Below are positions 1-64,000 of a stretch of 64,000 nt of DNA, one piece after another. The DNA is from Alphaproteobacteria bacterium. GTDB taxonomy: Bacteria > Pseudomonadota > Alphaproteobacteria > M2410. The position numbers and the translations under genes were made by a program. The notes under the pieces were generated by a model that saw only the letters and a list, made by a program, of their open reading frames with translations, was not told where the DNA came from and ran no database searches. Numbering within the stretch: position 1 is the stretch's first letter; each line of letters starts with the position of its first letter. The stretch is from NCBI GenBank assembly GCA_030614785.1, contig JAUWTJ010000004.1, positions 1,609-65,608 of the forward strand. The letters run 5' to 3'.

Positions 1-148
1 GACTTGCCGCGATCATCCAGGCTGTGATCGCTACTTTGCGTCCGATGATATGTTGGGTGAAGTTCATAGTGTTCGCCAATATCCTTGCAACTGCCCGGCA
101 GCATAGCGCGGCTTCGCGCCCTGTCCAGGTGATTTTCCAGACCCGGTG

Positions 149-421
149 TTATCCGGCATGCTCATCGCTGATCTTCTTGATACCGTCGGCGGTCAGCTCA
201 AAGGCCCAGGAAATAGTCAGGGCGATGGGGAAGCCAAGAAAGATCAGCGCCATAAAAACCTTCGCAACCCAGTCCGGCGCATCAAAATTGCCGAACATCA
301 AAGTTCCAACCTGCAGCACGACCCAGCCAACGATGACGTAGGCGGCGGCAACGCGGAAGACGTGGCGGCGGGAGAGTTCTGCCAGCAGCGAGCTCATAGC
401 GTGTATCCTGAATCCGTTCAA
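149..421 (-). CDS. small membrane protein; conserved N-terminal TM module (VFRVAAAYVIVGWVVLQV-type) often seen at the N-terminus of larger TPR/cyclase-type proteins
   Basis: 90-aa ORF with two hydrophobic helices; the motif resembles N-terminal anchors of larger proteins; it is standalone here. Confidence 0.3.
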   Translation of the reverse strand: MNGFRIHAMSSLLAELSRRHVFRVAAAYVIVGWVVLQVGTLMFGNFDAPDWVAKVFMALIFLGFPIALTISWAFELTADGIKKISDEHAG

Positions 422-485
422 TCAACCCTAACCTATCACAGATTGTTCCGGTTGAAAGCGCTGAACGCAGAGTTCAGCCTTGCCG

Positions 486-2315
486 CTACAGGCGATCAAG
501 CGGGATATCCTCCTTCGAGGCGGAGGCCTTGTCATAGAGCTGCTGCGTTATGCCCACCGCGCTATCGCCTGCTGCTTCCTGCGCCTTCATCATACCGTAG
601 AGCGACCAGGCATTATTCGGGTGCCTGATGAGCGAGGAGCGGAAGGCCTTTTCGGCCTCGACAGCGTTGCCGGCTTGCAGGTGCAGGGCGCCGACGGTTT
701 GCTCGATCGGATAGTACCACAGCGGTGGCTCCGTATACTGAAGGAGCGACTGCAGGGCAGCGGCCTTTTTGGTTTTCTCGATGGCTTCGGTATAATTGCC
801 TTCAGCCTGATCGATCCGGGCCCGCACGAGAAGGTCAGCCATGATAAAGAGTTCCTTGACCGGTGCGCCGGCGCCGTGTCCCTTTTCCAGCTCCGCGGTG
901 CCGCCGAGCGAAAGAATGGCTTGTGCCTCGGCGCGCGCTGCATCGGTATGGCCAGCCCAGGCAGCATCAACGCCGCGCACATAGTGCCACATGGCCTTCA
1001 GGTAGGGCAGGCTGGCAGGCGGTGCGTCAATCGCGGCAACGTCGGCTGAGGTGCCAAATTGCAAAGTGGCAAACATCGGAGACGCCTTGATGGGCTGCAC
1101 GAAAGGCGCGGCCTCTACAGCGGAGAAGGGGATCAGTGCATCGAGTTTCCTTGAGAACTCAATGGTGGTCGGGCCGTCGCCGGCCATCTGCGCGGAGACC
1201 AGAACGAAATGCACATTGTGGGGATAATAGCCGAAGCGATAAAGCTCCGAGCCGTCGACCTGATTCAAATAGGCCTCGTCCACCTTGACCGCTTGCACGT
1301 TAGTTTCAAGGCTGTCGAGATAGCGGCCAATGCGGAAGTATGTGTGGCCGGGCATGTGAACGAGATGGCCGGCACCGGGGATCTGTGCGGCGAGGCGATC
1401 AGCATAGGGCTCGGCCCGCTCAGGCATATTCGATGGCTCCATCAGATGGATGTAGAGATGAGCCGCGCCGGCGTGGTTCGGATTTTCCGCCAGTACAAGC
1501 TCCATCGCCTTGATGGCTTTGACAATGTGAGGTTTGGGGGTCTCAAAGTCGCGCTCCCAATAATCCCAGGGGGTAAGGTCCATCAGACTTTCGGCATAGA
1601 AAGAGGCGATGTGGAGATCGTCCTTGTACTTCTTGTGCAGCTTGCCCATGGCATCTGCGAAGGCTTTGTCGAGATCTTCGCGTTTGGCTTGCGGGTCCAG
1701 CGAATAGCGCAAAGCCATGGCTTCAATGAGCTTTTGCTCCTTCTTGCTGGCGCCGCCCTTCAGAGCAGAGGCCATGGAAATTGCTGTGAAAGCGGGAACG
1801 TTGGCGCTCTCCTCCATGGCGGCGTTGATGTTAGGGCCGAGCGCGAAGGCTTCGGCCCAGTAACACATGGCACACGCTCTATCGAGCTCCTGTGCCTTTT
1901 TGAAGGCGCGCAGGGCCTCCCAGTGATTGAAGCCGAAGGTCAGTGCAAGGCCCTGATTGAAGTAGGCCTGCGCCTTCGGGCTCGTGGTGGTGATCTCAAA
2001 GTGGTGCGTGCCCATGCCCTCCCACAGCGGCGGGCCGGTCTCCTCCGCGGTTTCCGCTTCAGGCTCAGCAGCGTGAGCAGAAGGCGCCAGCGCCATCAGG
2101 AAATCGGGACGGAAGAAGAGCCCGCGTTCCTTGCCCTGCTTGCCGCACAGCGCGCGCGAGGCGAGTGTCGGATCGAGCAGCTCAAGCAGCGACAGCCGCG
2201 CAGGATCAACCGTCACAGCGGTTTGGGGACCAGACGGCGCCAGAAAGGACAGCCCCGTCAGCGACAAGGTGCAGGCGGCTGTGCCGGCCAGAAGTGTTTT
2301 GGTGATGTCACGCAT
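486..2315 (-). CDS. secreted TPR-like repeat protein (signal peptide), function unknown
   Basis: 609-aa ORF with N-terminal signal-like MRDITKTLLAGTAACTLSLTGLSFLA and TPR-like helical repeats in the C-terminal half. Confidence 0.55.
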   Translation of the reverse strand: MRDITKTLLAGTAACTLSLTGLSFLAPSGPQTAVTVDPARLSLLELLDPTLASRALCGKQGKERGLFFRPDFLMALAPSAHAAEPEAETAEETGPPLWEGMGTHHFEITTTSPKAQAYFNQGLALTFGFNHWEALRAFKKAQELDRACAMCYWAEAFALGPNINAAMEESANVPAFTAISMASALKGGASKKEQKLIEAMALRYSLDPQAKREDLDKAFADAMGKLHKKYKDDLHIASFYAESLMDLTPWDYWERDFETPKPHIVKAIKAMELVLAENPNHAGAAHLYIHLMEPSNMPERAEPYADRLAAQIPGAGHLVHMPGHTYFRIGRYLDSLETNVQAVKVDEAYLNQVDGSELYRFGYYPHNVHFVLVSAQMAGDGPTTIEFSRKLDALIPFSAVEAAPFVQPIKASPMFATLQFGTSADVAAIDAPPASLPYLKAMWHYVRGVDAAWAGHTDAARAEAQAILSLGGTAELEKGHGAGAPVKELFIMADLLVRARIDQAEGNYTEAIEKTKKAAALQSLLQYTEPPLWYYPIEQTVGALHLQAGNAVEAEKAFRSSLIRHPNNAWSLYGMMKAQEAAGDSAVGITQQLYDKASASKEDIPLDRL

Positions 2316-2506
2316 CTTCGTTTCTCCATCATTGTTCTGTGGCGGGGGAGAGGCGAGAACCGCTTGATTTCAAAGGAAAAAGCGACCGCGCGCCTGATCA
2401 GCCCGGCTGATGACCCCATAGGAAACGCACTGCATACCCGGAATTTGCGCTAATTCTACGCTTTATCGACCAGTTCGGAAAGAGAATAAAGTGCAGGAGT
2501 TTGGGC

Positions 2507-3307
2507 CTACAAAACGAACGTGAAGAGCCGCAGCACATCAAACCAGTCGGCGGTCTCAAAGGAGATGACGCGCTCGTTCTTCAACGTGGCACCGGGATAG
2601 AAGCCGCACCGATAGGCAACGGGCGGTCGCTTGTATTCGATCTCAACCCTGAAGTGCTTCGGGTTATCCCTGAGGAGGTGGTTCAAATCTCCGCCCAGAG
2701 AGCTTTCCATGCCCTTGCGAATTTCCTCGCAGGCGATATCGGGATGAACGCTCTCGGTGGCAAGACCCCGCCCGTTGAACGTTGCAAACGTCCCGATGCC
2801 GTCACAAAAAGCACTGGCCTCCCGGCAGAGGTCCTCGTCGCCGGACAGGAAAGCCGTTGGCACACCGTGCATATTGGAGGTGAAGGCCGATATTCTGAAC
2901 TCCGAGGTCGGCACGTCGTTGATTTTCAGCTCCTGAATGACTGACCCGGCCATGGTGTGGGCCAGCGGATTGCCTGCCGACCCGGCGCGCGAATGATAGC
3001 CAATGAAGGCGCTTGCCGCGAAGCTCTCGTCCAGACCGTCCATCATGCTTTGCGGATGACCCGACCAGCCGCGAATGAGCCGTGCCTGACGCGGCAGCAT
3101 CGCTGCATCGATATTGCGTGCGGTCCAGTGCGCGTCCTTAACCAGGATTTCGCTCGCACCGGCGGCGAGCGCGCCTTCGCAGGCCGCCGCTACCTCGCGG
3201 GACATCTGCTCGGCAAAGCGCGTAAAATCCTTGTGATCCGCATTGGTTTCCTCGGCGACGGTCACGCCGGTGACCCCCTCGATATCGGCTGAGATGAAAA
3301 CTTTCAC
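2507..3307 (-). CDS. M55-family D-aminopeptidase (DppA-like)
   Basis: VKVFISADIEGVTGV N-terminus and overall similarity to the Bacillus DppA D-aminopeptidase family; start assumed to be GTG at 3307 (ORF extends to 3394). Confidence 0.65.
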   Translation of the reverse strand: MKVFISADIEGVTGVTVAEETNADHKDFTRFAEQMSREVAAACEGALAAGASEILVKDAHWTARNIDAAMLPRQARLIRGWSGHPQSMMDGLDESFAASAFIGYHSRAGSAGNPLAHTMAGSVIQELKINDVPTSEFRISAFTSNMHGVPTAFLSGDEDLCREASAFCDGIGTFATFNGRGLATESVHPDIACEEIRKGMESSLGGDLNHLLRDNPKHFRVEIEYKRPPVAYRCGFYPGATLKNERVISFETADWFDVLRLFTFVL

Positions 3308-3430
3308 GCGAAGGGCTCCTTGTCTTGTTCTGAACAAACCTTGAGCGAACCCTGGAGAAGAGTTGTGCGAGACGCAATGACCGGAATCAGACATTGTGAC
3401 CTCTCCACTCCGGGATGAGGAACTCTACAG

Positions 3431-3928
3431 ATGATGATCAGACAAGCGACCCACTACGATCTGGAGGATTTGCTCGTGCTCAATCAGTCCGAGGTGCCGC
3501 ATGTGGGGGATATTGATATCGCCCGCATGAACCATCTCTTCGACGAGGCTGCGTGGTTCCCCGTGCTGGAAATCGATGGCGCAGTTGCAGGCTTTGTGAT
3601 GGTCATGGACCACACGGCCAATTATGACAGCCTCAACTTTCTTTGGTTCAAAGAGCGCTACAAGTGCTTCTGCTACGTCGACCGGATCGCGGTATCGCCG
3701 GGTTTTCGGCGGCGCGGCGCGGCGGGCATGATGTACGATGATTGCATCCGGTTCGGTGCGGCAAACCACCTGCCGCTGCTGGCCCTCGAGTACAATATCA
3801 CCCCGCCGAACCCGGTCTCCGCCGCCTTTCACAAGGCATACGGCTTTCGGGAAGTCGGCAGACGCCGGGACGGCGAAACCTCAAAGGAAGTCTCGATGCA
3901 GATACTTGATATTCTGCCTGCCGGTTAG
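3431..3928 (+). CDS. GNAT-family N-acetyltransferase
   Basis: 165-aa ORF with an acetyl-CoA binding RRRGAAG-like motif (VSPGFRRRGAAGMM); GAGGAA-like RBS upstream. Confidence 0.55.
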   Translation: MMIRQATHYDLEDLLVLNQSEVPHVGDIDIARMNHLFDEAAWFPVLEIDGAVAGFVMVMDHTANYDSLNFLWFKERYKCFCYVDRIAVSPGFRRRGAAGMMYDDCIRFGAANHLPLLALEYNITPPNPVSAAFHKAYGFREVGRRRDGETSKEVSMQILDILPAG

Positions 3929-4683
3929 TAGGCCATCGGGTCTTTCGGCTCCAGCCCGAAAGACTTCGCGGGCATGTTGAAGTCGCCAAGGAGAAGTTCA
4001 TAGTGGAGATGGACCGGGACGCTATAGCCTGCCGTTTGCCCCATTCGCCCGAGTTTTGTTGTTCCGGTTACGGAGCTTCCTTGCGTGATGCCAGAAGCAA
4101 AATCCTTCAGGTGGGCGTAACGCGTATAGACACCGTTACCATGATCGATCACCACCATGTGGCCATAGTCATCGCGGTAGATCGCTTCGACAATTGTCCC
4201 CGACCCGGCTGAGTAAACCGTGCTCCCTGCCTCACTGTGATAATCGACGCCTTTGTGGAGCTTGCCATCCCGGTCGCCAAACCCGGACGAGAAACAGCCG
4301 TGACTGACCGGTGCCGCAGCAAGTGTGACCCCTTCAACCTTGATCAGCGGCTTGAAGTTCTTGAGCCGGTCATCTGCATCAACCGGCGGCTCATTGGAGA
4401 TCGCCATTCCCGGACAGGTGAAGACCTCGACCAGATGGCCATTTTGATAGACCCCGCCACGGCGCAGAGCGTCGGCCGCTTCAAAACCCCCGCTGCCTTC
4501 AGCGCTGGCAGATCGGTCGGTTTCGTCAGCTGTGTCGGTGCTGTTGTCCGTGTCGATGCCGACCACGGATGCCAGGTCGCCCAGCTTGTCATTGAGAACG
4601 TTTGCGATCTGTTCGGGCAATGCGCCCATGGCCCAGACCGTGCCAAATGCGCCCAGAACGACGCCAAAAAGAAAATTACGCAT
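3925..4683 (-). CDS. M23-family metallopeptidase (signal peptide)
   Basis: C-terminal HxxxD ... HLHYE M23 signature (GVDYHSEAGSTVYSAGSGTIV...VPVHLHYELL); start taken at internal ATG (MRNFLFGVVLGAF signal peptide). Confidence 0.7.
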   Translation of the reverse strand: MRNFLFGVVLGAFGTVWAMGALPEQIANVLNDKLGDLASVVGIDTDNSTDTADETDRSASAEGSGGFEAADALRRGGVYQNGHLVEVFTCPGMAISNEPPVDADDRLKNFKPLIKVEGVTLAAAPVSHGCFSSGFGDRDGKLHKGVDYHSEAGSTVYSAGSGTIVEAIYRDDYGHMVVIDHGNGVYTRYAHLKDFASGITQGSSVTGTTKLGRMGQTAGYSVPVHLHYELLLGDFNMPAKSFGLEPKDPMAY

Positions 4684-5046
4684 GATACCCACCCCGCCAT
4701 TTCCGAGCCCCCCGGCTCTGGAGGAAGCCATATTACGGTAAATTGGCGCAAAAATCAATTTAGCACAGATCCTGCTCCGCCGATGGATGCAGTCCGCACG
4801 GTTGCCAAGGAAAGGCGACCCGGTGTTGCAAAACCCCGATCGACTTGAACGGCTCACGCCCTGTCTGCCCGGGGTCACGCTGGAGCCGATGATCGAGACG
4901 ATGCAGCCAATGGTAATTATTATTAAGTAAGTAAACTACTTGTAGTATTATTCCCGTGCGGACGACCTTTTCCTGCGTATGACAATTCGCACCTTGTCTC
5001 TGATTGCAAACCTCGGCATGGTGGCCCCATTCTTCCACGACAGGGT

Positions 5047-5685
5047 GTGCTCGCACAAATGACAGAACAGGGTGACAGGTTTTTTGTTCTTGCGGTCTCA
5101 ATTGCCGCAAGACTACATGACGCCCTTGACGACGCGCGGAGTATATCCCTGCAAGCGATGAATGCCCAGGCTTCGATCGCCCGGGCGGGCGAGCAATCCA
5201 GAGCCATGGAACCGATTGTCGACTATATGAACGGGTTATCGCTCTCAATTATCCAGCTCGTGCAAGACGTTGATGACGAGGCCCTCTTGATTTCCCGCGA
5301 GTCCCTGACAGAGTTTCGGGAGAGCGTTGCTGTTGAGAGGTTTGTCGACGCCGTTCGATTGGGCCAGGGTGCAAAACATATGGATGCCATCGAGGCAAAG
5401 GTGGAACTCTTGCGCCACAATCTGACGGTGATACGACAGGGGACGGGGAAGAAAATCAGCGTGCTGATCGGGCTGCTGTCCTCGATCGAGACCACCCTGC
5501 TTTCTGCAAATATCGTGACCTCCAGTTTTCGTATTGAAGTCGGCAAACTTGATTCCGAACACAAAGTGACATTCGAGTCGTTGATCGGTGCTTTCAATAC
5601 CGCGACGCAAAACATTCGATCTGTCGTCAATCGCTGCAAGGCAGACCTGGCAACCACCCGGGTGCTGGCCACAACAAAAAGATAA
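5047..5685 (+). CDS. short soluble protein with a degenerate MCP signalling-domain-like core (NAQASIARAGEQSRA vs MCP consensus [16 protein letters not shown])
   Basis: 212-aa ORF, coiled-coil-like, no TM; core motif resembles the highly conserved methyl-accepting chemotaxis protein signalling hairpin tip. Confidence 0.4.
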   Translation: MLAQMTEQGDRFFVLAVSIAARLHDALDDARSISLQAMNAQASIARAGEQSRAMEPIVDYMNGLSLSIIQLVQDVDDEALLISRESLTEFRESVAVERFVDAVRLGQGAKHMDAIEAKVELLRHNLTVIRQGTGKKISVLIGLLSSIETTLLSANIVTSSFRIEVGKLDSEHKVTFESLIGAFNTATQNIRSVVNRCKADLATTRVLATTKR

Positions 5686-5696
5686 AGAGATCAACA

Positions 5697-6428
5697 ATGA
5701 AGGCAACGAAATTGTTCGAGCACTATGATCACGAGTGGATTGTGTTTGGCCGCGACCCGGAAAAACCGACGGGCATCATTGATACCAACCAGTATATGAT
5801 CAAGGCACGAGGCGCGGCGATGCTGCTTGATCCGGGCGGTGTTGAGTTATTCGCGCCAATGCTTGCGGCCGTCGCGCAACATGTGCCAATCAGTTCGATC
5901 AAGCACCTCTTCGCATCACATCAGGATCCTGATATTATTTCCTCACTGGGTTTGTGGGACAAGACACTTGAAGGGGCAACCCTTTATGCCCCCTGGATTT
6001 GGGAAGGGTTCATCAAACACTTCGGCTGTGAGGCAATCGTCTATGATCCGCTGCCGGACGAAGGTCGGACCATTCGATTTGGCGATACCGAGCTTGAGTT
6101 TGTGCCAGCCCACTACCTCCACTCCTCGGGTAATTTCAGCGTCTATGACAAGTCGGCCAAAATTCTGATGAGCGGGGACATCGGTGCAGCGCTGCTTCCT
6201 GATGGTGCGCCGTTCTTTGTGGAGGACTTCGATACACATACCTCTGCCATGACGATGTTTCACCAACGATGGATGCCCTCAAACAAGGCCAAGGCGGCCT
6301 GGATCGCACGGGTTCGAGAGCTGGATGTGGATTATATGGCCCCTCAGCATGGCGCCATTTTCAAAGGCGAGGATGTCGTCCGATTTCTGGACTGGTTCGA
6401 CGCCCTTGAGGTGGGCATCGCGGTTTGA
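5697..6428 (+). CDS. MBL-fold protein, flavodiiron-N-terminal / ODP-like (non-hydrolase metallo-beta-lactamase fold)
   Basis: 243-aa ORF 11 nt after the preceding gene; motif SHQDPD replaces the hydrolase HxHxDH motif, plus conserved later His/Asp (HYLHSSG, MSGD, FHQRW) as in di-iron FprA/ODP-type domains. Confidence 0.45.
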   Translation: MKATKLFEHYDHEWIVFGRDPEKPTGIIDTNQYMIKARGAAMLLDPGGVELFAPMLAAVAQHVPISSIKHLFASHQDPDIISSLGLWDKTLEGATLYAPWIWEGFIKHFGCEAIVYDPLPDEGRTIRFGDTELEFVPAHYLHSSGNFSVYDKSAKILMSGDIGAALLPDGAPFFVEDFDTHTSAMTMFHQRWMPSNKAKAAWIARVRELDVDYMAPQHGAIFKGEDVVRFLDWFDALEVGIAV

Positions 6429-6756
6429 ATCAGACCTGCATGGCGTTGATCCTTGTTCATGCCGCCTGCCCCGGGTCAGACGTCCCGGGTCAATCAGCGG
6501 GAGCCGGGGCGTCAGGCGTCTGACGCCAGGCCTTTCAGTATGGTCGCTACCGAATACCTGAAGGCCTCTTCGACCGGGCCGTCAAAGCCGAAATTGCCGT
6601 CTATTTCCATAGTGACGAAACCGGTGAGAAAGCTGATGAAGCAGCGCGCCGCAGCAAGCCCGCCTGGATGACGGGCTGACAAAAATGGGGCGCACGCTGC
6701 CTCATCCCGCATTGGTTATTTTCAGGCCGCGTGCTAGCAATGAAGCATCAAACACC

Positions 6757-7329
6757 ATGAAGGAGGGAAATCCCATGTCGCTGCAGAAACTGGTTGTTAC
6801 ACTATTTGGCGTCCTGGCGCTGAGTGGTTTGATCTCGTCGGCGCAGGCTGGCATGGAGGCGTTTCACGCCGGCCCCGTCTTTCCGGACTTCGGGAAGATC
6901 GCCAGTGTCGACAGCCAATTCCCCATACCCGAAGGAACTGTCTTCAAGATGGTCCTCGACGTCAGCGACGCATCAAAACCCGGCGCCCTGAACCGCACGT
7001 TTGAAAGCGCCGCCCGGTTTATCAACATGCATGTTGATGCTGGTGTGCCGCTGGAAAATATTTCCGTCGCCGTTGTTGTCCATGGCGGCGCGGCGCTCGA
7101 CGTCACGCAGAACAGCTTCTACCAGGCGAAGCGCGAAAGCGATAATCCAAATGCAGCGCTTATTGACGCGCTGACGAGCAAGGGCGTGAACATATACCTA
7201 TGCGGACAAAGCGCAGCCTATGCCGACGTGAGCAACAAGGACCTGCTTGCCGGTGTCACGATGGCCCGGTCTGCCATGACAGCCCACGCCCTCTTGCAGC
7301 AGCGCGGTTATACGCTAAATCCGTTCTAG
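6757..7329 (+). CDS. secreted DsrE/DsrF-like family protein
   Basis: signal peptide MSLQKLVVTLFGVLALSGLISSAQA; VVVHGGAA...IYLCGQSA core resembles the DsrE-like sulfur-relay fold; start ATG at 6757 preceded by GGAGGG. Confidence 0.4.
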   Translation: MKEGNPMSLQKLVVTLFGVLALSGLISSAQAGMEAFHAGPVFPDFGKIASVDSQFPIPEGTVFKMVLDVSDASKPGALNRTFESAARFINMHVDAGVPLENISVAVVVHGGAALDVTQNSFYQAKRESDNPNAALIDALTSKGVNIYLCGQSAAYADVSNKDLLAGVTMARSAMTAHALLQQRGYTLNPF

Positions 7330-7560
7330 AGCCCTGTTGTCAGCCGCAAGCAGAAGACATCTGGTTGATCAGGAGACCCGACCCGACAAACAGTCATGAG
7401 GTCTGTTGCGGTCCGTGTTTGCAGGAACGCCACACGTGCTGCAGTCCGACACTCCAAATTCCGTGATCCCAACTAAGGGTGTCATACCGGCAAATGCAAT
7501 ACTCCTTACAGTTGTTTCGAGGCCTGCGGTAACCTTATGCTCATATAGTCTTCGTATAGT

Positions 7561-8739
7561 GTGCCGGGTCGCATGGACAACCTTGAAAGCGAAGTCATGC
7601 CTGTTACCTCATCGCTTGCTACATCACACGGCGCCCAGCTCGTCCTCCTCGCGCAGGACAAATCGCAACACGGCCGGGCTGTGCTGACCACTGCCATTGT
7701 GGAACTGTTTTCCGAAGACGCCCGACTGTTTACGGATTCGGACCGTGAGCTGATGACACAGATCATCGTTCAACTGGTTGACAGCGTCGAGATATCCGTC
7801 AAGACGGCGCTCGCCGAGCGATTGGCAAACCAACCCGATACGCCGCGAGACCTGGCGATGCACTTTGCCAATATGGAGGCGGGTGTTGCATTCGCCATTC
7901 TGAAAAACTCGCCGGCTCTGAAAGATCCGGACCTGATCCGGATTGTGATGCACAAGACCATGGAGCATCAAATGGCCGTCTCGGCACGCTCAATCATTTC
8001 GCCGGCCGTATCCGGAGCGCTGGCCGAGAGCGAGCACGACAGTGTGGTCCAGGCGCTGCTGGAAAATAGCGGTGCCACAATCGACCATGAAACCTTCGAG
8101 GGCATAGCCGGAAGAACGACGGAAGATACTGTCTTCAACGAGGCGCTGGTCAACAGGCGCGACCTGCCAAAACATGTTTGTCACCAGCTTTACTGGGCGG
8201 TCTCCGCGGCCTTGCGACAGACTCTCATTGACAATCACGACATCGATGAAGACAGCATTGACGACGCTATTGAAGGCGTTCTTTCCGACATGATCGAGCA
8301 TCTCGCAGATGAGAAAACCGAAGGCGAGGATGTCGCGGCCCGGGTTGAGCTGGCGATACGCAAGGGCGTTCTTGGCGAAGCCCTGCTGGCGCTCTTGCAA
8401 TCGGTGCAGATCCACAGATTTACGACGTGGCTTGCCGCTGCAAGTCACCTCAGGGAGGATCTCATCAGCAGGATCATGTTCGAAGAGGGCGGCGAATGTC
8501 TGGCGGCCATTTTCAAAGCGCTTGAAATTGATCGGGAAGACTTCCTGTCGATCTTTGTTTTTCTGAGGCAGGGACGCCTCGGAGAAAAGACGGTTCCCGC
8601 AGACGAGATCCAGCGCGCCGCCGAATTTTATTCCGGGGTCAAACCGGACCGGGCCGCGAAGTTTCTCAAGCGACTGCAAAGGAATCCGGATTATCTGAAT
8701 GCAATCCGGACGGTCAATACACGCAGCGCCGGGGCCTGA
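7561..8739 (+). CDS. DUF2336-family protein (alphaproteobacteria-restricted, helical repeats)
   Basis: 392-aa alpha-helical ORF with the repeated architecture typical of the DUF2336 family. Confidence 0.5.
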   Translation: MPGRMDNLESEVMPVTSSLATSHGAQLVLLAQDKSQHGRAVLTTAIVELFSEDARLFTDSDRELMTQIIVQLVDSVEISVKTALAERLANQPDTPRDLAMHFANMEAGVAFAILKNSPALKDPDLIRIVMHKTMEHQMAVSARSIISPAVSGALAESEHDSVVQALLENSGATIDHETFEGIAGRTTEDTVFNEALVNRRDLPKHVCHQLYWAVSAALRQTLIDNHDIDEDSIDDAIEGVLSDMIEHLADEKTEGEDVAARVELAIRKGVLGEALLALLQSVQIHRFTTWLAAASHLREDLISRIMFEEGGECLAAIFKALEIDREDFLSIFVFLRQGRLGEKTVPADEIQRAAEFYSGVKPDRAAKFLKRLQRNPDYLNAIRTVNTRSAGA

Positions 8740-8771
8740 GGTCCTATCAGGCGTCAAGCCGGCGCGCCGGA

Positions 8772-10652
8772 TCAATCCGCTTTGGCCGCCTGTACCCGCT
8801 CCTGCACACCGGTCTTTGCAACCAGATCACGAAACCATATCACTGGATTTTCGGACGCCCCGGGTCCAGGCGAGAATTTTACCTCGCCCAGTTCACTGAC
8901 AAACTCCGGATCGCGCATCCATTGAAGAATGTGCCGTGAGGCTCTGGTGGCGCAGGTGCCCTCTGTCAGAACCTTCGCGTCGAGCAACCTGAGCATGGTC
9001 AGGGCCTTTTCAGCCCCGGAGACCGCGCGCCGGGAAATCGACTGGAAGAGCTGACCCTCCTCCTCGACCCTCGACGACAGGACATCAAATGCCTCAACAA
9101 CCTGGCCCTTTTCCGTCTCGGGAAATCCCGAGGCCAGAACCCGGCCCTGCAAGGCGGCCAGGCATCCAAGCCGGCGCAGCAGAGGTTCATGCGCATCGAG
9201 AAACAGCCGTTCCATCTTTGGACCGGTCAAGATCGGCAGGATGTAGTTGACCAGACGCGCCTTGCTGGCGCTGCCAATAATATTGTCTTCAAGGTCGAGC
9301 AACAATTCGATCCGGGCATCGGGCGTCGAGGCAGCGGCCATATACTCCTCGGCCATTTCCAGTGCCGTCAATCGAACCGACCGGGTTTCAAAGGCTGACA
9401 CAATATCCTCAAGCGAGACCATCGGCCCCTGGCACAGAACCATGCGTTTGGCCAGGCTTCGCGTCAGCGCAACCTCACGGTTGATATCGTCGGGACTGAG
9501 GCGCTTGATCCCGTTCAGCTCCTGCAGGACCCGGGTGACGATCGCCTTGCGGGAATGCGGCAGGCCATCGTTGACAAAGAACCCGGCAAGTTGTTTCAGT
9601 CCCGGGCGTCCGGCAATGTCAGGGTTGTCTGCATTGCCTAAAAACAGATCCACCATCAGGGTCAGCGAGGCCCCAAGGTCGGGCTGCGCACCGAGGAAAT
9701 CCGCCAGTGACGCGCGCCCGCTCACCATTTCGGCGGCAAAGTCATCAATAGAGGCAAGGCACACCGCCTGTCCACGCTCTTCGCCCGGCAAGTGATCCAT
9801 CAGGGACAACAGAAGGGGCAGTTTTTTCGAACAGCCGGAGACTTTACTCAGTGTACGGGCAATGGCGCAGTTAATCACATAGTTTGGCTCCGGTACCGCG
9901 CGCGCCGCCTCCCATGCCCGCCCGAGATTGCCCTCGGCGTCTTTCGGACATCTTCCGGCCCGATCTTCGGTGAAGACCCGTGCCATACCGCGCGATACCA
10001 GATCATTGAGCTGTTTGATGATCTCCGTCACCGGCAGGTTTTCGGCTGACGCCTGAACGACCGCCCATTTCTGCACCGCATGTTGCATGACCGTTCCTCT
10101 GGACTGCAGGCTTTGCAGTACATCGGCGCGGTGCAAAAGCTCCATCGTCGTCAGGCCTTCGCCCTTCAAGGTATCTTCCAGGACACGCGAGATTGCGGCC
10201 CGGGCCTTTGACCCATAAAGATCACTCGGCGTGGCACAGGGGAGACGTACATCCTCCGGCCGCAGCTGCCGCTTATGCTTGACGACCTTCGGGCCACCCT
10301 CTTCAAAAACTGTAATGGGCAGGTATTCGCCGGTCGCAAGGTTACAGGTTTCCTTGATCACTTTTGCGCCCGAGAATGTTTTCTGCAGCAAGGCGTATTT
10401 GGCGGCGTTCAGCGCCGCGCCGCGCTCGGCAAAGGCCTCTTGTAAAACCCAGCCGGTGTCGCCGGCACGGATCACAAGAACCTCGTAGTGAATCTGCTTT
10501 GCCAAAGGAAGCCCCAGTTGTTCCCGTCGTTGAACCCCTTCAACACCCTGATGATAGGAAACTCTGCTTAAGGTCGAGTAAATTGTAACCTTCTTACAGC
10601 ACCAACTTTTACGCGTTTTACTGGAAGAGCCTGGCTGGCTCAACACGCTCAA
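8772..10652 (-). CDS. large hypothetical protein (626 aa as drawn; true start uncertain, listed start is TTG)
   Basis: long ORF with good coding character, no recognisable domain; immediately downstream of tRNA-Thr on the same strand. Confidence 0.45.
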   Translation of the reverse strand: MSVLSQPGSSSKTRKSWCCKKVTIYSTLSRVSYHQGVEGVQRREQLGLPLAKQIHYEVLVIRAGDTGWVLQEAFAERGAALNAAKYALLQKTFSGAKVIKETCNLATGEYLPITVFEEGGPKVVKHKRQLRPEDVRLPCATPSDLYGSKARAAISRVLEDTLKGEGLTTMELLHRADVLQSLQSRGTVMQHAVQKWAVVQASAENLPVTEIIKQLNDLVSRGMARVFTEDRAGRCPKDAEGNLGRAWEAARAVPEPNYVINCAIARTLSKVSGCSKKLPLLLSLMDHLPGEERGQAVCLASIDDFAAEMVSGRASLADFLGAQPDLGASLTLMVDLFLGNADNPDIAGRPGLKQLAGFFVNDGLPHSRKAIVTRVLQELNGIKRLSPDDINREVALTRSLAKRMVLCQGPMVSLEDIVSAFETRSVRLTALEMAEEYMAAASTPDARIELLLDLEDNIIGSASKARLVNYILPILTGPKMERLFLDAHEPLLRRLGCLAALQGRVLASGFPETEKGQVVEAFDVLSSRVEEEGQLFQSISRRAVSGAEKALTMLRLLDAKVLTEGTCATRASRHILQWMRDPEFVSELGEVKFSPGPGASENPVIWFRDLVAKTGVQERVQAAKAD

Positions 10653-10771
10653 CGGGAAAGACTACACCCACAGCGTTCGGGCCGCTGACTGTCTGGTCCT
10701 GAAGGTAAAAGTCGTACCGCTAACGCGAGGAAGATTGAACTCTGAACGCTTTTTCTGTGAAAAAGCTTTAG

Positions 10772-10849
10772 TGGTGCCGCTAAGGTGATTCGAACACCTG
10801 ACCCCCGCATTACGAATGCGATGCTCTACCAACTGAGCTATAGCGGCAC
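10772..10849 (-). tRNA. tRNA-Thr (anticodon CGT)
   Basis: reverse complement GTGCCGCTATAGCTCAGTTGGTAGAGCATCGCATTCGTAATGCGGGGGTCAGGTGTTCGAATCACCTTAGCGGCACCA folds as a cloverleaf; anticodon loop TTCGTAA; encoded CCA. Confidence 0.85.
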
Positions 10850-10897
10850 TCTCCCGGTCCAGGACCCTTGAGAAAGGGCCCTCGCGAGGCGTTTTTC

Positions 10898-11863
10898 CTA
10901 CTCTGAACCGGGTTGCGGTGCAAGGGCTTTCAGGAAGGCCGCGAGATCGGCGGCGCTGGTGGCGGGGACCTCTTCCATGGGGATATGGCCGACGCCATCA
11001 TAGAGAATGAGGTTCGAGTTCGGGATTTTCTCATCGAATACATGGGCGCCGTGCACCGGGACCCAGGTGTCCTCTGCCCCCCACAGAATGAGGGTCGGGG
11101 CCGCGATCTCGCCGAGGCGCTCAACCGGGCTGGCCTGCCACGGCGTGTTCATGCGAACCAGGGTTGCCTCGCGCCGGCCTTCGCGCAACAGGAAGGCCTG
11201 GATGCGGGTCACCATGTCTTCCGTGACGATCTCGCCCCTGGCGACGGCATCAAGCAGCTGCGCCTTCACGGTGTCGCGCGGCAGGATATGGAGCAGGAGG
11301 TTTTTCAGGAGCGGCATGCGGGCGACCCGGTAGACCAGCGCTTCATCGTTATCACCCTGGCGCGGAATGCCCGAGGCATCGACCAGCACGAGGGCATCAA
11401 GATCATCAGGGTGGGTCAACGCATAGCGCCAGGCGATGCCGCCGCCCATGGAATTGCCAATCAGAGTGAAGCTGTCGAGGTTCATGGCGCGCACGAAATC
11501 TTCGAGAAATTTCTCATAGTTCGTGTGCGAATAGTCATAGCCCGGCGCAAGCGAGGACAGGCCGTGGCCGAGAAGGTCGACTGACACGATGCGGTAGTGC
11601 AGCGCCAGTTCGGAGTGCGCCCAGGGCTCCCAGGTATAGAGCGAGGCGTTCGAGCCATGGACGAGGAGAAGGACGGGTCCCTGCCTGTTGCCCTGATCGC
11701 GGTAGTGGGCGGTGAGGCCACTGGCGAGCTCAATGAATTGCGATGGTGGCTGGCCGTAGCGTTCGACAAGCGTATCGTAGGGAATATCGGCATCCCGAAT
11801 GCCAAGGAAGGCGCCGAAAAGGATGCCGCCGAGTAACAATAGAAAGATAAAAAATCTGCGCAT
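10898..11863 (-). CDS. alpha/beta-fold hydrolase (membrane-anchored)
   Basis: N-terminal TM helix; HGSNASL...GNSMGG nucleophile elbow. Confidence 0.7.
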   Translation of the reverse strand: MRRFFIFLLLLGGILFGAFLGIRDADIPYDTLVERYGQPPSQFIELASGLTAHYRDQGNRQGPVLLLVHGSNASLYTWEPWAHSELALHYRIVSVDLLGHGLSSLAPGYDYSHTNYEKFLEDFVRAMNLDSFTLIGNSMGGGIAWRYALTHPDDLDALVLVDASGIPRQGDNDEALVYRVARMPLLKNLLLHILPRDTVKAQLLDAVARGEIVTEDMVTRIQAFLLREGRREATLVRMNTPWQASPVERLGEIAAPTLILWGAEDTWVPVHGAHVFDEKIPNSNLILYDGVGHIPMEEVPATSAADLAAFLKALAPQPGSE

Positions 11864-11922
11864 CGGCCTTACCTCCTGTCGTTTTCTTGCCGCTTTTCTG
11901 TCGCTTTTCCGTCGTGGGCCGC

Positions 11923-13638
11923 CTACCAGCCGTCCTTGTTATCGGGGTCATCGGGGTCATCGAAAGGGTTCGCACCCGGGCCCGGGTCATCGACCGGCGG
12001 CGCTGTCAACGGGGCGTCACTTTCTGCGCTCCCGCCCGGCGCGGCGATGACACTTTCTCTTGCCAGCGGATTTGACGCGCCGACTTTTGACGCCCTGCCG
12101 TGCTGCGGGACGGACGCAGTATCAGGCACAGCATCTATGATAACAGGCGCGCTGGCTGGCTTGTCGGCGGCTGTTTTTTCATCAGTATCTTTTTCATCTG
12201 TATTCGGCGGCGTGGCAACGGGGGTTATATCCTTTGCACCAACCCCGCCCTCTTCCTCTGTGATGTCCTCTTTGCCATCCTCTTTGCTATCCTCGGGAGC
12301 CTCTGCTTCCACCGGTTCAAGAACCAGCCCGGCGATGAGGTCGGCGGGGGCCTGCCAGCTCAACGTATCAAAGGCGCCGCAATTGTTGCAGGTCGAGGTC
12401 CACGCCGCGCTCTCGCGGCCACAGGTCTCGCACATCCAGTGGGCGTCGCGCGGTGCGGTGACGGTTTTTGACAGCCAGTCGCGCGCGAGATCCTCGTTGC
12501 CATCTGCCGCCTCGATGTCGGCCATGAGCTTGCAGACGCGGGCGGTGGCGTACCCTTCGGCGAGGCCCGCAAGATGCTTGCGCGCCGGTTTGTGGCGGCC
12601 AAGGGCAAGATCTTGCTGCGCGCGCAGCAGGCGGCTTTCAATGTGGTCGCGATTGAAGTCAGCCAGACCCTTGAGCCATTTGGCGTCGGCCCTGATGTCT
12701 TCGGCTTCGGGATCGCGCCCCTTTCTCGCTTCTGCGTAGGCGGGAACAAGATCGGGATGCGGCGATGCGGTCCAGGCTTTCTCGATGGTCTGCGCGGCCT
12801 TCCACAGGTTGTCGGCGCGGATGTGATGCCTGGCGGCAAGCACGGCAGCCGGAACCAGACCGGGGGAGAGGTCTGCGGCTTTCAAGCCCCAGTCTTCGGC
12901 TTCTTTGGCCTCACCCTTACCTGCGGCATCCAAAGCCTGCTCGGTATAAAGAACAGCGCTGCGACGCCTGGCGACACCGGCTTCAATGTGTTTTGAGGCA
13001 ACGGATTTCTCAAGCGTTTGTGCAGCCGCGGACCATTCACCGATCGCGGACTGGAGCTCGAAGAGGGCATTGAAAACCCAGGGCGTTTCCGGCTGCAGCT
13101 CGAAAGCGCGCTCGGCCAGACCGAGCGCTTCGAGACGGTTACCGCTGCGGGCGCTTTGCAGAAAAAGCCCGCGCAAACCGAGAAACTCCGTCTCCGGATT
13201 ATCGAGCATTTTCTTGTAGGCTTTGGCGGCGCGCTTTTCATCGCCTTCCAGTTGGGCCGCCTGCGCCGACAGCAGCAGCGTCAGCGGCGGATCATTGAGC
13301 AGCGCATTGGCGCGGGCGGCGAGTTTTCTCACCTCGCTCGGGTTACCGGCCGCAACCGCGACAAGACCCTGACGCAGCGCCTCCTGGCCCCGGACCTGGC
13401 GGCGGGTGCTCGCCCAGGTGAGGAGCGCAACCGGGCCGCCAATGGTGCGCAGCAACAGGCGGTAGCCATAAAGCAGCAGCGCCATGAAGAGGATCAGCAG
13501 CACGGCGACAAGGGTGAAGCTGGTCTCGATCCGGTAGCCAAACCAGGTGACAGCAAAGTCACCGGGATTGTCGGCAAGCCACGCCCCGCTTGCGGCGAGG
13601 GCAGCAATAACAAAGAGGAACCAGAACGCTTTCCACAT
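11923..13638 (-). CDS. hemY: HemY N-terminal-domain protein (TPR, membrane) with an acidic low-complexity C-terminal tail
   Basis: two N-terminal TM helices then TPR region, family resemblance to proteobacterial HemY; position downstream of hemC-hemD-mic60-like. Confidence 0.7.
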   Translation of the reverse strand: MWKAFWFLFVIAALAASGAWLADNPGDFAVTWFGYRIETSFTLVAVLLILFMALLLYGYRLLLRTIGGPVALLTWASTRRQVRGQEALRQGLVAVAAGNPSEVRKLAARANALLNDPPLTLLLSAQAAQLEGDEKRAAKAYKKMLDNPETEFLGLRGLFLQSARSGNRLEALGLAERAFELQPETPWVFNALFELQSAIGEWSAAAQTLEKSVASKHIEAGVARRRSAVLYTEQALDAAGKGEAKEAEDWGLKAADLSPGLVPAAVLAARHHIRADNLWKAAQTIEKAWTASPHPDLVPAYAEARKGRDPEAEDIRADAKWLKGLADFNRDHIESRLLRAQQDLALGRHKPARKHLAGLAEGYATARVCKLMADIEAADGNEDLARDWLSKTVTAPRDAHWMCETCGRESAAWTSTCNNCGAFDTLSWQAPADLIAGLVLEPVEAEAPEDSKEDGKEDITEEEGGVGAKDITPVATPPNTDEKDTDEKTAADKPASAPVIIDAVPDTASVPQHGRASKVGASNPLARESVIAAPGGSAESDAPLTAPPVDDPGPGANPFDDPDDPDNKDGW

Positions 13639-13643
13639 GGATG

Positions 13644-14975
13644 CTACTCGCTCTCAAGGGCGGTCAGGAGGTCTGCGAAGACCTGTGCTGTCAGCCCGGT
13701 AACAAGAGTGTCGACCTGACGCCTGGCGCGGGCCCGCTCGAGCCAGGGCGCGGCACCTTGCGCAGCCGGGCCCTCAAGCCTTGCAAGCTCCTCGACTGCG
13801 GCTGCCAGATCCTCGATGGCGATGCGGTTTTCAGCGCGCGCGAGGATCGACTGCCAGTCGTCACCGTCCAACTCGCCCACCTTTCTGATGGAGAAGAGCG
13901 CCGTAAACTGATTAACGATCCAGTTCCAGACCCCGCCGCCTTCACGGATCCGTTCGGCCTCGGTAATGGCGTCGATAGCGGTTTCGAATTCCAGAAGCAG
14001 GGCCTTTGCGGTCGGCGCGCCTTTCTCGGCAAAGGGCTGCAGCTGCGCGGCAAACGCATCGCCCGGGGCAAGGGCCGCGAAGGCACCAAGCTCTGTTGCA
14101 AAAGACCCCGACGTGGCGGCGGCGCGGGCAAGCTCTGTGGCGCTGAGGGCGAGGACGGCGGCTTTGGCAGCGCCTTCAGGGTCGGCCTCTTCAATGGCGG
14201 CGAGACGGGCGCTGAGTTCGCCCAGCTCATTGCGCGGGCTGAGACCTTGCAGGATTTCGCCGAGGTTCTCCGGCGGCGCGACTTCTTCCAGAGCCTCGAT
14301 CCGCCCGCCGGCCTGATCAAGGCTCTCGTTCATGGCGGCAAAGCGTTCGTTCAGGGTCGCGAGCGCGTCCTTCATCCGGGTGACATCACCGGCGCTTTGC
14401 GCCTGTTGCCCCGGGTTTGCATCATTGGCCACCATCGGGTCCTGCTCACCGGTCTCGGCTTCAAATGTATCGAGACGCTCCTCAAGGGCGGCGATCATGG
14501 ATTTTGCGGCCTCAAGATCTGATGCGACGGTTTCCCCGCCACCCTCTTCCAGTTGGCCCAGAGTATTCGACAGCGCGGCGATTTCCGAGCGCCGGGTCGC
14601 AAGGTCATTGGCGAGGCTTGCTGTCGCGGCGGTGGCCCGGCGGTCGGCTTCCTCGAGGGCGGCCAGTTTGGCCTCCAGCGCGGCCATCCGCCCGGCCTCC
14701 TCGCTGATACCCGGCACGAACAGATCGATCAGCGCGGCGCGGTAGATAAAGGCGGCACCCAGACCGGCGACGACAATGACAGCGGCGACCACAAGGCCGG
14801 TTACAAAGCCGCTTGTCTTTGCGGGAGACGTGACCAGATCCTCTGCCTTGTCTTGCGGGACATCTTTCGGGTCGCCAGCGGGCGGCGGCGTCACGACAAC
14901 CCCGGGCGTCCCGGAGGGTCCGGGAGCGGCTGAGGAAGACGTATCATCAGATGCGGTTTTTTCATTGTCGGCCAT
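13644..14975 (-). CDS. Mic60/mitofilin-like coiled-coil membrane protein (COG4223; often annotated HemX)
   Basis: N-terminal Pro-rich region, single TM (GFVTGLVVAAVIVVAGLGAAFIY), long coiled-coil, C-terminal conserved domain; conserved location between hemD and hemY; start taken at ATG 14975 (AAGGGA RBS) rather than the upstream GTG. Confidence 0.6.
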   Translation of the reverse strand: MADNEKTASDDTSSSAAPGPSGTPGVVVTPPPAGDPKDVPQDKAEDLVTSPAKTSGFVTGLVVAAVIVVAGLGAAFIYRAALIDLFVPGISEEAGRMAALEAKLAALEEADRRATAATASLANDLATRRSEIAALSNTLGQLEEGGGETVASDLEAAKSMIAALEERLDTFEAETGEQDPMVANDANPGQQAQSAGDVTRMKDALATLNERFAAMNESLDQAGGRIEALEEVAPPENLGEILQGLSPRNELGELSARLAAIEEADPEGAAKAAVLALSATELARAAATSGSFATELGAFAALAPGDAFAAQLQPFAEKGAPTAKALLLEFETAIDAITEAERIREGGGVWNWIVNQFTALFSIRKVGELDGDDWQSILARAENRIAIEDLAAAVEELARLEGPAAQGAAPWLERARARRQVDTLVTGLTAQVFADLLTALESE

Positions 14976-15058
14976 CGGAAATCCCTTGAACACGAAGAGG
15001 CTACCCTGAGGAATATAGGGGTTCGGGCTCGAATTACAGCCTCATTTTTGTCCACGGG

Positions 15059-15784
15059 TTACCCGAGAGCGCCTGCCTCCAGAAGTGCCATGAGAGCGGC
15101 TTCGTCGGGGGTGGCTGCGACAACGCAGTTTGCAAACGGCAGGTTCGCGACGGCAGCGGTGACATTGGCCGAGAGGCAATAGCAGGTGATCGCCTGGCAA
15201 GCCCCCTGCAGCCCGGCCTTGTTAATCAGGTCAACGAGGATGCGTCCGCTGCGCGGGGAATAGACGAGGACGGCGTCAAGCGAGGCTTCGGTTATCCGCG
15301 CGATGACCTCTGGCGACAGAGACGCGCTGGCCGTCATGGCATAAAGCACGTGACGATCAACCTGAAAGCCGCGCGTGGCCAGTTCGCCTTGCAGATCACC
15401 GGCAACGACGCTGCCGGCAATATGCACAATGGACCCGGCACCCGGATCAAGCCGGGCGGCGATGTCGGCGGCGAGATGGTCCACGTCTCCGGCGGCGACA
15501 TAAACCGGATCAAAGCCTTCTTGCCTCGCCGCTGCAGCGGTGGCATCGCCGACCGCGAAGACCGGCAGGCGGCGCTCCTTGTGGCATCTGGCGAGGGCGC
15601 GCACGCCGTTGGCTGATGTGAAGGCTATGGCCTGAGAACCTTTCAAGGCGCCGGGAAAATCCTCCGGCCCTTCGAGATAATCGGCGCTCATCAGAGGTTC
15701 AACGACAGGATCATGGCCCAAAGTCCGCAGCCGTTCCGCAAGGCGTGAGGCATCCGGTTCAGGCCGTGTGACGAGGATTTTCAT
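15059..15784 (-). CDS. hemD: uroporphyrinogen-III synthase
   Basis: MKILVTRPEPDASRLAERLRTLGHDPVVEPL start typical of HemD; directly downstream of hemC. Confidence 0.75.
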   Translation of the reverse strand: MKILVTRPEPDASRLAERLRTLGHDPVVEPLMSADYLEGPEDFPGALKGSQAIAFTSANGVRALARCHKERRLPVFAVGDATAAAARQEGFDPVYVAAGDVDHLAADIAARLDPGAGSIVHIAGSVVAGDLQGELATRGFQVDRHVLYAMTASASLSPEVIARITEASLDAVLVYSPRSGRILVDLINKAGLQGACQAITCYCLSANVTAAVANLPFANCVVAATPDEAALMALLEAGALG

Positions 15785-15794
15785 CTTCGCGTTC

Positions 15795-16820
15795 TCATTT
15801 TTTGGGTGCCGCGCCAGGATTGGCTCCCGAGCCTTCGACGGCCTCGGCCAGGCGCGCCATGAACTCAGGCCCGGCATCAGCCCTGAGGGTCTTACCCATT
15901 TCGGTACCGAAAGAAACGGCCTCGGCCTCGCTGGTAACGGCAGCTTTGCCGCTGACATCCTTTGCACCGGTGCCATCGGGCATCAGGATGCGGCCTTCAA
16001 AAACCAGCGTATCGCCTTGTGTGAAGCGGGCATATCCGGCGATGGGCGTGCGGCACGAGCCATCCAGCACATCAAGGAAGGCCCGCTCGACAGCAGTGGC
16101 GAGCTCGGTGGGGACAGGGGAAAGCGGCGCCAGGGCGGCGCGAACCGCAAGGTCATCAATGCGCGCCTCGATGGTCAGCGACCCCTGGCCCACGGCAGGC
16201 ACCATGAAGGCGGGGTCAACAATCGAAGTAATCTGGTTTGCCCGTCCCAGGCGATTGAGCCCGGCGACGGCCAGAAGCGTCGCGTCAACTTCGCCGTCGG
16301 CCAGTTTGCGCAACCGGGTTTCGACAATGCCGCGATAGGTGACCACTTTGAGGTCTGGCCGTTTGGCGAGGATTTGCGCCTGGCGCCGCAGGGATGTTGA
16401 GCCAACGACGGCGCCGTGGGGCAACTCCTCGATGCTGCCTGCCTTCGGGCTGAGGAAGGCGTCGCGCGGGTCCTCGCGCTCCAGCGTGGTGGTCAGCATG
16501 AGACCTTCGGGGCACTGTGTCGGCATATCCTTGACGCAATGAACCGCAATGTCGATGACGTCACCGAGCAGCGCTTCCTCGATTTCCTTGGTGAAGAGGC
16601 CCTTGCCGCCGATAGCGCTCAAAGGCCTGTCCTGAACCTTGTCGCCTGTTGTCGTGATGACCTGAATGGGGAACCGCGTGTGCCTGTCCTCGACCTCGAC
16701 GCCGTGGGCCTCGCCGAGGAGCTGTTGCACCAGATTGGCCTGATAGAGTGCAAGGGGGCTGCCCCGGGTGCCGATGCGAATTGTGAGATTTTCCACCGGT
16801 CGATTCTTCTGGTCTTGCAT
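15795..16820 (-). CDS. hemC: porphobilinogen deaminase (hydroxymethylbilane synthase)
   Basis: IRIGTRGSPLALYQA...TTGDK...GGKGLFTKEIEEAL signature. Confidence 0.9.
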   Translation of the reverse strand: MQDQKNRPVENLTIRIGTRGSPLALYQANLVQQLLGEAHGVEVEDRHTRFPIQVITTTGDKVQDRPLSAIGGKGLFTKEIEEALLGDVIDIAVHCVKDMPTQCPEGLMLTTTLEREDPRDAFLSPKAGSIEELPHGAVVGSTSLRRQAQILAKRPDLKVVTYRGIVETRLRKLADGEVDATLLAVAGLNRLGRANQITSIVDPAFMVPAVGQGSLTIEARIDDLAVRAALAPLSPVPTELATAVERAFLDVLDGSCRTPIAGYARFTQGDTLVFEGRILMPDGTGAKDVSGKAAVTSEAEAVSFGTEMGKTLRADAGPEFMARLAEAVEGSGANPGAAPKK

Positions 16821-16911
16821 GGCGCTTTTCCTTAATTAGTCGGACTTTGAAGGGTCTTGATAGTGGATTTAAGTGCTTCGGGACCCAATGTCGAGAGACC
16901 CGAGAGCGAGA

Positions 16912-17973
16912 ATGGTGACCGGACCAAAAGACTTTACAGTATTGGGCATTGAAACGAGCTGCGACGAAACCGCCGCCGCGGTGCTTCGCGGTGCGCCCGG
17001 CGCGGTGCCGCAGATCCTGTCTCACCGGCTGCTGACCCAGACCGAAGAGCACGCGCCCTACGGCGGCGTTGTCCCGGAGATCGCGGCCCGGGCGCATATC
17101 CGGCATCTGGACCGGCTGGTCAGCGAGGCCATGGACGAGGCAGGGCTCGGTTACGCCGATCTTGACGGCATTGCTGCGACCGCCGGGCCGGGGCTGATCG
17201 GCGGGGTCATCGTCGGGCTGATGACGGCGAAAGCCATCGCCCAGGCGCACAGGAAACCGCTCATCGGGGTCAATCATCTGGAGGGCCATGCGCTGTCGGT
17301 CCGGCTGGCAACGCCGCTGGAGTTTCCCTATCTGCTCCTGCTCGTCTCCGGCGGACACTGTCAGCTGCTCGGCGTCGAGGGCCCGGGCCACTACAAGCTT
17401 TATGGCTCGACCATTGATGATGCGGTCGGCGAGGCGTTCGACAAGACGGCCAAACTTTTGGGCCTTGGCTATCCCGGCGGACCGGCGGTGCAAGCCGCGG
17501 CAGAGAGCGGCGACGATGCCCGCTTCAAATTTCCGCTGCCACTGAAGGGTCGTCCGGGAGCGGACTTTTCCTTCTCGGGCCTCAAGACCGCCGTGCGGCT
17601 ACAGTCGCGCAAACTCGCGGTCGATGGCAAGGTGGCCCCGCAGGACATTGCCGATATCTGCGCCAGTTTCCAGCGCACCGTTGGCGACGTGATTGTCGAC
17701 CGGACAACCAATGCGATGAAGCTTTATGAAGCCGATGTTTCAGGTCGGCCGTTACGCCTCGTCACCGCAGGCGGCGTCGCTGCCAACACGGTGCTGCGCG
17801 CCCGTCTTGAAGGCCTGTGCCAGGCGCGCGGTTACTCTTTCGACGTCCCGCCGTTTGAGTTCTGCACCGACAACGGCGCCATGATCGCCTGGGCCGGGAT
17901 TGAACGCCTGGCCAAGGGCGAGGCCGACGCGCTCGATATTGCGCCAAGAGCACGCTGGCCGCTGGCGGGGTGA
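16912..17973 (+). CDS. tsaD: tRNA N6-adenosine threonylcarbamoyltransferase
   Basis: [15 protein letters not shown]...; Kae1/TsaD family; divergent from hemC as in many alphaproteobacteria. Confidence 0.9.
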
Positions 17974-17991
17974 ACTTCGCTTCTCTCCTGG

Positions 17992-18094
17992 CCTCATCCT
18001 GAGGTGCGAGTGAAACGAGCCTCGAAGGAGGCATGGCTGAGACCCGGGCCTTTCATCCTTCGAGACGATTGCTTCACAATCCCTCAGGATGAGG
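17992..18094. repeat. family-2 palindromic intergenic element (CCTCATCCTGAGG...CCTCGAAGGAGGC...CCTTCGAGACG...CCTCAGGATGAGG)
   Basis: nested inverted repeats; between tsaD and gpsA; recurs at about 23620-23719 and 38478-38594. Confidence 0.6.
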
Positions 18095-18248
18095 AGGGAG
18101 ACCTTGACTTTCAGCCACATCCGTAGAGCCGAGATTGGCATTCATCATCATATCGCAGGAAAGTATGTTGCATAACCTCTGACCTTGATTTCCAGCCACT
18201 TTTCCGTCATGCCTTACGCCTCACTTTCACTTAAACCCCAGAGGTCTC

Positions 18249-19247
18249 ATGGATAAAATTGGTGTTGTTGGCGGCGGGGCCTGGGGGACGGCTTTGGCGG
18301 CTGTTGCGGCGCGGGCCAATGCGGGCAGACGCGTGCGGCTGTGGGCGCTGGAGCGCGAGGTTGTTGACGGGATCAACCGGACCCACGAGAACACGCCCTT
18401 TTTGCCCGGCATCGCGCTTGACCCGATGATCGAGGCGACGGCCAGCCTCAAGGACCTTGCTGACCGCGACGCGATCCTTCTGGTGCCGCCGGCGCAGCAT
18501 TTGCGCAAGGTGCTGGGCGATCTGGCGCCGCATCTCGACCCAAAAATCCCGCTGCTGATCTGTTGCAAGGGCATCGAGCAGGGCTCGATGAAATTGATGG
18601 GCGAAGTGGCGGCGGAAGCAGCCCCCGGCCATCCGCTGGCGGTGCTGTCTGGCCCGAGCTTTGCGGCGGATGTGGCCAAAGGCCTGCCGACGGCTGTGAC
18701 GTTGGCGTGCGAGGATGCGAACCTTGGTGAAGCCCTTGTCGATGCCATCGGCCTTTCAACCTTCCGGCCCTATCTGTCGAGCGATCTGACCGGTGCGGAG
18801 ATCGGCGGGGCGGTCAAGAATGTGATCGCCATTGCCTGCGGCATTGCCGAGGGCTGCAAGTTTGGCGAAAGCGCGCGGGCAGCCCTGACGGCGCGCGGCT
18901 TTGCCGAGATCACCCGGCTGGGCGAGGCGCTCGGCGCAAAGCGGGAAACCATGACGGGACTTTCGGGGCTCGGCGATCTCATCCTGACGTGTAATTCGAT
19001 GCAGTCGCGCAACATGTCGCTCGGCGTCGCGCTCGGCGAAGGCCGGACGCTGAAAGAAGTTATGGCGTCACGCACCTCGGTGGCCGAAGGCGTGCCGACC
19101 TCAAGCGCGGTGGTTGAACTGGCGCGCTCAAAGGGCATCGAGATGCCGATCGCCGAGGCGGTCAATTCCATTGTCACGGAAGAGAAGACTGTCAGCCGCG
19201 CCATCCTTGATATCTTGAGCCGACCGTTTACATCCGAACACGAATGA
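18249..19247 (+). CDS. gpsA: NAD(P)H-dependent glycerol-3-phosphate dehydrogenase
   Basis: MDKIGVVGGGAWGTALA Rossmann start and full-length GpsA similarity. Confidence 0.9.
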   Translation: MDKIGVVGGGAWGTALAAVAARANAGRRVRLWALEREVVDGINRTHENTPFLPGIALDPMIEATASLKDLADRDAILLVPPAQHLRKVLGDLAPHLDPKIPLLICCKGIEQGSMKLMGEVAAEAAPGHPLAVLSGPSFAADVAKGLPTAVTLACEDANLGEALVDAIGLSTFRPYLSSDLTGAEIGGAVKNVIAIACGIAEGCKFGESARAALTARGFAEITRLGEALGAKRETMTGLSGLGDLILTCNSMQSRNMSLGVALGEGRTLKEVMASRTSVAEGVPTSSAVVELARSKGIEMPIAEAVNSIVTEEKTVSRAILDILSRPFTSEHE

Positions 19248-19266
19248 AATTCAGAAAGTAACTCAC

Positions 19267-19548
19267 ATGCTCTACATCCTTTACTGCGTCGATAAGCCGG
19301 ACAGTCTCGACCTGCGCCTTGCCAACCGCGAGGCACACCTGAACTATGCGGCGGGCTCCCTTGATATGATCAAGCTGGCGGGGCCAATGTTTCTTGATGA
19401 CGGGGAGACCATGGCGGGATCGATGCTGATCATGGAGGCCGAGACAAAGGCCGAGATCGAAGCCTTTTCGGAAGGCGACCCCTACCGCAAGGCGGGGCTT
19501 TTCCAGACGGTCGACATCCGGCCGTTCGTCCAGTCGCTCGGCAAATAA
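19267..19548 (+). CDS. YciI-family protein
   Basis: 93-aa ORF with YciI-like fold signature (MLYILYCVDKPDSLDLRLANREAHL). Confidence 0.65.
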   Translation: MLYILYCVDKPDSLDLRLANREAHLNYAAGSLDMIKLAGPMFLDDGETMAGSMLIMEAETKAEIEAFSEGDPYRKAGLFQTVDIRPFVQSLGK

Positions 19549-19561
19549 CAGGCCTGGGCCC

Positions 19562-19960
19562 ATGGGCGTTCTTGACTTCAAAGGCGCGCCGAGCGCCGGC
19601 ACCGCGCTTTATGCACTGGACGATCTGGGCGATCTCGAAGATCCGCAGACCCGCAGCTTTGACTTCGGCGAGGGCGCGGAGCGCTTCGCGATGTTTATCG
19701 TGCGCTATGGCAGCGAGGTAAGGGGATACCTCAATCGCTGTCCCCATGCGGGCCATCCGCTGGATTTTCCCGAGCACCAGATCCTGACCCTCGACAAGTC
19801 GTTGCTGCGCTGCGCCTCACACGGAGCGCAGTTTGAACGGGACAGCGGCACATGTGTCTCCGGGCCCTGCGAGGGGCGCGCGCTGGTGCCGGTGCCGGTG
19901 CATGTCAAAGATGGTATGATCTGCGTGGGAGAGGCTGCAGGAGACAAGAATGGCGCATAG
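19562..19960 (+). CDS. Rieske (2Fe-2S) domain protein
   Basis: CPHAGHPL ... CASHGAQF Rieske CxH...CxxH boxes. Confidence 0.7.
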   Translation: MGVLDFKGAPSAGTALYALDDLGDLEDPQTRSFDFGEGAERFAMFIVRYGSEVRGYLNRCPHAGHPLDFPEHQILTLDKSLLRCASHGAQFERDSGTCVSGPCEGRALVPVPVHVKDGMICVGEAAGDKNGA

Positions 19961-20942
19961 AGACAGGGATTTTCTGGCTGCCGAAGTTATGGCCGAGGCC
20001 GTTGAAGCCGAGCGCTTTGACGGCCCGGTGCTTGTCATGGGCGAGCCAACAGGCGTGCTGGCCGGGAAGCTTGATGTACCTGTGGAGCGCTGGGAGCGGC
20101 GCGCCGGATCCGGAGTGACCCCGTCACCGTTTCCGCCGTCCGGGCCCTTCGCGGCCGTGCTGCTGCGCACCAGTAAATCCTCTGAGGAGCTTGTCTTTAA
20201 CGTCGCCCTGGCGGCGGCAACTCTGGCGCCAGGCAGACCGCTTTATCTTTTTGGCGCCAATGACGAGGGCATCAGGTCGGCGGGCAAGGTGTTCGCGCCG
20301 TTCTTCGATGCGCCGGACACGCTCCTGACCAAACGCCATTGCCGGGTGTTTCGCGGCATGCGCAATGAGACCGCCGCGCTGCCCTCACCTGACGAGTTTC
20401 TTAAAACCATCCGTGCCGAGACGGCATCGCACGAGCTTTCATGGGTGTCGTGGCCTGGCATGTTTGCGCATGGCAAACTCGACAAGGGCAGCGAGCTCTT
20501 GCTTGAAAACCTGCCGCCTCTCGCGCCGGGCGCGCGGGTGCTCGACTTTGGCTGCGGCGCTGGCGTCTTGAGCCTGGCCTTGCAAAATCAGACGCTGGAT
20601 CTTGATATCACGCTGTTTGATAATGATGCGCTGGCGCTGCACGCGGCGGAGCGTAATGTGGAGGGTGCGGAGACGTGCTGCGGTACAAGCCTGGCAGATC
20701 TTGAGGGCGAGACCTTCGATCTCATCGTCTCGAACCCGCCGGTCCACACCGGCAAGGCGCAGACCTATACGATCCTCGAGCGGCTCATCGAAATGGCGCC
20801 GCAGCATCTCGGCAAAGGCGGGCGGCTGCGCATGGTAGTGCAGGGGACAACGCCGGTGCGGCGCATGCTGGAGGCCAGCTTCAAGACCGTGGCCCTGGTT
20901 GCCGAGAACCGCTCCTATGCGGTCTGGGACGGGCTGGTTTAG
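19950..20942 (+). CDS. class I SAM-dependent methyltransferase, RsmC-like (16S rRNA m2G type)
   Basis: VLDFGCGAGVLS SAM motif and SNPPVH substrate motif; overlaps the Rieske gene by 11 nt. Confidence 0.6.
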   Translation: MAHRDRDFLAAEVMAEAVEAERFDGPVLVMGEPTGVLAGKLDVPVERWERRAGSGVTPSPFPPSGPFAAVLLRTSKSSEELVFNVALAAATLAPGRPLYLFGANDEGIRSAGKVFAPFFDAPDTLLTKRHCRVFRGMRNETAALPSPDEFLKTIRAETASHELSWVSWPGMFAHGKLDKGSELLLENLPPLAPGARVLDFGCGAGVLSLALQNQTLDLDITLFDNDALALHAAERNVEGAETCCGTSLADLEGETFDLIVSNPPVHTGKAQTYTILERLIEMAPQHLGKGGRLRMVVQGTTPVRRMLEASFKTVALVAENRSYAVWDGLV

Positions 20943-20949
20943 GGGAGCC

Positions 20950-21732
20950 TCAAGCCGCAGCTTCTTTCGCCGCATCGCGGGGATGCGCGGTTTCTTGCGG
21001 GAACCGACGTTTGGTCTCGTTGTAAAAATCCGGCGGCTCGATGTTGAGCCGGTCACGGACCTCTTCGAGGGGCAGCGGCATCAGGCTTTCCCATTCCTGG
21101 GCGGCGAACCAGTCGGCACGAGCGGCGTTCTCGCGGGCCTCCCTGATACACTCTTTCGACGGCACAGGAGACTTGTCCTTGCGGCTGGAGCGCTGCGACA
21201 TATAGATGATAAACCGGATGCCGAGATTTGGTGTCTGGGCGGAGGAAAACGCCAGCAGGGAAATCTCGCCAAGGCCGTCGCGGCCATAGCCGGACACGAC
21301 ATGGAAGAGATCGTGAGTGTCGCGCAGACGCTCGCCAAACCAGCGCTCGTCTTCAGTGAATTCACGATCGCGGTCGGCTTCCATGGAGGCGGCCATCAGA
21401 CCGTCAGCAGAAAGATCTTCTGTAACGACAAAATCAAGATAGGCGCGCCCCAGTGAGCCTTCGGGATAGTCTTTGAGCTTGTCGCGATCCTGGAGGATTT
21501 CGAGAATGTCCGGCTTGGCGGCCAGCAGCCCTGCGCCGCCCTGGCGCGCCCGGAGACGCTCGGTGTTATTCATCATGGCGCCGCCCTCAAGGGCTTCAAC
21601 GATCTTGAAAACCTCACCTGTGGCCTCGCCATCCTTCAAGAGGTTCTGCATCGCACGCCAGGCTTTAAGTGGTTGCCTGCGATGGCGTCCTGGTCCGCGC
21701 CGGCCGGTCTGTTTCTCGCCCTGTTGCATCAC
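20950..21732 (-). CDS. Coq4-family protein (ubiquinone biosynthesis Coq4 homologue), paralogue 1
   Basis: HDLFHVVSGYG...E zinc-binding HDxxH-(x)n-E signature of the Coq4 family; paralogous to the next gene. Confidence 0.6.
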   Translation of the reverse strand: MMQQGEKQTGRRGPGRHRRQPLKAWRAMQNLLKDGEATGEVFKIVEALEGGAMMNNTERLRARQGGAGLLAAKPDILEILQDRDKLKDYPEGSLGRAYLDFVVTEDLSADGLMAASMEADRDREFTEDERWFGERLRDTHDLFHVVSGYGRDGLGEISLLAFSSAQTPNLGIRFIIYMSQRSSRKDKSPVPSKECIREARENAARADWFAAQEWESLMPLPLEEVRDRLNIEPPDFYNETKRRFPQETAHPRDAAKEAAA

Positions 21733-21817
21733 TGCCTCCCGAATGCCTTATCCATGCTCAGTTTGCCCGAGATTGGAATGGATCTCAACACTTTCAGGTC
21801 AGAACGTGAACAAGCCC

Positions 21818-22600
21818 TTAAGCCGCGACCGGCTCGGCCAGATCGGGGGCAGCATTGCCCTCCTCGCCCTGCGCCAGAGCCGCGCGGTAAAGCGCGGGAA
21901 TGCGGACATTAAGGCGGGCACGGATGTCCTCGAGCGGTTCGGCCAGAAGCTCTTCCCAGGGCTCGGCAGCAAGCCAGCCAGCGGTACTGCCGTGCGCCCT
22001 TGCTTCCTTGACACAGGCGCGTGCGAGGCGGCCGTTGCCGTTTTTGGCGTCGCGGCGCTGCGCCATATAGACGATGAAAGCGATGCCGCGATTGTGAGAC
22101 TGGGCATTGGAAAAGGCTATGACACTGAGCTCGCCCAGGGGATCGCGGCCATAGCCGGTGATCACGTGATAGAGATCATGAATATCGCGCAGGCGCTCGC
22201 CGAGCCAGACTTCTTCGGGATCATAGAACTCCGATGTCGGATCAATCTCCGGGCGCGGTGCCTCGGCACTGGCCTCGAGCAGGCCCTGAGCGGTGAGGTT
22301 TTCAGATTCCATAAAATGCAGATAGGCGCGCCCGAGGCTGCCGTCCGGCATCGCGCGCAGGGTTTCGCGATCTTCCAGCAACGGGAGGATCGACGGTCTG
22401 TCACGCAGCAGTTCGCGGCCGCTTTCACGCGCGTGCATCTCGTACATCGCCCGGGTCAGGCTGTCGCCCTTCAGGGCGTTGATGATCTTGAAGACTTCGC
22501 CGGTCGCTTCGGGGTCTTTCAACAGTTTCTGTACGGATCGCCAGGCAACCAGCGGGCGCACGCGTGTATCCGGCTTGGCGGTTTTTGCTTCGGGGGACAT
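21818..22600 (-). CDS. Coq4-family protein, paralogue 2
   Basis: HDLYHVITGYG...E signature; collinear similarity with 20950-21732 over its whole length; start taken at ATG 22600. Confidence 0.6.
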   Translation of the reverse strand: MSPEAKTAKPDTRVRPLVAWRSVQKLLKDPEATGEVFKIINALKGDSLTRAMYEMHARESGRELLRDRPSILPLLEDRETLRAMPDGSLGRAYLHFMESENLTAQGLLEASAEAPRPEIDPTSEFYDPEEVWLGERLRDIHDLYHVITGYGRDPLGELSVIAFSNAQSHNRGIAFIVYMAQRRDAKNGNGRLARACVKEARAHGSTAGWLAAEPWEELLAEPLEDIRARLNVRIPALYRAALAQGEEGNAAPDLAEPVAA

Positions 22601-22771
22601 GGGGCTATATCCTTTATGGCTTTGAGGGGGCAGCAAGGAACGCAACTGAAACGGGGGTTGGCGCGATTCTACCAGACCGTGCGACAAAACCAATAGTGAG
22701 CCCGTCACATTTACCAATCATTACGAAGGAAATCTTTGTACGTTGCAAACTGGAAGCATTCCAGCAATAGT

Positions 22772-23548
22772 CTAGCTTAGGGCGAACTTTCCGAAATCGG
22801 CGACGAGCCCCGCCCTGGCAAGCGCGACCAGCTTGCCGCCGTCTTCGACGGTGGCCAGTGACGGGTCGGAGCCGATGCGGCCATCGGGGAAGTTTTTGCG
22901 ATAGTCGGCGGCATCGGTGAACCCGCCATTGGGCGCGATTTTGGGCTCGAGGGGCGCGTTCGTGATGTGGCCAGGATATGCAAAAAATGTGAGGGCGACT
23001 TCGGACGGCGTGGCGTGAGAGCCGTGGCCCTTCGGATAGGCTTTCTTGCAAAAGTCCATAACGCCGCCGAGTTCCCACCAGCTGCGCAGCATACACTTGA
23101 CGTTTTGCGTCTCGGGACCGCTCTCGCCGGTACCGCCGAGGGAGTTTTGCGCGTAGACCTCGGCGAAAGCAGCATTGATGGTGGCGATGTTGCCGCCGTG
23201 ACCGTTGAGAAAATAGATCCGGGTGAAGCCGTGATGGGCGAGCGAATTGACCCAGTCAACGATGGAGGCGATCATGGTCGAGGGCCGCAGGGTCATCGAG
23301 CCGGCAAACGCCATGTGGTGCTGGGCGATGCCGACATTGAACGTCGGGCCAACCAGAAGATCGGCCTCGTCGCCGGCGGCTTTGGCGATAAACTCGGGGC
23401 AGATGGCGTCGGTGCCGATCATGCCGGTGGGGCCGTGCTGCTCGGTCGAGCCGATGGGAATAATAATCCCTTTGGAATGCTCCAGATGAAGCTCGATCTC
23501 GTTCCAGGTCGATAATTGCAATTGCACGGGCGCGTTCCTTCGTCTCAA
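22772..23548 (-). CDS. creatininase/creatinine amidohydrolase-family protein
   Basis: IIPIGSTEQHGP ... GHGGN motifs of the creatininase fold. Confidence 0.7.
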   Translation of the reverse strand: MRRRNAPVQLQLSTWNEIELHLEHSKGIIIPIGSTEQHGPTGMIGTDAICPEFIAKAAGDEADLLVGPTFNVGIAQHHMAFAGSMTLRPSTMIASIVDWVNSLAHHGFTRIYFLNGHGGNIATINAAFAEVYAQNSLGGTGESGPETQNVKCMLRSWWELGGVMDFCKKAYPKGHGSHATPSEVALTFFAYPGHITNAPLEPKIAPNGGFTDAADYRKNFPDGRIGSDPSLATVEDGGKLVALARAGLVADFGKFALS

Positions 23549-23619
23549 GGTCTCCCTCTATTGCATAATTTGCAGCGACGCGCCATGTTGCGGCGCGACA
23601 GAGCCCGACAGCCACACCG

Positions 23620-23719
23620 ACCTCATCCTGAGGAGCCGCCAAAGGCGGCGTCTCGAAGGAGGCCAGGAGGGTTCGGGGCCTCGACCCTTCGAGACGGCGC
23701 GAGCGCCTCCTCAGGGTGA
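23620..23719. repeat. family-2 palindromic intergenic element, copy 2
   Basis: CCTCATCCTGAGGAGC...GTCTCGAAGGAGGC...CCTTCGAGACG...CCTCAGGGTGAGG. Confidence 0.6.
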
Positions 23720-23748
23720 GGTTTTGAATTATGTATGGAGACAAGACC

Positions 23749-24963
23749 ATGAGTACCCCGCCAAAAGCATCGAGTGGCCCACTTGATGGCATCAGGATCA
23801 TCGATCTGACCTCGGTGTTGCTGGGGCCCTATGCGACCCAGATCCTTGGCGATATGGGCGCCGATGTGATCAAGGTCGAGGGGCCAGGCGGCGATATTAT
23901 TCGCGGTGCGGGGCCGCACGGCGATAAGGGGATGGGACCGATTTTCCTCAATGCCAATCGCAACAAGCGCTCGCTTGTGCTCGACCTGAAAAAAGACAGC
24001 GCCAAAAAGGCGCTGGCCAAACTGATCGAGGGCGCCGATGTCTTCATCCACAATGTGCGGCTCGCAGGCATTGCGCGGCTCGGCTTTGACTATGACAGCG
24101 TCAAGGCGATCAAGCCTGACATCATCTATGTGCATGCCTGCGGCTATGGCGCGGGCGGGGCTTACGATGGCCGCCAGGCCTATGATGATCTGGTGCAGGC
24201 GGTCTCCGGCGGCGCATGGCTGCAGGCCAAGATCGACGGCTCCGACGAGCCGCGCTATTTTCCCTCGTTGATGGCGGACAAGGTGACCGGGCTGCACGGC
24301 GTCTATGCGGTGATGGGCGCGGTGATCCACAAGCTGCGCACCGGCGAGGGACAGTTTGTCGAGGTGCCGATGCACGAGGTTTTTACCTCGTTTCTTTATT
24401 CCGAACCTCTCTTCGGCCATACGTTTGTGCCGCCGGAAGACCAGATGGGTTATTCCCGCGTGCTCAACCCGAAACGCAAACCCTATAAAACCAAAGACGG
24501 TTTTATCGCTATTCTTCCCTATAATGACAATCACATCAAAAAGTTCTTTGAGCTTGGCGGGCGCGCCGATGTGATGGAGGACCCGAGGTTCTCAAGCTAT
24601 GAAGCGCGCGCGGCAAACGTCGAGGCGCTCTACGGCATCATCGACGAGGTCGCGGGCCTCAAGACCACAGACGAATGGCTCAAGCTCCTGCACGAGCATC
24701 ACGTGCCGTCGATGAAGGTCGGGCATTTTGAAGAGATCCTCGAGGACGAACATTTAAAGTCGGTCGACTTCTTCGAGCCCGTGACCCACCCCACCGAAGG
24801 CGCGATGCTCAACATGAAACACCCGGTGAAGTTTGCCGCCAGCCCGGCCGGGACCGCGCGGCTGGCGCCAAACCTGGGCGAGCATAATGTCGAGGTGCTG
24901 GAGGAAGCCGGGTTTTCGGCGGAGGAAATTGCGGCAATGAAGGATGACGGGGCGTTGGGGTAA
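23749..24963 (+). CDS. family III CoA-transferase (CaiB/BaiF)
   Basis: LDGIRIIDLTSVLLGPYATQILGDMGADVIKVE N-terminal signature. Confidence 0.75.
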   Translation: MSTPPKASSGPLDGIRIIDLTSVLLGPYATQILGDMGADVIKVEGPGGDIIRGAGPHGDKGMGPIFLNANRNKRSLVLDLKKDSAKKALAKLIEGADVFIHNVRLAGIARLGFDYDSVKAIKPDIIYVHACGYGAGGAYDGRQAYDDLVQAVSGGAWLQAKIDGSDEPRYFPSLMADKVTGLHGVYAVMGAVIHKLRTGEGQFVEVPMHEVFTSFLYSEPLFGHTFVPPEDQMGYSRVLNPKRKPYKTKDGFIAILPYNDNHIKKFFELGGRADVMEDPRFSSYEARAANVEALYGIIDEVAGLKTTDEWLKLLHEHHVPSMKVGHFEEILEDEHLKSVDFFEPVTHPTEGAMLNMKHPVKFAASPAGTARLAPNLGEHNVEVLEEAGFSAEEIAAMKDDGALG

Positions 24964-24984
24964 GGTTTTTGTCTCCTATTATTC

Positions 24985-25104
24985 GTCACCCCGGATGCAA
25001 TGCGGCACGCAGTGACGCTTTGCTGGTCCGGGGCCCACAACGTGGAGATTTGGGTCCCGGACCCGCGAAGCAGCATTTCATGCTGCATCGCATCCGGGAT
25101 GACG
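24985..25104. repeat. family-1 palindromic intergenic element (GTCACCCCGGATGCAATGCGG...GCATCCGGGATGAC)
   Basis: inverted-repeat termini GTCACCCCGGATGC / GCATCCGGGATGAC; recurs at about 27970-28126 and 36464-36567. Confidence 0.6.
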
Positions 25105-25178
25105 ATACTTTCGACCTTGAGACTCCCGCTTCCCTCGCCTAAACTCCGGCGCAAAGAACAAAACCCGGAGGATCCCCC

Positions 25179-27140
<1,962 letters not shown>

Positions 27141-27160
27141 TCTTTGAACGGAGCACCCCT

Positions 27161-27961
27161 ATGATTCATGAACGCCACACGGCTCTCATAACCGGCGCGT
27201 CTGCCGGCATCGGCGCTGCCTTCGCGCGCGTGTTTGCTGAAAACGGCTTTGATGTCATTCTGACCGCACGGCGCGAGGACATGCTGGTGACGCTGGCCAA
27301 CGAAATCGAAAGCCGTTACGGCGTCTCCGCCTATGTGATCCCGGAAGACCTTTCTGACCCGGCTGCACCGCAGCGCCTCTATGACGAGATTGCCGCGCGC
27401 GGCCTTGATGTTGATGCTCTCATTAACAACGCAGGCTACGGTGTGCAGGGGAATTTCGACGAGGTTGACTGGCAGGTGCATGCCGATTTCATGGCGGTTC
27501 TGTCCACCAGCCTGTTGCAGCTTACACATCTTTTTCTGCCGCACATGAAAACCCAAAAGTTTGGCTGGATCCTCAACGTGGCCTCCCTCGCGGGCTATCT
27601 GCCGGGGCTGTCGAGCGGCGCCACGCTTTATACGCCGGTCAAGGCCTTCGTTGTGAAATTCAGCCAGGCACTGTGGACCGAATGCCGGGGAACCGGGGTT
27701 CATGTGACGGGAGTTTGCCCCGGCTTCACGTACAGCGAATTTCACGACGTGCTCGACAATCGCGCCGACATGGACAAGCTGCCGAAGCTTTTCTGGATGA
27801 ATGCCGAGACCGTGGCGCAGCAAGGCTTTGATGCGGTGATGCGGGACAAGCCGATCGTTATCAACGGCTGGGTCAACCGCGTGCTCTCGATCTTGCCACG
27901 GATCATCCCGGAGACTGTGCTCTTCGGGATCGCCGACTGGAAAAACGGCGGAAAGAAATAG
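27161..27961 (+). CDS. SDR-family oxidoreductase
   Basis: TGASAGIGAA Rossmann motif, YxxxK-compatible core. Confidence 0.8.
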   Translation: MIHERHTALITGASAGIGAAFARVFAENGFDVILTARREDMLVTLANEIESRYGVSAYVIPEDLSDPAAPQRLYDEIAARGLDVDALINNAGYGVQGNFDEVDWQVHADFMAVLSTSLLQLTHLFLPHMKTQKFGWILNVASLAGYLPGLSSGATLYTPVKAFVVKFSQALWTECRGTGVHVTGVCPGFTYSEFHDVLDNRADMDKLPKLFWMNAETVAQQGFDAVMRDKPIVINGWVNRVLSILPRIIPETVLFGIADWKNGGKK

Positions 27962-27969
27962 GACTCTTT

Positions 27970-28126
27970 GTCACCCCGGATGCAACGCGGCGCGGAGTGC
28001 CGCTTTGCTGGTCTCTACCCGACAGGGCGTGTGCTTAGCACGCCTGAGAGGTGGGGCCCAAATCTGACATGTAGGTCCCGGACCAGCGGAGCAACATTGA
28101 CATGTTGCACCGCATCCGGGATGACA
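27970..28126. repeat. family-1 palindromic intergenic element, copy 2
   Basis: same termini and internal GCTTTGCTGGTC / TCCCGGACC blocks as 24985-25104. Confidence 0.6.
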
Positions 28127-28136
28127 AATAGTGAAT

Positions 28137-28772
28137 TCAGCCTTTACGACCGCTCCCCGCAAGCGCCGCACCAAGGCCGAGCGCGATAAAGATCCCGCCG
28201 GTCAGGTACTTCTGCATATCAAGGAAGCCGGGCCGCGCTCTGATCCATCTGGCGGCAGTTCCGGCGAGGAGGGCGTATGCGCCGTCGGTGATGATGCCAA
28301 GCACAATAAAGGTCGCCCCCAGAACAAGCACCTGGCCTGCGATCATGCCTCTTGCGGGATCAACAAATTGCGGCAGGAACGCGAGGAAAAACAGTGCGGT
28401 TTTGGGGTTGAGGATATTGACGACAACGCCCTCCCAAAAGATGCGGTTCAAGCTCTCGCGTTTCAGAGAGTGTGGCTCATCACCATTGTCGCCGAAGATA
28501 CGCCTCAGTCCGAGATAGATGAGATATGCCGCCCCGGCATATTTGATGATCGTAAACGCCAGCGCCGAAGCCAGCACCAGAGCCGAGAGGCCAATCGCGG
28601 CGGCGAGCACATGAACCACTGTACCGAGATGAACACCGAGCACTGAAACCAGACCCGCCATGCGCCCCTGATCAACACTGCGCGCCGTGATGTAAAGCAC
28701 CGCGGGGCCCGGCACGAGGAGCAGCGCCAGACTGGCCGCGATGAAAATGAGGAATGTGGCTGATTCAAACAT
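28137..28772 (-). CDS. LysE/RhtB-family amino-acid exporter
   Basis: six-TM 211-aa ORF with LVPGPAVLYI N-terminal signature. Confidence 0.8.
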   Translation of the reverse strand: MFESATFLIFIAASLALLLVPGPAVLYITARSVDQGRMAGLVSVLGVHLGTVVHVLAAAIGLSALVLASALAFTIIKYAGAAYLIYLGLRRIFGDNGDEPHSLKRESLNRIFWEGVVVNILNPKTALFFLAFLPQFVDPARGMIAGQVLVLGATFIVLGIITDGAYALLAGTAARWIRARPGFLDMQKYLTGGIFIALGLGAALAGSGRKG

Positions 28773-28817
28773 CAGGCCAGACTATCCTGGTTGAGGGGAA
28801 ATGTCATCAAAGCCTGT

Positions 28818-29636
28818 CTAGCGCTGGCAATTCGAACAGTAAAACGTTGACCGCCCACTTTGGACAATACGTTTGATCGGCGCGCCGCAGCTCTCATTGA
28901 TGCAGGGTTCGCCCTCGCGGCCATAGACCTGAAACCGATGTTGGAAGTATCCCAGCTCGCCATCAACTTGCGCATAATCTTTCAGAGTTGAGCCGCCGGC
29001 GGCGACGGCTTCGGTGAGCACGTCGCGAATGACCGGGGCGAGGCGTTCTGCGCGCTGGCCGGTGACCGATTTTGCCAGACGCTTTGGCGAAATGCCGGAG
29101 CGGTAAAGCGCCTCGCAGACATAGATATTGCCAAGCCCGGCGATGAGACGCTGGTCGAGCAGCGCCGCCTTGATCGGGGTCTTCTTGCCCTCGAAGAGCT
29201 CAGCGAGCTTCGTGCCTGAGAGTTCATTACCGAGCGGTTCGATACCCATCTTTACAAAGAACTTGTGTTCGGCGAGCGTGGCGCTTTTCGCCAGATCCAT
29301 AAATCCGAAGCGGCGCGGATCGCCGTAACCGATCTGGCGCCCGTTCGACATGGTGAAGCGGACATGCTCATGCGGGATCTCGGCCTCATCGACGGTGAAG
29401 CGGCCCGACATGCCCAGATGCATAATGAGGGTTTCGCCGGTCGACAGGCTGACCAGGATATATTTGGCGCGCCGGTGCATCGCCTCAACCGTCGCCCCTT
29501 CAAGGCGCGCCGCAAACCGCTTCGGGAATGGAAACCGCAGGTCCTTGCGGCGCAGCTCGACCCGCGCGAAGCGCACGCCCTCCATATGCGGCGCAAGCCC
29601 GCGACAAACAGTTTCAACTTCGGGTAATTCGGGCAA
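28818..29636 (-). CDS. mutM: formamidopyrimidine-DNA glycosylase
   Basis: MPELPEVE N-terminus, C-terminal zinc finger CxxC...CxxC. Confidence 0.9.
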
Positions 29637-29733
29637 ATCCGGTCCTTTCCAGATGAGGCGGGCGGGTCAGGGCCGGGTCAGGAGACGTAATGTCGCCTTG
29701 CCCGGGGCGCCCGAGTATGCGAAAGAAATCCCC

Positions 29734-30477
29734 ATGAGTGAAGAGACAATCGATTTCGGATTTGAGGAGGTTCCCGTTGCGCAAAAGCGCGCCCGGGTGC
29801 GAGAAGTCTTTGACGGGGTGGCGGAAAACTACGACCTGATGAACGACCTCATGTCGATGGGCATTCACCGGATCTGGAAATCGATCCTGCTCGACATGGC
29901 CGACCCGAGACCACACAAGGTCCTCATTGATGTGGCGGGCGGCACCGGCGACATCGCGTTCGGGTTTCTCGACCGCGGCGGCGAAGCGGCCTATGTCTGC
30001 GACATCAATCATGAAATGCTCAAAGCGGGCACGAAGCGGCGCGAGGCGAGCCTGTTTGAGGAAAAGCCCTTGCACTGGATCTGCGGCAACGCAGAAAGTC
30101 TTCCGATCCCGGATAAAACCGGCGATGTCTACACGATCACCTTTGGCATTCGCAACGTGACGCACCGCGACAAGGCGCTTGAAGAAGCACGGCGTGTGCT
30201 CAAGCCAGGCGGGCGGTTCCTGTGTCTTGAGTTTTCCATGCCGACCATTCCCGGTGCGGACAAAATCTATGATCTTTATTCTTTCAGGATCCTGCCGTGG
30301 CTCGGCGAGAAAGTTGCCAAGGACGCCGACAGCTATCGCTATCTTGCCGAAAGCATCCGCAAGTTTCCGGCGCCGGAAGACTTTGCCGCGCAAATCGAGG
30401 CGGCCGGTCTCGGCCAGGTGAAGACCCAGGCGCTGACCGGCGGCATTGCAACGCTTTATTCCGCCTGGCGGCTTTGA
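29734..30477 (+). CDS. ubiE: ubiquinone/menaquinone C-methyltransferase
   Basis: MSEETIDFGFEEVPVAQKRARVREVFDGVAENYDLMNDLMS typical UbiE start; the longer ORF from 29350 overlaps mutM and is rejected. Confidence 0.9.
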   Translation: MSEETIDFGFEEVPVAQKRARVREVFDGVAENYDLMNDLMSMGIHRIWKSILLDMADPRPHKVLIDVAGGTGDIAFGFLDRGGEAAYVCDINHEMLKAGTKRREASLFEEKPLHWICGNAESLPIPDKTGDVYTITFGIRNVTHRDKALEEARRVLKPGGRFLCLEFSMPTIPGADKIYDLYSFRILPWLGEKVAKDADSYRYLAESIRKFPAPEDFAAQIEAAGLGQVKTQALTGGIATLYSAWRL

Positions 30478-30487
30478 GGCGGGCCCT

Positions 30488-32107
30488 ATGATTTCCTCAT
30501 TTCGCCACCTCTTTCGCCTGACCCGCACCGTCTTTGTGCTGGCGCGCTACGACATGCTGTTGCCGCGCGAATTGCTTGATGAACTGCCCGCCGGGACACG
30601 GCGCGGCACGCGCGTGCTTGGGCGGATTGCCCGACTGACGGCCGGGCGCAAGCGCGCAAGCCTCGAGCTTGAAGTGCGGGTTTCCTCGGCGCTCAAAATG
30701 CTGGGACCGGCCTATATCAAGCTCGGGCAGGTGATGGCGACCCGAGGCGACATTGTCGGACCGCACCTTGCCAGGGCGCTTGGTGTCTTGCAGGATCGTC
30801 TGGCGCCTTTTCCAAAGGCCGACGCAGAAGCGATCATCGAGCGCCAGCTCAAGAAGCCGGTCGGCGAGCTGTTTTCGTCCTTCAGTAGCGCGGTTGCGGC
30901 GGCATCGGTCGCGCAGGTGCACCGCGCCGAAATTACCGAGGATGGCGAGACGCGCGTGGTGGCGGTCAAGGTTTTGCGGCCCGGCATCGAGGCGCTTTTT
31001 CAGCGTGATCTGGATGCTTTTGCCTTTGCGGCGAAGTGGGCCTACCGGCTATTCCCAAAAGTGCGCCGGCTTGAGCCAGAGAAATTCATCGAGGTCGTGG
31101 CAAAGTCGATGCGCGAGGAAATGGATCTGCGTACCGAAGCGGCGGCCTGCTCGGAGCTGCGCGAAAACAATGCGGGCCGCGAGGATTTCGTGGTCCCGGA
31201 GATCGACTGGGAACGCACCACGCGCGGCGTCCTGACCACCTCATGGGTCAGCGGCACCCCGCTCGGCAATGTGATGGAGCTTGAGGCAGAGGGCTTTGAT
31301 CTTGAGGCTCTGGGCACCCTGGTGGTGCAGAGTTTTATGACCCAGGCCTTGATGGACGGCTATTTCCATGCCGACATGCACCCGGGCAATCTGTTTGCTT
31401 TCACGCTGTCAAAAGAGGACGAGCCTTTTCGCGCCGGCCTTGCCGCTGTTGACTTTGGCATTATGGGCCGTCTCGACGAGGCGACGCGCAATTATCTGGC
31501 TGATATTCTGATGGGCTTTCTCATCGGCGACTATGACGGCATCAGCCAGGCCCATATCGACGCCGGCTATGTGCCGCGCGGCGTGCCGATGAAAGATTTT
31601 GCCGTTGCGCTCAGAGCCATCGGCGAGCCGTTGCTCGGGCGCACCGCCGACCAGATTCCCATGGCGCGACTGTTGCAACAACTCCTTCTGACAACGGAGC
31701 GTTTTGATATGCACATGCAGCCGCAGCTGGTGCTGTTGCAAAAGACCATGGTTGTGGTCGAGGGTGTCGCGCGCGATCTGTCGCCAGGGTATAATATGTG
31801 GGAGACGGCCCGTCCCGTGGTCGAGGCCTTCATGAAAGAGCGCCGCGGCCCCGAAGCGCTGATCCGCGAAGTGGCGGGCGGCGCGCAGTCCCTCCTCACC
31901 ACGCTGCGGCGGGCGCCGGAACTTCTTGCCGAAGGGGCGCGGCAGCTGGAAGCGCTCGGCGAGTTAACCGATGAGGGCCTCAGGCTCCACCCCGAAACGC
32001 TCAAAGCCATGGCCGAGGCCGAAGGGGTCCGGGCGCGTGTCACGCGGAAATACTGGCTTGCGGCAGGAAGTGTCGCGGCGCTGGCGCTTTTCCTCTATAT
32101 TGGCTGA
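30488..32107 (+). CDS. ubiB: ubiquinone biosynthesis regulatory kinase-like protein UbiB (ABC1 family)
   Basis: ABC1 kinase-like motifs, C-terminal TM; immediately after ubiE. Confidence 0.9.
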   Translation: MISSFRHLFRLTRTVFVLARYDMLLPRELLDELPAGTRRGTRVLGRIARLTAGRKRASLELEVRVSSALKMLGPAYIKLGQVMATRGDIVGPHLARALGVLQDRLAPFPKADAEAIIERQLKKPVGELFSSFSSAVAAASVAQVHRAEITEDGETRVVAVKVLRPGIEALFQRDLDAFAFAAKWAYRLFPKVRRLEPEKFIEVVAKSMREEMDLRTEAAACSELRENNAGREDFVVPEIDWERTTRGVLTTSWVSGTPLGNVMELEAEGFDLEALGTLVVQSFMTQALMDGYFHADMHPGNLFAFTLSKEDEPFRAGLAAVDFGIMGRLDEATRNYLADILMGFLIGDYDGISQAHIDAGYVPRGVPMKDFAVALRAIGEPLLGRTADQIPMARLLQQLLLTTERFDMHMQPQLVLLQKTMVVVEGVARDLSPGYNMWETARPVVEAFMKERRGPEALIREVAGGAQSLLTTLRRAPELLAEGARQLEALGELTDEGLRLHPETLKAMAEAEGVRARVTRKYWLAAGSVAALALFLYIG

Positions 32108-32245
32108 AGAATTCTGCCGACAGCGTGTCAGAACGAGAATTTGCACACATTGCCTGGCGACAAAGGATCTGATTCACACTATATTCGCGTGAATAGAGTT
32201 TGAAACGCGCAGAATTGCTTGATTTTCTGACCTCAGGAGCGACTT

Positions 32246-33454
32246 TTGACACTTCAGAACAAGAATATTCTCCTTGTTATCGGCGGCGGGATTGCGGCCT
32301 ACAAGTGCCTTGACCTCATCAGGCGGCTGCGCGAGAGGGGCGCTGGCGTGCGGGTTATCATGACCGCAGCGGCGGGCGAGTTCGTCACCCCGCTTTCGGT
32401 TTCCGCGCTGACCGGCGAGCCCGCGTTCAGCGACCTTTTCAATCTCACCGACGAGGCGCGGATCGGGCATATCGAACTGGCCCGCGCCGCCGACCTTGTC
32501 ATCGTCGCCCCGGCGACCGCCGACCTGATGGCGAAAGTTGCAAATGGCCTGGCCGGGGACCTCGCAACCACCGCGCTGCTGGCAACCACAGCGCCGGTCC
32601 TCATCGCGCCGGCGATGAACGTGCGCATGTGGGAAGCGGTGACGACACAAAGAAATCTTGCGCAACTGGGCCAGGACGGGAAGATCCTTGTGGGGCCTAA
32701 TTCCGGCGACATGGCCTGCGGAGAGTTTGGTCCGGGCCGGATGTCAGAGCCGATGGAAATTATTGCCGCGGCAGAAGACATTCTGGCGCCCAAGGAAACG
32801 CCGCTCGCGGGCCACAAGGTTCTGGTGACCGCCGGGCCGACCCATGAGCCGGTTGATCCGGTGCGCTATCTGGCCAATCGATCCTCGGGCAAACAAGGTT
32901 ATGCCATTGCGTCCGCCTGTGCGGCACTTGGCGCGGAGACGGTTCTGGTTTCGGGTCCGACCAACCTTGGCGACCCGAAGGGCCTTAAAACTGTCCGTGT
33001 GGAGACTGCCGTGGAAATGCTGGCGGCGTGTGAGACAGAGCTTCCTGCCGACATCGCAATTTGCGCCGCAGCGGTCGCCGACTGGCGGGTTGACGGGCTG
33101 GCCAATCAGAAGATCAAGAAGAAAAACGGCGGTGTTCCGGGCCTCAAACTCATTGAAAACCCGGATATCTGCAAGACGATCTCCCATCATGCCAAACGCC
33201 CGGCCCTCGTGGTTGGCTTTGCTGCCGAGACGGAAAACCTGATCGACTACGCCAAAGCCAAGCGCGCCAAAAAGGGCTGCGACTGGATTATTGCCAATGA
33301 CGTATCGCCGGAGACCGGCATCATGGGCGGCGATAATAACTCGGTTTATGTCATTACCCCGGACAGCGAGGAGACCTGGCCGTCGATGGCAAAGAGCGCC
33401 GTTGCCGGGCAACTGGCCCAAAAGATCGCCGAGCACTTTAAGGGCATGCAATGA
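32246..33454 (+). CDS. coaBC: bifunctional phosphopantothenoylcysteine decarboxylase/synthetase
   Basis: N-terminal flavoprotein domain and C-terminal CoaB domain, 402 aa. Confidence 0.9.
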
Positions 33455-33921
33455 CGAAGACGCTGCGGATTGAATGCACACAGTTGCCGCACGGAGAAGG
33501 CATGCCCCTGCCTGCCTATGAAACCTCGGGTGCGGCAGGCATGGATCTGATGGCGGCAACGCCTCAAGGCGAGGACATTGTGCTTGCGCCGGGCGAGCGC
33601 CGCCTGATCCCGACCGGGCTTTCGATTGCGGTGCCTGAAGGCTATGAGGCGCAGATCCGTCCGCGGTCGGGCCTGGCGCTGCGCCACGGGATCTCGATCG
33701 TCAATGCACCGGGTACGGTGGATTCAGATTATCGCGGTGAGGTCAGTATCCTCCTGATCAATCTCGGACAGGCCCCTTTCACCATAAGGCGCGGCGAACG
33801 AGTGGGTCAGATGGTTATCTCGGCATTTGTGCAGGCCGAATGGCAAGTCGTCACTTCGCTTGATGAGACGGCGCGCGGCGCGGGCGGCTATGGCTCCACT
33901 GGAACCGGGGGCGCAGACTGA
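33451..33921 (+). CDS. dut: dUTP diphosphatase
   Basis: AAGMDL ... RSGLA ... dUTPase motifs; ATGA overlap with coaBC. Confidence 0.9.
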
Positions 33922-33922
33922 T

Positions 33923-34375
33923 ATGTTCACGCTGTCCCGCAAAATGCAGCTGGCGCTTGAGGCCGTTGTCGACGTGGCCTTCAACGCGCGGCCTGACCCG
34001 GTGCAGTCCAAGGATATCACGAGGCGGCAGGGCATTCCCCAGCGCTATCTTGAGCAGGTGATGCAGCGGCTGGTGCGCGAGGGCATTCTGAAGGGCGTGC
34101 GAGGCCCCCGGGGCGGCTATCGGCTGGCCCGCGAGCGGCGGCGTATTTCTGTCGGCGAGATCCTCGCGGTCGTGAGCCAGATTGAACAGGCTGAGGAAGA
34201 GGCAGGCCCACGCCCCTCGGAGCTTGCGTCGGAAGTCGTCCGCCCTCTGATGGCAAAAATGAACGAGCAGTTTATGACAGAGCTTGAAAAAGTGACCCTT
34301 GAGGACCTGTGCCACGAGGCCCGTGAAAAAGGTATAGAACCCGAAAGCTCGATCCGTATGGATTTCAACATCTAG
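33923..34375 (+). CDS. Rrf2-family transcriptional regulator lacking the Cys cluster (CymR-like)
   Basis: N-terminal wHTH LSRKMQLALEAVVDVA...KDITRRQGIPQRYLEQVMQRLVREGIL; only one Cys, so not an Fe-S IscR/NsrR type; starts 2 nt after the dut stop. Confidence 0.65.
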   Translation: MFTLSRKMQLALEAVVDVAFNARPDPVQSKDITRRQGIPQRYLEQVMQRLVREGILKGVRGPRGGYRLARERRRISVGEILAVVSQIEQAEEEAGPRPSELASEVVRPLMAKMNEQFMTELEKVTLEDLCHEAREKGIEPESSIRMDFNI

Positions 34376-34390
34376 AAAGGACTTCCGCCC

Positions 34391-35353
34391 ATGTCTGACA
34401 GCACAAGAAAACCCGGTCGCGGCCGTATCTTCAACTCGATCACCGACACCATGGGCGACACGCCGCTCGTGCGACTGAACAGGATGGCGAAGGATGCAGG
34501 CGCCAGGGCCGACATCCTGCTGAAGCTTGAGTTTTTCAATCCGCTGGCCAGCGTCAAGGACCGGATCGGCGTTTCGATGATCGAGGCGCTGGAACGCGAA
34601 GGACGCATCACCAAGGACACCGTGTTGATCGAACCGACCTCCGGCAACACCGGGATCGCGCTGGCGTTCGTTGCCGCCGCCAAAGGCTACAAGCTCATTC
34701 TGGTGATGCCCGAAAGCATGTCGATTGAACGGCGCAAGATGCTGCTCATTCTTGGCGCCAAACTTGAGCTCACCCCGGCAGAGCTGGGTATGAAGGGCGC
34801 GCTGGCCAAAGCCAGTGAACTGGTCGAACAACACCCCAATGCGGTGATGCCGCAGCAGTTTGAGAACCCCTCCAACCCGGAGATCCACCGCACGACAACG
34901 GCGCTTGAAATCTGGAACGATACGGACGGCAAGGTCGATGCGGTCATCGCAGGGGTCGGCACAGGCGGCACGCTCACCGGTGTTGGCCAGGTGCTGCACG
35001 AGAAAAAGCCCGGCTTTAAAATGATTGCCGTGGAGCCTGAAGACAGCCCGGTGATCTCCGGCGGCCAGCCCGGCCCGCACAAGATTCAGGGCATCGGCGC
35101 CGGTTTTATCCCGGAAAACCTCGATCGCGCCCAAGTCGACGAGGTCGTTACCATCGGCACCGAGACCGCCTTTGCCACGGCGCGCCGCATGGCCGCCGAG
35201 GAAGGCATCCCGGTCGGGATCTCATCGGGGGCGGCGGTTGCCGCTGCGCTTGAAGTCGCCGCGCGCGACGACATGGCAGGCAAGACTATCGTCGTCATCA
35301 TCCCGTCCTTCGCCGAGCGCTATCTTTCAACCGCACTCTTCGAAGGGCTCTAG
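34391..35353 (+). CDS. cysK: cysteine synthase A (O-acetylserine sulfhydrylase)
   Basis: PLP lysine region [25 protein letters not shown] motifs. Confidence 0.9.
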
Positions 35354-35368
35354 GTCCGGGCTGACATA

Positions 35369-36151
35369 ATGACACTGACCGACGATCAACTGGACCGCTA
35401 CGCGCGCCACATCATCCTGCATGATGTTGGCGGCGCGGGTCAGGCAAGGCTGATGGCGGCGCGAGTGCTGGTTGTCGGTGTCGGCGGTCTCGGCGCGCCG
35501 GTGCTGATGTATCTGGCAGCCGCCGGTGTCGGTGCCAGAACAGATCGTGGAAAAGGCGCGCTCGGCTTTGTCGACTTTGACTCAGTCGATCTGTCCAATC
35601 TTCAACGCCAGATCATTCATACCACGGACAGTGTTGGTTTGCGCAAGACGCAGAGTGCTGCGCAGATGATCCGCGCGCTTAATCCGGATATCACTCTGGA
35701 GGTGCATGACATGAAACTCACGGCTGAAAACGCCGCCGAGATCATCAGCGCCTATGACATTGTGGCGGACGGCACCGACAGCTTTGAGACCCGCTTCATC
35801 GTCAATCGTGCTTGCGTGGAAACCGCAACACCTTTGGTCTCCGCCGCCGTCGGGCAGTTCGATGGCCAGATCGCAACGTTCAAAGGCTACGACAAGGCCC
35901 TGCCCTGCTATCAATGCTTTGTCACTGAGGCCCCCCCTGCAGGCGCCGCGCCGAGCTGCGCCGAAGCCGGTGTCCTTGGCGCCCTGACCGGTGTGCTCGG
36001 CTCCCTGCAAGCGCTTGAAATCATGAAGGAAATCATCGGGATCGGCGACAGCCTCGCGGGCCGCCTGATGATCTACGACGGCCTCGGGGCCGAGGTCCGC
36101 ACCGTGCGCCTGCCGAAAGATCCGGACTGCCCGGTGTGTGGGGGGTGTTGA
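35369..36151 (+). CDS. ThiF/MoeB-family E1-like adenylyltransferase
   Basis: YARHIIL...VLVVGVGGLGAP nucleotide-binding motif and CxxC pair; no rhodanese domain. Confidence 0.75.
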   Translation: MTLTDDQLDRYARHIILHDVGGAGQARLMAARVLVVGVGGLGAPVLMYLAAAGVGARTDRGKGALGFVDFDSVDLSNLQRQIIHTTDSVGLRKTQSAAQMIRALNPDITLEVHDMKLTAENAAEIISAYDIVADGTDSFETRFIVNRACVETATPLVSAAVGQFDGQIATFKGYDKALPCYQCFVTEAPPAGAAPSCAEAGVLGALTGVLGSLQALEIMKEIIGIGDSLAGRLMIYDGLGAEVRTVRLPKDPDCPVCGGC

Positions 36152-36435
36152 TGAAGAGCGGCGAAAGTGTTCAACGCCAGACCAATCGGCTCGCAGGAAT
36201 TTTCGTTGGATCTATCCCTGCAAGCTTCATCTTGTCTTTCGCCTTCATGTCGCCTGTTCCAATGCTGTTATATTTTTTTGCCACTTTCTACGTGATGCGA
36301 CAGCTGCTTGAGGTCACCTGCCCGAATTGCGGGAACAAGCCATTCGACAGGGGTTACAAGAGTACAATTTTCGGTCGACTGCAGCTACCCGGCAAATTGT
36401 GTGCCGATTGCGGGCAAGTCTTTTTTAAGAGATGA
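36136..36435 (+). CDS. small membrane protein with C-terminal zinc-ribbon (CPNCG...CADCG)
   Basis: 99-aa ORF, one or two TM helices, CxxC-x23-CxxC; weak call. Confidence 0.3.
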   Translation: MWGVLMKSGESVQRQTNRLAGIFVGSIPASFILSFAFMSPVPMLLYFFATFYVMRQLLEVTCPNCGNKPFDRGYKSTIFGRLQLPGKLCADCGQVFFKR

Positions 36436-36463
36436 TGATCACAAGCAATTCGAAACAACAATT

Positions 36464-36567
36464 GTCACCCCGTATGCAATGCGGTGCGAAGTACCGCTTT
36501 GCTGGTCCGGGATGACGGCAGAGTTGGTTTTGATAGAAATTCCCGCTAAAGCATCGCCGGGATGACG
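36464..36567. repeat. family-1 palindromic intergenic element, shorter copy 3
   Basis: GTCACCCCGTATGCAATGCGGTGCGAAGTACCGCTTTGCTGGTCCGGGATGACGG...GCATCGCCGGGATGACG. Confidence 0.55.
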
Positions 36568-37541
36568 CGGTCCGGGGGTTTGTGGCCGTCGACGAAGGTC
36601 TTGATGTTGATGATGACCTTTTCGCCCATGTCGATGCGGCCTTCCAGCGTACCCGATCCCATGTGCGGCAGGGCGACAACATTTTTCATGGCCAGCAATT
36701 TCGGATTGACCGCTGGTTCGTTTTCAAACACGTCAAGGCCCGCGCCCGCAATGGACCCATCGGCCAGCATGCGGGTGAGAGCGTTTTCATCGATCACTTC
36801 GCCGCGCGCTGTGTTGACGAGATAAGCATGGGGCTGCATCAGCTTGAGACGGCGCGCTGACAGAAGGTGGAACGTCGCCGGGGTATGCGGACAATTGACG
36901 CTGATAATATCCATGCGGGCCAGCATCTGATCGAGACTTTCCCAGTAGGTTGCCTCGAGCTCCTGCTCCATCGCCGGGGCGATGCGGGTGCGATTGTGAT
37001 AGTGGATCTGGATGCCAAAGGCTTTGGCTCGGCGGGCAACGGCCTGACCGATGCGGCCCATGCCAACAATGCCGAGGCGCTTGCCGCCAAGTCGGTGGCC
37101 CATCATCCAGGTCGGCGACCAGCCGACGAACTCGCCAGCCTTGAGTGCCTCGGCGCCTTCGATGATGCGGCGCGGCACAGCCAGGATGAGCGCCATGGTA
37201 AGATCAGCGGTATCTTCGGTGAGCACGCCGGGTGTGTTGGTTACGGTCATGCCGTGTTGCCAGGCGGTCTCGACATCGATGTTGTCGATCCCGGCGCCGA
37301 AATTGGCGATCAGTTTCAGATTTTCACCGGCGCGGGCAAGAATGCGCTTGTCAATCCGGTCGGTCACGGTTGGCACCAGCACATCGGCGCGCGCCACCGC
37401 GTCGGACAGCGCCTCCGGGCTCATGATCTTGTCCTCGATATTGAGCTCCGCATCGAAGAGCTCGCGCAGCCGGGTCTCGATCGGATCAGGCAATCGGCGC
37501 GTTACGATGACTTTCGGTTTTTTTGCTGTGTTATCGGTCAT
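36546..37541 (-). CDS. D-isomer-specific 2-hydroxyacid dehydrogenase (glyoxylate/hydroxypyruvate reductase-like)
   Basis: GIVGMGRIGQAVARRA NAD motif and catalytic R/E/H arrangement. Confidence 0.8.
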   Translation of the reverse strand: MTDNTAKKPKVIVTRRLPDPIETRLRELFDAELNIEDKIMSPEALSDAVARADVLVPTVTDRIDKRILARAGENLKLIANFGAGIDNIDVETAWQHGMTVTNTPGVLTEDTADLTMALILAVPRRIIEGAEALKAGEFVGWSPTWMMGHRLGGKRLGIVGMGRIGQAVARRAKAFGIQIHYHNRTRIAPAMEQELEATYWESLDQMLARMDIISVNCPHTPATFHLLSARRLKLMQPHAYLVNTARGEVIDENALTRMLADGSIAGAGLDVFENEPAVNPKLLAMKNVVALPHMGSGTLEGRIDMGEKVIINIKTFVDGHKPPDRVIPAML

Positions 37542-37779
37542 CTTCGGTCTTCACATCTCTCTGGGATCTTTGGGGGCTCTGGAAATGATTGCGCCCGGCG
37601 ATTGAAGGAAACGGATGCTGCCTCCTTCATGTATCAGACCTTTTGGCGCCCTAAAAGCCCCAGAGAGGGATTAAGATCTACTTTGCGCATGACAATCAGG
37701 TGACAACTCGCCTCTTGACCTCAAAGCCCCTGCCGATCCATGATCATAGTTCCTGACCAGCGCCTCCAGGGCCGGTTTT

Positions 37780-38418
37780 TTGCGCTTTATTTCAACGGGT
37801 TGGTTCGCAATGTCCTTTCCTTCGCTCCGATCTTTGCAGTTGTCTTTTTTCCGGTCGTTTTTCCCGGAGCTCCCCGTCCTTGCTACCTGTGTGGCAACAT
37901 GTGCCGTGGCTTGCCTGGCGGCCATGTTGGTTGTCGCCGCTCCGGCGCCGGTGCAGGCGCAGGCGCAGGGAGACGGTGTCGGGCCCACAACAGGGCGCGT
38001 AACCGGCCGTCCAACCCCGCGCTTTGTCAGCCTCAAGAGCGGGCAGGTCAACATGCGCCATGGTCCCGGCGAGAGCTATGCGATTGACTGGGTCTACCAG
38101 CGCCGTGGCATGCCCGTCGAAGTGATCGCCGAACACGACAACTGGCGCAAGGTCCGCGACCACGAGGGCACAGAAGGCTGGATCCATTTTCAACTGCTTG
38201 ACGGGCGCCGCATGGCGCTGGTCGAAGGTGGGCCGGTCTCGCTCTACCGCCGCCAGGATACGGCAACCCCGGGCGTTGCCGCCATCGCCGACCCGGGGGT
38301 TATCCTTCGGCTGCACAATTGTGGCCCCAAATGGTGCCGTGCCGAAGTGAGCGGCTACAAGGGCTGGATCACACGAGACAATTTGTGGGGGGTTTATCCC
38401 GACGAGGAATTTGGCTGA
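37780..38418 (+). CDS. bacterial SH3-like domain protein (signal/TM anchored)
   Basis: two SH3b-like segments (MRHGPGESYAIDWVY..., LYRRQDTATPGVAAIADPGVILRL...); start uncertain. Confidence 0.45.
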   Translation: MRFISTGWFAMSFPSLRSLQLSFFRSFFPELPVLATCVATCAVACLAAMLVVAAPAPVQAQAQGDGVGPTTGRVTGRPTPRFVSLKSGQVNMRHGPGESYAIDWVYQRRGMPVEVIAEHDNWRKVRDHEGTEGWIHFQLLDGRRMALVEGGPVSLYRRQDTATPGVAAIADPGVILRLHNCGPKWCRAEVSGYKGWITRDNLWGVYPDEEFG

Positions 38419-38477
38419 AGAATTTGGCTGAGGCAGCTTTCCGGATTGCCTGAATAATCGTTTGCAACAATCACCAC

Positions 38478-38594
38478 CCTCATCCTGAGGAGCATCGTCA
38501 GATGCGTCTCGAAGGAGGCGTGGCGGATATCCGGGCCGTTCATCCTTCGAGACGATTTCCCAAAAACCGTTTGGGAAATCCCTCAGGATGAGGA
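38478..38594. repeat. family-2 palindromic intergenic element, copy 3
   Basis: CCTCATCCTGAGGAGC...GTCTCGAAGGAGGC...CCTTCGAGACG...inner palindrome GATTTCCCAAAAACCGTTTGGGAAATC...CCTCAGGATGAGG. Confidence 0.6.
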
Positions 38595-38635
38595 ATGCAT
38601 ATAATTGCGTTTTTCAATCCGAAGACTGGCTGAGG

Positions 38636-39223
38636 CTATAAATCCTTCGCCAGCTCCAACCGCGAAGCTGCTGACAGAACCGACATGTGAGCGTAGTTGG
38701 CGTGGTCGCAGCCGATGAGCGCCTGGGGCGCCGCGCTGGCAAACCCGGCGACCGCCGTTTCATCAAGATCAAAATGCAGGAAATGCACGGCAGAGGTCTT
38801 GCCGTCCGCCGTTGTGCGTTCGACATCCTGTTCCGGGCGAGCGTAAGCCTTGACGTCGTCGACCTGAATATAGAGATGCTCCTCGACACCGCCGAGACTG
38901 CGCAGAACCTTGGCGCGGCGGTCCGGGTCATCGATCTCAAACATCAGTGTAGCAACAAGTTCACCGCCTTTGGGGACAAGGGGATTGTAGGCGGCGAGCT
39001 CATCGGCAATTTGCGCCGCACCGCCCTTCTCGACCAGCAGCATTTCGTGCACCTGAAGCCACATGGTGTCCCACGATTCAAAATAAAGCGTCGCCCAAGG
39101 GCCCAACGCAATACGGCGCAACTGCTTCACGGGCAAGAGTGCGCGGCGCTTGTCATCGCGCAGCGCCGCAAACTTGTCCATGGCGATAATGTCGTCCGGG
39201 GTGAGATCTCTTTTTGCCGTCAT
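38636..39223 (-). CDS. DUF3501-family protein
   Basis: 195-aa ORF with the family-typical composition; characteristic partner of CCG-domain Fe-S proteins. Confidence 0.55.
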   Translation of the reverse strand: MTAKRDLTPDDIIAMDKFAALRDDKRRALLPVKQLRRIALGPWATLYFESWDTMWLQVHEMLLVEKGGAAQIADELAAYNPLVPKGGELVATLMFEIDDPDRRAKVLRSLGGVEEHLYIQVDDVKAYARPEQDVERTTADGKTSAVHFLHFDLDETAVAGFASAAPQALIGCDHANYAHMSVLSAASRLELAKDL

Positions 39224-39238
39224 TTTTACGCCTCTACT

Positions 39239-40582
39239 CTAGTCAATGAGACCGTAGGATTTGGCCATCAGTTCAATCGGATGGAAGGGGCCTTGCGGCA
39301 GGGTTTGCGCCTCGCCCATATACAGGGCGCCCTGGAGCAGATGTTTGGCGGCCAGCGGGCATTCGGATGCCACGAAGGCCTTGCCCTGACGCACCATGGT
39401 TCGCATGGCAGTCTTGCCAACGGCCATGGCCGCGTCATGGGTCTCGGCCATAACCCCGAAGGTGCCGCCGTGACCGGAACAGCGCTCGATGTGCTCGACT
39501 TCTGTTTCGGGAATATACTTCATCAGCTGCAGGGCCTTGGCGCCCATGTTTTGAGCCCGGGCATGGCAGGCAGCATGAACCGTGATGCCGCCCTCGAGCG
39601 GCTTCATGCCGCCGATCAGCCCTTCGGTTTTGGCAATGTCGACAAGATATTCGGTAATATCGACGGTTGCCTTTGAAAGGGCGATGACATCTTCATTGTC
39701 GGGCAGGATCAGCGGCCATTCAAATTTGAACATCAGGCCGCACGAGGCTGTGAGGGTGAGGATTGGCAAGCCCTGGTCGACCAGCGGGCGCAAGCCACGG
39801 GCCACCTTGATGGCCTGTTTGGCGACCTGCTCGAGATCGCCTTGCTCGAGGTATGGCATGCCGCAGCAGGCAGAATAATCCACCCGGGTCTCGACCCCGT
39901 TGTGAGCAAGAAGCTTGCGGGTCGCAAGGCCCATATCCGGATTATTGCTGTTCACATAGCAGGTCGCATAGATCACCGCCTTGCGGCCAAAGGCCGGGGC
40001 CTGCGCGTTCGGGGTGAGGGGGTCCCGGGCGGCCTGGCTCTTGAAGCTCCTGCGGGCAAACTTTGGCAGCCCGGCTCGCGCATCAATGCCCGCGAGTTTT
40101 TCCATGAGGCGGCGGATCAATGTACTACCGCGCTTTGTCATCCAGTTCACGAGCGGTGCAAAAGGCCTCGCCAGGGCAGCATTGCGGTCCATGCGGCCCA
40201 GTTGATCGGGCACAAATTTCTTGCCCCCGTGGCGCCGCTCGGCAGCCCGGTAGCGCAACATCAGATGCGGAAAATCAAGATCAAATTCATGCGGCGGCAC
40301 GTAGGGGCACTTGGTCATGAAACACATGTCACAGAGCGTGCAGGCATCAGCCACCTGGGCAAAGCCCGACGACGCAACACTGTCGAGTTCACCGGTCTCC
40401 GATTCGTCGATCATATCGAACAGGCGCGGAAAACTCTCACACAGATTGAAGCAGCGGCGACAGCCGTGACAGATGTCAAAGACCCGGTGCATTTCGGCTT
40501 CGATGGCCCCGGCATCATACCAGCTCTCGTCCTGCCAATCGATTGTGTGGCGGGTCGGTGCTTCGAGGGAGCCTTCTTGCAT
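39239..40582 (-). CDS. CCG-domain (Fe-S)-binding oxidoreductase, HdrD/GlpC-like
   Basis: two ferredoxin-like Cys clusters (CHGCRRCFNLC, CTLCDMCFMTKCP) plus two Cys-rich CCG-type domains. Confidence 0.7.
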   Translation of the reverse strand: MQEGSLEAPTRHTIDWQDESWYDAGAIEAEMHRVFDICHGCRRCFNLCESFPRLFDMIDESETGELDSVASSGFAQVADACTLCDMCFMTKCPYVPPHEFDLDFPHLMLRYRAAERRHGGKKFVPDQLGRMDRNAALARPFAPLVNWMTKRGSTLIRRLMEKLAGIDARAGLPKFARRSFKSQAARDPLTPNAQAPAFGRKAVIYATCYVNSNNPDMGLATRKLLAHNGVETRVDYSACCGMPYLEQGDLEQVAKQAIKVARGLRPLVDQGLPILTLTASCGLMFKFEWPLILPDNEDVIALSKATVDITEYLVDIAKTEGLIGGMKPLEGGITVHAACHARAQNMGAKALQLMKYIPETEVEHIERCSGHGGTFGVMAETHDAAMAVGKTAMRTMVRQGKAFVASECPLAAKHLLQGALYMGEAQTLPQGPFHPIELMAKSYGLID

Positions 40583-40671
40583 GGGAAGCCCTGACTGATT
40601 TGGAGACGGAATCGTTTCGAAAATGAAACGGGGCCACAGATATTTTCTGCGACCCCGCTTATCAACCTACT

Positions 40672-41091
40672 CTAACCGTCGAGCGTGTCGAGGGCTCTCT
40701 GGAAACGGCCGGCGTGAGACTTTTCAGCCTTGGCGAGGGTTTCAAACCAGTCGGCGATTTCATCGAAGCCTTCGTCGCGTGCGGTGCGCGCCATGCCCGG
40801 ATACATATCGGTGTACTCATGGGTTTCACCGACAATCGCAGCCTTGAGATTGGCAGCGGTCGGGCCGATGGGCTCACCGGTTGCCGGATCACCAACAGCT
40901 TCCATGAATTCAAGGTGGCCGTGGGCATGGCCGGTTTCACCTTCTGCGGTGGACCGAAAAACGGCAGCGACGTCATTGTAGCCTTCGATGTCGGCCTTTT
41001 GCGCGAAGTAGAGATAGCGACGATTGGCCTGGCTTTCACCGGCAAAAGCGGCTTTCAGATTATCGAGGGTCTTGCTGTCTGCAAGCGACAT
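40672..41091 (-). CDS. rubrerythrin-family diiron protein (no rubredoxin domain)
   Basis: paired ExxH diiron ligands (ESQANRRY / [12 protein letters not shown] / ETHEY) in a ferritin-like four-helix layout. Confidence 0.8.
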
Positions 41092-41278
41092 GGGTGTTCC
41101 TCCTGATGATGTTCGAACGGGATGCGGGGACGCGGCCCGGTGACGGGTACGATTGAAAGGCGCATGGGCGGATTGAACACGCGCCGGTCGGGGCTGTCAA
41201 TATCTTTTGGATCCATTCCAGAGAGCGTAACAGCTCATTGGAATCGAACAGTTTTCAAGACCATCTTTTGCTGCCGGA

Positions 41279-41698
41279 TCAGACGACCGAGGCAAGCCGG
41301 ACGATTACATCGACACTCTCAATACGTGTTCCGTCAGGCGCTTCGGGCGTCGGACCCATATCGATTTTACCGCCTGGAAGATCGCACAAAACTCCCTCTT
41401 TTTCAAAGAAGAAATGGTGATGATCAGACAGGTTGGTGTCAAAATAAGTGCGCGTCGGGTCAACAACCACCTGCTTCAACAGGCGTGCATCCGTGAACTG
41501 GTGCAGCGTGTTGTAAACCGTCGCAAGAGAAATCGAGAGGCCTTCCTCCTGAATTTCTCCATGCAGGGTTTCTGCGGTGATATGACGATCACCCTTGCCG
41601 AATAACAGGCGACAAAGGGCAAGTCGCTGGCGCGTTGGTCTCAGGCCTGCGCGCCGAAGCACGGAAAGCCAGTCATCGTTTTTTTGCATGATGTTCAT
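41279..41698 (-). CDS. irr: Fur-family iron response regulator Irr
   Basis: Fur-fold DNA-binding N-terminus and the Irr-typical HHH motif (DHHHFFF); divergent from fabA as in Rhizobiales/Brucella. Confidence 0.8.
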   Translation of the reverse strand: MNIMQKNDDWLSVLRRAGLRPTRQRLALCRLLFGKGDRHITAETLHGEIQEEGLSISLATVYNTLHQFTDARLLKQVVVDPTRTYFDTNLSDHHHFFFEKEGVLCDLPGGKIDMGPTPEAPDGTRIESVDVIVRLASVV

Positions 41699-42035
41699 TT
41701 GTTACAATCCCATATCAAAACAATGAAAGACTAATACCACGCGTTCGTGTCGTTAACCAGCTACGAAGGTCTTTTCGGGGCGTGACATAAGGGCACAGTC
41801 GGGGAAAAATCTCCCGGTAATCCGCCGCTAATCAGACTGCGAAGCGGTTGCAGGCGGAAGCGCCGGAAATCCGCGGGCGGGTGCCAGAGTGCATTGCAGC
41901 GTTTGATGTCTTGTGGCCATTCGCGAAATTATGATACTTGAAAACAAGCAGACTCGCCCCCTTCGCAATGCGCCTGAAAGCCTCCTGGCGATGCGAGTAT
42001 ACAATAACACCAACAGGCCAGGACCCGTATCCCTC

Positions 42036-42566
42036 ATGTCTGACGAGATGACCCACCAAAGACAATCCAGCTACACTTACGACGAGCTTATTACCTGCGC
42101 CAACGGCGACATGTATGGCCCTGGCAATGCGCAGCTTCCGCTGCCGCCGATGCTGATGCTTGATCGGATAACATCCGTTACTGAAGATGGCGGCGAACAT
42201 GGCAAGGGCCAGATTATCGCCGAGTTCGATATCAAGCCGGACCTGTGGTTTTTTGACTGCCACTTCAAGGGCAATCCCATCATGCCCGGCTGCCTCGGCC
42301 TTGACGGGATCTGGCAGACCCTCGGCTTTTTTCTTGGCTGGATGGGCGGCAAGGGCCAGGGCGGCGCGATTGGCGTCGGCGAAGTGAAGTTCTCCGGCAT
42401 GGTGCTACCCACCAACAAACTCCTGACCTACAAAATCGACATGAAGCGGGTTATCATGCGCCGCCTGGTTCTGGGCGTCGCCGATGGCGAAGTTATTGCC
42501 GACGGCGAAACGGTCTATACAATGAAAGACATCAAGGTCGGGCTTTTTGCATCGCCTGAAAAGTAA
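42036..42566 (+). CDS. fabA: 3-hydroxydecanoyl-ACP dehydratase/isomerase
   Basis: [13 protein letters not shown] ... [16 protein letters not shown] active-site region (His and Asp) typical of FabA; ATG at 42036. Confidence 0.9.
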
Positions 42567-42672
42567 TGCCAGAGTAGCCAAATGATGTCATAAAGCGCTC
42601 CGGTATCGAAGAAGGGCCCTATGGACCAGAGCACAGGCGGCTTCGCGCGTCAGATTTTTAAGGAGAGTACCA

Positions 42673-43905
42673 ATGTCCATGACAGGACGGCGAGTTGTTG
42701 TAACCGGGATGGGCATTGTATCGTCCATCGGGAACAATACCGAGGAAGTGCTTGCGTCCCTGAGGGAGGCAAAATCCGGCATCACGCGCTCACAGGCACA
42801 GGTTGACCACGGCTTTCGCAGCCAGGTGCACGGCGCCCCGACGCTGGATGTAGAAGAAGCACTTGATCGCAAGACACGCCGGTTTATGGGCGGCGGCGCG
42901 GCATGGAACTATATCGCCATGCAGCAGGCGGTCGCAGACTCCGGGCTTGAAGAAAGCGATATCTCCCATGAGCGCACCGGTCTTATCATGGGATCGGGCG
43001 GGCCTTCCACCAGAGCCATTGTTCAGGCTGCGGACATTACGCGCGAAAAAGGCAGCCCGAAACGCATCGGGCCTTTTGTCGTGCCCCAGGCGATGTGCTC
43101 GACAAACTCGGCAACCCTTTCGACGCCGTTTCATATCAAGGGCGTGAGCTATTCCATTTCGTCGGCCTGCGCGACCTCGACCCATTGCATCGGCAACGCA
43201 GCGGAGCTCATTCAATGGGGCAAGCAGGACATCGTCTTTGCCGGCGGCGGCGAGGAGCTCGACTGGACATTGTCGTCTCTCTTTGATGCCATGGGCGCCA
43301 TGTCATCGAAATATAACGACACGCCGGCGACGGCCAGCCGCGCCTATGACAAGAACCGCGACGGCTTTGTGATCTCCGCAGGAGCCGGGGTTCTGGTGCT
43401 TGAGGAACTGGAGCATGCCCGCGCCCGCGGCGCGAAAATCTATTGCGAGATTGGCGGTTACGGCGCGACCTCGGATGGCCACAACATGGTGGCACCTTCT
43501 GGCGAGGGCGCCGTGCGCTGCATGAGGCAAGCGCTGGCGACCCTTGACGTGCCGGTTGATTATGTGAACCCGCATGCCACAGCGACCCCGGTCGGCGATA
43601 TCAAGGAAATCGAGGCTTTGCGCGAGGTTTTCGGGAACAATTGCCCGCCGATCAGCGCCACCAAGTCCCTCACCGGTCACTCGCAGGGCGCGGCGGGCGT
43701 GCATGAGGCGATCTACTCGATCCTCATGCTGAACAATAATTTCATAGCCAAATCAGCGCATATTGAGGAGCTTGACCCGGAAATGGCCGACATGCCAATC
43801 CTTCAGGAGCGCAAGGACAATGCGAACCTCAATTGTGTGCTGTCCAACAGTTTCGGCTTTGGCGGCACCAATGGATCGCTTGCCATGCTGCGCTATAACG
43901 GCTGA
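42673..43905 (+). CDS. fabB: 3-oxoacyl-ACP synthase I
   Basis: [16 protein letters not shown] start, active-site SSACATS Cys, His-His catalytic residues. Confidence 0.9.
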
Positions 43906-43956
43906 CCCTGGCTGATCGATTTAATTTGGATAGTGACGAAAGATACAGGCGGACCT

Positions 43957-44781
43957 ATGAGCGGTGATGATCAGACTACAGAAGACTTTCCAACCGGCAC
44001 CTTGATGAAGGGCAAACGCGGCCTCATTATGGGGGTTGCCAATGACCATTCCATCGCCTGGGGGATTGCAAAATCCGTTGCGGCGCAAGGGGCAGAGCTT
44101 GCCTTTACCTATCAGGGCGAGGCCTTTGGCAAACGCGTAACGCCGCTTGCAGCCAGCGTCGGCTCCGACATTGTGCTGTCGTGTGACGTCGAGGACGACG
44201 CCAGCCTTGATGAAGTTTTCAGTACGCTGGAAAAGAAATGGGGCAAGCTGGATTTTATTGTCCACGCCATCGCCTATTCGGACAAGTCGGAACTGACCGG
44301 TCGCTATGCTGATACGACGCGGGAGAATTTCCTGCGTACCATGAATATCTCCTGCTTCTCGTTTGTTGATGTGGCCAAGCGCGCATCGGCTCTGATGAAC
44401 GACGGTGGCTCGATGATCACACTGACCTATCTGGGGGCGGAACGCGTGGTGCCCAACTACAATGTGATGGGGGTTGCCAAGGCGGCGCTTGAAGCCTCCG
44501 TGCGGTATCTTTCGCGTGACATGGGGCCGCGCGGCATCCGCGTCAATGCGATCTCGGCCGGACCGATGCGCACGCTGGCAGGCTCGGCGATCGGCTCAGC
44601 GCGCGCCATGTATAACTGGAACAAGACCCACGCGCCGATGAAGCAGGTCACTGACCTGCACCATGTCGGCGGCTCGGCGCTTTATCTTTTGTCCGATCTG
44701 GCGGGCAGCGTGACCGGCGAAGTGCATCATGTGGATGCCGGGTACCACGTGACCGCACTGCCGGATATGGATGATTTGTAG
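43957..44781 (+). CDS. fabI: enoyl-ACP reductase (NADH)
   Basis: GKRGLIMGVANDHSIAWGIAK ... YxxxxxxK FabI core; start ambiguous (43933/43957/44005). Confidence 0.85.
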   Translation: MSGDDQTTEDFPTGTLMKGKRGLIMGVANDHSIAWGIAKSVAAQGAELAFTYQGEAFGKRVTPLAASVGSDIVLSCDVEDDASLDEVFSTLEKKWGKLDFIVHAIAYSDKSELTGRYADTTRENFLRTMNISCFSFVDVAKRASALMNDGGSMITLTYLGAERVVPNYNVMGVAKAALEASVRYLSRDMGPRGIRVNAISAGPMRTLAGSAIGSARAMYNWNKTHAPMKQVTDLHHVGGSALYLLSDLAGSVTGEVHHVDAGYHVTALPDMDDL

Positions 44782-44863
44782 GTCCTGCATAACCTGATTG
44801 TGATCGGTGTTGTCTTCCATTTGGGTGTACTCCGGAGACGCACTTCGATGAGGACCCTCGCCC

Positions 44864-45490
44864 ATGCTTGACCGCTACGCCCGCAAATTGATTGACCCGC
44901 CGCTCAACGTTCTGGGCCCGATGGTGGCGCGCAGCGGCGTCTCGGCCAATGCGCTGACGTTGTGGGGTCTGGGGATCGGTGTCGGCGTGGCAGTCGCGGT
45001 GGCCTTGAGCGCCTTTTACCTTGCGTTGTTCCTGCTGCTGGCCAACCGCTTTCTTGACGGGCTCGACGGCGCCGTGGCGCGCGCAACAACATCTGCAACG
45101 AGGGCGGGCCCGACCGAGTTCGGCGGCTATCTCGATATTGTCTCGGACTTCTTTTTCTGGGCGTTGTTGCCGCTCGGCTTTGCGGTGGCTGATCCGGCCA
45201 ATGCGCTGCCCGCAGCGGTGCTACTGGCAAGCTTCGTTGCGACCGGCACGACGTTTCTGGCCTATGCCATCCTCGCCGAAAAAGGAGGCTACAAGACCAC
45301 GGTGCGCGGCGAGAAATCGTTTTTTCATCTTGGCGGACTGACCGAAGGGACGGAAACCATTGCATTCTTTGTCATCGTCATGGCGTGGCCGTCGCTCTTT
45401 CCCGCTCTCGCCCTTATCTTTGCCGCATTGGCGGCGATCACGGCGATCACGCGCGTGTGGGAGGCGTGGCGTGTCTACGGGCGATCTTAA
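44864..45490 (+). CDS. CDP-alcohol phosphatidyltransferase-family protein
   Basis: DGLDGAVAR...G...D CDP-OH-P motif (DG..AR...G...G...D) in a multi-TM protein. Confidence 0.7.
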   Translation: MLDRYARKLIDPPLNVLGPMVARSGVSANALTLWGLGIGVGVAVAVALSAFYLALFLLLANRFLDGLDGAVARATTSATRAGPTEFGGYLDIVSDFFFWALLPLGFAVADPANALPAAVLLASFVATGTTFLAYAILAEKGGYKTTVRGEKSFFHLGGLTEGTETIAFFVIVMAWPSLFPALALIFAALAAITAITRVWEAWRVYGRS

Positions 45491-45572
45491 ATTCTTGTTC
45501 CTTTTCGCGCCGGAAATCCTGCCGCCCGACCGTTAAACAACCGGTTCTGTTCTTCCTGCGGAGTTTTCCCTG

Positions 45573-46292
45573 ATGTCGCTGCGCTTCGGTTCTTCTTTCC
45601 CTCTGCCGATTCTCTCCATCGCCGCAGCTCTCCTGGTCACGGCCTGTGCCGGCGATCGCGGCGAGCGCAACAGGCATCACGCGGGTCAGGCAGGAGGAGC
45701 AGACCTCTATTCCCACGCCATGAAGCTCAAACGCTCCGGAAATTGCGAGGCCGCAGAGCGGCCTCTCGCGCGCCTGGCCGCCCAGGGCGGCGGCTTTGAA
45801 ATCGCCCAGTATCACCTTGGCGACTGCATGGCCCATCGCAGCGCGGACATGGCCGGCCCGGAGCGCGAACTCCTTATGACGCAGGGCCTTCACTGGCTTG
45901 AGCTGGCGGCGGGTTCCGGCGAACCGAAAGCCCAGGCACGGCTGGTCGAGTTTTATATCGGGGATCACATGGGCGCTCCTGCTCCGGTGCAATCCGCCAC
46001 CTGGTATCTGATTTTTCAGGACAATCCGAAACGCACGTTCATCGAAATTGTCGAGGTTGATCCCGGACCCAAAGATGCTCTGTTTCGTCTGGCTACAGAG
46101 GAAGATTGGAAAAAGGCTCAGGCAAACGCCAACGCCTGGTCGAAGGTCATCCAGGAGGTCAAGGTTCCGGATGCAGGATTTCCCCCGGATCAAACGAAGA
46201 AGAAACCCCGAGGCAAAGGTGATGGTAAAGGCCGCGGCAAAGGCGGCGGGCATGGCGGCGGCGGCATGGGTTCGGGCCTCAATCATCGCTGA
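45573..46292 (+). CDS. lipoprotein with Sel1-like repeats and Gly/Lys-rich C-terminal tail
   Basis: lipobox LVTAC; Sel1-like helical repeats; C-terminal KGDGKGRGKGGGHGGGG low-complexity tail. Confidence 0.5.
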   Translation: MSLRFGSSFPLPILSIAAALLVTACAGDRGERNRHHAGQAGGADLYSHAMKLKRSGNCEAAERPLARLAAQGGGFEIAQYHLGDCMAHRSADMAGPERELLMTQGLHWLELAAGSGEPKAQARLVEFYIGDHMGAPAPVQSATWYLIFQDNPKRTFIEIVEVDPGPKDALFRLATEEDWKKAQANANAWSKVIQEVKVPDAGFPPDQTKKKPRGKGDGKGRGKGGGHGGGGMGSGLNHR

Positions 46293-46332
46293 ATTCCCGG
46301 CATGCCAGTTATAACAAGCCGCACGCGGTTCA

Positions 46333-46460
46333 CAAAAAAGGGGCCCTCGATTGAGAGCCCCTTTGATGTTCTATCTGGTGAAAAAGCCGGGCTGGCCTTT
46401 CCTTCCCTCGCCGGTTTCCTGATCAACAACATTCATGTTCAGGCGGCGTATGTCGCCTTC
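46333..46460 (-). repeat. copy A: displaced, diverged copy of the pnp 3' end (last ~20 codons) plus degenerate terminator hairpin
   Basis: GGGGCCCTCgattGAGAGCCCC hairpin (one stem mismatch vs the genuine 53121-53142); then a sequence translating on the minus strand to MNVVDQETGEG... vs genuine pnp C-terminus [19 protein letters not shown]. Confidence 0.7.
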
Positions 46461-46470
46461 GCGCGCTGGA

Positions 46471-47223
46471 TCAGTGGGGCCGGGTCTGTGTGGAATGTCG
46501 TCGCCGACGTGCTACCCCTAACCCGGCAAAACCAATAACAAGGATGCCGAGCGGGCCCGGCTCGGGGACGCTGTCACTACCGGAACCACTGCCGCCGCCC
46601 GATTCAAGGCTGGTGTAGACATAGGAGACGTCGATGGCCCCTCTAATATTCGAGCGACCGGATATCAGGCCGGGGAGGCCCGATCCCGACACAAGGGATG
46701 TCAAAGTTCCAAAATGACTAATATTGAAGGTGCCAGGGCTACCGATCGCCGGAAAGACCTGGGTTACTGACCCCCCAGGCACGACCAGAGGCGAAAGGAC
46801 GGCTGTGCACGAAACCGTACCCGTACAAGAACCTGTTCGAGATGGAAGGCTGTATGCAATGAGAGGAAAGCCACCAAAGGAGAAGTAAAGAGTGGAAGGG
46901 CTCAGAACGAGTTGCTGGTTAAAGCCGGGAAAGGGGAAGAGACCCAATGCAAAGGATTTTGCCTTAAGTGAAAGGTCAAAGGTAATCTCAATCGTGACAC
47001 TGTCCAGCGTGCCCAATCCTTTGTTAAATTTTTCGAATGTCGGAGGCAGAGAGGTCAGAAGGAAGGAGTTGGTCAAGGGGGCGACCCCTGGACCGGCATA
47101 GGCGATTGTCCCCGTAAATTCGGAGGTTTGAGTTATAACACCCGCCTTTGCCGGGCTCGCCAGCAAGGCAGCAATCCCCATGAGAATAGCGACAAAAAGC
47201 CCGGATCGAGTTTTCACTGACAT
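46471..47223 (-). CDS. PEP-CTERM sorting-domain secreted protein
   Basis: signal peptide; C-terminal VPEPGPLGILVIGFAGLGVARRRR (PEP motif, TM helix, Arg cluster). Confidence 0.6.
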   Translation of the reverse strand: MSVKTRSGLFVAILMGIAALLASPAKAGVITQTSEFTGTIAYAGPGVAPLTNSFLLTSLPPTFEKFNKGLGTLDSVTIEITFDLSLKAKSFALGLFPFPGFNQQLVLSPSTLYFSFGGFPLIAYSLPSRTGSCTGTVSCTAVLSPLVVPGGSVTQVFPAIGSPGTFNISHFGTLTSLVSGSGLPGLISGRSNIRGAIDVSYVYTSLESGGGSGSGSDSVPEPGPLGILVIGFAGLGVARRRRHSTQTRPH

Positions 47224-47320
47224 TTAATTTTCCCCTGAAACGACACCCACTCGCTGGTCAAGGTTAACGACACATTAACGGTTCCACAACAGGTTGTTTC
47301 GCCCATGGTTAACACCAGGA

Positions 47321-47400
47321 TGAAAAAGCCTAGTCGGCCTTTTTTTCCTTTGCGATTTCCTCGCCGGTTTCCTGGTCGACGACTCTCATGCACAGGCAGG
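47321..47400 (-). repeat. copy B: second displaced copy of the pnp 3' end (no hairpin)
   Basis: gaaaaagcctagtcggc...ttgcgatttcctcgccggtttcctggtcgacgactctcat, nearly identical to genuine 53161-53227; translates to MRVVDQETGEEIAKEKKAD*. Confidence 0.7.
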
Positions 47401-47566
47401 CAAGATGCTTTGACCATCTGCGTTCATGTCGCCCTGAAATGTCTCTTGTTGCATCGAGATCGGGCATGAAAGAGGTTTGCATCTGTTGACAGCTCCTAAC
47501 TCACTGGAGGCACACACGCCCCTACACATGTGTCCGGCAATGCCTTCAGACCCTCCTTAATCAGTC

Positions 47567-48475
47567 TCACTGGTAAGTGCGCTCGGCTCTGAAATCCTTG
47601 GGCGGAAGGCCCATGTGATCTTTGAACGCCCTGGAAAAATGACTGCGGCTTGCATAGCCCACGGTGCTGGCGATTTCATCAATTGACATTGTTTCGACTT
47701 CCAACATTTGCGCAGCATGTTGCATTCGGATGTGATTGACAAAACTCATTGGCGACCTGCCAAAAGATTTCATAAAGACTGAGGAAAACGCAGACCGGCT
47801 CATTGCGGCAATTTCGGCCATCGAGTCGACGCTATAGTCCCCTCCAGGCCTGTCGAGAACCACATCGACAACTCTGCCAAGTCGGTCATCCTGGAGCGCC
47901 GAGAGCCAGGGTACGGCTGCTTCGCCTTCACTTGGTAATCGCCTGAAGAAATGAACAAGACATTGTGTCATGAGAGCCGCTGTCATCGCATCATGACCTG
48001 CTATTGCTTGAGACTGCTCCTCCATTATGCCTTGAAAGGAGGTTAGAGCCTGCGGAACATTGGACAGATCAACCGCAAGAACCTCTGTGAGGTGACTAAA
48101 CAGATCCATGGATGAGCCATAGCGCACATCTATGATTCCACATCCGATTACAAGTTCCGCATTGTCCGTGGACCCGGCAACGATTTCGCAGACCTTGTCA
48201 CCGGCGGGCGGTGAATCAATCCTCAGTTCATCCGTCGCCATTCCTTTGGTCTCAATAACATGTTTGGCCCCAACAGGAACGACAGACAGGTGCATCGGGT
48301 GAATCGGATGTGCATCTCCCTTTGGACCATAGAGCACGCCTTCTCCCTCCAACACAAAATGCAACAACAGGCCTGAAGGACCAGGTAGATGAAGCCGCCA
48401 GCCTTGACTGAGCGAACATATCGCAAATGGCATGACGTGAACTGACAGGTTTGACAACAATTTGTCGAGCAACAT
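47567..48475 (-). CDS. AraC-family transcriptional regulator (cupin-like N-terminal domain)
   Basis: C-terminal double HTH (IAAMSRSAFSSVFMKSFG...IASTVGYASRSHFSRAFK). Confidence 0.8.
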   Translation of the reverse strand: MLLDKLLSNLSVHVMPFAICSLSQGWRLHLPGPSGLLLHFVLEGEGVLYGPKGDAHPIHPMHLSVVPVGAKHVIETKGMATDELRIDSPPAGDKVCEIVAGSTDNAELVIGCGIIDVRYGSSMDLFSHLTEVLAVDLSNVPQALTSFQGIMEEQSQAIAGHDAMTAALMTQCLVHFFRRLPSEGEAAVPWLSALQDDRLGRVVDVVLDRPGGDYSVDSMAEIAAMSRSAFSSVFMKSFGRSPMSFVNHIRMQHAAQMLEVETMSIDEIASTVGYASRSHFSRAFKDHMGLPPKDFRAERTYQ

Positions 48476-48664
48476 GAAAAATCCTCCCCTGATTTTGAAC
48501 TCGTAGAGAGCCTATCGACCGCAATTGGACAGAGCAACCGGATAGGACGATCCAGCACACATCCAAACCCAATTGGCACGGGCCGTGGCTCTAGGCTGCA
48601 TGCAGTTGGCCGATTGGCGGTCACGCTAGAACTTGAGCAATCCAACTCACAAAGGATACTGACT

Positions 48665-49441
48665 ATGAAAACCTCAATTTTCCTCAATACCAAGCCCCTG
48701 GTGGCTGGTCTGGCACTTGTCGCAGCCCTTACCTCTACTCAACCCTCCACGGCTGACGGCCTCCCCGATCCAGGAGTCCAGATTGAACCCGGTCGCACAG
48801 CTCTTCTGGTGACCGATCCACAGAATGACTTTCTCAGCCCGGACGGAGTGACCTGGGGTGTTGTCGGAGAAAGCGTAACAGAGAACGACACCGTCAAGCA
48901 CATCGATCAACTGTTTTCAGCCGCCCAATCCGCAGGCATGCCCATTTTCGTATCACCACACTACTATTATAGCCATGACCATCAATGGCAATTTGAAGGC
49001 GCTCTTGAGGTCCTGATGCACAACATCGGAATGTTCGACCGCCAGGGGCCGCTGAGCACCAAGGGCTTCAAAGGATCCGGCGCTGACTGGCTGAAGCAAT
49101 ACAAGCCCTATATTGACGATGAGAAGACCGTTGTAACCAGCCCACACAAGGTCTTTGGTCCAGAAACCAACGATCTTGTCTTGCAGCTGCGCAAGGCTGG
49201 TATTTCAAGGGTAATTCTTGCCGGTATGTCTGCCAATCTGTGTACGGAAGCACATTTGCGCGAACTGATCGAACAAGGCTTTGAGGTTCTGGTTGTCGCC
49301 GACGCCACCGCGGCGGCGAAATTGCCCGGGCTCGACGGGTATGAAGCTGCCCTGACAAATTTCCGGATGATTGCAAATCATGTTGGCAAGACCGACAAAG
49401 TCATTGCCGACATCAAGACGGCCTACGGCTCATCCAATTGA
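48665..49441 (+). CDS. secreted isochorismatase-family cysteine hydrolase
   Basis: signal peptide MKTSIFLNTKPLVAGLALVAALTS; LLVTDPQNDF and AGMSANLCTE nucleophile motifs of isochorismatase-like hydrolases. Confidence 0.7.
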   Translation: MKTSIFLNTKPLVAGLALVAALTSTQPSTADGLPDPGVQIEPGRTALLVTDPQNDFLSPDGVTWGVVGESVTENDTVKHIDQLFSAAQSAGMPIFVSPHYYYSHDHQWQFEGALEVLMHNIGMFDRQGPLSTKGFKGSGADWLKQYKPYIDDEKTVVTSPHKVFGPETNDLVLQLRKAGISRVILAGMSANLCTEAHLRELIEQGFEVLVVADATAAAKLPGLDGYEAALTNFRMIANHVGKTDKVIADIKTAYGSSN

Positions 49442-49508
49442 TCATCCAGGTCAAAGGCTGACACCCAAATTCAATACTGAACAGACATACACATTCAAAC
49501 ACAAAACA

Positions 49509-50387
49509 ATGGAGACCAAAATGACCAACAAGGTATTACTTGACCCCAAGGATCTCGCATCCCGGCTCAATGACGGCAACGTTATTCTGCTTGATACCCG
49601 TGATCCCGAAAGCTTTGCGGCCGGCCATATTCCCGGAGCCATCAATGCCCACGAAATTTTCACTTATCTGGCAACATCAACCCCGGAAGGCCAAAGGGAA
49701 CTACAGGAAAAGTTCGCCACTATTTTCGGTGAGGCCGGACTTTCCGGAAATGAAACTGCCGTGGTCTATGAGCAATCCATGAACACTGGCTTTGGCCAGT
49801 CCTGTCGCGGCTTTTACTTGCTCAAATATCTCGGTTACCCGAAGGTGTGTGTTCTGCATGGCGGATACCAGGCCTGGACTGCAGCCGACCTGCCGACGTC
49901 CACAGAAGCGACAACGCCGGAACCGAAAGCCTTTCCTGTCGACCAGGACGCGGCAAGACTTATTGTCGATGCGCAAACCATGCTGGAGGCAATCAATAAT
50001 CCTGAAATCATCAAACTGGATGTTCGCGATGTGGATGAATGGATCGGCGCGAGTTCCTCACCATACGGTGTCGACTTCTGCCCGCGAAAGGGTCGCATAC
50101 CCGATGCCCGCTGGCTCGAATGGTACCGTATGATGAAGCCAGGCCCGGATGGTCCTGTCTTCAAGAGCAAGGACGAAATTCTGGCAGAATGCCAAACCGT
50201 CGGCATTACACCAGACACGCCAGTCATTCTTTATTGCTTTAAGGGTGCACGAACGTCCAGCACCTTTGTTGCCCTCAAGGAAGCAGGCGTAAAGGATGTT
50301 CGAACCTACTTTGGCTCGTGGAACGAATGGTCCCGCGACGCATCCCTGCCGATCGAAGAGGGCATGCCAGCCAGTATGGCACAGTAG
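49509..50387 (+). CDS. tandem-rhodanese sulfurtransferase (thiosulfate/3-mercaptopyruvate type)
   Basis: two rhodanese domains, second with active-site CFKGARTSS; ATG 49509. Confidence 0.8.
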   Translation: METKMTNKVLLDPKDLASRLNDGNVILLDTRDPESFAAGHIPGAINAHEIFTYLATSTPEGQRELQEKFATIFGEAGLSGNETAVVYEQSMNTGFGQSCRGFYLLKYLGYPKVCVLHGGYQAWTAADLPTSTEATTPEPKAFPVDQDAARLIVDAQTMLEAINNPEIIKLDVRDVDEWIGASSSPYGVDFCPRKGRIPDARWLEWYRMMKPGPDGPVFKSKDEILAECQTVGITPDTPVILYCFKGARTSSTFVALKEAGVKDVRTYFGSWNEWSRDASLPIEEGMPASMAQ

Positions 50388-50411
50388 GCAACACAGCCTT
50401 ACAGACAACAG

Positions 50412-50442
50412 TGCCACGTTGATGAAATTCATCAGCGTGGCA
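50412..50442 (+). terminator. 31-bp near-perfect palindrome (TGCCACGTTGATGAA-A-TTCATCAGCGTGGCA) 25 nt after the rhodanese stop; putative terminator or protein-binding site
   Basis: 15-bp inverted repeat with a single mismatch; no U-tract follows. Confidence 0.4.
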
Positions 50443-50956
50443 TTCTCCCTGGACAACAAGGAACATAGTTATTTGGCGACCCTTCGTGGATACCTGTAGA
50501 ACCATGTGACAGGCACCGGAGCCAGATCTCAAGCGCTTGCTTGAGGGCATTCGAGACATGCGCCTGATTGCCTGACACAGAGTGTTGCGTATGAGGGTTT
50601 TCGTGCAAGCGCACACGGTGCATTTGGCGCTTCACAGAGGCCGATTTATTGGAAGTTGGGACACGAAACCTGCCCAAATGGCAACGCCTGACCGCACGAC
50701 CGCTTATGGCTCAATAGCGGCCCTCCATTTCAAGGCATCGTAATGTCTGCTTTTGACCCACAGCGGACATTCCTATGACACTTTTCGCTTGCTTTCGGAT
50801 CCCTGCTACCATAGTTATTTGGTTGGTTGACCAACTTAATCTGTAAAAGAGAGATATGTCCGTGATAATGCTGAGTGAGGCCAACGGACTGCAATCAAAA
50901 AAGATACGCTGTTGAGTCCACAATATGTTTCTTGAGTTTAGCTGCAAAGGTCAAAC

Positions 50957-51538
50957 ATGGCGCCAAGTCAGGGAAGACATTCTGAACTCGTTGACGTCGC
51001 ACTGATACTTTTTCGGCGGCGAGGCTACAGTCGCGTTTCGCTTAGTGACATTGCAGAGGCTGCAGACATGCACCAGGGTAATGTCTACTACTATTTCAAA
51101 ACCAAAAAGGAATTGGCGAGTGCAGTTTTGGAGCATTGTGACGAGACGCTTGGTGAAATGTTCAGTTCACTCGACGTAGAAGAGCCATGCCAGCGGTTAG
51201 TCCTTTTTCTGGATTACATTGCAGATCAAACGGAAGTCTATTCGCAATGGGGTTGCCCTGTAGCAAGCCTAAGTGAGGATATGATGCTCGAATGTAAGGG
51301 CGATACCCTAGTTAGCTTTCCCAAGGTTTACGAGACCTATTTGGGTTGGTTTAAGCGGAACTTGAAAGAGCTTGGGTTGACTAATGACCGCGCCGAGAAG
51401 GAAAGTCAGCTTTTACTTTCTGGTCTGCAGGGAGCCATTCATGTCGCGCATATATTGGACGACGCATCCATTCTTAAGCGCTTCGCCGCCTTACAAAAGA
51501 AGCAAATCAAGCGTATCAGCGCTGACAGGACGGGATAG
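50957..51538 (+). CDS. TetR-family transcriptional regulator
   Basis: N-terminal HTH VSLSDIAEAADMHQGNVYYYFKTKKEL. Confidence 0.8.
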   Translation: MAPSQGRHSELVDVALILFRRRGYSRVSLSDIAEAADMHQGNVYYYFKTKKELASAVLEHCDETLGEMFSSLDVEEPCQRLVLFLDYIADQTEVYSQWGCPVASLSEDMMLECKGDTLVSFPKVYETYLGWFKRNLKELGLTNDRAEKESQLLLSGLQGAIHVAHILDDASILKRFAALQKKQIKRISADRTG

Positions 51539-51916
51539 ATGATGGAGTTAGATCACGTGAATATATACGTTCGCGATGTTGTCAGGAGCAGAGATTTCTA
51601 TGCGAAGTTGTTACCTCCATCAGGGCTCCCACAAAATCGGGATTTTGGCGAAGTAGCTGTGGCATTCGGGAGTAAGAACTATTCAACACTTGCGCTGGTT
51701 CGGCAGGAAGAACCGGTCCAGCCAATACATTTGGCTTTTCGTGTTGATTCGCGTGGTGAGGTGGACAAGCTCTACACGCAGGCACTCGATGCTGGTGGGC
51801 TGGACAATGGCAAGCCTGGCTTAAGGCTAGATTATCATGAATATTACTATGCGGCATTCATACGCGATCTGGATGGCCATAATTTGGAATTCGTGTGCCA
51901 CAACAATCCACGTTGA
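51539..51916 (+). CDS. VOC (glyoxalase/bleomycin-resistance) family protein
   Basis: MMELDHVNIYVRDVVRSRDFY start; start codon abuts the TetR stop (tagATG). Confidence 0.7.
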   Translation: MMELDHVNIYVRDVVRSRDFYAKLLPPSGLPQNRDFGEVAVAFGSKNYSTLALVRQEEPVQPIHLAFRVDSRGEVDKLYTQALDAGGLDNGKPGLRLDYHEYYYAAFIRDLDGHNLEFVCHNNPR

Positions 51917-52319
51917 CCCTGAAACATATGTCTGTTCATGGCTATACCCAGCCGCTTTACAGGGACCTGACGGTGTCTGAAGTTGGGGTGGAAGAGGACC
52001 TTTGAGCTGGAGTGTCGGCTCTACCTCCGACAACGGGCTCATTTCAGCGAAGACCATTCCGGCGGTTCTTGACCCTACTCGGACCTTCTGGCTCGACATC
52101 TCTTACGCGCAGTGAAGTTGGCTCTCGAGGGTCCTTGGCATTTGCAGGAACTACCCCAACCCAGAAAACCCATAAGTGTCGAAATACTTTACACCTTTAG
52201 TGCAGACAAGATCGATCAATGGGCTAACGCCTTCGATTCGTTAACCATATTTATCTGGCCTGCTTCTTGCTTTGTTACCCATAATGAATTGTCTTGAAAC
52301 TTAGCGTAGGTGAATCTCA

Positions 52320-52937
52320 ATGAAGAAATCGATTTTACCACTAATTACCGCCGGACTGCTGTGGGCAGGCCCTGCACATGCCGGAGTTCTATATGACGAA
52401 GGAGCGAGTGGCGACTTGAGCGCGATTATTCAAAGTCTGGGAGACCTGGCTCTGGGCGGCAATGACATACTGGGGACCTGGAACGCAACTCCGGGTTCCG
52501 ATACTGATCGCTTCACATTCACTCTTCCAGTGGGTCTGCAAATTGATAGCATAACGGTAAGTTACGGCAGTCTGCAAAACGGTGAAAACCTCAATGTTGG
52601 TATGGGCTCCAATGGGAACCTCTTTGATGATGCCTTTGTTGGTTCCGTCGATTTCTTCTCACCGGCCGGTTATGGTTCTGGCTTTGCCGCCGCATTTGTA
52701 GATACCTTTGGGCCGACGACAGGACCTCTGGACACAACACTGGCCGGTTCAGTTTGGGATATCCAATTGACCGGAAGCACCATATTCTCAACAAAATCAT
52801 GGACCGTCACGGTCAACACCAGCGTGTTTTCCGATGGTGGAGGCGGCGATCCTGTTCCAGCACCAGCTGCTCTTGGCCTCCTAGGTTTCGGGTTGGCTGG
52901 TCTTGGACTTGTGGGCCGCAGACGCGTTAAAAAATAG
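52320..52937 (+). CDS. PEP-CTERM-type sorting-domain secreted protein (VPAP variant)
   Basis: signal peptide MKKSILPLITAGLLWAGPAHA; C-terminal DPVPAPAALGLLGFGLAGLGLVGRRRVKK. Confidence 0.55.
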   Translation: MKKSILPLITAGLLWAGPAHAGVLYDEGASGDLSAIIQSLGDLALGGNDILGTWNATPGSDTDRFTFTLPVGLQIDSITVSYGSLQNGENLNVGMGSNGNLFDDAFVGSVDFFSPAGYGSGFAAAFVDTFGPTTGPLDTTLAGSVWDIQLTGSTIFSTKSWTVTVNTSVFSDGGGGDPVPAPAALGLLGFGLAGLGLVGRRRVKK

Positions 52938-52962
52938 TCAGCACACATTGAGATTGACAAAG

Positions 52963-52991
52963 GGCGGTTCTATTGAACCGCCCTCTTTTGC
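52963..52991 (+). terminator. rho-independent terminator after the PEP-CTERM gene
   Basis: GGGCGGTTC-tatt-GAACCGCCC followed by TCTTTTG. Confidence 0.6.
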
Positions 52992-53113
52992 ATCGAAGCG
53001 ACCTGCCTGCTTCGATGGCCGCCTTTGGCTAATCTGAGACTCAGCCAAGGTTCGCTTGATACGGCCGTTTCTCACTCAAAAGCGGACTTGGCTACGTCCA
53101 TTCGGACTTTCAT

Positions 53114-53142
53114 AAAAAAAGGGGCTCTCGATTGAGAGCCCC
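53114..53142 (-). terminator. pnp rho-independent terminator
   Basis: GGGGCTCTC-gatt-GAGAGCCCC, perfect 9-bp stem; on the pnp strand it is followed by a T7 run. Confidence 0.75.
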
Positions 53143-53168
53143 TTTGATATTCCGTTTGCTGAAAAAGC

Positions 53169-55289
53169 CTAGTCGGCTTTCTCTTCGCTCTTGATTTCCT
53201 TGCCGGTTTCCTGATCGACGACTTTCATCGACAGGCGCACCTTGCCGCGGTCATCGAAGCCCATCAGCTTGACCCAGACTTTCTGGCCTTCGGAGAGCAC
53301 ATCGGAGACCTTCTCGACCCGGCCCGGGGCGAGTTGGGAGATGTGCACGAGGCCATCCTTGGGACCGAAGAAGTTCACGAACGCGCCGAAGTCAACGACC
53401 TTGACGACCTTGCCTTCGTAGATCACGCCCACTTCAGGCTCGGCAGTCAGAGAACGGATCCATTTCAGGGCCGCCTCGATAGACGGGCCATCGGACGAGG
53501 CCACTTTCACAGTACCGTCGTCTTCAACGTTGACCTTGGCACCTGTGACTTCGACGATCTCGCGGATCACCTTGCCACCAGCCCCGATAACGTCGCGGAT
53601 CTTGTCGACCGGGATCTTGATGGTTTCAATGCGCGGGGCATATTCACCAAGTTCCGGACGCGCTTCGGTGAGGTCCTTGTTCATTTCGTCAAGGATATGC
53701 ATGCGGCCGCCCTTGGCCTGTGTCAACGCGACTTGCATGATCTCTTCGGTGATGCCGGTGATCTTGATGTCCATCTGCAGGGAGGTGATCCCCTCAGAGG
53801 TCCCGGCCACTTTAAAGTCCATGTCGCCGAGATGATCCTCGTCGCCAAGAATATCGGAGAGCACAGCAAAGCGCTCACCTTCCTTGATAAGGCCCATGGC
53901 AATCCCTGCCACCGGACGCTTCAGCGGAACGCCCGCATCCATCATGGCAAGAGAGGCACCGCAAACTGTCGCCATGGAAGACGAACCGTTTGACTCTGTG
54001 ATCTCGGACACATTGCGAATGGTGTAGGGGAACTCATCCTTGGCCGGAAGAACTGCCCGAAGCGCGCGCCAGGCAAGCTTGCCGTGACCAACTTCGCGGC
54101 GACCAGTAAAGCCTGTGCGACCGGTTTCACCAACCGAGAACGGCGGGAAGTTATAGTGCAGCATGAAGCTCTCACGGTAGGTTCCGGCGAGCGCGTCAAT
54201 GAGCTGCTCGTCGTCGCCGGTCCCCAGGGTCGTGACAACAAAGGCCTGTGTTTCGCCGCGCGTGAAGATCGACGATCCGTGGGTGCGGGGCAGAACGCCG
54301 GTTTCAGCAACAATCGGGCGGACTGTCGACAAATCACGGCCATCAATCCGGCTTGATGTATCAAGAATTGACGTCCGCACGATGTCGGACTCCAGACCCT
54401 TGAGAAGACCGCCGATATCATTGTCGGACAGTTCGGTTTCGCCTTCAGCAAGAGCGGCCTTTGCAGCTTTCTTGGCTGCAGAGATCTTTTCCTGACGGAC
54501 CTGCTTGACCTGCTCGGCATAGGCGGCGCGAAGACCGTCTTCGGCAAGCTCGCGGATTTGCGCTTCATGGGCTGACAGATCCGGTGGCTGGAAGTCCCAT
54601 GGCTCCTTGGCACATTCTTCAGCCATGTCGACAATCATGTCGATAACCGGCTGCATTTCGCGATGACCAAACATCACGGCGCCAAGCATGACATCTTCAG
54701 AAAGCTCGGAGGCTTCTGATTCCACCATGAGAACCGCATCCTTGGTTCCCGCAACAATGAGATCAAGATCGCTGTCCGGCAGATCATCGATCAGCGGGTT
54801 CAACCTGTATTCACCGTCGAAGAAACCGACGCGCGCGCCGCCGATCGGACCCTGGAAGGGGACGCCGGAAATGGTCAGGGCCGCAGAGGCTGCGACCAGG
54901 CCGAGGATATCGGGATCATTTTCAAGGTCGTGGCTCATACAGGTGATGATGACCTGGGTCTCGTTCTTGAAGCCCTTGACGAAGAGCGGACGAATGGGCC
55001 GGTCAATCAGGCGAGAGGTCAGCGTTTCCTTTTCGGTTGGACGCCCTTCGCGCTTGAAAAAGCCGCCAGGAATCTTGCCTGCGGCGAAATACTTTTCTTG
55101 ATAATTGACGGTCAGCGGGAAGAAATCGAGGTTTGGCTTGGGGTGCCTGTCCGAGACGATCGTCGCGAGAACCGTTGTGTCGCCATAGGTCGCAAGAACT
55201 GCGCCATCGGCTTGACGCGCCACATGGCCCGTTTCAAGGGTCAGCTCACGGCCACCCCATTGGATAGTTTTCTTTGTTATTTTGAACAT
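53169..55289 (-). CDS. pnp: polyribonucleotide nucleotidyltransferase (PNPase)
   Basis: 706 aa; [31 protein letters not shown] start; two RNase PH domains, KH and S1 domains. Confidence 0.95.
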
Positions 55290-55455
55290 TCTTTATTTCC
55301 TTAAAATTTGCATCCCGCCGTATTGCAGGATGCCATAACCAGGCGCACGCGAAATCAAGGTGATACGCATACGCCTCTTTGACCAAATGGCCAGGTGAAC
55401 CAACGGGTAAATCCGATATGGATCGTTGGCTCCATATTTGTGTTGCGTATTAGAA

Positions 55456-55725
55456 TTAGCGCCGCAATCCAAGACGCTTGATGAGATCCGCATAGCGGGT
55501 CTCGTCTTTGGACTTCACATAGTCCAAAAGCCGTCGGCGTTGCGAAACCATTTTGAGAAGCCCGCGCCGCGAATGGTTATCCTTGGCGTGTGTCCGGAAG
55601 TGGCCTGTAAGATTGGAAATCCGTTCGGTCAAAATCGCGACCTGAACTTCCGGGGACCCTGTGTCGCTATCGTTGATAGCATATTCTTTAACCAGCGCAT
55701 CCTTGCGCTCACTTGTGATCGACAT
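55456..55725 (-). CDS. rpsO: 30S ribosomal protein S15
   Basis: 89 aa [15 protein letters not shown]...; upstream of pnp. Confidence 0.95.
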
Positions 55726-55756
55726 CGATCTACTCCTGAAGTAATGGCCTTTTGCC

Positions 55757-56761
55757 TTATGAGGCATCGGGCTCCAGATTGAAAACACGGGTCGGGCGGA
55801 AACGTCCACCTGTGATGCGTCCAAGGGCCACCGGTTCGACGTCTTCGCCGCGTCCGGTTTTCACCCAGACCGGCTCAAGCGCTGATCTGACAGAAAGGAC
55901 CTGGGGTTCGCATCCCCGAATGATCGCCCGACCGACCATGACCACTTCCTGGCCACGCTTGATCCGGGCGGTTTCCTCTGCCGTTACGGCCAGTGCCGGG
56001 ATGTCGTCCAGCGCGGTCTCAACGGGCAGAAGGTGCTCGAAAGCGCGCGCACCATGCCCCAACGCCTCCAGCTTTTCCAGCGAAATCGAGCGGGTTTCAT
56101 CGAAAGCGCCGACAAATGTCCGCCTGAGCGAGGAGACATGGCCGAAAGTCCCCAGTTCCCGCGCAAAATCACGGGCAAGCGAGCGGACATAGGTGCCTGA
56201 TCCGCAGGTAATTTCGAACTCCGCATCGCCCTCGCCCTCGCCCTCGCCCTCGCCCTCGCCCTGATTGGTCTCTGGCCAACCGGTGAGATTGAAGTCGTAA
56301 ATATCGACCTTGCGGGATTTGAGCTCCACCACCTCGCCGCGCCGGGCCAGATCATAAGCGCGTTCACCATCCACCTTGATGGCGGAGAAGATCGGCGGGG
56401 TCTGGTCGATGGTGCCGATAAAGGCCGGGAGCCTGGCGCGGACCTCGTCCTCATCAGGGCGATGATCGCTGGTTTCCACCACCTTGCCTTCAAGGTCGCA
56501 GGTATCGGTCTCGGCGCCCCAGCGGATCTTGAACCGGTAGCCCTTCCTTGCGCCCTGGATCATCGGCATGGTCTTGGTGGCCTCGCCAAGCGCTATGGGC
56601 AGAATGCCGGAGGCCAGAGGGTCCAGGGTGCCACCGTGGCCGCCTTTTCTGGCATCGAACACCCGGCGCACCCGGCCGACGACCTGTGTCGAGGTCACGC
56701 CGAGCGGTTTATCGACAATGACCCATCCGTTGACCGGACGCCCGCGCGCCTTCTTTGCCAT
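55757..56761 (-). CDS. truB: tRNA pseudouridine(55) synthase
   Basis: [21 protein letters not shown] catalytic Asp motif; contains an in-frame (GE)n insertion. Confidence 0.9.
56225..56260. repeat. hexanucleotide tandem repeat (GCCCTC)n, about 5 units, inside truB coding sequence
   Basis: gccctcgccctcgccctcgccctc... encodes [12 protein letters not shown] on the minus strand. Confidence 0.7.
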
Positions 56762-56766
56762 GTCGG

Positions 56767-57249
56767 CTACTCCTCTTCAGCGTCCTCGAGGTCCTCGGGG
56801 TCCTCGACGTCTGCGGGGGCCTCATCAGGCGCCGCAACGTCGCTGCTGACCTGATCGGTGGCCAGAAGCGCATTGATACGGGTTGCCTCATCGAAGGACA
56901 GATCAAGCACGAAGGCCAGCTCGGGCGTATATTTAAGCGTCAACTCATCGCCCAGCAGCTTGCGCAAATAGCCGGCAGAGCGATTGAGGACCTTGATCAC
57001 TTCATCCTGGTTTTCGCCGGCCAGCGGCGCACAAAAAACCTTTGCATGGCGAAGATCCGCAGAAGCCCGCACCTCGGACACGGTAACAGAGATGCCTTTT
57101 ATCACCGGATCGCGTAGCGGTTCGCGCCTCAGCAGATCAGCAAGCGCATGGCGGATCACCTCACCGACACGCAATTGCCTCTGGCTGGGCCCGCGCCCGC
57201 TGGAACTTCTGGCCGCTCCGCGTCTTGAGTTCTTCTGGTTTCCGGGCAT
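56767..57249 (-). CDS. rbfA: ribosome-binding factor A (with acidic C-terminal extension)
   Basis: RQLRVGEVIRHALADLL KH-like core; conserved position between infB and truB. Confidence 0.8.
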   Translation of the reverse strand: MPGNQKNSRRGAARSSSGRGPSQRQLRVGEVIRHALADLLRREPLRDPVIKGISVTVSEVRASADLRHAKVFCAPLAGENQDEVIKVLNRSAGYLRKLLGDELTLKYTPELAFVLDLSFDEATRINALLATDQVSSDVAAPDEAPADVEDPEDLEDAEEE

Positions 57250-57429
57250 TGGTCCACGTTACTGTTTTGCCGCGCGTTTTATCACAAAACCGGTTGCCAC
57301 TTTTGTGAACGCGCGCTGGATTGGTAAGGGGTAAGAGAGGGTGTGCTCTACAGACCTGAAAGCGCCGCGTCAAGAACGCATCCTTTTGGGGCGATCAGCC
57401 TTTCAGGGGATCAGCCGCGCAGTCCGGCT

Positions 57430-57975
57430 CTATCGCCCTCTTTGGGCGGCGCTGATGTTTTCACGCGCCGAGGCGACAAAGGCCAACATGGCCTCGTCAC
57501 CGCCAAAGACCCGGCGCGGGATCATGATCGCCTGAACCGGGCTTGAATAGAGCAGAACAAGGCGTCCGGTGACCTCGACCCGCTCAATGGCGGACCAGGC
57601 GTACCGGGTCTGAGTGGTGCCATCGGCCCAGGAAATACCTTCTGCGCCTACATCGAGGGTGGTCGGGGCGAGCGGTCCGGCGTCCGAATGGCGAAGGGCG
57701 CGGTTCAACTTGAAGCGCCCGACCCAGCGCATCACGCCAGCGGCAAGCAGGGTGAGACCCAAAGCGCCGTAAAGCGCTGCATAGACACTTCCCACAAGCG
57801 TCCACTTCGGGCCTGTCTGCATGACATAGAAGCTGCCGACAAGAATGGAGATCATCCACAGACCCAAGGCGATCATCACGGCGCGCCACGGACCCTGACG
57901 CAGAATACGCACCTGCGCGGACCAATAATCATCCCGGTTCAGTTTGTAACCCAGTTTGAGACCCGCTTCGCTCAT
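57430..57975 (-). CDS. YcxB-like membrane protein
   Basis: two TM helices followed by a small cytoplasmic domain; lies between infB and rbfA. Confidence 0.45.
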   Translation of the reverse strand: MSEAGLKLGYKLNRDDYWSAQVRILRQGPWRAVMIALGLWMISILVGSFYVMQTGPKWTLVGSVYAALYGALGLTLLAAGVMRWVGRFKLNRALRHSDAGPLAPTTLDVGAEGISWADGTTQTRYAWSAIERVEVTGRLVLLYSSPVQAIMIPRRVFGGDEAMLAFVASARENISAAQRGR

Positions 57976-58103
57976 CACGCCCCCGCCAGCTGCGCCCGCG
58001 CCATGAATTGGAGCGGTCAGGCATATTATGAGAACTTTCACGGCAGGCGCAAGCCAGCTTCATGATCACAGTTAACTTGATGATCAAAGCTAACAGGGCA
58101 CTG

Positions 58104-60662
58104 CTAGAGTGTTCGGGCAATTTCTTCGATGTCGAAGCACTCGATGACGTCACCCTTCTGGATGTCCTGATAGTTCTCGAAAGCCATGCCGCATTCCTGA
58201 CCAACGGCCGCTTCGCGCACTTCGTCCTTGAAGCGCTTGAGCGTCGACAGCGTGCCTTCGTGAACAACAACTGAATCGCGAATGAGCCGCACTTTGGCAC
58301 CGCGGCGGACAGTGCCTTCGGTCACCTTACAGCCGGCGACCTTGCCAACCCTGGTGATGTTGAAGACATCGAGAATTTCCGCATTGCCAAAGAAGGTCTC
58401 GCGCAGTGTCGGCGACAGAAGTCCGGACATCGCTGCCTTGATGTCATCAACAAGATCGTAGATGACGGAATAGTAGCGAATTTCGACGCCTTCCTGGCGT
58501 GCCAGATCGCGTGCCTGATTGTTGGCGCGAACATTAAAGCCGATGATCGGCGCATTGGAGGCGCGGGCCAGAATGACATCTGACTCGGTAATGCCGCCTG
58601 GTGCTGCATGGATCGCGCGGGCGCGCACTTCGTCTGTTCCCAGTTTATCAAGCGAGCCGATGATGGCTTCAATTGATCCCTGTACATCGCCGCGCACGAG
58701 AATGGGCAGCTCTGCTGTCTCGCCTTCCTTGAGTTGATCGAGCATTTGCTCAAGCGACCCGCGTTTTGTGGTCTGGGCATCTGCCCGATCTTCTTTTTCC
58801 CTGCGCTGACGATATTCAGCGATCTCGCGGGCACGCCCTTCGGTCTCGACAACAACAAAGTCGTCACCCGCCAGAGGTGTTGCATTCAGCCCAAGGACTT
58901 CAGCGGGAATAGCCGGTCCGACTTCCTCAACCGCCTGACCGCGATCATTGACGAGCGCCCGGACACGGCCATATTCCTTACCGGCGACAAAAATATCCCC
59001 GGTGCGCAGCGTGCCGGCCTCGACCAGAACTGTTGCGACGGGGCCGCGCCCCTTGTCCAGTTTCGCCTCAACAACAGACCCGATAGCCGGGCGGTTCGGA
59101 TTGGCCTTGAGCTCAAGAATTTCCGCCTGAAGCATGATCGCTTCTTCGAGCTTGTCGAGGCCCATTTTTGTCATGGCCGAAACTTCCACGGTCTGGATCT
59201 CACCACCCATTTCTTCAACGACAATTTCGTGCTGCAAGAGATCCTGACGGACCTTGTCGGCATTGGCGCCAGGCTTGTCCATCTTGTTGATGGCAATAAT
59301 AATTGGCACTTCGGCGGCCAGCGCGTGGTTGATCGCTTCGACGGTTTGCGGCATGACGCTGTCATCGGCGGCGACGACAAGGACAACAATATCCGTGACT
59401 TCCGCGCCGCGCGCCCGCATGGCGGTAAAGGCCGCATGGCCCGGCGTGTCGAGGAAGGTGATTTTGTTGCCGGATTCGAGGGTCACCTGATAGGCACCAA
59501 TATGCTGGGTGATGCCGCCGGCTTCGCCGGTGACGACGTCTGATTGGCGCAGGGCATCAAGCAACGATGTCTTGCCGTGATCGACGTGACCCATAACGGT
59601 GACGACCGGCGCGCGGGGCAAACGATCCTCTTCAGTATCATCAAAATCTTTCAGGCCTTCTTCCACGTCGGATTCCGCGACCCGGCGTACCTTGTGACCA
59701 AATTCCTCGGCTATGAGCTGCGCGGTATCCGGATCAAGCAAATCTTCATGGGCGGCCATGTTGCCCTGTTTCATCAGGACCTTGATGACATCGACGACGC
59801 GGGTTGCCATCCGGTCAGCCAGTTCACGTACCGTGATGGCCTCTGGTATGACGACTTCGCGGATCACTTTCTCCGGCGCCGTGTCGAGCCCAAGCAGAGC
59901 GCGGCGTTCGCGCTCCCGGCGGCGTTTTACAGCGGCCAGTGAACGTGTGCGATCCCGGTCATCCAGAGCGGTCTGAATGGTCAGCTTGCCGCGACGGCGC
60001 TGCGGTTCACCGCGCGTCCGGGTTGCGGGCTTGGTCGCCAACTGCTTCTTCTTGACCCTGCCGCCCAGATCGTTTTCTTCGGGGCGCTGCTTGCGGCCGT
60101 GGGTTCCGGCCTCCTCGGTCGACAGAGCCGCTTCCTGCGTCGCAATACGCTCCGCTTCCAGACGCGCCGCCTCCTCAGCCTTTTGCTTTTCTTCTTCAGC
60201 CGCGCGCTTATGGCTTTCGACCTGTTCTTCGCCAGCGCGCTTTTCATCTTCAACCCGGCTGGCGACCATTTCGGCATCAAGACGCGCGTCTTCTTTGGCG
60301 CGTTCAGCAGAAATGCGGCTATCCTCAGTGGCGCGCAACTGGGCGCCCTCAAGCGCTCTGGCGCGCGCGGCTTGTTCACTCGGCGTCAGAGTGTGGCCAG
60401 CAGCATCTGTGGTCTCAACCGGAGGCGGAGCCTTGACAACGACCTTTTCAACGACTTCGACGGGTTTTTCTTCCGGAGCCGGTTTTGCAGACCCATCCTT
60501 GGGCGCCACGATACGCCTGCGCCGCTTCTCAACCACCACCGCTTTTGAACGGCCATGGGAGATATTCTGGCGGACGGTTCCACCGGCAACTTTGACGCCC
60601 TTGAGCGAAAGCGGCTTACGGCCACTTGCGGGCTTTTCAGGTGTCTGATTCGAATCGCTCAT
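58104..60662 (-). CDS. infB: translation initiation factor IF-2
   Basis: 852 aa; GTPase G-domain ([16 protein letters not shown]) and C-terminal IF2 domains. Confidence 0.95.
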
Positions 60663-61534
60663 TCGTTCCTTTCGCCCGCTGATCGGGCTTTTCTTCCATC
60701 ATTCTCTTCAGAGCCCACAACCCTGTCATCTGTCAGACTGTCGTCCGGCATATTCCAGGATGGAGGGACCATCGGCCTGAACCCCGCCAGTCGCTCGAGA
60801 TCACGCAAGGCCATTTTAGTGACCGGGGCCGATTTCAGGGCTGCATGTATCACATGTTGATGACCAAAAGCCAAACTCAATTCGGCAGAATTCAGCAATC
60901 CGACCACATGAATCAGCTGTTTATGCCCTTCATTTCGCTTTTTGACCTGCCTGACAAGCTTGTTTCGCCCATCTGCCGCCCCGTCGGCGGCTTCAAGGAG
61001 CACAGAAGCGCGGCCCTTTTCAATACAATCCACAACCTTTTCGTAGCCGTTAAGCGCAGATCCGGCCTTTCGGACCAGACCAATTTGATGGATCACCCGC
61101 ACCACCAATAGTTCTTCGATGCGGATCGCCAGATCAGGTGAAGCCTTGACCCTGGCGCGGGCGGCGCGGGCAAACAGCCCTTTGGCGACCGCCTTTTCAA
61201 TCGTTGACCGGTCGGCGGTCACCCAGAGCCCCCGGCCAGGCAACTTCTCTGACAGATCCGGAACAATCTCGTCATCGGGACCAACAACGCACCGGATCAA
61301 CCGATCCCTGGGTGCGGGCAGGCCCGAGACAATACATTTTCTTTCCGGAACCAGGCTTGCCGGGGCTCGCGCCCCCGTGCGCGGCTTTTTTTTGCGACCC
61401 GTCTTTTTCCGTTCAATCCTTTTTTGGCCTGGCGGCTTGAGGTCGGGCGTTTTGTGATCATCCGCCTTGCTATCGGGCGGGTTTTTGCCAGTATCTGTTT
61501 GATCCGGACGTGTCACGAAGGAAGCCTCTTTCAA
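60659..61534 (-). CDS. YlxR/DUF448 RNA-binding protein fused to an L7Ae-like (YlxQ-type) domain
   Basis: ERKCIVSG...LIRCVV...PGRGLWV DUF448 motif; C-terminal L7Ae-like segment; conserved nusA-infB spacer gene. Confidence 0.65.
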
Positions 61535-61564
61535 TCAATGCGGCCACTACGGCCCATACGGCCA

Positions 61565-63208
61565 TCAAGCCTCCTCGGTCACTTCACCTTCTTCTTCAAC
61601 TTCTTCTTCACCTTCTTCTTCACCTTCCGGCGCGTTCATCGCATCAAGCTCTTCCTGGGTGAACCATCCGGCGGCGACACGGGCGGCCATGATGAACCCG
61701 TTGGCCTCATCGGCCGCCATGCCAAAGCTTTCCAGAGCGCCGTCCATGTGTTTGCGCTCGCCATCGACCACTTCGTTCCAGCCCAGCAGATCATCGGTGG
61801 CACAGCCAGCAAGGTCCTCAAGGGATTTCACGTCATTTTCCCCAAGGGCAACGAGCATTTGGGCCGAAAAACCCTCGATCGCCGCGACACTGTCCTCAAC
61901 CCCAAGCTCGATCCGCCGGTTCTCATTGGCGGCAGCCTGTGCGCCGAGATATTCGCGGGCGCGAGTTTGCAGTTCCATCGCGGTTTCCTCGTCAAAGCCG
62001 TCAATCTCGGACAGCTCTTCAAGCTCCACATAGGCGACTTCGTTCATGTCGGTAAAGCCTTCGGATGTCAAAAGCTGCGCAATCACTTCATCAACATCAA
62101 GAGCCCCCATGAAGAGTTCGCTTCGTACACGGAACTCTTCCTGACGGCGATCTGATTCATCGGCCTCGGTCAGGATATCAATGTCCCAACCGGAAAGCTG
62201 AGAGGCGAGGCGCACGTTTTGACCGCGCCGGCCAATAGCCAGTGACAGCTGGTCATCAGGAACGACAACCTCGATTTTCTCTGCGTCTTCATCAAGGACC
62301 ACCTTGACCACTTCGGCCGGGGCGAGCGCGTTGACGATGAAGGTCGCGGGATCAGGCGACCATTGTATAATATCGATCTTCTCGCCCTGAAGCTCGTTCA
62401 CGACAGCCTGAACCCGGCTGCCACGCATGCCGACGCAGGCGCCGACCGGATCAATTGATCCTTCGTTGGAGGCCACCGCAATCTTGGCCCGGCTGCCCGC
62501 ATCGCGCGCAACACCCTTGATCTCGATGATGCCGTCGTAGATTTCCGGGACTTCCTGAGCAAAAAGTTTTGCCATGAAATCCGGATGGCTTCTCGACAGG
62601 AAAATCTGCGGGCCACGTTGCTCGCGCCGAACATCAACAATATAGGCCCGGATCCGGTCCTGAGTGCGGAAGCTTTCGCGCGGCAAGAGTTCATCGCGCC
62701 GGACAATGGCTTCGCCGCGGCTCAGGTCGACAATCACATTGCCATATTCAACCCGTTTGACCGAGCCGTGGATGATCTCGCCAACGCGGTCCTTGAACTC
62801 TTCATATTGACGCTCGCGTTCTGCATCACGCACTTTTTGCATGATTACCTGTTTGGCGGTCTGCGTCGCGATGCGGCCAAAATCAACCGGCGGAAGCGGC
62901 TCATGAATCTGGTCGCCAATCTCGGCGTTCGGGTTCAGGGCGAGGGCGTCTTTCAGGGACATTTCAACGGCTGCGTTTTCAACCGTCTCGACCACTTCCA
63001 TGGCGCGGGTCAGGTTAATTTCACCGGACTTGCGATCAATCTGTGAGCGGATTTCATGTTCGATACCGTAACGAGACCGCGCCGCCTTCTGGATGGCGTC
63101 TTCCATGGCTTCCAGGACCACTTCACGATCAATCGATTTTTCCCGTGCAACCGCATCAGCGATTTGCAGAAGTTCCAACCTGTTTGCACTTACAGCTGTT
63201 GTCGACAT
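61565..63208 (-). CDS. nusA: transcription termination/antitermination factor NusA
   Basis: 547 aa; N-terminal domain, S1 and KH repeats, two C-terminal acidic repeat domains. Confidence 0.95.
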   Translation of the reverse strand: MSTTAVSANRLELLQIADAVAREKSIDREVVLEAMEDAIQKAARSRYGIEHEIRSQIDRKSGEINLTRAMEVVETVENAAVEMSLKDALALNPNAEIGDQIHEPLPPVDFGRIATQTAKQVIMQKVRDAERERQYEEFKDRVGEIIHGSVKRVEYGNVIVDLSRGEAIVRRDELLPRESFRTQDRIRAYIVDVRREQRGPQIFLSRSHPDFMAKLFAQEVPEIYDGIIEIKGVARDAGSRAKIAVASNEGSIDPVGACVGMRGSRVQAVVNELQGEKIDIIQWSPDPATFIVNALAPAEVVKVVLDEDAEKIEVVVPDDQLSLAIGRRGQNVRLASQLSGWDIDILTEADESDRRQEEFRVRSELFMGALDVDEVIAQLLTSEGFTDMNEVAYVELEELSEIDGFDEETAMELQTRAREYLGAQAAANENRRIELGVEDSVAAIEGFSAQMLVALGENDVKSLEDLAGCATDDLLGWNEVVDGERKHMDGALESFGMAADEANGFIMAARVAAGWFTQEELDAMNAPEGEEEGEEEVEEEGEVTEEA

Positions 63209-63263
63209 TTTATTTCTCCACTGTCAAACTCGGATGCCTTCCCGGGAAAACATCATTCGATCT

Positions 63264-63914
63264 CTATTTTGCCTTACGGGCTTTACGCTTTGGCTCTTGC
63301 AGGAATTCCTGATCCGATTGCTCTTTGGGTGTGTGGGCGGCCACCAGGTCATCGGTCATAACAAGCCGCGCCTCGGCAATCGCCTCAAAAGGCAGACCCC
63401 AGACCATTTCCTGGTTCTCATCGCTTGCTTCAGCGTCCACCGGAGTGCTTTCGTCGGCAATCATAACATGGCCGTCTTCCATTCCGTCGAGAATTCCGCG
63501 AAAACGTTTACGGCCATCGAGCGCTTCGATCAGCTCAGCCTTGACGAGATGACCTTTAAAATCTTCAAAGTCTTTCATCCGGGTCAGCGGGCGCGCAATG
63601 CCCGGCGAGGAAACTTCAAGGGTATATTCTTCGCCAATCGGGTCTTCCTCATCAAAGACCTCGGACAGCGCCCGCGAAACTGTTGCACAATCATCAACGT
63701 TCATCGTCCGGTCGGCGCGCTCGGCGATAAACTGTACCACCATCTGATCGCCGCCGGTAATGCGCACGCGAACCAGCTCGAACCCGGCGGCCTCGACAAT
63801 TGGTTCCGCAAGGGCCGCGAGGCTTTGCTCAAGCGGCGAGCGCCCGGCGCTGAGGCGCGCGGTACCGGCCTTTTCCGGCGCTGCTTGTTCTAACTGGTCT
63901 GGCTGATCTGACAT
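63264..63914 (-). CDS. rimP: ribosome maturation factor RimP
   Basis: conserved VRVRITGGDQMVVQF...YTLEVSSPGIARPL core; upstream of nusA. Confidence 0.85.
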   Translation of the reverse strand: MSDQPDQLEQAAPEKAGTARLSAGRSPLEQSLAALAEPIVEAAGFELVRVRITGGDQMVVQFIAERADRTMNVDDCATVSRALSEVFDEEDPIGEEYTLEVSSPGIARPLTRMKDFEDFKGHLVKAELIEALDGRKRFRGILDGMEDGHVMIADESTPVDAEASDENQEMVWGLPFEAIAEARLVMTDDLVAAHTPKEQSDQEFLQEPKRKARKAK

Positions 63915-64000
63915 CAATCGATAACCCGGGCTCCTGAAAGCAGGTACAAAAAAAAGCGGGCCGCAGCCCACTTCATCTTGAAGCTTTCACTTCCAAACAA

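Follow-up and report, generated by a model that had tools for sequence, protein, structure and literature searches.

We propose, on computational evidence and with a probability of about 60%, that two adjacent genes, A and B, in the window (the whole 64-kb stretch of DNA analysed) form a two-gene sensory operon, in which B, a member of the ODP family of di-iron proteins, would report O2/Fe(II) through A, a small soluble protein, to a CheA/CheW kinase complex whose genes lie elsewhere. The ODP part of such a system is already known, while the single-chain format of its partner, as read from family profiles and predicted structures, appears to be new.

Organization of the locus

The open reading frames bore out the initial annotation of a 212-aa protein followed, 11 nt later, by one of 243 aa, with a likely refinement at the start of A (Table 1). 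Translation from the GTG at 5047 gives 212 aa and from the ATG at 5059 gives 208 aa, and because 208 aa is the length of most of the close homologues (4 of 6 cluster representatives), the ATG is the likelier start. The short spacer is consistent with co-transcription of the two genes, and in many relatives it is replaced by a 4-nt overlap of the A and ODP genes, as judged from the gap distribution over the loci.

Table 1. Features of the A-ODP locus, in window coordinates.
Feature	Position	Strand	Description
Putative operon 5' leader/promoter region	4935..5058	+	Conserved in the window/L003/L004 alignment
Gene A	5059..5685, or 5047..5685 with GTG start	+	From the ORF list; 208 or 212 aa; predicted soluble and all-helical
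Tip-1 motif NAQASIARAGEQSRAMEPIVD	5161..5223	+	Residues 35-55 of A; aligns to the MCP tip (HMMER, HH, Tm14)
Far-end loop GQGAKH	5362..5379	+	Residues 102-107 of A; predicted to join hairpin 1 to hairpin 2; DSSP break
Tip-2 block SSFRIEVGKLDSEHKVTFESLIGAFN	5521..5598	+	Residues 155-180 of A; putative second, more degenerate MCP-tip motif
Spacer A/B	5686..5696	+	11 nt, TAA-AGAGATCAACA-ATG
Gene B (ODP)	5697..6428	+	243 aa; predicted standalone MBL-fold sensor; PF19583 E 3.6e-71
ODP motif 2, S-H75-Q-D77-P-D79	5916..5933	+	SHQDPD, residues 74-79 of B
Other metal-site residues of B	D45 5829; H139 6111; D161 6177; Q217-H218 6345-6350	+	Invariant in alignment

Within the conserved leader lies an inverted repeat, GACAA-N8-TTGTC (4981-4998), which is a candidate regulatory site. 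A promoter scan found no sigma-70 consensus promoter in the leader, and scanning for promoters and terminators gave no credible match upstream of A or downstream of B, where a hairpin at 6508-6527 is not followed by any U-tract and the folding of the region is not unusual (z -1.35); an Rfam search of the locus matched no RNA family. The AT-rich stretch to which the initial annotation had drawn attention upstream of A does exist, with a GC content of 0.24 at 4905-4950 versus 0.585 for the whole window, but alignment with the relatives L003 and L004 revealed that it is absent from them as a conserved feature. Situated in a divergent intergenic region, it seems to be nothing more than a variable segment of the promoter region between the divergent genes. 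As had been remarked before, there are no che genes nearby: tblastn of the 64-kb window identified no homologue of che, REC, STAS, PP2C, or MCP genes. The window pair is an orphan pair, and its tip strings are the most degenerate of the family.

Gene B encodes an ODP

B matched the entire length of the Pfam ODP profile (positions 1-194 of 194; 239.5 bits versus a cut-off of 27.2), and the two solved ODPs with E-values of 2e-62 (PDB 6qrq) and 3.5e-58 (PDB 6qnm). In B, SHQDPD replaces the hydrolase motif HxHxDH, as first described, and is followed by Ile80 at the position where the hydrolase motif has its last His, leaving no intact hydrolytic centre. D45, H75-Q-D77-P-D79-I80, H139 of motif 3, D161 of motif 4, and Q217-H218 of motif 5 are invariant in 13 of 13 diverse clade members, and the metal-site motifs of B are identical to those of both crystallised ODPs. 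In ODP coordination, the Gln of motif 5 substitutes for the third His of motif 2 (PMC7785958). Pfam detected no additional domain in the 243 aa, every informative locus has an A-family gene immediately before the ODP gene, and the dN/dS of B in the window clade is 0.06-0.08. By its sequence, B is a clear member of the ODP family of di-iron MBL-fold proteins and not a hydrolase, and the chemistry predicted for its metal site is that of an Fe(II)/O2 sensor of the known ODP type.

B shares its MBL fold and binuclear metal site with flavodiiron proteins (FprA/ROO/NorV) and hydrolytic metallo-beta-lactamases, but it has H-x-D-x-D-I and no flavodoxin domain, and its matches to these proteins are marginal (E ~1e-4 or worse). 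A flavodiiron (FprA/NorV) core was rejected as B carries H-Q-D-P-D-I rather than H-x-E-x-D-H, has no flavodoxin domain, and ends at 243 aa; the NorV model scored 20 bits versus a cut-off of 635. A hydrolytic metallo-beta-lactamase was rejected on the presence of SHQDPDI in place of HxHxDH, with class-B lactamase matches at E>0.05.

Gene A is related to the MCP tip at the family-profile level

The initial annotation had recognized a degenerate MCP motif in A and had made this reading depend on a match to an MCP signalling-domain profile. Formally the reading failed, as the MCPsignal profile PF00015 (gathering threshold 34.6 bits) found no match for the window protein alone, even at E<=10. Searched as a single sequence, A also had no match in NCBIfam or the PDB, and a sub-threshold similarity to TnsA_C (18 bits versus a cut-off of 23.4) was dismissed as helical noise.

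The homology does hold at the level of the family profile. A word-indexed search returned only 6 close relatives, and an exhaustive profile search was needed to recover the wider family, which comprises at least 175 clusters at 50% identity with proteins of ~200 aa. No Pfam domain is on record for these proteins, which are "hypothetical" wherever any name exists. PF00015 matched 104 of 138 family members at E<=1 (best 5.9e-9), and the family profile matched Tm14 (E 5e-12), Tm1143 (3.5e-9), and Tsr (2.6e-5). Among proteins of solved structure, Tm14 was the best match of the profile searches for either half of A, with HH probabilities of 95% for hairpin 1 and 92% for the C-terminal half, and a profile of the C-terminal half only aligned with Tm14 on the tip (E 6.1e-8). 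Under BLAST single-linkage clustering, canonical MCPs fell into the A cluster. On these profile comparisons, A is a true, very divergent relative of the MCP hairpin tip.

Conservation in A is concentrated at residues 9-61 and 136-186, the tip end. N35 does not vary across the 138 members, R42 and G44 are nearly invariant, and E160 is conserved in 137, the last within a tip-2 block whose family consensus is SR[VI]EA[SA]RAG-EYR..LE.VAD.LE. When compared with the Tsr tip residues N381, E385, R388, G390, E391, and F396, the equivalents were found to be split across the chain, with N35, R42, G44, and E45 in hairpin 1 and E160 in hairpin 2. The window clade has lost several family-typical tip residues (G49-F50 to A49-M50 in tip 1, R148 to L, A161 to V, and G165 to D), so that the F396 equivalent, F50, is Met in this clade; N35, R42, G44, and E160 are all retained in the window protein. 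Purifying selection acts on A in the window clade, with a dN/dS of 0.14-0.22 estimated from these sequences. The strict methylation consensus occurs in 1 of 111 family members and, with ~200 aa leaving no room for methylation helices, A is predicted to be without an adaptation region.

Pairing of A with ODP and linkage to che genes

Loci linked to A were retrieved with a 16-sequence alignment, the 138-sequence alignment having no sufficiently conserved stretch. This revealed that A lies directly upstream of an ODP gene in 30 of 30 loci retrieved through A, as it does in all 5 informative distant family members that were looked up. Pooling 30-odd loci found via A with 80 found via ODP gave the same arrangement in 111 of 111 informative loci, about 115 loci being informative for the pairing in all. 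The pairing is far beyond chance and obligate. At least 529 ODP loci of the window ODP's clade are present in metagenomes, and the hosts are marine Alpha- and Gammaproteobacteria, among them Terasakiella and Oceanospirillum as well as a bin that carries the label Methylomonas.

The pair is found inside che operons (CheA/W/Y/B/R/D) in several lineages, often together with STAS/REC-PP2C partner-switch genes, and the earlier suggestion of a repurposed pair therefore finds no support as far as the family is concerned. The gene order is A-ODP-STAS-CheY-CheA-CheW-ParA-like in one such operon, cheR-cheD-cheY-cheB-A-ODP in another, and MCP-cheR-cheD-cheB...A-ODP-CheY in Terasakiella; A is the sole receptor-like gene in what is visible of the type-I operon. 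REC-PP2C, REC-LytTR, and GGDEF-EAL genes also adjoin the pair in other lineages. Che genes are absent from the flanks in 72 of 117 loci, most A-ODP loci are orphan pairs among housekeeping genes, and L004 has only A and ODP in common with the window.

CheR, CheB, and CheD genes adjoin A in some operons although A is without methylation motifs, and for this reason another receptor may be their substrate.

Two predicted tips in one chain

The MCP signalling domain is a long antiparallel hairpin in each chain, which forms a four-helix bundle as a homodimer and falls into heptad classes 24H-64H. A standard homodimer hairpin of this kind was rejected for A in view of its two hairpins per chain and compact models. 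A is predicted to be all-helical, in agreement with the coiled coil of the initial annotation, and the structure prediction that had been suggested as a check returned a confidently modelled helical protein, but in the form of a compact four-helix bundle and not of an MCP hairpin. Two AF2 models (pLDDT 95, pTM 0.87-0.88, with 0.88 for that of A) superposed on single-chain four-helix maquettes with an rmsd of 5.3-6.0 A over ~200 columns, versus 66.5 A for the MCP hairpin 2ch7_B, and Tm14 was not among their structural matches. Comparison of the N- and C-terminal halves of A with each other gave a moderate repeat signal (80% probability, P 1.5e-5) with the turns in register. As each half matches the MCP tip on its own and the models are compact four-helix bundles, A appears to be a single-chain pseudo-dimer of the receptor kinase-control tip that was produced by tandem duplication, with two ~100-residue hairpins per chain and helices that in the models span about 6-8 heptads each.

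The layout suggested by the models is helix H1 (5-44), tip 1 (~45-48), H2 (48-101), the far-end loop, H3 (108-162), tip 2 (163-166), and H4 (166-206). DSSP assigns a turn at 163-165 of tip 2, but in both models the helix is unbroken through tip 1 (5-101 and 3-102), and the turn there is therefore placed indirectly; G44, G49, and P52 cluster at tip 1. Tip 2 is an indel hot spot, with column 166 occupied in only 37 of 138 members, while the loop at 102-107 has low conservation and indels and is the least conserved part of the protein. Mean-field DCA (Neff ~184) did not confirm the helix packing, with a best anti-diagonal z of ~2.2 and the top pairs mostly at gap-edge columns. In the modelled layout, the two hairpin tips and almost every conserved residue would lie at one end of the bundle.

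A model for signalling by the A-ODP pair and its alternatives

In our model, the di-iron centre of the ODP would bind Fe(II) and O2 and stabilise an iron-peroxy species, as has been shown for its counterparts in T. denticola and T. maritima, and the ODP would pass on its state to a cognate receptor through a direct contact that depends on conformation. ODPs have been reported to work via direct interaction with cognate sensor-less receptors (PMC6978683, PMC7666581, PMC7319448). A would be that receptor, arisen from an MCP signalling tip via truncation and tandem duplication, and its ~200-aa chain would fold as a four-helix bundle that mimics the tip of a receptor homodimer. A lacks a sensor domain, HAMP, methylation helices, and a transmembrane segment, and would therefore act as an adaptor only, turning the state of the ODP into control of the CheA/CheW complex. 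Downstream, CheY-type regulators would lead to aerotaxis, or a REC-PP2C/STAS partner switch to a stress response; for the window pair, the kinase gene would be located elsewhere in the genome. We infer that A binds both the ODP and CheW/CheA physically and that signalling runs in this direction.

Engineered single-chain dyads with 71-residue Tm14/Tar tips bind CheA/CheW and modulate the kinase (bioRxiv 10.1101/2020.03.27.011866), which shows that the single-chain tip format is functionally viable. These engineered receptors required an added trimerisation domain (bioRxiv 10.1101/2020.03.27.011866), which counts against the model. Also counted against it were the lack of an MCP profile match for the window A, its lost tip residues, and the absence of che genes within 64 kb.

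Two alternatives concern the output of the pair. A could be a dedicated ODP accessory without any Che output, serving the ODP as scaffold or chaperone or regulating its metal loading or its stability, descended from an MCP tip and kept as an ODP-binding platform, with the ODP acting alone as a scavenger of O2, H2O2, or NO or as an iron buffer. Most loci being orphan pairs among housekeeping genes would suit this explanation, as would the loss of the F396-equivalent Phe and other tip residues in the window clade and the membership of O2/NO-reducing flavodiiron proteins in the same superfamily. Orphan status is, however, common for ordinary MCP genes too, the ODP has neither a flavodoxin domain nor the adjacent electron donor required for turnover, and characterised ODPs are sensors. 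Moreover, conservation in A peaks on MCP tip positions (the N381, R388, G390, and E385 equivalents) instead of on a new surface, and the pair is repeatedly embedded in che operons. We regard this explanation as unlikely. It is also improbable, in our estimation, that the window clade has been rewired, as initially suggested, such that A-ODP still senses O2/Fe(II) but acts on a non-Che target. The most degenerate tips of the family are found in this clade and are maintained by selection, the 64 kb contain neither che nor REC genes, and in other lineages the pair adjoins REC-PP2C, REC-LytTR, and GGDEF-EAL genes. Yet the REC-domain neighbours would still need CheA or a similar kinase, conservation beside the pair does not point to any other partner gene (L004 and the window share A and ODP only), and the clade retains N35, R42, G44, and E160, the invariant residues of the family.

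The fold of A invites a different objection, namely that AlphaFold misleads and that A is a conventional short MCP with one homodimerising long hairpin (arms 5-101 and 108-206, tip 102-107), the apparent repeat reflecting coiled-coil periodicity. The arms of such a hairpin would be equal in length and would bring the conserved blocks side by side as well, the internal repeat signal is moderate, and both models have the unbroken DSSP helix noted above. This topology would, however, place its tip at the least conserved residues of the protein, which also carry indels, and G44, G49, and P52 mid-helix, and the absence of a column-166 residue from most members would put a continuous arm out of heptad register. 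We rejected it on the compactness of the models, which are far closer to the maquettes than to a real MCP hairpin and do not match Tm14, on the in-register matches of both halves to the MCP tip itself, and on the variability of residues 102-107, and consider it very improbable.

The A family may represent a new architectural class of chemoreceptor: a natural single-chain tip pseudo-dimer without an adaptation region, in which the hairpins would have split the jobs of the homodimer tip between them after duplication. It would be the smallest natural CheA-controlling unit, dedicated to a bolt-on O2/Fe(II) sensor and widespread in marine Proteobacteria. We advance this tentatively, at a little short of even odds. 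Under this proposal hairpin 1 keeps the N381/R388/F396-type contacts and the other hairpin the E385-type contact; split roles of this kind, if true, could permit separate trimer, CheW/CheA, and ODP surfaces.

Relation to known systems and significance

All chemoreceptor architectures that we found described or know of are homodimers of long hairpins, and the idea that a one-chain tip dyad of ~70 residues suffices to engage and regulate CheA comes from protein engineering. In the literature found, a single-chain two-tip receptor arrangement is described only as an engineered construct, although Muok et al. 2019 may count some of these partners as 'MCP'. The engineered single-chain dimers and foldons (Greenswag 2015; Muok et al., bioRxiv 10.1101/2020.03.27.011866) have a fused tip dyad, the design principle, and a similar size in common with A, and the dyad contains a ~36-residue protein-interaction region (bioRxiv 10.1101/2020.03.27.011866). 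They differ from A in being man-made, with identical halves and a foldon for trimerising, whereas A is natural, ODP-coupled, and has diverged halves, the N381/R388/G390/F396 equivalents being kept in hairpin 1 and the E385 equivalent in hairpin 2.

The parallel drawn initially with the Tm14-ODP pair of T. maritima is sound as regards the ODP partner and Tm14 as the best solved relative, and it extends to TDE2496-ODP/TDE2498 of T. denticola, where an ODP likewise adjoins a soluble sensor-less receptor; in these systems the ODP is the sensor and the receptor the transmitter. The parallel does not extend to the fold, since Tm14 is a 213-aa homodimer of single long hairpins with the tip mid-chain, while A is predicted to have two tandem short hairpins with tips at about 45 and 165. 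Unlike Tm14, A escapes Pfam MCPsignal, and it occurs in marine Alpha- and Gammaproteobacteria instead of Thermotogae or spirochaetes. DosM (Vibrio cholerae F9, PMC7534058) is also natural and cytoplasmic and has two MCP signalling domains in one chain, but it is an extended rod with a full signalling domain at each end that bridges two CheA/CheW layers, in contrast to the compact ~200-aa bundle modelled for A, with both tips at the same end. Soluble O2 input to Che, as proposed here, is known from Aer2-type receptors and F7-like Che systems (S. oneidensis che1, CrsR/CrsA). The che1 locus (CheA/Y/W/R/D/B with REC-PP2C-anti-sigma and STAS) has the same gene set as surrounds several A-ODP loci. 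Aer2 combines haem-PAS, HAMP, and a full methylatable signalling domain in one chain, whereas A-ODP would split sensing from transmission, with an A that has no adaptation region.

For annotation, at least 175 clusters and at least 529 ODP loci with an unannotated partner gene can be corrected. ODP sensing, described for Thermotogae and spirochaetes, would now include marine Alpha- and Gammaproteobacteria as well, and in several lineages ODP is tied to Che-controlled partner-switch modules (REC-PP2C/STAS), beyond motility. A would be a receptor apparently without methylation-based adaptation, and its two tips would be distinguishable, unlike those in symmetric dimers. If our reading is true, the natural, abundant A family would offer a minimal receptor, small, soluble, and asymmetric, for structural work on CheA switching.

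Gene A and gene B form a receptor-like/ODP pair

The two ORFs that the initial annotation had placed at 5047-6428, gene A (upstream, likened to chemoreceptor (MCP) signalling proteins) and gene B (downstream, MBL-fold), are real and lie where it put them, 11 nt apart, and the motifs quoted from them are both present (see table). The true start of A is probably an ATG at 5059, which gives a protein of 208 aa, as long as the majority of its close homologues. The window is a housekeeping region (acs, ubiB, pnp, infB, nusA, fabF), and the remark that no che genes are nearby was borne out, with no che, REC, STAS, PP2C or MCP homologues across the entire 64 kb.

Protein B matched Pfam PF19583 over the full profile (E 3.6e-71) and two crystallised oxygen-binding di-iron proteins (ODPs; E 2e-62 and 3.5e-58); flavodiiron proteins and zinc beta-lactamases gave only marginal matches, and a flavodoxin domain is absent from B. 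The metal-site residues D45, H75-x-D77-x-D79, H139, D161 and Q217-H218 are the same as in solved ODPs and invariant among 13 diverse clade members, with Ile rather than His after D79, and the hydrolase HxHxDH motif is replaced, as had been noted. This pattern agrees with published ODP coordination, in which Gln at motif 5 substitutes for the third His of motif 2 (PMC7785958). Judged by sequence, B is beyond reasonable doubt an ODP, as first proposed, and a new member of an already known family.

Coordinates of features in the window, and arrangements of A-ODP in other lineages (L numbers are other loci or contigs carrying A-ODP relatives)
Feature	Location	Strand	Details
AT-rich run	4905-4950		divergent intergenic region, M23-peptidase gene to gene A
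Leader, ~130 nt	4935-5058		upstream of gene A; conserved in window, L003, L004
Inverted repeat GACAA-N8-TTGTC	4981-4998		inside conserved leader
Gene A	5047..5685	+	212 aa from GTG start
Motif NAQASIARAGEQSRAMEPIVD	5161-5223		in gene A
Gene B (ODP)	5697..6428	+	243 aa
Motif SHQDPD	5916-5933		in gene B
Perfect 8-bp hairpin GGCGTCAG-GCGT-CTGACGCC	6508-6527		~80 nt past ODP stop codon
DsrE-like gene	6685-7329	+	downstream neighbour of ODP
ORF	8772-10652	-	626 aa
ORF	33851-35134	-	427 aa
Type I	L042, L044, L046, L047, L056, L066		divergent REC-PP2C-HATPase_c_2 + STAS, then A-ODP-STAS-CheY-CheA-CheW-ParA-like
Type II	L067, L077, L083, L091, L107		cheR-cheD-cheY-cheB-A-ODP
Type III	Terasakiella		MCP-cheR-cheD-cheB-X-REC-PP2C ... 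A-ODP-CheY; Hpt gene on opposite strand
Type IV			A-ODP directly preceded by Hpt-REC-PP2C or REC-PP2C-HATPase_c_2
Oceanospirillum and Oleiphilus	L014-L022, L025-L027		canonical HAMP-MCP gene divergent from A-ODP; SBP-PAS-GGDEF-EAL gene near

The A family is related to the MCP tip

Searched by itself, window A matched neither Pfam MCPsignal, with the cut-off relaxed to E<=10, nor any entry of NCBIfam or the PDB sequences. As a single sequence, the 212-aa protein thus lacks the MCP profile match whose absence the initial annotation had named as refuting it; the MCP homology shows at the level of the family. A word-indexed search with A returned six close relatives only, and an exhaustive profile search 175 representatives (50% identity level; 92 at E<=1e-10), which are diverse, nearly all standalone and ~195-220 aa long. 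No Pfam domain is on record for any A-family protein or called gene looked up, and those few with a name in any source are called "hypothetical protein". The family consensus, SLxAxNAxAxxxRAGxxAxGFxPITDFIxELA, is far nearer the MCP tip than window A, and 104 of 138 members scanned singly matched Pfam MCPsignal with E-values of 1 or below, the best being 5.9e-9. The best solved relatives of the family profile are MCPs, namely Tm14, the Thermotoga maritima receptor partnered with an ODP (E 5e-12; HH-suite probability 95%), Tm1143 (3.5e-9) and Tsr (2.6e-5), which upholds both the likeness to MCP signalling proteins and the parallel drawn with Tm14/ODP.

A is predicted to carry two tandem tips in one compact bundle

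While the tip of Tm14 is in mid-chain, the tip motif of A lies at residue ~45 of 208. Conservation across the family falls into two blocks, residues 9-61 and 136-186, and the second, SR[VI]EA[SA]RAG-EYR..LE.VAD.LE, reads as a second tip motif. A profile of the C-terminal half only matched the Tm14 tip in register (E 6.1e-8; HH probability 92%), the two halves of A aligned with their turns superposed (80% probability, P 1.5e-5), and the retained residues are complementary: in Tsr numbering, hairpin 1 (N-terminal half) keeps equivalents of N381 (N35, invariant), R388 (R42), G390 (G44) and G395-F396, and hairpin 2 (C-terminal half) that of E385 (E160, 137/138). Together these alignments support a tandem duplication of the MCP tip hairpin.

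AlphaFold2 models of window A and of a family member at 26% identity (both pLDDT 95, pTM 0.87-0.88) could be laid over maquettes that form a four-helix bundle from a single chain (5vju, 6z0c, 8d9p) with an rmsd of 5.3-6.0 A across ~200 columns, whereas the genuine MCP hairpin 2ch7_B aligned at 66.5 A rmsd and Tm14 was missing from the structural matches. These comparisons point to a compact bundle that runs up-down-up-down, its two tips together at one end and the variable loop 102-107 at the other. DSSP leaves the helix unbroken at tip 1 in both models; we infer a turn there from how the models superpose overall, from homology with the U-turn of MCPs and from a glycine/proline cluster (G44 136/138, G49 102/138, P52 91/138). 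A lacks transmembrane, HAMP and sensor segments, and of 111 family members one carries the strict methylation consensus. Rather than one long hairpin as in Tm14, A would be a chain with two tandem tips.

A is related to the MCP signalling-domain family but fails its profile threshold, has no adaptation region, keeps no complete tip within either hairpin, and in its predicted fold departs from the single long hairpin and the homodimer format; as several defining features fail, it is better described as a variant than as a plain member. The nearest design precedent is man-made: 71-residue Tm14/Tar tip fragments engineered as single-chain dyads modulate the kinase as well as binding CheA/CheW (bioRxiv 10.1101/2020.03.27.011866), showing that the format works. 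The nearest natural precedent, DosM, has its two signalling domains at opposite rod ends (PMC7534058). We found no description of the A family in the literature searched, the original ODP paper lying outside that search.

A and ODP occur as a unit

A directly precedes ODP, with both genes on one strand, at 30 of 30 loci found via A in genomes and assemblies and, often with a 4-nt overlap, in five informative distant members (20-25% identity). Pooling the A-derived loci with 80 metagenome loci retrieved via ODP gave the same order at 111 of 111 informative loci (117 in total), and this ODP clade is encoded on 529 or more stretches of metagenome DNA. Identity is much higher for ODP (62-84%) than for A (20-40%), and dN/dS in the window's clade (0.06-0.08 for ODP, 0.14-0.22 for A) places both under purifying selection. 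As the flanks differ wholly between lineages, the pair itself is the unit.

The degenerate MCP core remarked on in window A was confirmed clade-wide, with F50->M, G49->A, R148->L, A161->V and G165->D, making this clade by sequence the degenerate extreme of the family and explaining the missing Pfam match. Because the substitutions are conserved throughout the clade and selection is purifying, window A is a maintained variant rather than a decaying gene.

Around the pair, the AT-rich stretch flagged upstream is real (GC 0.24 versus 0.585 window-wide) but absent or not conserved in relatives, and is probably no functional element of the pair. The conserved leader and its inverted repeat may serve the operon as operator or promoter; the leader matched no known RNA family (Rfam) and no consensus sigma-70 promoter. 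No clear terminator was found; the hairpin past ODP, at most a weak candidate, has no U-tract and lies in a region that folds no more stably than its shuffled versions (z -1.35). The downstream gene encodes a DsrE-like protein whose N-terminus resembles a signal peptide by eye; its conservation beside the pair is confined to the clade of the window (L001 and L003, not L004), and it is probably unrelated to the pair. Two large ORFs further on have no Pfam domain, and a homologue of the 626-aa one is kept beside a DUF2336 gene in L001 and L003.

A-ODP lies within chemosensory operons in several lineages

Several independent chemosensory operon architectures include A-ODP (see table), and in Type I A is the sole receptor-like gene in view. 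Of the 117 loci, sampled redundantly within genera, ~31 carry a core che gene or canonical MCP in their flanks and another 12 carry just REC-type genes; the flanks of 72 contain none of these. Orphan pairs, those without neighbouring che genes, include members with canonical tips, such as that of a Methylomonas bin, so orphan status alone is no sign of lost Che coupling. The reading of A and B was essentially right, apart from the architecture and the suggestion of a repurposed sensing pair; repurposing finds no support in the family, given its che operons, and may apply at most to the window's own clade.

The Oceanospirillum and Oleiphilus neighbours hint at ties to chemotaxis and c-di-GMP signalling. 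Genes for REC-PP2C(SpoIIE), in some cases together with HATPase_c_2, and for STAS partner-switch proteins are found repeatedly beside A-ODP and che genes (the Type I loci and L121; L007-L013, L059, L090, L094, L097, L101, L105), which suggests that a sigma-factor partner switch may be under ODP input in some lineages. The ParA/MinD-like ATPase gene (AAA_31) after CheW in Type I (L056 8260-8724, also L047, L066) is reminiscent of those ParA-like proteins by which cytoplasmic chemoreceptor clusters are positioned, and is consistent with a soluble array. In Terasakiella (L007-L013, L030, ~8200-12200), the genes after A-ODP-CheY are DUF2189, one for a CtaA/COX15 haem-A synthase, one matching the COX1 family (haem-copper oxidase subunit I) and others without annotation, and a functional tie between O2 sensing and terminal-oxidase genes is possible.

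Aer2 homologues in other organisms are haem-PAS O2 sensors. In gene content, the Che and REC-PP2C/STAS set near A-ODP is similar to the che1 locus of S. oneidensis (CheA/Y/W/R/D/B, CrsR, CrsA). That locus is implicated in RpoS control, and the cytoplasmic receptor Aer2 is genetically linked to it and signals to Che1 (PMC9855816).

A possible route from oxygen to output

The identities, homologies, predicted fold, obligate pairing and che linkage are established on computational evidence throughout; we infer every physical interaction and the direction of signalling. Characterised ODPs contact their own sensor-less receptors (PMC6978683; PMC7666581). Binding of Fe(II) and O2 would change the conformation of ODP, which would contact A, and A, imitating the tip of a receptor dimer with one chain, would pass the state of ODP to CheA/CheW. 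The output would then run through CheY-type proteins to motility (aerotaxis), or through REC-PP2C/STAS modules to a stress response. The pair should interest specialists in chemotaxis and signalling.

Follow-up and report, generated by a model that had tools for sequence, protein, structure and literature searches.

Insertion of foreign DNA into the tail of a gene, with displaced copies of that tail left behind, is a familiar bacterial route to new genes. In Escherichia coli K-12, the e14 element begins 165 nt before the stop codon of icd, and the displaced gene end, icdC, lies at the far end of the element and is identical at 153 of 165 positions. This 15-kb element carries phage genes together with intE and xisE, which encode its integrase and excisionase. 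Phage 21, like e14, occupies the 3' end of E. coli icd. In Streptococcus thermophilus, Pavlovic, Bellanger and Guédon are said to have described CIMEs and accretion at the 3' end of fda, the site of ICESt1 and ICESt3. CIMEs are att-flanked segments in the 3' end of a protein-coding gene that have no integration or transfer genes and can form tandem arrays with other elements. A partner ICE with a matching integrase is reportedly known for them, and their mobilisation is said to have been shown experimentally. The pnp segments described below resemble CIMEs in their att-type flanks, their place in the 3' end of a protein-coding gene and their lack of integration and transfer genes. Other systems stack several units at one place. 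In the tandem IGE arrays described in a section of PMC7192596, one att site is reused and unrelated segments accumulate, each bounded by a partial 3' end of the target, and PMC3146451 deals with genomic islands integrated at ssrA in Dehalococcoides. The intA-D elements of Dichelobacter nodosus adjoin pnpA, but integrate into a tRNA-Ser gene (PMC2593044).

Here, we describe a structure of familiar type at a new target, pnp, the gene for polynucleotide phosphorylase (PNPase), within a window that is the whole 64-kb stretch of DNA analysed. As at icd, foreign DNA lies in the 3' end of a housekeeping gene, a diverged replacement end completes the gene, and the old end persists as a pseudogene on the far side. 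However, e14 has its own integrase, whereas no recombinase was found in the pnp island; in addition, less sequence is duplicated (about 45-70 nt of coding sequence plus UTR) and there are three copies instead of two. The tandem arrays (TIGER/Islander; Dehalococcoides ssrA) have RNA genes as targets and normally require an integrase for each unit, whereas the target here is protein-coding and none of the units carries one. In contrast to CIMEs, no partner element was found in the loci searched. The D. nodosus elements lie beside the PNPase gene, whereas the island lies inside pnp itself. The initial annotation of this DNA regarded pnp as an uncommon integration target, and full-text literature searches indeed found no report of PNPase itself in that role. 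With this locus, pnp joins the few protein-coding genes known to receive foreign DNA at their 3' end.

Three pnp tails and the DNA between them

The target gene occupies 53169-55289 on the minus strand as an intact reading frame of 706 aa with two RNase_PH domains and PNPase, KH and S1 domains (Pfam), and its product is a 100% match to a protein (P0241) from an 87-kb NCBI contig. The working tail, copy C (53115-53237, minus strand), consists of the last ~69 nt of the coding sequence, the 3'UTR and the terminator hairpin (53118-53145). Copy B (47321-47398, minus strand) is a displaced tail that translates to MRVVDQETGEEIAKEKKAD before its stop codon, ends 10 nt past that codon and has no terminator; it is 83% identical to copy C over 77 aligned nt. 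Copy A (46334-46445, minus strand) is the most decayed, with 82% identity to copy C over 76 aligned nt. Its coding remnant, translated as MNVVDQETGEG..., has an 11-nt deletion and has lost the stop codon, but its 3'UTR and terminator (46337-46364, one mismatch) are well kept. The repeated unit is thus the last 45-60 nt of pnp, present three times in direct orientation and accompanied by the 3'UTR and terminator in two of the three cases. Sequence comparison bore out the three direct copies of the initial annotation with their positions and translations, and the pairwise tail alignments and the terminator of copy A agreed with its description.

An 11-nt core, CAGGAAACCGG, is the candidate crossover block (53203-53213 in C, 47364-47374 in B and 46411-46421 in A, all on the minus strand). 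It is invariant across the three copies and the pnp tail of every same-species relative. Exact blocks shared by the copies are 11-21 nt long, with the longest match, read by eye, at ~21 nt. When up to three mismatches were allowed, a 26-nt tail pattern matched exactly the three copies in 64 kb and nothing in 100 dinucleotide-preserving shuffles of the window, and no fourth copy was found within the window. The 168 nt upstream of copy B contain no pnp homology (score 15 vs 17.6 ± 2.4 in shuffles). The tail copies are thus fragments with defined limits and not the remains of longer duplications that have decayed.

Outward from pnp, the array reads tail C with its terminator, a 5.7-kb segment, tail B, a 0.9-kb one-gene segment, and tail A with an older terminator. 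The inner segment (47399-53114, 5,716 bp) holds six genes identified with Pfam: an AraC gene on the minus strand (47567-48475) and, on the plus strand, isochorismatase-like (48614-49441), rhodanese (49371-50387), TetR (50957-51538), VOC/glyoxalase (51539-51916) and PEP-CTERM-like (52320-52937) genes. The outer segment (46446-47320, 875 bp) contains a single PEP-CTERM-like gene (46471-47223) on the minus strand, co-directional with pnp, whose Pfam score of 20.3 bits is just below the 20.7 cut-off. The two segments between the copies are compositionally foreign. The GC content is 0.511 in the inner and 0.545 in the outer segment, against 0.596 ± 0.019 outside the island, where equal-sized windows for the inner segment reach a minimum of 0.561; GC3 is 0.47-0.58 in cargo genes vs 0.63-0.74 in core genes. 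The initial annotation had delimited both segments, and both are absent from a conspecific genome (L223).

The variable block extends past the repeats. Beyond the last one, 45491-46333 is taken up by a lipoprotein-like gene (45573-46292, plus strand) and its spacers. This gene has no Pfam or PADLOC match and only 7 homologues among 5.8 billion proteins, and the GC of its region, 0.604, is host-like. The initial annotation had taken it for core DNA, which proved wrong: the gene is strain-specific, missing from L223 and from other relatives. Next to it lies a CDP-alcohol phosphatidyltransferase (CDP-OH transferase) gene (44864-45490, plus strand, convergent with pnp; Pfam), the conserved far anchor of the hotspot, which is 89% identical to its counterpart in L223 vs ~98% in the flanks. 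The lipoprotein-like gene and this lowered identity show that other processes also act on the interval between pnp and the CDP-OH transferase gene.

Empty and occupied sites in relatives

Aligned with the window, L223 is 98.3% identical along 10.9 kb of the pnp flank and 97.6% identical along 6.2 kb of the fab flank, and it carries the empty site for which the initial annotation had proposed to look. Its pnp terminator runs directly into the CDP-alcohol phosphatidyltransferase gene (called at 12147-12767) with nothing between, and the T-run of the terminator overlaps the stop codon of that gene. Since this conspecific site is empty, positions 45481-53111 of the window (7,631 bp) are an insertion relative to L223.

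Within the species, the end of pnp itself is variable. Conspecific PNPases that are 97-99% identical have four different tails directly after VVDQETG, and the window keeps pnp intact with a tail that departs from those of conspecifics right past the core. Copy C agrees with L223 at 34/34 positions to the core end, then at 27/34 in the coding tail and 45/52 in the UTR and terminator; these 14 differences in the 86 nt past the core give P = 0.017 against the third-codon-position rate. Copy A matches the genuine pnp UTR of L223 at 49/52 positions over its UTR and terminator, compared with 45/52 for copy C, a difference that alone is not significant. These hybrid-site statistics (P about 0.02) are modest, and they weakly suggest that the distal copy may be the ancestral end, as originally proposed.

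In two sister-lineage contigs, the site holds cargo of another kind. L082 has a second tail with terminator (134 nt, 90% identical), which an ABM-domain gene separates from pnp, and its two tail copies match perfectly over ~80 nt. In L083, pnp is followed by two unknown genes and then by a 37-nt relic of the pnp tail. The DNA that separates pnp from the far anchor is different again in L084, L087 and L089, and the CDP-alcohol phosphatidyltransferase gene is the distal anchor in L083, L084 and L087. In an alignment read by eye, the four displaced copies start within ~25 nt of one another. Both the window and L082 contain an insert of 0.8-0.9 kb with one gene co-directional with pnp, followed by a tail-terminator copy, and these two inserts are too small to be autonomous. 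About 200 pnp loci from more distant alphaproteobacteria showed no duplication of the gene's tail. The locus is a clean natural example in that a single lineage of uncultured alphaproteobacteria has alleles that are empty, occupied, or occupied by other cargo.

Recombinase search and probable origin

A recombinase HMM was run against every ORF of at least 120 aa, the HMM and PinE searches covering 7,413 ORFs from the window and all loci. Pfam was applied to those ORFs in 1-55 kb that were probable genes and had 150 aa or more, with overlapping alternatives skipped, and to 10 small ORFs in the gaps and edges of the island. These searches detected neither tyrosine nor serine recombinases, either in the window, in keeping with the earlier remark that no integrase is present, or at any occupied site of a relative, and Pfam revealed no transposase domains among the cargo genes. 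The segments are flanked by attL-/attR-type repeats and have neither recombination nor transfer genes, the combination by which CIMEs are defined. No autonomous element sharing the att site was found in the 64-kb window, 9 related contigs, about 200 distant pnp loci (flanks up to 10 kb) or viral contigs, and no attP-like orphan pnp tail was found in viral contigs.

How was this array built? We judge, with some reservation, that it is probably an additive island produced by successive recombination events within the pnp tail, and that a site-specific recombinase is the most likely agent. Foreign DNA would have entered at least two times by recombination within the terminal ~45-70 nt of the pnp coding sequence, and we infer a crossover at or just upstream of CAGGAAACCGG. 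Every incoming piece would have brought its own version of the pnp tail, which left the gene whole and shifted the former tail outward as a non-functional copy, in an order of events that would place the oldest end furthest from the gene. The enzyme may have been a tyrosine-type recombinase recognising a site in the pnp tail, as for e14 in icd. As the locus has no recombinase gene, the segments would be elements that have decayed, or else passengers without an integrase of their own that are mobilised in trans in the manner of CIMEs. The initial annotation spoke of serial site-specific insertion. Insertion at the pnp tail stands, on the empty site, the foreign GC and the reuse of the site, while a dedicated recombinase is a conditional part of that claim, as homologous recombination between repeated tails could build the same array.

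If a recombinase is found, its site of ~11-35 nt in a universal gene might be useful for targeted integration. In other respects, the locus varies a well-understood theme. For annotators, pseudo-ORFs derived from the pnp tail are to be expected here, and the island would escape programs that call islands only where there is an integrase.

Competing explanations

A less likely but serious alternative is that no dedicated integrase took part. The pnp tail would then be portable homology and, after a first duplication, RecA would have moved and stacked the segments, either by a Campbell-type single crossover of a tail-bearing circle or by a crossover that pairs a long arm in pnp with a short one in the incoming tail copy; crossovers would be located in and next to CAGGAAACCGG, the longest stretch of identity. 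Such a route accords with the lack of a recombinase gene at any of the four occupied sites and in the window, and with inserts that are tiny one-gene pieces. The incoming tails match the host tail at 79-90% identity and would therefore come from close relatives, the perfectly identical stretch shared by the L082 copies suffices for RecA, and the divergent CDP-OH transferase gene between well-matched flanks resembles a homologous recombination tract. However, the origin of the first duplication is left unexplained, and the short exact blocks of the window copies are a poor RecA substrate. In addition, displaced copies in separate lineages begin at nearly the same point (within ~25 nt) without grading into longer pnp homology, which a defined attP fits better than crossovers or fragment ends placed at random. 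A reading that we hold to be doubtful makes the locus a clade-specific cassette-capture site, in which one- or few-gene units with a pnp-tail module, with or without a terminator, were inserted serially behind pnp through a recombinase encoded elsewhere or RecA alone. The pnp 3' end would act like an integron attI without a linked integrase, and the single-gene units with a tail-terminator copy in the window and L082 are as this reading predicts.

The occupied state could also be ancestral and L223 a secondary deletion, with tails arising from local tail-terminator duplication, for example to terminate neighbouring genes. Copy A's well-conserved terminator does serve two convergent genes, and deletion between direct repeats is easy. 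We nevertheless consider this highly unlikely given the foreign GC and GC3 between the copies, the completely different cargo in the window, L082 and L083, and the absence of the cargo from more distant relatives too; moreover, the overlap of T-run and stop codon in L223 and the loss of the lipoprotein-like gene would not result from deletion between tail repeats. Still less probable is an assembly chimera that concatenated strain variants downstream of pnp through the shared tail. The window does come from a metagenome-derived contig, and in a 93%-identical relative the contig ends 106 nt past pnp, but copies that are ~80% identical with exact matches of at most ~21 nt should not allow assemblers to join through them, and the same architecture occurs in the independent assembly L082. 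The initial annotation had itself named a dispersed repeat unrelated to pnp as one case against its reading. The copies do include a GC-rich hairpin, yet we give a REP-like or terminator family practically no chance: only three copies occur in 64 kb, all of them downstream of pnp, relatives that lack an island have one per locus, L223, L084 and L087 have a single copy each, the homology lies mostly in the coding part of the pnp tail, a hairpin is missing from copy B, and no Rfam family matches.

Two further classes of element were tried and rejected. The locus is not an integron cassette array, as there is no integrase, the repeat is a pnp coding tail that in copy B lacks a hairpin, and the cargo has multi-gene units with regulators in both orientations. 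A Tn7-like element was set aside because the cargo has no transposase domains and the flanking repeats are direct gene fragments of 77-123 nt. The AraC-isochorismatase-rhodanese module is found elsewhere without pnp tails. In a plasmid search with window positions 46300-53250, matches fell mainly on the sulfurtransferase gene, at 67-68% among the best 15 of 69 records.

Serial copies of the pnp 3' end

Downstream of pnp, this window has the architecture of an additive island: segments inserted one after another into a gene's 3' end, bringing replacement tails. The pnp gene itself (53169-55289, minus strand) is a 706-aa ORF with the full PNPase domain set in Pfam, followed by a terminator with a 12-bp stem (53118-53145). 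According to the initial annotation, the end of this gene recurs twice downstream in direct orientation, and alignment, translations and a pattern search of the window confirm it. Copy B (47321-47398) has the same orientation as pnp, is 83% identical over 77 nt to the genuine end (copy C) and ends 10 nt past the stop codon. Copy A (46334-46445), also in the orientation of pnp, is 82% identical to the genuine end over 76 nt; it has retained the terminator with one mismatch and has lost the stop codon together with 11 nt of the coding remnant. The copies are bounded fragments, as pnp homology does not extend into the 168 nt that precede copy B. Rfam detected no known RNA family in or near the repeats.

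Between copies C and B lies an inner segment of 5,716 bp (47399-53114), in which Pfam identifies PEP-CTERM-like, VOC/glyoxalase, TetR regulator, rhodanese, secreted isochorismatase-like hydrolase and AraC regulator genes. The outer segment between copies B and A (46446-47320, 875 bp) holds one PEP-CTERM-like gene, co-directional with pnp. Both PEP-CTERM matches score just under the Pfam cut-off of 20.7 bits (20.3 for 46471-47223 and 18.6 for 52320-52937), and the window shows no exosortase gene. The inner segment has a GC content of 0.511 and the outer one 0.545, against 0.596 ± 0.019 (minimum 0.561) in equal-sized windows elsewhere, and GC3 is 0.47-0.58 in the cargo genes against 0.63-0.74 in pnp, fabB, fabI and infB. 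Homologues of the cargo place the AraC-isochorismatase-rhodanese module at other loci without pnp tails. When plasmids were searched with the island, the matches listed (15 of 69 records) were to the sulfurtransferase gene, at 67-68%.

The AraC-isochorismatase-rhodanese trio is a portable 2.8-kb module (47572-50370 in the window). It is found again with 79% nucleotide identity on a short contig (L220:407-3195) whose flanks are unrelated and visibly AT-rich, and the AraC-rhodanese pair also occurs in other genomes, on contig L221 and one JGI contig.

An empty site within the same species

Among GTDB species representatives, the best PNPase relative reaches 75% identity; a metagenomic protein search yielded relatives at 99, 92, 92, 85 and 85%. 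The PNPase and the lipoprotein encoded in the window are themselves recorded from an NCBI contig of 87,331 bp. The Logan contig L223 (ERR12074374) bears P0243, a PNPase in the same 90% cluster as that of the window, and provides the empty site in a close relative by which the initial annotation proposed to check the insertion. Its two flanks match the window closely, at 98.3% identity across 10,889 nt beside pnp and 97.6% across 6,158 nt towards fabI-fabB-fabA-fur, and between these flanks the stop codon of a convergent CDP-alcohol phosphatidyltransferase gene directly meets the pnp terminator. Given these matching flanks and the abutting genes, window positions 45481-53111 (7,631 bp) are an insertion polymorphism within one species.

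The far side of this interval is more complex. Beyond copy A lie a lipoprotein-like gene (45573-46292) and, next to it, the CDP-alcohol phosphatidyltransferase gene (44864-45490). The lipoprotein-like gene had been taken as core DNA, which does not hold, for it is missing from L223 and the other relatives. It has a host-like GC content of 0.60 and a position outside the last repeat; its product has a C-terminus rich in glycine and lysine and no known domain, and a collection of 5.8 billion proteins holds just seven homologues, the nearest non-identical one being 76% identical. The CDP-alcohol phosphatidyltransferase gene is only 89% identical between the window and L223, compared with about 98% in the flanks, and L223 carries a DUF4172/Fic gene (L223:12830-13981), with no flanking repeat of note, between it and fabI that is absent from the window. 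These features indicate that processes other than tail insertion also reshape the interval.

Comparison with L223 also bears on the position of the crossover. All copies share an identical 11-nt core, CAGGAAACCGG, which holds the codons for Q-E-T-G. Copy C matches L223 at 34/34 positions over the core and the 23 nt before it, at 27/34 in the coding tail after the core and at 45/52 in the 3'UTR and terminator, and its mismatches after the core exceed the third-codon-position rate of the gene (8.8%; P = 0.017). Copy A agrees with L223 at 28/34 of the first set of positions (17/23 of those preceding the core), at 17/23 in the coding tail, beside a gap of 11 nt, and at 49/52 in the 3'UTR and terminator. 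Five PNPases that are 97-99% identical overall (P0241 of the window, P0242, P0243, P0244 and P0001) diverge immediately behind VVDQETG, with four different tails among them, that of P0242 being KEIEAA. Such a pattern would be expected of a working tail with an external source and a distal copy that preserves the older 3'UTR. The numbers are small, however, the C-terminal tail of PNPase is under little constraint, and the terminator of copy A has probably been kept by selection, because two convergent genes end there. By analogy with the prophage e14 (below), the crossover could equally sit at the upstream edge of the repeats. The core also seems to lie within an imperfect inverted repeat (TCGTCGAT-CAGGAA-ACCGGCGA), but this weakens in the related contig L082 and was not relied on.

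Reuse of the site in close relatives

In L082 (92% PNPase identity), pnp is followed by a single ABM-domain gene and then by a second tail with UTR and terminator (134 nt, 90% identity, including about 80 nt of perfect identity). Directly after this tail lies a type XI retron-like RT-protease gene (L082:13142-14587, minus strand; PADLOC RT-Protease_XI, E = 9e-173; Pfam RVT_1 and Trypsin_2), and the contig ends 450 nt later; the next unit of this array is probably an anti-phage defence gene. In L083 (SRR3577079; 92%), the stretch from pnp to the CDP-alcohol phosphatidyltransferase anchor holds two genes with no recognised domain, then a 37-nt relic of the tail and one further gene. Its 588-aa cargo protein has no match in Pfam or PADLOC, its 110-aa neighbour resembles Flp_N in Pfam only weakly (E = 0.028, below the cut-off), which was taken for noise, and the gene at the place corresponding to the lipoprotein-like gene shows no similarity to it. 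The four displaced copies start within about 25 nt of each other, as read from the alignment.

In three more distant relatives (L084, L087 and L089; 85-79%), the interval from pnp to this far anchor is filled differently and carries no repeats. The closely related contig L081 (ERR6430848; 93% nucleotide identity) ends just 106 nt beyond the stop codon of pnp (L081:12122-12227), a break that would fit an assembly-graph branch at this hotspot. Tail duplication is absent within 10 kb at 80 GTDB pnp loci (PNPase at most 75% identical), and a metagenome DNA-pattern scan detected no second tail at 120 pnp loci of distant alphaproteobacteria in the sequence covered. Taken with its reuse in close relatives, tail duplication is confined to a narrow clade and recurrent within it.

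Mode of integration and precedent

No integrase, resolvase or transposase was detected by Pfam among the likely-gene ORFs of at least 150 aa at 1-55 kb of the window (overlapping alternatives skipped) and 10 small ORFs in the gaps and edges of the island; positions 55-64 kb were assigned by synteny to a rpsO-truB-rbfA-infB-nusA block. Likewise, an HMM of tyrosine recombinases built from five diverse members and a PinE search for serine recombinases, covering the window and all 224 loci (7,413 ORFs), found no recombinase in the window or any related occupied site. The sole recombinase downstream of a pnp gene, in L019, resembles XerC and probably has a housekeeping role. Viral contigs contained no orphan pnp tail; nine matches there to a shorter pattern lie inside unrelated genes and are due to chance.

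We consider it moderately likely that integration was carried out by a site-specific recombinase that has been lost or acts in trans. Such an enzyme would insert segments serially into the pnp 3' end, each bringing a replacement tail, and its later loss, or its supply in trans, would leave a state like that of a cis-mobilizable element (CIME). Growth of the array by RecA, with the pnp tail as portable homology, is a possible but less likely alternative: it accounts for the missing integrase but leaves both the first duplication and the shared boundaries of the copies unexplained. It is unlikely that the repeats are a REP family; a 26-nt pattern taken from the tail, with three mismatches allowed, occurs at exactly three sites in 64 kb, namely copies C, B and A, and at none in 100 shuffles. 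An assembly chimera is also unlikely, since copies about 80% alike, with a longest exact match of about 21 nt, could not have led an assembler to mis-join the array. We likewise regard it as unlikely that L223 lost the segment by a secondary deletion and that the tail copies arose by local duplication.

Tandem arrays are well known, as are att-flanked remnants that lack an integrase. Insertion by a recombinase at pnp would resemble that of the prophage e14 in Escherichia coli K-12, whose start lies 165 nt upstream of the icd stop codon and whose far end bears the displaced icdC fragment, 153/165 identical: in both, insertion is in the 3' end of a gene, a replacement tail is brought in and the old end is displaced to the far side. 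Unlike e14, the units at the pnp site all lack a recombinase, and two of them consist of one gene each, at 0.8-0.9 kb. Full-text searches of the literature turned up no account in which polynucleotide phosphorylase is the target of integration. The int elements of Dichelobacter described as 'next to pnpA' target the neighbouring tRNA-Ser gene (PMC2593044), and a second 'PNP' lead concerned purine nucleoside phosphorylase.

Elsewhere in the window, a 626-aa ORF (8772-10652, minus strand) with no Pfam or PADLOC match adjoins tRNA-Thr (10772-10847), the only tRNA gene of the window. Two tandem Coq4-family genes lie at 20950-21732 and 21818-22717, both on the minus strand (Pfam E = 9e-19 and 8e-24).
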